DNA from: Ginkgo biloba | Lineage: Eukaryota > Plantae > Ginkgophyta | Direction of reading: 5' to 3' | Assembly (NCBI GenBank): GCA_024626585.2 | Contig: JANKJI020000004.1 | Coordinates: forward strand, 66,392,927-66,411,944 | DNA length: 19,018 bases | Part shown: positions 1-19,018 of the stretch, in pieces | Layout of the letters: every line of letters starts with the position of its first letter | How positions within the stretch are numbered: position 1 is the first letter of the stretch | Translations under genes and position numbers: made by a program | Notes under the pieces: generated by a model | What the model was told of the DNA's origin: nothing | The model's input: the letters and a program-made list of their open reading frames with translations, nothing else | The model's database searches: none

Positions 1-1301
1 TACAAGAAGATATATCAAGGTCAGGGGAGAACAGGAATACACTGGCAGAAAGTAAGCACCATATGCTAGCATCAAGAGAGATCTAGAGATAATGGCAGTA
101 GATTAGCACCACCTGCTAGGACAATCATGAGTAAGAAAATTGAGGAGAAACGAGCCAAGGGGCTCTGTTTCAAATACAACAATAAATGGTCCATATGGGT
201 CACAAGTGCTTCGAGAAATAATTATTCATCATCAAGGACACTTATGAGGAAGAAACTAAGGAGGAGATAGTCAGAAGACCCTCAGATAGAAGAAGACGAG
301 AATGTAGTTATCGTCTCCATGCATGCACTAGCAGGTATTGTCACTCCCAAAACACTCAAAATTGAGGGGTATATCAAGAAGCAAAGAATTGTGGCCCTCA
401 GTAACTTTGGAAGTACTCATAATTTCATCAACAAAAAGTTAGCAGAGAATTTGAATTGTTTTCCATATCCGATCAAAAACTTTCAAGTAATGATAGCCAA
501 GGGATCCATCACATGTGGTGGAAGGTGCCACAATATCAAGCTAAGCATGGGGGAATATAAATTATCCACTAATATGTATGTCATACCTATGGGAGGAGTT
601 GATGACGTTTTAGGCATCTAGTGGCTCAAGACACTTGGTACATTCTCTATGAACTTGGAAGAACTTTTTATTAGGTTTAAGGTTGAAGGAATCAAGTATC
701 AGTTGCAAGGATTATTGGCACCACCCACTCAGCTAACCAGCTCCCATAGGATAGAAAAGTTGATTAAAAGGGGCAGGTGGGATCATTGCCAGGTGTTATG
801 CCATCATCGCAACAAAAACCCCTAATAGCATGGACACCGACATGGAAGAGATAATCCAGAAACATAGGTAAGTGTTTGAAGTGCTACCCAAGCAACTTCC
901 CCTTTGAAAGGGAACAGGACCATGCCATTGAGCTAGTCGCACGAAGTAATCCCCTGAACATCAGGACTTACAAATATTCGTACCACCAAAAGAGTGAAAT
1001 TGAAATGTTGGTTCAAGAACTTTTGGAGGAAAGAGNNNNNNNNNNNNNNNNNNNNNNNNNNNNNNNNNNNNNNNNNNNNNAAGAATGATGGATCTTTCTC
1101 AATGTATGTGGACTACCAGGAATTAAATGGCATCACAATCAAAGATGAATTCCCATTTCCTATCATTGATGACTTATTGGATGACTTAACAAGAGCAGTG
1201 TTCTTACCAGATTGGACCTAAAATTCATATATCATTAGAGTTGGATCAAGACTGAAGATGCTCATAAAATTGCCTTCAAAACACATGACGGGCACTATGA
1301 G
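1..1301 (+). mobile_element. Degenerate Ty3/gypsy (chromovirus-like) gag-pol fragment: gag C-terminus, aspartic protease, N-terminal half of RT
   Basis: KRAKGLCFKYNNKW..HKC knuckle (~150-210). SMHALAG..PKTLKIEGYIKK..ALSNFGSTHNFI...GVDDVLG is a retropepsin with decayed DSG (319-621). DHAIEL..NIRTYKY and KNDGSFSMYVDYQELNGITIKDEFPFPIIDDLLDDL...AFKTHDGHYE are RT motifs. Stops and frameshifts are present. Confidence 0.93.
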
Positions 1302-2379
1302 TNNNNNNNNNNNNNNNNNNNNNNNNNNNNNNNNNNNNNNNNNNNNNNNNNNNNNNNNNNNNNNNNNNNNNNNNNNNNNNNNNNNNNNNNNNNNNNNNNN
1401 NNGACTTATAAGTTATTTTGGGTTTTTCTTAAATGAATATCAAATTTATCAATCATTCACAAAGGGGGGCAATTATCATACATGCATGGGGGCACACGGT
1501 CCTAGGAGGTTACAGCATCAAAATAGGTCACGATCTAGTATAAACAATAACACTGCATACAAAGCAGAACATTTGGTTATATACACAAGAGTGCCCACAA
1601 AGGGAATAGATAGACTACATTATTGAATGTGCATGCTTGTCAAATGTAGTGGTGACTTGTTCTTTTGGTTCCAAATAAGAGTTGTTTATAGTTGTATTGC
1701 ACTCTCCTTCATAGTTCTAAATCAGCCACAAGGTCCCACCATTCGTTTTCCAAAAATTCAACTTTTTGCCAAGGCAGGATCAAATTGAACTTCTTTCTAT
1801 AATAACACTTGTCATACATGCAAGGAAACATGCTTACATTGCATGCTGTGGCTTTCCTGCTCTTATGATCTTAGTAATCAAGAAGCTCTGAAATAAAGTA
1901 GAATTAAAACTCCCTTCACAGAGCATGATTGCGAATATTCGAAATATGATCTTATAATACATAAATTGTCAAAATCAACCGAGGTCCTAAGCAAGCAAAT
2001 GAAAAATTTTAAATCATTAAAAACTGCCTGGATCTCTGAACTAATTTGTCTGCCTCGATATCACGTGCAATACTAAAACACCATGCCTGACCATGTATCT
2101 CTTAGAAAATTATGTCTGAAAAGCTTCTCAGACAAAAAAGTCTCTACCACTGTGAGAGATGGATTCAGTTGGCTAGTTGGAAGGAAGCACATGTTAAGGT
2201 TGAAAATGAGAGAGATCAAAAGATGAGGANNNNNNNNNNNNNNNNNNNNNNNNNNNNNNNAAAGAAAGGGTACTATCTCATGCCAACATTTATATGAAAG
2301 AGAAAAAATATATTTCATTTACAGTGAATTCTACTTAACAAAGCCCATCAAATGATTTGTCTGGGCTGAAACTTTCCTC

Positions 2380-2535
2380 TTAATCATCTCCTGTCAATGC
2401 ATCTCTTAAAGTTTGTAGAAAAAGTTCTGAAGAATTTCCCTGGGCTTCAAACCTTTCCAAGACCTCCTGCCTTATGTAGACTGCATCAGCCCCAGCTAGT
2501 CGCATTTCTAGAGCTTCTTGTTGTGAAGAGACACC
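2380..2535 (-). CDS. IGPS-like gene, last coding exon (51 aa + TAA)
   Basis: Minus strand tctctgttgatgctcAG|GGT GTC TCT...GAT GAT TAA. Contains the TIM-barrel alpha7-beta8 signature GVSS..EA..M..AGADAV.I. Confidence 0.85.
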   Translation of the reverse strand, partial: GVSSQQEALEMRLAGADAVYIRQEVLERFEAQGNSSELFLQTLRDALTGDD

Positions 2536-5500
2536 CTGAGCATCAACAGAGAGATGATCTGAGCATGCAGCTAAAGGAAAACAAATGCTTCATTATACAA
2601 CATTAAGAAAATGAACTTGGGAGTTCAAAAAGAAATTGAAACAAACAATTAATATAAATAACAGAATTTGTAAACTGGGTAAAATAGACTCAAGTGCGTG
2701 CTCACAAATATTTTCACACATTACAAATTTACAAGTCTTTATAATCTATATTTCAGAAAATGGAATAATAAACTTACCACAATAGAATATGTACCAAAAG
2801 GTACCTGCCCTATCAGACTTTTGGCAATGTCCTTCCTAAAACCTGGGATAGGTAACTGCAAATGCAAAGAGAAACTTCGTGAACAGTAAAAATGTAAACC
2901 CTTAACATACTTGTGATAGACAGACAACATGCACAGAATATACACAGTATGACTTGTAGGTATTGCCAGTCACTACTCACAATCAAACAAGTCTATCTTG
3001 TGGGCAACAAGAAAATACTTTTGTTTAAAATAACCCATACAGAATGCAGCCATGAATATAAATGCACTGCTTATTTCCTTCAATATGCACCAAACTTGGG
3101 ACATTCCAGAGTGATTAATACAGTCATGATTGAAACAGCGTAAGCAACTTAGCCTTGTTAAGCATAACCACTCTCCATGCTAATGTTACTTCTCTGTTGA
3201 TGAAGACAGGCAATAATATGGCATTTCTTTTAAAGCTTCATACAGCTCAATTACAATCATAATGTGAGAGAATCCAATCCTCGTTGAAGAGTATCTGCAA
3301 TACCAATTTGCTCCACTAACAATAAAAAAATCTCAACCTCAAATATACAATAGCTTTGAGATATTTAAGTAAATTCTTCACAACAGATTCCTAGTTAAAA
3401 TAATTCATTGGTAGAAAATCATTCGCAACCAAAAACAACTCTTACAAAATTCCGTTCTTGACTTGGATTGTTGTATAGACTTGGATTGTGATATAGAATA
3501 CTTTCCTTTGGTATTGCTTGGTCCTCAATTGAGTATTTGTAGATAACCAGCTCAACTCCTGATTTGGTTGATTACTTTCCATGGATATAGTAGGCTTCTC
3601 CTTTGGTCCCTCTTTGTTGTAGATATGTAGAGTTTTGGATCATTTATTCTTCTTTGTCCATCAATTTTCTTCTGTATGTCCCTTAACTTTGGAGAAAGGA
3701 CAAAAAGCTTTAGGATCATAACCTCTCAATCCTTTTGGAGATTTTGGTTGAGACAGACCTTCCAGGATTTAGCCACTTTGAGAAGGCCAGCTTCCTAGAA
3801 TGAACAATAGTTTACACCCCAAATAAATATATTGATTGATTGATCAATGANNNNNNNNNNNNNNNNNNNNNNNNNNNNNNNNNNNNNNNNNNNNNNNNNN
3901 NNNNNNNNNNNNNNNNNNNNNNNNNNNNNNNNTCTAACTGGGTCCATAACAAATCCCCCATTCTTAAAATGCTTTGCCCTCAAAGCATTGACAAGGTGAG
4001 TGTTGTGTCCAACAAGATTCTTTTTCCCAAGATGTGTCTGATAGCTGACATGCATTTGAAAAATTGCATTTTTCCTTTTGTATTGAATTGACAAGTGAAG
4101 GATCTGCCTAGCGATCTATTTTATTTGGTGATAATGTGGATGAAGATACAGCCTGCCATCTGTAGAGATTTTTCCAATTCTCCTATTGTTACTTCAAATA
4201 CACACTTCAACCATGGCTGGTTATATCATCTAGGCAGTTTTCAAGGGCAAAATATTGTGCAACTGTTCCAAGGCCATTTTTGTTAAACAATTTCTCTAAT
4301 TTGTGCATTGTCACGAGTTGCAATCGAGGTGATTTTGAACCTGTGAGTTTGTATAGTGTATTCTTCCAATGGAATTTGAGAAAACATTTCTTCAGGTTCA
4401 TTTTGAAAGTTCCTAGTGTTTCTAACCATTGTGTGCCAAGAACTACATTTATGCCACCAAATGTCATAGCATACATAGGAGTTTGATGTCAGAAGTCTCC
4501 CATTGTTAACTCGATCATATAGCACTTTAGTTCCTCCAACTGCTACGATCACTTGTAATTGCGTTGTCTATGAATTGGTTTAATTGCTAAGCTAAATGTT
4601 TATCCATAAAATTATGGNNNNNNNNNNNNNNNNNNNNNNNNNNNNNNNNNNNNNNNNNNNNNNNNNNNNNNNNNNNNNNNNNNNNNNNNNNNNNNNNNNN
4701 NNNNNNNNNNNNNNNNNAGGTGACTATTGTGCCCAATGATATTCTTTTTTTTTTTTTTTTTCCCATAGACAATGCAAGTTTGTAAAGTTACTTTTTCTTT
4801 TTATACTAAGTTCATAAGTGGAGGACTTGTTAGGCAATCATTATATGTTATTTTTATGATAGTGTAGATGACAATATGGCTTGCCATGTGTGGGAACTTC
4901 TCTTGTTGTTACTTCTAAGATATGCTTCATACATGGCTAGTTTATATCATCTAAATATTTTTCAAGAGTAAAGCATCAAGCGATAGTTTCAAGGTCATTA
5001 TTATTAAATATTTTCTCTAATATATATGCTATCTTGAGTTGAGATGGAGGCGCTTCTAACCCCATGAGTTTGTATGATGTACACTCCCAATACAATTAAA
5101 GAAAATTTTTCTTCAAGTTCATTTTGAATGTTCCCAACATTTCCACCCATTGTGCCCCAAGGACTACATCAACACCACCTAATGCCATAGCAAACATAGG
5201 AGTTTGAAGTCGAAATTCTCCCATTGTTAAATAGACCTTATGGCATTTCCCTTCAAATGATGTAGGTCCTCCATCTTCTACCATCACTTGAAATTGCATT
5301 GTTGGGTATATGAATTGGTTTAATCACTGAGCTAAATGCTTATTGATAAAATCATGGGTGCTTCCACTGCCAATAAGGACAAAAAACTTCGCCTACTTAA
5401 TGTAACCTTGTATTCTTAATGTCTTCAGTTGGGTTAAGCCAGTTACTGCAACTAAGGATACTATTGGAATAGGTTCATTATCTTGACTCTCCTTAGTTGA

Positions 5501-8500
5501 CAATTCATTTGTCATCTTCGTCATTATCATTGCCATCATCATGGTCAATTTTCTTTCTTCTTCTACCTGATCCTTATCTTCCAACTTATAAAAGTATAAT
5601 TTCTTGTCCTGACATTGATGTCCTTTCTGGTATTTCTTATTGCATTTGTAACATGTGCCTTTGGCACTATGTTCTTGCGTTTTTCGTTGTTCGTTAATTT
5701 TTGACATACTGCAATCTCTAAATGGTCATTATTTGCCTACATAACTAATGTCAGGTATGTATAAGGTCTTTTTCGCCAACCTTGTGTTGATATTTTCATC
5801 TCAGCTTAATGTGCTTTTCATATAGCTTGTTGAATATTACAAATGTCATGCATTTTAACCTCGTTATGAATGTCTTAGTTCAACCCACCAATGTATGAAT
5901 CTAACAAATTTTGTTTAAGATTATTATGTACGTGAGTCGCTAGTGATTCCCATTGATCTGTGTACTCGTCCACAGGTCCTTTTTGTTTTAGCCATGTTAT
6001 TGATTGAATAAGTCATTCTCTCATGTGTTTTTGTATTTTTTGAAGTCAATGAACGAATGTTTCCCATGTTACCATAATCGAACTCAATTCCTCGGACCAC
6101 CATAGGAACCAATCGTAAGTTGTTGCATCTAATTGCAGTGCAACTATATTAATTCGCTCTTTAGTTGTAAATGATGGGTTAAGTTTAAAACTTTAAAATA
6201 ATGTTCTAGTTTGCTAACCCAATTTCTTGCCTCTTTCCTATTTTCATTGTTGAATTTTTGCAATTCCATCTTAACATTGATCATGGCTATTCTCAAATTA
6301 TACAGTGGGCTTGTTTGTTGCAGCAATTGTGGACTAGTTATGAATCCCTGTCCATCAAGTTGAATTTGAAGTTGCAATAACTTAATGAAGTCACTGATCT
6401 CATCTAGCCTAGTGTGTATTTTCATCACCTCCTTCATTACTTGATATATTCTTGTTTCCATATGCCATACACTCTGACTTAGATTTGTGTTTGTTCCATT
6501 TTTGCTCAAGCAGTCCCTATTTACATAACTACGCTCAATGGGTCCAATCAAATTAATGTTCCTTAGCCTAAGACATTTTTATAAAACAAAAATTAACCTT
6601 TTAATTAAATTTACAATATTCTTTTAACTACAAATATTCTTATATAAATTTGAATTCAAAACCATTAGAAAAGAAAAGAAATATTTACAAACACAATTGG
6701 ATCATTCATGATTGTGAAAATGATTTTTAGAACAGACCAAGATGCAACAGAATCACGATGAGATGGTGGAAGAATAAACAAAGCAATGAAAAGAGAGAGA
6801 TGGCTTCGAAAGAATGACTGGGTTGCCATAAACCTTTAGACGTAGAAGAGATTTGTTTTGGCATTTTTTGCGAACAGATTGATGGATAAGAGTTGAACCG
6901 ACCATGTGGAGTGAGGCAAGAAAAAGAAAAAATAGATTAGGCATTATCACTAGTAAGAGGATGGGGAACAACATTGGGACAATGGGCAGAAGTTTACTGC
7001 GGACAGAAGGGTAGATGCAAATGAAGGATTCATTGGGAGGAAAGATGCAAATGATGGGATGACAAAGAACACCAAGCAAGCAAACAAAAGAGATGTCGAC
7101 GAGAGAATGAAAGAGACAAGAGGAACCAATGGATGTATTATAGACAAACGATGTTAGTCTAATGACAATGCAAAACCACTAGGGAATATATTGAAGGAAG
7201 TCAATGAATGGAGTCGAAGGCAGAGAACAAGAACAGATAATAGAGACAAAGGACTACGAAATGAGAACCAGGAATTGATGACAAGGCATAACAAGAGGAG
7301 TCAAGCCGATTGGTAGAATCGGCACTATGATACAACTTGAGACGAACCTTCTAGGGACTTGGCCGCTTCAAGAAGGCTAGTCTCCTAAAATGAACAATAG
7401 TTTACACCAAAAATAAAGGCACTGAATGATTGAAAGATGAATGACAATGTTTCATATGATTTGATATCTAAATGCTCTATTCATGTCTATTCTATAGGGT
7501 TATGATCATTCAATAAATAATTAATTTTCTAATTGGGTCCACAAACTTGGCCTTGGCTAGACTTGTTTTCCTTTGTTGTTTGCCTCTTTCAATGTAATCT
7601 TGGGTTTGTCCCTAGCCTTCACTTCGAGTGCAAATTTGTAGGCTTTATCCAAACTGTTAATCTCAAATAGCCCAAACCATTGTTAAATGTTTGTGTAGAG
7701 TTGTCCTACAAATTTCAATAGCATTTTGACTTCTGCTTCTTGGGCAATTAATTCGATCTACATGTTGTCGAACGCATCTACATATTCCTCCATAGTTTGC
7801 CCTCTTGCTTGAGGTGTTGCCACTTTGTCTAGAGTTCATTCAAGTAGCCTAGTGGAGAAAACTCTCCCTAAGAAAGCCCTTGAATTACTAAAATGTCATC
7901 ACAGGTTGAATGTTTGGTTGATTTAGGTAGTATGCCCACATCAATCATGCACAAGCAATTTTTTACCAGTCACTACAACCTTAAGAATCATCGCAAGCCT
8001 CCCATGCAGGAAAATTCAATTTTCCACATCATTTCGCTATGTCATATGATTCAATCTCCAACTTTGTGTTCACCTTGATTACTCCAAATCTGAAGTGAAT
8101 CCAAAGCCCTTTGTAATGGATTTATTCGTTGAAGAGGTTGTGGAGTCAACGATTGCATGGTAGCTTGCATTTGTTGTAGAAGAATCTAATTTTGTTGGCC
8201 CACAATGTCAAACTTAATGCTATAGCTTTTGTCCACCAAGATCAGTGCATAATGTCATTTTAGCAGGGGTTCCCCAAACATGAGCTAAACTTGCAAACCT
8301 CAATGGTACTATGTCTTGGTCTCCATTCATCTATGCATGCATGGTTTCAAGTTTATTCAGCCTTGTCTCCATAGTGTCCTCTGCAGATGGAATTGTAAAT
8401 CTATATCCTTTGGACTCTCTTATAGTAGCAACTCTTCTTGCTTTTAGTAAAGCGATTTCCCTTGAGGTAAAGCCTACTTTCTTGTGGTCCTCTTTGGACC

Positions 8501-11500
8501 AAACCATCAACAAGGTTGCATACAAGAAAACTTCAAGATAAACATATATGCATGGAAAATTATTAATTTCTAATTTCTATAGAAGTCATTTCCAATATTA
8601 ATACTTATGAACTTTGCCTCCTTACATATATTGGAATTTGATCGAAATGCAAACAAATTTTCTTATCTTTACTTAATCAATTTAGTTACTTCATTCTTCT
8701 ACTGTATTTTATTCTTGGCTCTTTCTGATCACCTTACTTCTTTTACTGACCTACTAGGCAATTAATGAAACCAATGGGGTGGTTTAACAATAACAACAAA
8801 CTTTATACAATCGGGCTTAGGAAATCAATGTTGTCATCGAGTTCTCCCAAGACCTCAGTAGACATGCTATGCCAATGGCGTCAGTGGGTCCCCCATAATA
8901 ATGGGCGCTACAGCCTACCAAATGATGAGGTAATAAAATATCTAACTAGCATCCAAGATACACAATAAAATAACCAACAGTCTCGAGCTCTCATTGATTC
9001 CATCAATAAATAGAATTTAGTACATAATACAAATATATATAACGTTGTGTGGAAATCTAGACAACAACTTAATAACAATCCGTTTTCATAGAAATATCAA
9101 AANNNNNNNNNNNNNNNNNNNNNNNNNNNNNNNNNNNNNNNNNNNNNNNNNNNNNNNNNNNNNNNNNNNNNNNNNNNNNNNNNNNNNNNNNNNNNNNNNN
9201 NNGACTAGTCACATTAGAACAAAATATGATTTAAACAATATTAAACTCCTAAGTTTTGAATTTTTTTTTCAAAAAGGGGGTCGCAGCCTACGCGCTCAAT
9301 TCTCCACGATTCTACATTTTTTTGATCGAACAACCCCACAATTCAAATATATTGCTCAGCTTTGACTTTCATCGTTGAGCGACTGCGTACTCATAGTTGT
9401 TTGCAATCGCTTAGACTCTTGAACTTGACGTGGCATCTTCCTTTCGATTGTCTCCTGACAACTCATTCTCTTGCGCGACTCTGCTCTTCACCAACTGCGA
9501 CTCTTCAGCAAATCCCTAGCATCTCTCACCCTCCACCAGCACATTTTTCTTCTCACAGCTTTGTCTCTTTTATGAACGACAATGTTTCTAAGCAAATCTT
9601 TTGTGCATTCATCGAAGAGCGGTGTTTACTCACTATCTTTCTTCTTCTTTGAGGGTTTCCAGAGGTTTTTGGTATGTATCTTCTGCTACACATGTCACGT
9701 GGATTTCTCTCTTCGTCTTTTCTCTCATCCGCGCCTACAAATCAGCATCCTCCTCCAAAATCGTGTGATTCTCTTTCTTCGTGGCTTCTCAATGCCCTAG
9801 CATTCTTCCCAAACACATTTTCTTTGTCTCCCTAGCACAGTAACTCATGCCCTAGGGTTTCGGCTACCTGCAACGACGTGTTCACATCCTTAGGGCATTG
9901 TAACAAATCTGAACTAGGGTTTTTGTCCCCATTCGTTACGTTCTCCACTTACTCAAGGATTTATCCCGAATGCAAACAATTCTCTTTGAATCCTCTCAAG
10001 TCTGGATGACTCCTTTTCAAGACTCCATCTCTGATATCAAATGTGAAAACCAAGATCAAGATTCAAAAGCAAACACAATACGTACACTAAAGAATTCGAG
10101 TAGAATTGGTCTACGATTTTTTTTAATTTTTAATATCTCTCAATCTGATGATAACACAATGGGTACGGAGATCTACTTAAAGACTTAGCTCCCAAATAAC
10201 TTCCTTAGGAAGTTGTGATTAATTCACATAATTAATACAAGTATTAATTATTTACATTTACACTTTGGGACATAAGTGTACAACAAATAAAATACTANNN
10301 NNNNNNNNNNNNNNNNNNNNNNNNNNNNNNNNNNNNNNNNNNNNNNNNNNNNNNNNNNNNNNNNNNNNNNNNNNNNNNNNNNNNNNNNNNNNNNNNNNNN
10401 NNNNNNNNNNNNNNNNNNNNNNNNNNNNNNNNNNNNNNNNNNNNNNNNNNNNNNNNNNNNNNNNNNNNNNNNNNNNNNNNNNNNNNNNNNNNNNNNNNNN
10501 NNNNNNNNNNNNNNNNNNNNNNNNNNNNNNNNNNNNNNNNNNNNNNNNNNNNNNNNNNNNNNNNNNNNNNNNNNNNNNNNNNNNNNNNNNNNNNNNNNNN
10601 NNNNNNNNNNNNNNNNNNNNNNNNNNNNNNNNNNNNNNNNNNNNNNNNNNNNNNNNNNNNNNNNNNNNNNNNNNNNNNNNNNNNNNNNNNNNNNNNNNNN
10701 NNNNNNNNNNNNNNNNNNNNNNNNNNNNNNNNNNNNNNNNNNNNNNNNNNNNNNNNNNNNNNNNNNNNNNNNNNNNNNNNNNNNNNNNNNNNNNNNNNNN
10801 NNNNNNNNACCCAAATGATGTGTTGATAGAAGTCTTTGATTGCTGAGTTCAAAATTTCAAAGTTTCTTCAAGCCAAGATATGATATATCATGCAAATACT
10901 ATGCATTATTCCATTTTACTATGCTATATGTGGACACATACATCACATGACGCAAGATCATAGAACCTCGCAACACAAGTGCATATTATAGAGACACTAA
11001 TGTGTACACTGATTTCATGGCTCCCTGCTCTTCTATCCCCTCTCAAGAATATGATAATATCCAACAACTTGGTGTCCTACAACTCCGTCTATCCACTTCA
11101 TCCTTAACTGTGCAAGATGAAGAAGATACTCTTGGTTGAATTCATAAGTCTACAATTTTGTGCAAAGTTTGCTTACAGGTCTTTGATCTGTGTTTGTCAT
11201 TGCCATGTCAATCCTATCTAGAGTCTATGCTAGTTAGAGAATTTATAATCATCCAATGCAAGGAAGGTGAAAGCTTGCAGTTCATTTAGCAGACAAGTTT
11301 CTACTTTTACGGAAAAGCACAAGATGCTTCATTTAAGGGGAGAAAACATAAACCTTCTCTCAATCAGCAAGAGGGCTGTGACAAAAGTATCCAAAAGCTT
11401 CAAGAAGGTAGAATAACCTCCTCAAAATGAAAAACAATCTTTCAAAAAGCTAAATTGGGCAAACATACTTTCAAAGCTTTTCCAGATTAAATTATTTTTC

Positions 11501-14469
11501 CTGCTCGGCACCTGTTTCCTTCACAGTGTGGAAATGTTATTTAAATCTTTTATAATGTGCGTTATTGTTTTGGGCCTTTGATTTAGTTCCTTCACTGGGG
11601 GATTTTAGAATTCTGTCCAAAACTCTATCTGCAGGAAAAGGGACTGCACTCCNNNNNNNNNNNNNNNNNNNNNNNNNNNNNNNNNNNNNNNTACAGTGCA
11701 TTCTCTACTGTGCACATTTCAGAATTGCACCTATGTCAACTGTAGTAAAACTGAATTCAGTCTTTGTAGGCAGCTTTTAGAACCTGCCCAAAATGTCTTC
11801 TACACTATTCAGTATTGCTCTTGCACTTGGCTTTATATTTGCCTTTTCTTATAGCCAAATTTTGTCAAAAAATGGCATATCATTTTTCCATAAAGGTTCT
11901 CTTTCTTTAGATACTACAAAAGCTTTTGTGAATGCCCGTGTTCTTTCTTAAAGACAGTCACAAATTCTTCCAAATAAGATCCAGAAATATTATTCATCAG
12001 CCCCATAAAACTTGTTCAAGCATTAGTTAGAACCAAAGGCTTTAGCAGGAATTCATAGAACCCATCTCTTCGAATGGTATCTTTGAAACATTTACTTCAT
12101 GGATGGAAATTGGTAGCCACTCAAACTAATTGTAGAAAACAGTGTCTCTCCACATATAATCCAAAAATTCATAAAAACAGAGAGGGTATTTGTATTTACC
12201 TATTACCGTGTTCAATAATCTATAGTCCCCGCACATCCTCACAGTGTCATCNNNNNNNNNNNNNNNNNNNNNNNNNNNNNNNNNNNNNNNNNNNNNNNNN
12301 NNNNNNNNNNNNNNNNNNNNNNNNNNNNNNNNNNNNNNNNNNNNNNNNNNNNNNNNNNNNNNNNNNNNNNNNNNNNNNNNNNNNNNNNNNNNNNNNNNNN
12401 NNNNNNNNNNNNNNNNNNNNNNNNNNNNNNNNNNNNNNNNNNNNNNNNNNNNNNNNNNNNNNNNNNNNNNNNNNNNNNNNNNNNNNNNNNNNNNNNNNNN
12501 NNNNNNNNNNNNNNNNNNNNNNNNNNNNNNNNNNNNNNNNNNNNNNNNNNNNNNNNNNNNNNNNNNNNNNNNNNNNNNNNNNNNNNNNNNNNNNNNNNNN
12601 NNNNNNNNNNNNNNNNNNNNNNNNNNNNNNNNNNNNNNNNNNNNNNNNNNNNNNNNNNNNNNNNNNNNNNNNNNNNNNNNNNNNNNNNNNNNNNNNNNNN
12701 NNNNNNNNNNNNNNNNNNNNNNNNNNNNNNNNNNNNNNNNNNNNNNNNNNNNNNNNNNNNNNNNNNNNNNNNNNNNNNNNNNNNNNNNNNNNNNNNNNNN
12801 NNNNNNNNNNNNNNNNNNNNNNNNNNNNNNNNNNNNNNNNNNNNNNNNNNNNNNNNNNNNNNNNNNNNNNNNNNNNNNNNNNNNNNNNNNNNNNNNNNNN
12901 NNNNNNNNNNNNNNNNNNNNNNNNNNNNNNNNNNNNNNNNNNNNNNNNNNNNNNNNNNGTTTTTGACAGAAAAACGACATTGCAAGCATCAATGGATTTC
13001 CAAACTACTCTTTTTAATTGTGTGGCAAAATCAAAAGGGATGCTTTATCACTCAGGGTCACCATATAATTGCAATCTTCCTCAATGATTATCTTACTTGA
13101 TTTTCCCCTACATTCATTAGAACCATTTTTAATTTCATACTCTCAATTTCCTTCAGTCAGTATCTCTTCCACAAAAGCTTGTTCTTCTCCTTTATGACAA
13201 GAATGTTTCACATCCTTTGTTTTTCGTCAGAAGGTTTTTACCTCTTTCTTCTCACATGCCTCCTTTATACTCTCCTGAATTCACTCATTTTGGACTAGGA
13301 TCATTTCATATGATTCATGGTTCTCTATTTGCAAGTCATTCAACAGAAATTAAAGTTTCTAACACTAACCCAACATGATATCCTTCTAGATTATGAATTT
13401 ATGACCTTGGGAATTCGGATGTTTCTGAAGTACCACTTTGGAGTTATGGATACTCAACAACCCCCCTAAATTCATTAAAACCATCATTAATTTCATACTC
13501 TCAATTTCCTTTAGTTGGTATCTCTTCTACAAAAGCTTGTTCATCTCCTTTACGACAAGAATGTTTAACCCCCTTTTTGTTTGGGGTAGGTTTTCACCTC
13601 TTTCTTCCCACGTGCCTCCTAAAACTAACCCAGCATGATATCCTTCTAGATTATGACCTTAGGAATTCAGATGTTTCTGAAGTACTACCTTGGAGTTATG
13701 GATACTCAACAACCCCCCAATACATACATACATATAGATAGATAGATACGCATACGCGCACACACACACACACACTCTAATAGTACACCTCATCCCCTTA
13801 CTGTTGTGTACTGAAACATCATATCTATATTTTGCATTCTATATTCTAAAGCCTTCAAAATGCATTATGTTTTCTTCTGATCTACTATGTATACCCATGT
13901 CAGAGATTGATACACTATTATGTACTCATTTTACTTGTGACATTGACCACTTTTGGTCATTTTGGGCATCAAGATAAGTCTTTTCTTGCACATGCATGCA
14001 AGCATGCACACAAAAGGACAACAATTTCTTTTAACTAAATCCAAGGCAGGAAAGCTTAAATCTTACAATGAGCACTCCTTTTCTTCTCAAATGAAGCAAG
14101 AAGGAAGGTAAAAGACTAGAGAGGATACGTACAGAAAGCCCAACAGACAAATTGATGCCATAAGCAGAAACCCCCATAGCCTGGACCTCTTGCAGTTCTT
14201 TCAGGTTGATAATCTGCACCCATAAGACTCACATTTTAATATGAGAACTTTGGCAGAAAGATGGAATTAAAATTGAAAAAATTTTGAAAAGTTGGCTAGA
14301 ATTATTTGCAAGACAATACACTATTGGATTTCAGCCATCTCAAATGAACTCTAATAACTTTTGCTGAAGTGTATTCAACACCACTGAAATGTTGAAAGGA
14401 AAGATAAACTAACCTCAACAATAGCATCCAATCCTAGAGATAGTGTGTACTTTAAAATAGCAGGCGCTC
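2380..14469 (-). CDS. Spliced host gene (3' part; 5' exons outside the window or masked) encoding a divergent indole-3-glycerol phosphate synthase-like (TrpC-fold, beta/alpha barrel) protein; join(14414..14469,14133..14213,2778..2855,2380..2535)
   Basis: Four exons with canonical AG acceptors (GT donors on the first three) and matching phases translate without stops to (G)APAILKYTLSLGLDAIVE|IINLKELQEVQAMGVSAYGINLSVGLS|LPIPGFRKDIAKSLIGQVPFGTYSIV|GVSSQQEALEMRLAGADAVYIRQEVLERFEAQGNSSELFLQTLRDALTGDD*. Motif order and spacing match the IGPS consensus LGMEALVEVH..EL..A...GA.LIGINNR......L...IP....V.ESGI.T..D...L..AGADAVLVGE.L. The family assignment is by eye, not by search. Confidence 0.85.
2778..2855 (-). 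CDS. IGPS-like gene, exon (78 nt)
   Basis: Minus strand ttctctttgcatttgcAG|TTA CCT...ATT GTG|GTaagt, phase 0/0. Encodes LPIPGFRKDIAKSLIGQVPFGTYSIV (alpha6-beta7). Confidence 0.85.
3370..3748 (-). mobile_element. Older Ty3/gypsy element, gag 3' part (zinc knuckle) and start of protease
   Basis: CPFSKVKGHTEEN*W at 3661-3702 is a decayed CX2CX4HX4C. Downstream VFYITIQV (with a small tandem duplication at ~3460-3496) resembles the pre-DSG strand of the protease. Confidence 0.65.
3749..3951 (-). repeat. 3' LTR of the 3.8 kb element
   Basis: TG...CA bounded (tgagacagacc...ggtccataaca). Shares e.g. 'aatgaacaatagtttacacc' and 'tctaa.tgggtcca' with 7338-7546. Partly masked. Confidence 0.88.
3954..3965 (-). 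promoter_or_regulatory. Polypurine tract
   Basis: Minus strand AAGAATGGGGGA lies 2 nt before the TG of the 3' LTR. It is preceded by ttgagggcaaagcattttaag, resembling the LEDK-type pol terminus of chromoviruses. Confidence 0.7.
4150..4770 (-). pseudogene. Retropepsin protease, copy 2 (tandem duplicate)
   Basis: ISLGTIVT..[masked]..HNFMDKHLA...MYAMTFGGINVVLGTQWLETLGTFKMNLKK. Nucleotide match to copy 1 at an offset of ~730-740 (e.g. 4571-4617 vs 5311-5357). Confidence 0.9.
4878..5480 (-). pseudogene. Retropepsin protease, copy 1
   Basis: VSLVAVTG..KTLRIQGYIK..FVLIGSGSTHDFINKHLA...FQVMVEDGG...GGVDVVLGAQWVEMLG. Confidence 0.9.
5480..6551 (-). pseudogene. Decayed gag of the 3.8 kb element
   Basis: KMELQKFN....RNWVSKLEHYF (capsid N-terminus), G.VDEY (~5960-5980), and the KGTCYKCNKKYQKGHQC knuckle at 5612-5653. 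Frameshifts and stops are present. Confidence 0.85.
7324..7335 (-). promoter_or_regulatory. Degenerate tRNA-iMet primer binding site
   Basis: Minus strand TTGTATCATAGT lies 2 nt inside the 5' LTR boundary and matches canonical TGGTATCAGAGC at 9/12 positions. Confidence 0.65.
7338..7546 (-). repeat. 5' LTR of the 3.8 kb element
   Basis: tgagacgaacc...aattgggtccacaaac is a diverged direct repeat of 3749-3951. The right-hand terminus is mutated, so the end is uncertain by 1-2 nt. Confidence 0.85.
7547..8400 (-). mobile_element. Older Ty3/gypsy element, gag 5' part (interrupted by the 3.8 kb element)
   Basis: YLNEL*TKWQHLKQ..GQTMEEYVDAF...LKFVGQL...SLDKAYKFA is a retrotrans-gag-like pattern. 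Heavily decayed; the left boundary is set by the TSD and the right boundary is approximate. Confidence 0.75.
11050..12251 (-). mobile_element. Highly degenerate Ty3/gypsy pol relic (RT clear at ~11940-12251; downstream part only tentatively pol-derived)
   Basis: DDTVRMCGDYRLLN.VIGKYKYPL ... DGFYEFLLKPLVLTNA*TSFMGLMNNI.GSYLEEFVTVF is a decayed version of the gypsy RT motifs DG..RMC.DYR.LN / GHYEFLVMPFGLTNAP.TFM.LMN. Confidence 0.75.
13104..13718. repeat. Imperfect tandem duplication (unit ~360 bp; second copy has a ~100 bp internal deletion)
   Basis: 13104-13264 matches 13463-13620 (taatttcatactctcaatttcc...acaaaagcttgttc...tgcctcct), and 13361-13467 matches 13621-13718 (actaaccca.catgatatccttctagattatga...ggagttatggatactcaacaacccccc). 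Confidence 0.9.
13720..13775. repeat. Compound microsatellite (TACA)n(TAGA)n..(CA)n
   Basis: tacatacatacatatagatagatagatacgcatacgcgcacacacacacacacac. Confidence 0.9.
14133..14213 (-). CDS. IGPS-like gene, exon (81 nt)
   Basis: Minus strand gggtgcAG|ATT ATC AAC...CTT TCT|GTacgt, phase 0/0. Encodes IINLKELQEVQAMGVSAYGINLSVGLS (alpha5-beta6 'GIN' motif). A 200 nt intron separates it from the upstream exon. Confidence 0.85.
14414..14469 (-). CDS. IGPS-like gene, most 5' exon visible (56 nt)
   Basis: Minus strand aaattttcAG|GA GCG CCT...GTT GAG|GTtagt. Encodes (G)APAILKYTLSLGLDAIVE, equivalent to IGPS alpha4-beta5 LG[M/L]xxLVE. Confidence 0.85.
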
Positions 14470-14610
14470 CTGAAAATTTTAAATGGATGAAGCCAAACCA
14501 GATTCATGTANNNNNNNNNNNNNNNNNNNNNNNNNNNNNNNNNNNNNNNNNNNNNNNNNNNNNNNNNNNNNNNNNNNNNNNNNNNNNNNNNNNNNNNNNN
14601 NNNNNNNNNN

Positions 14611-14725
14611 GGTGTGTCCCAAGTGCGCCTGCGGGCGCACCGGGCCCCGCACCTACGCACCTGGTGCAGGGTGCGCCTCGAGTTCGCAGACCTGGCTGGC
14701 TAGGTTCACAAACCCGATAACCATG
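14611..14725. mobile_element. GC-rich palindromic segment, probable end of a DNA transposon/MITE (other end masked)
   Basis: Abrupt GC-rich island next to a masked block. Contains the perfect hairpin gtgcgcc-tgcg-ggcgcac and repeated gcacc/ggtgc motifs, and ends ...ataaccatg. TIR and TSD cannot be verified. Confidence 0.45.
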
Positions 14726-14754
14726 ATTGATTACCATTACAAAATTAAAATATT

Positions 14755-15047
14755 TGATCTATTATTTTTAAGATTTTGGATCGGCCTTAGGACTTAAACT
14801 TGACTAGGGTTCATTCCAAGTCTTCCCTTCTTAACATACTTCAATCTTGAAGCATGGCTATAACACGATCAACCTCTCGCAATCAAGATGATATCATAGG
14901 TATACGTGTGGTTCACAAGTTGCAAAGTTCATGATACTCTCATGAGCCTTCCTTTGACAATAGTTAGGAGATTATATGCACATGTTAGATCTATATATAT
15001 ATAGGGTGTATCGTGATCTATTATTATTAAGATTTTGGATTGACCTT
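14755..15047. repeat. 34 bp dispersed direct repeat pair
   Basis: tgatctattatttttaagattttggatcggcctt (14755-14788) and tgatctattattattaagattttggattgacctt (15014-15047), with a (TA)n run at ~14992-15003 between them. Confidence 0.7.
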
Positions 15048-16185
15048 TGGTTAGGACATCATATGCACATACTGGATATATGGTGTGTATTGTGGTTTGC
15101 TCTTGTATTATCACTAGCAAGAATGGTGTATTAGGTAGTTAATATATTTTCCCCGAAGTTACATGGCTTGAACCGATGCTATCCTTGTAGACAACATGAT
15201 CTTGATAATATGATATTCAATAATAGCATATAACCGCACTCACCATCCAGTAAAGATAAGTCTTGTGAACCAAATTTTAACCCATGGAATTTGAGGTACC
15301 TTTTACCCAAAGAAATTCTTCAACGATGTGCAAGGTATTTGCCTCAATAACATTTGATGTGATATAAAGTGATTCCATAGAATCTTCAATTCAAGCTTGA
15401 GATTTTTCCTTCCCTATGACTATGGTAATATATTGGCTTAATTATCTCATTTAAGTGATAAGCCTATTCCTTCTTCTCGAGTTTGAGTTGGTCAATTTTT
15501 TCTCGTAATTTTTTAATTCAATCATTCACGATGTTTAATTTTTCAAGTGATTTGGTGTTATATTATTGGATGAATGGGGACACACACTTAGGTAGGTAGT
15601 CCCCATAATGGGAAAAAGACAACAAAATTAGATAAAGTCGCCTTCAGGACAAACAATGAAATTGGAACAAGTGAAAATAGTGTATCTCAAATCAAAGCAA
15701 ATCTCAGCAACAACATCAGTCAAAATGAAAGAGTTGTCATCTTATGAAACTTTTAAAGACAAGTATGAAAGTCAAGATTTTTCCAAAGAAAAATAATCTT
15801 GGAGGAGTGTCGTTGGCATTGAATGGATGGATTTCACTCACATAGTACAAATGGGCATATCATGGATAGACAAGGCGAAAGTTGGATGGATAAAACAAAG
15901 TTTGATCTAGAAAGCAAATTGAATTTAGTAAAAATCAGCTCTGATGTTGTAACTGATGAATGTGCTGGTAATGCCAGACACCAAGGATAAGGAAAAATAA
16001 GAGAATTCAATTTAGCAGAAAGTGGATTGAAATTGGAGGCAATTTAAATGACTGCAGATGAAAGAGGCAAGTATTTTCATGCACTNNNNNNNNNNNNNNN
16101 NNNNNNNNNNNNNNNNNNNNNNNNNNNNNNNNNNNNNNNNNNNNNNNNNNNNNNNNNNNNNNNNNNNNNNNNNNNNNNNNNNNNN

Positions 16186-16573
16186 ATGAAACACTCGAAA
16201 TCATCATCAGAAGTAGCATCAATGTTTATTTCACCACAATCATTAGGCTCAGTTGGTTCTTGTGTAGCGAAGCAATGGTATGTTGATTCAAAATAGGAGC
16301 TTGTTGTCAATTTTGAGGATGAATAGTCCTTTCTCGTCTTTTGAGTCTTCATCGCTTTCCTCTATTGCGTCATAAATATTTTCCATGCCATAACAGGTTT
16401 GCTCGTTAAGTTCATATGCTTCCTGTACCCAGTTACACATGAAACACTCAGAATCATCATCAAAAGTAGAATCGATGTTTTTTCACTACAATGGTTACAT
16501 TTGATTGACTCTTTTGCAACAAGGTAGTGGCATGTTGATTTAGAGTAGGATCTCACTATTGATTTCGAGGATG
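16186..16573. repeat. Diverged direct repeat, ~135 bp core, period 253 bp
   Basis: atgaaacactc..aatcatcatca.aagtag.atc.atgttt...atgttgatt.a.a.tagga...ttt.gaggatg occurs at 16186-16321 and 16439-16573. Confidence 0.85.
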
Positions 16574-16679
16574 CTGTGGTACTAGAAGCAACATTGTCAA
16601 TTTTCACAAGGCGAGTCCATCAGCTATCATTGGTAATGTGACACTTTCATCATTTTGCTACAAAGTGAACATATATGTC

Positions 16680-19018
16680 CTAATCCTGGATGGACCATGT
16701 CTCGTGCATCCATTCTCTCCCTAATAGAACGGGTTATGTTTTTCCTCGTCTGACATTTTTTAAATTGTGAAATCTTGTGATACCGTCACGCTAGCTAGAG
16801 TGGGTGGGACATTTTCCATGTTTCTTAATGTTCTAACTTTTGATTGGTCAACCATTGTTAATGTGTAATGGGTTGACTTCATTGTTGGACTACCAATTGC
16901 TTTCCGCGTGTTTTCTGGGAGAACACTTACTGCAAACCCTCCTCAATGGTCGTATTATTTATTCGATCTTCCTCGGAGTTACACAGTAACTTGTGGATCT
17001 TTATCTAGATCAAGTTGTAATCGTCATATTGGAATGTTTTCCTTTCTTTCTTTTGATGTGTTTGGGTCCCATACGTGAAAGATTTTGGACAAAGTGATGC
17101 TCAATTGTAGCTCATTGGCTAATCGTTTCAACAACTCAACTCCTGGTCATCAATCTAGATGGATGGAGTAGTTGTAGTTGAGTTGTCATTGGAAGTTACC
17201 TCCAATTTTGCTTCCTCCTATTGTAGGATGGAGGCCTGCTTGGGGTTTTTTTGTACATACACTTTGGTGACTTTTTGTTTATTTTTACTCTGCTCAACTT
17301 CTTCTTATGCTTTTTTTGCACGCAATTGTTCTACTTCTTCTAATTTACAAGCTTCTTCTTTCCTTGCCTTTGCTTCACAATTAGCAACCTCTAGTGTTGC
17401 TTTGGCTTCCAAAAATAGGTCCTTTTCGTCATTTGGATTTAGAAAGTCGATGTCAAGTTATGTTGATATTGTCTTCTTTCCTGATCGTGTACATATGTTC
17501 ACATCAAACGATTTGCTAGTATCCAAAGTTCAACTCANNNNNNNNNNNNNNNNNNNNNNNNNNNNNNNNNNNNCCTCTCTTGGGACAATTTTCTGAATCG
17601 TGGTCTCCAAGACTACAATTCTTCAATAACATTCCACCATTATTCTGCATGTAAGGGCAGTCTCGAGAGATGTGCCCCCATTCTAAACATCTCATTCATC
17701 AAACTAGAGGTGGACAATTTCGATTAGTTCCTCTGTATGGATTATTTTGTCAATTTCGTAGAATGGAATAATAATCCTTTGTATTGTGCATATCCTTTTC
17801 AAATATTTAAATACTAAATCTTTGCACTATTACCTTCATTATTCGTGGATTTTGGTTCCTTGTCATTTTCTTATTTTCCTTCATTGTGTTTTCTCGTTTA
17901 GTTTCTTATTTTTCCAATTTTAACTTTGCTATCTCAACTCGCAACATTTCTATTTCAGCTTTTTCTTTTTACTTGGGCAGGGCTCTGTTAGCATTCCAAC
18001 ATGCTGCATAGTCTACTGTGAAGTCTTCCAGTTGCCATTGATGAGAATGTTGCTATGGGGCGTCCATGCACATTTGTCTTTCAAATTCCATTGCCAAGTT
18101 TCGTACTTGTTCACAGCTCTCTATTGGGTGGTGTTTAATTTTTCCCTAATATGGAGGGAGTAATCCATCCATGAAGTAATTCATCATTACGATTGGCAGG
18201 ACAGTATGTGGACCCTCGAGCTTTGATACAAGTACTTGAAGTCTTCCGTCATAGTTATGGATTGTCTCGTCANNNNNNNNNNNNNNNNNNNNNNNNNATA
18301 GATTGTGGACGGGTCTCAAAGGTTTAGGAAGTAGTCCAAAAACAACTCCTGTATCACTACCCATGAATGATGCTTCACACATTGATACCATTGTAATGCT
18401 TGCCCTCGTAATGTAGAGAAGAACTTTCATTTAATATTTTCTTCATTTATCACTTGTTTTTGGCGTATGTTATTTAGGAACAAAGCGAGGTGTTTTGCAG
18501 GGTCATTGTAACCTTCATACACTAGATGGGGCAACGAATTGTTTGCAGTGACATAAATTTGGGTGGTGCCCTTATTTCCTACACATGGACAGTGCTGACA
18601 TCCCCTACCTGGCATATAAACTTGGCCACCATTGTTGTATCGGTTATTTCTGTAATTATTATTGAAGTTACCACCCCCATTGTTTAAAGTTCCCACTACT
18701 ATTATTGAATTTACCACCATTGTTGTCAAAATTACCCCCATTGTAGTTGAAATTACTGTCGCCATTGTTGAAATTACCACTACTATTGTTGTGATTACCA
18801 CTAAAGATATTATTATGACTACCATAATTGTTATTATTGCAAAATACATTGCTATGATTGTATCCTCGGTAATCTTGTAGTTAGTCATTTAAAATGTTGT
18901 TGTGATTGTAATTGCATGGGTTATTCTTGTTGCTATTGTTGCTAAAGGCATTGTTGTAATTATAACTATCCACGTTATTGTTGTTGCCATTGTTACTAAA
19001 GACATTGTAGTTGTTCCC
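16680..19018 (-). mobile_element. Degenerate Ty3/gypsy (non-chromovirus-like) gag-protease region
   Basis: YEGYNDPAKHL and DETIHNYDGRL...NYFMDGL are gag motifs. *MRCLEWGHISRDC is a knuckle at 17657-17698, followed by a K/E-rich linker at ~17200-17420. The retropepsin NTTIEEG.AVSVLPE.T.KAIG.P......LTMVDQ......LGREW lies at ~16680-16970. Confidence 0.85.
18625..19018 (-). repeat. Asn/Gly-rich low-complexity region with imperfect ~21 bp repeats at the 5' end of gag
   Basis: Recurrent accattgttgaa(a/t)ttaccac units; the minus strand encodes NNGGNF-like repeats (NNGGGNFNNNYRNNRYNNGGQ). Confidence 0.75.

What the first reader, a model, noticed from the sequence alone, without database searches (positions are those of the whole stretch)
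2380..14469. Hidden spliced gene for a TrpC/IGPS-fold protein with a remodelled active site (candidate pseudoenzyme or new-function paralogue)
Seen: four small exons join in frame, with no stops or frameshifts, to give 122 aa, while every surrounding TE frame is riddled with lesions; this contrast suggests purifying selection. Established: IGPS (Sulfolobus solfataricus numbering) uses E159 (LVE), N180/R182 (GINxR), E210-S211-G212 (ESG) and G233-S234 for catalysis and phosphate binding. In my manual alignment the E159 (DAIVE) and N180 (YGIN) equivalents are kept. R182 becomes S (GINLS), ESG becomes IVG (no general-base Glu, no Ser), G233 becomes R (VYIRQE), and the beta6-alpha6 loop is a longer Pro/Gly-rich segment (VGLSLPIPGF). 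Inference: this is not the housekeeping plant IGPS but a distinct barrel that probably cannot turn over CdRP. It may bind another ligand or act as a regulatory/scaffold partner, for example of Trp/indole pathway enzymes.
Basis: partly seen in the sequence, partly recalled or inferred. Interest (0 to 1): 0.8.

Follow-up and report, generated by a model that had tools for sequence, protein, structure and literature searches.

The report
Inactivated tryptophan-enzyme relative in non-flowering plants
This is a real, expressed gymnosperm gene for an unstudied relative of a tryptophan-making enzyme that has lost the residues needed for that reaction, yet is kept in conifers, clubmosses, mosses, liverworts and apparently green algae (none was found in flowering plants), so it probably does a different, unknown job in the chloroplast.

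Summary
Observation confirmed. Four minus-strand exons (14469-14414, 14213-14133, 2855-2778, 2535-2380) encode the last 122 aa of an IGPS/TrpC-fold protein. RNA joins E2-E3 (over the 11.3-kb intron holding all six gaps) and E3-E4. dN/dS versus Cryptomeria is 0.26; intron positions match Cryptomeria, Selaginella and Sphagnum. Orthologues occur in gymnosperms (77-79% identical), a lycophyte, mosses, liverworts and alga-like contigs; none was found in angiosperms. They form one long-stemmed clade (100/100) apart from bacterial TrpC. An AlphaFold model of the Araucaria orthologue matches IGPS (Z 29.6). Every member lacks K53, F89, R182, E210-S211 (two-residue deletion) and G233; gymnosperms also lack K110. 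E51, E159 and N180 remain, with a new W-x-x-H-P motif and a C-terminal GDD. So this is old remodelling, not decay, and CdRP turnover is very unlikely, although databases label several members IGPS. Best reading: a plastid pseudoenzyme/adaptor (0.5); rival: a new-substrate enzyme (0.3). No paper on the family was found. Analogues: Plasmodium AMR1 and plant SKL1. A link to Trp-pathway partners is untested.

The parts
14414..14469 (-). Exon E1 (internal; alpha4-beta5; ends with the E159-equivalent Glu, DAIVE). Upstream exons are not in the readable part of the window.
   Evidence: AG/GT ends; 14/18 identical to Araucaria P0005 residues 191-208; same boundaries in Cryptomeria, Selaginella, Sphagnum; profile hit E 1e-6
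14214..14413 (-). Intron E1-E2, 200 nt, GT-AG, phase 0
   Evidence: sequence; conserved position; not covered by reads
14133..14213 (-). Exon E2 (alpha5-beta6; N180 kept, no R182; start of the longer beta6-alpha6 loop)
   Evidence: its 3' end is the loose end of reads at 2855
2856..14132 (-). Intron E2-E3, about 11.3 kb including six assembly gaps and retrotransposon remains; GT-AG, phase 0
   Evidence: RNA joins 14133 to 2855; the same intron is 40.2 kb in Cryptomeria, 66 nt in Selaginella, 323 nt in Sphagnum
2778..2855 (-). Exon E3 (Pro/Gly loop, alpha6, beta7)
   Evidence: RNA depth and both joints; 21/26 identical to Araucaria and Cryptomeria
2536..2777 (-). Intron E3-E4, 242 nt, GT-AG, phase 0; falls where E210-S211 are deleted
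   Evidence: joint seen in 4 runs; alga-like members that have no intron here show the same deletion
2380..2535 (-). Exon E4, coding part (G212, alpha7, beta8 with G233 to R, alpha8, invariant C-terminal GDD, TAA stop)
   Evidence: 41/51 identical to Araucaria, E 1e-26 pairwise
2261..2379 (-). 3' UTR (at least this far; transcript contigs run past the tested stretch)
   Evidence: continuous RNA depth and contigs

Best explanation
The gene is the gymnosperm member of an old green-lineage family that arose by duplication or acquisition of an IGPS (TrpC) gene and then gave up the IGPS reaction. Shown here: spliced and expressed, under purifying selection, complete IGPS-type (beta/alpha)8 barrel in orthologues, loss of the IGPS catalytic and phosphate-binding set, one clade whose branching follows plant phylogeny. 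Inferred: the protein is imported into the plastid (orthologues carry an acid-poor, Ser/Thr/Arg-rich N-terminal extension) and works there as a pseudoenzyme, that is a ligand-binding or adaptor subunit. It uses newly conserved surfaces (beta3 loop W-x-x-H-P-x-Q, the Pro/Gly beta6 loop with alpha6, alpha7 and the terminal GDD) to bind a partner protein, and a residual E51/E159/N180/W112 pocket that is structural or holds a small non-phosphorylated ligand. Most likely role: an accessory factor of plastid development or photosynthetic upkeep that flowering plants dropped, in the manner of SKL1 (dead shikimate kinase) and Plasmodium AMR1. The partner and the process are not identified.
For: RNA joints. 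dN/dS 0.256, bootstrap 0.16-0.40; differences by codon position 28/12/36. Orthologues in Welwitschia, Araucaria, Cryptomeria, Selaginella, Sphagnum, Physcomitrium, Marchantia, Riccia, Calypogeia and intron-bearing alga-like contigs. Fold: pLDDT 86.9, best matches all IGPS, TM 0.78, Z 29.6. K53, F89, K110, R182, S211, G233 are invariant in 37 of 37 bacterial TrpC; K53, F89, R182, S211, G233 are lost in 11 of 11 land-plant members, and position 110 drifts among K, R, S, A, T. K53, K110, E159, N180 are essential for IGPS (PMC7681013). The catalytic loops beta1, beta2, beta8 are less conserved in the family than in TrpC (0.51/0.52/0.50 vs 0.59/0.65/0.57), while alpha6, alpha7 and the C-terminus are much more conserved (0.70/0.60/0.77 vs 0.37/0.31/0.02). 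N-terminal extensions have 0-5% Asp+Glu in 8 of 9 orthologues. Precedents: PMC6380595, PMC12203367.
Against: E51, E159, N180 and a new W112/H115 set are nearly invariant at the catalytic face from algae to conifers, which also fits a new enzyme. No localisation, interaction or mutant data exist; plastid targeting is read from composition only, and the Selaginella and Cryptomeria extensions are short (17 and 27 aa). The 5' exons of this gene are not in the window, so its own K53/K110 and transit peptide were inferred from orthologues. The TrpC comparison set is bacterial and more divergent overall, which inflates the contrast outside the loops.
Confidence: 0.5

Rival explanations
1. A new enzyme: the barrel keeps a working site with E51/E159 as acid-base or metal ligands plus N180, W112 and H115, and acts on a different, probably non-phosphorylated or differently anchored plastid metabolite; the Lys/Arg that replaces G233 may supply the positive charge lost with K53 and R182.
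For: E51, E159, N180 (one algal Thr), W112, H115, P116 and Q118 equivalents are invariant across land plants and alga-like members; K/R at 233 in 10 of 11 land-plant members and here. AMR1 loss perturbs isoprenoid intermediates and was read as possibly enzymatic (PMC8022201).
Against: The central Lys110 position is free to vary (K, R, S, A, T) and the beta1 and beta2 loops are eroded in gymnosperms, with deletions in Cryptomeria; new invariants include surface features away from the pocket (terminal GDD).
Confidence: 0.3
2. A regulator of the tryptophan pathway itself: it binds canonical IGPS, TSA or an anthranilate/indole-type ligand and tunes or channels flux.
For: IGPS origin and probable plastid location; plant IGPS proteins interact with indole-forming enzymes (10.1101/2021.01.04.425338); an aromatic residue is kept at position 112.
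Against: F89 of the anthranilate pocket is lost. No angiosperm member was found although the Trp pathway is universal in plants. AMR1 is kept in parasites that lost Trp synthesis, showing IGPS-like proteins need not serve that pathway.
Confidence: 0.12
3. A still-active, divergent IGPS isoform, as the UniRef and JGI names imply.
For: Best Pfam family PF00218 (E 5e-26 for the Welwitschia orthologue); database names; K110, E51, E159, N180 all remain in most bryophyte and lycophyte members.
Against: K53 and the phosphate site (R182, S211, G233) are gone in all; K110 is gone in gymnosperms; the Araucaria member's best NCBIfam TrpC score is 92 bits against cut-offs of 258 and above.
Confidence: 0.05
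4. A decaying duplicate or pseudogene.
For: Loss of catalytic residues; isoforms that skip or lose exons in Welwitschia and Cryptomeria.
Against: Expressed and correctly spliced; dN/dS 0.26; same substitutions and introns kept across land plants.
Confidence: 0.03

Closest known systems
Indole-3-glycerol phosphate synthase, TrpC/IGPS (PF00218, EC 4.1.1.48)
   Same: Same (beta/alpha)8 barrel with N-terminal helices (Z 29.6, rmsd 2.6 A over 245 residues to M. tuberculosis IGPS 3t40); E51, D111, E159, N180, G212 kept; about 25% identity.
   Different: K53, F89, R182, E210-S211, G233 lost in all members, K110 lost in gymnosperms; beta6 loop 3 residues longer; terminal GDD; separate clade on a long stem.
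Plasmodium AMR1 (PF3D7_1363700) and Vitrella IGPS-like proteins (PMC6380595)
   Same: IGPS-fold, catalytic residues not conserved, plastid-associated, kept beside or without canonical IGPS; AMR1 does not complement trpC and is needed for apicoplast biogenesis.
   Different: AMR1 is 790 aa with large extensions and was reported as apicomplexan-specific (PMC3637116); no alveolate sequence came up in my searches. Orthology was not testable here.
Shikimate kinase-like 1, SKL1 (PMC12203367, PMC2593004)
   Same: Same evolutionary pattern: an aromatic-amino-acid pathway enzyme duplicate that lost its reaction and is conserved from liverworts onward, needed for chloroplast biogenesis.
   Different: Unrelated fold; SKL1 is land-plant specific and present in angiosperms, whereas this family seems to reach into algae and was not found in angiosperms.
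Flavodiiron proteins (distribution analogue, PMC12344627)
   Same: Plastid proteins of algae, bryophytes and gymnosperms that angiosperms lost.
   Different: No sequence or functional link; only the pattern of retention resembles.

Membership tests
IGPS/TrpC homologous family (PF00218) | Profile match above the curated cut-off | tested here: met
   Full-length orthologue P0001: 91.8 bits, cut-off 27. The four exons alone give no Pfam hit.
IGPS/TrpC homologous family (PF00218) | IGPS-type (beta/alpha)8 barrel | tested here: met
   Model of the Araucaria orthologue (80% identical over E4); all top matches IGPS or IGPS-derived designs
Functional IGPS (EC 4.1.1.48) | NCBIfam TrpC equivalog cut-off | tested here: not met
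   Araucaria member: best 91.9 bits against cut-off 260; below every TrpC model's cut-off
Functional IGPS (EC 4.1.1.48) | Lys53 | tested here: not met
   A/E/D/Q in 11 of 11 land-plant orthologues, K in 37 of 37 TrpC; this gene's own 5' exon is not in the window
Functional IGPS (EC 4.1.1.48) | Lys110 (catalytic acid) | tested here: not met
   S, A, A, T in the four gymnosperm orthologues; K or R in the others; own residue not in the window
Functional IGPS (EC 4.1.1.48) | Glu51, Glu159, Asn180 | tested here: met
   E159 and N180 in the window's exons; E51 in all orthologues
Functional IGPS (EC 4.1.1.48) | Phosphate site: Arg182, Ser211, Gly212, Gly233 | tested here: not met
   Only G212 kept; E210-S211 deleted, no Arg at 182, R at 233 in the window
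Functional IGPS (EC 4.1.1.48) | CdRP turnover / trpC complementation | not testable with these tools
   bench test
AMR1 / alveolate IGPS-like proteins | Common ancestry after the split from canonical IGPS | not testable with these tools
   No AMR1 sequence was returned by any search, and the published alignment is an image
AMR1 / alveolate IGPS-like proteins | Plastid location and need for plastid biogenesis | tested here: inconclusive
   Transit-peptide-like composition in orthologues only
Tryptophan synthase alpha / other phosphate-binding barrels | Best profile and fold match | tested here: not met
   E4 alone gave a weak TrpA hit (E 0.007), but full-length orthologues match TrpC at 1e-26 against 8e-4 for TrpA

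The most novel reading that the evidence does not exclude
The family is the green-lineage counterpart of Plasmodium AMR1: one ancient IGPS-derived plastid biogenesis factor shared by green plants and the malaria apicoplast and lost in flowering plants, so that moss and liverwort knockouts would give a tractable route to the unknown function of an essential parasite protein.
Probability: 0.12. Interest if true: 0.85.

Novelty: new variant of a known kind. Interest (0 to 1): 0.58.

Why it matters
It defines an undescribed protein family, conserved from alga-like eukaryotes to conifers, that databases either leave unnamed or mislabel as an active tryptophan enzyme. It seems absent from Arabidopsis and crops, which would explain why nobody has studied it, and it adds a candidate to the plastid functions that flowering plants gave up. 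It is directly testable, since Marchantia (Mp3g18290) and Physcomitrium have clear orthologues and easy knockouts. It is also a clean natural case of an IGPS barrel, the favourite scaffold of enzyme design, being repurposed, and may bear on the unsolved function of Plasmodium AMR1.

Tried and rejected
Exon-by-exon Pfam scan: blank. NCBIfam: only weak TrpA/PyrD hits for E4, rejected once full-length orthologues were available. PDB sequence search with E4: noise. Word search with E4: blank, as expected from its length limit. First fold job with 5 sequences failed (pLDDT 47). Bacterial genomes hold only canonical TrpC at 27-35%; viral contigs nothing; unnamed Atlas clusters nothing. Alternative acceptors for E4 (2570, 2558) are out of frame and not used by reads. 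Idea that the ES deletion is a splice-site artefact: rejected (RNA joint; same deletion in alga-like members without this intron). Idea that it is a subunit of the Chlamydomonas 2-MDa RNA polymerase: no mention of IGPS or a barrel. Paper searches by family terms and gene identifiers found nothing on the plant family.
Full report
Observation. The window is AT-rich plant-type DNA with many retrotransposon remains and 13 assembly gaps. On the minus strand four short exons have AG acceptors and, for the first three, GT donors: E1 14469..14414, E2 14213..14133, E3 2855..2778, E4 2535..2380 with TAA. They code 18+27+26+51 = 122 residues without a stop. Reads laid on 2261-3850 show depth only on E3, E4 and the 3' UTR, the 242-nt E3-E4 intron skipped in two raw RNA runs and two contig sets, and a loose end at 2855 whose letters are window 14133-14162, the end of E2. 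All six gaps flagged by the scan lie within that E2-E3 intron, so the frame does not depend on them. The stranded run has its first mates on the plus strand, as expected for a minus-strand RNA. Twenty listed runs from 11 studies hold the stretch or part of it; 14 are guessed to be RNA, most with the share of words a spliced transcript would give. Transcript contigs extend 562 nt upstream of E3, so about 425 nt more lie upstream of E1; no upstream exon is readable in the window.

Method limits. dN/dS pools codons aligned exon by exon.

Relatives. Pfam saw nothing in single exons, and the word search was blank. The exhaustive search with E4 gave four hits, the best a 295-aa Welwitschia protein at 67%. 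From it came full-length proteins of Araucaria, Cryptomeria and Selaginella, then Sphagnum, Physcomitrium, Marchantia (Mp3g18290), Riccia and Calypogeia. The four exons tile Araucaria residues 191-313 without gaps; summed identity is 96/122 to Araucaria, 94 to Cryptomeria, 78 to Welwitschia, 73 to Marchantia, 70 to Sphagnum, 62 to Selaginella. The genome is therefore a gymnosperm; an earlier scan note on this genome calls it ginkgo (s1-585802), which fits but which I did not prove. All four exon boundaries are the same in Cryptomeria, Selaginella and Sphagnum. Against Cryptomeria dS is 0.60, dN 0.15, dN/dS 0.256 (bootstrap 0.16-0.40; Fisher p 1e-7). Metagenome contigs of 52-71% GC carry more distant members (40-50% identity), two with clear GT-AG introns and one with a transit-peptide-like start; I take them for green algae, by inference only. 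No angiosperm or named fern protein appeared in either word search. Since liverworts were found at 44%, the absence of the many annotated angiosperms is meaningful, but only 8000 candidates were scored and named algae were missed too, so loss in angiosperms is likely, not shown. Bacterial genomes gave only ordinary TrpC.

Fold and tree. Orthologues pass the Pfam IGPS cut-off; the Araucaria member falls far below every NCBIfam TrpC equivalog cut-off. An AlphaFold model of the Araucaria barrel has pLDDT 86.9 (note that its alignment included bacterial TrpC rows); its best matches are IGPS structures (TM 0.78; Z 29.6, rmsd 2.6 A, 245 residues), and the Atlas's own independent model agrees (TM 0.82). 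In a tree of the C-terminal half, the 14 plant and alga-like rows form one group (100/100) separated from 37 bacterial TrpC by about 3.4 changes per site, with short inner branches that follow plant groups. No plant or cyanobacterial canonical IGPS was available to me, so the origin is open, and the presence of a canonical IGPS in this genome rests on general knowledge (PMC11439500).

Active site (S. solfataricus numbering, anchored on 1IGS; counts). Kept: E51, D111, E159, N180, G212. Lost in all 11 land-plant members though invariant in 37 of 37 TrpC: K53 (A/E/D/Q), F89 (S/T/D/N), R182, S211 (deleted with E210), G233 (K/R, once S). K110 is K or R in bryophytes, Selaginella and algae but S, A or T in gymnosperms. 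F112 is always W. K53, K110, E159 and N180 are essential for IGPS, and R182 matters for substrate binding (PMC7681013); E210 is not the base (PMC10591298). CdRP turnover is therefore very unlikely, above all in gymnosperms. New invariants shared with the alga-like members: the W-x-x-H-P-x-Q motif after beta3, a Gly before alpha4, an Asn after beta5, a Pro in the longer beta6 loop, P-F before beta7 and a terminal GDD followed at once by the stop. The old catalytic loops are less conserved in the family than in TrpC, while alpha6, alpha7 and the C-terminus are far more conserved. N-terminal extensions of 17-74 residues are poor in acidic residues, as plastid transit peptides are (composition only).

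How it most likely works. Shown: expression, splicing, constraint, fold, loss of the IGPS chemistry, great age. Inferred: plastid import, and a role as a non-catalytic, ligand-binding or adaptor subunit that uses the new conserved surfaces (0.5). The main rival is a new enzyme built on E51/E159/N180/W112/H115, with the Lys/Arg at 233 replacing lost charge (0.3). A regulator of Trp-pathway enzymes (0.12), a working IGPS (0.05) and decay (0.03) are less likely.

Comparison with what is known. It belongs to the IGPS homologous family but fails the tests for a functional IGPS. It works, by inference, like two described cases. Plasmodium AMR1 and two Vitrella proteins are IGPS-like and fail to complement trpC; AMR1 is needed for apicoplast biogenesis (PMC6380595; PMC8022201). 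SKL1 is an inactive shikimate kinase duplicate needed for chloroplast biogenesis from Marchantia to Arabidopsis (PMC12203367). Orthology with AMR1 could not be tested. Six paper searches by terms and identifiers found no description of the plant family; the library lacks most subscription journals. UniRef and JGI name several members indole-3-glycerol-phosphate synthase, RefSeq calls them uncharacterized.

Verdict. A real gene and an apparently undescribed, old family of IGPS-derived proteins with a remodelled site: a new variant of a known kind. Interest 0.58: not a new kind of system and no function in hand, but well supported, probably mis-annotated, and testable at once in Marchantia and Physcomitrium.

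Noticed in passing
window 2856-14132; L001 4107-44331: The same intron (E2-E3) is the giant one in both gymnosperms (11.3 kb here, 40.2 kb in Cryptomeria) while the neighbouring introns stay at 150-250 nt; it is 66 nt in Selaginella and 323 nt in Sphagnum.
   Followed up: partly
P0001 vs P0019; P0032, P0033: A Welwitschia isoform skips exactly E3 (26 aa) in frame, and two Cryptomeria isoforms end just after E3; both would break the barrel. P0005 (Araucaria) has one extra Gln at the E3-E4 joint, probably a tandem acceptor.
   Followed up: no
window 2298: All four RNA runs read C where the assembly has A (3' UTR): allele or assembly error.
   Followed up: no
window 2539-2689: One low-depth contig (depth 2, run X1) covers part of the last intron: retained intron, pre-mRNA or DNA.
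   Followed up: no
window 1-1300 (+) and about 4100-6550 (-): Broken Ty3/gypsy-type gag-pol remains; a weak aspartyl-protease hit at 319-618 (E 0.003). Two similar protease-region stretches at about 4200-4600 and 5050-5400 look like a local duplication, judged by eye.
   Followed up: partly
window 13100-13720: Two similar stretches in tandem, by eye a local duplication of a few hundred bases, followed by a short (TA/CA)n run near 13720-13780.
   Followed up: no
window 18657-18801: A 21-bp tandem repeat, 6.9 copies, inside an Asn/Thr-rich 153-aa minus-strand frame, probably part of a transposon.
   Followed up: no
P0044 / P0077 (Selaginella LOC9652196): A partial, degenerate copy of the same gene lies on the same Selaginella scaffold as LOC9652198.
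   Followed up: no
L040 645-1019 (P0003): A last exon of the family from an unidentified eukaryote (50% GC) has VG in place of the K/R-H/Q after beta8, so G233 may survive in some lineage.
   Followed up: no
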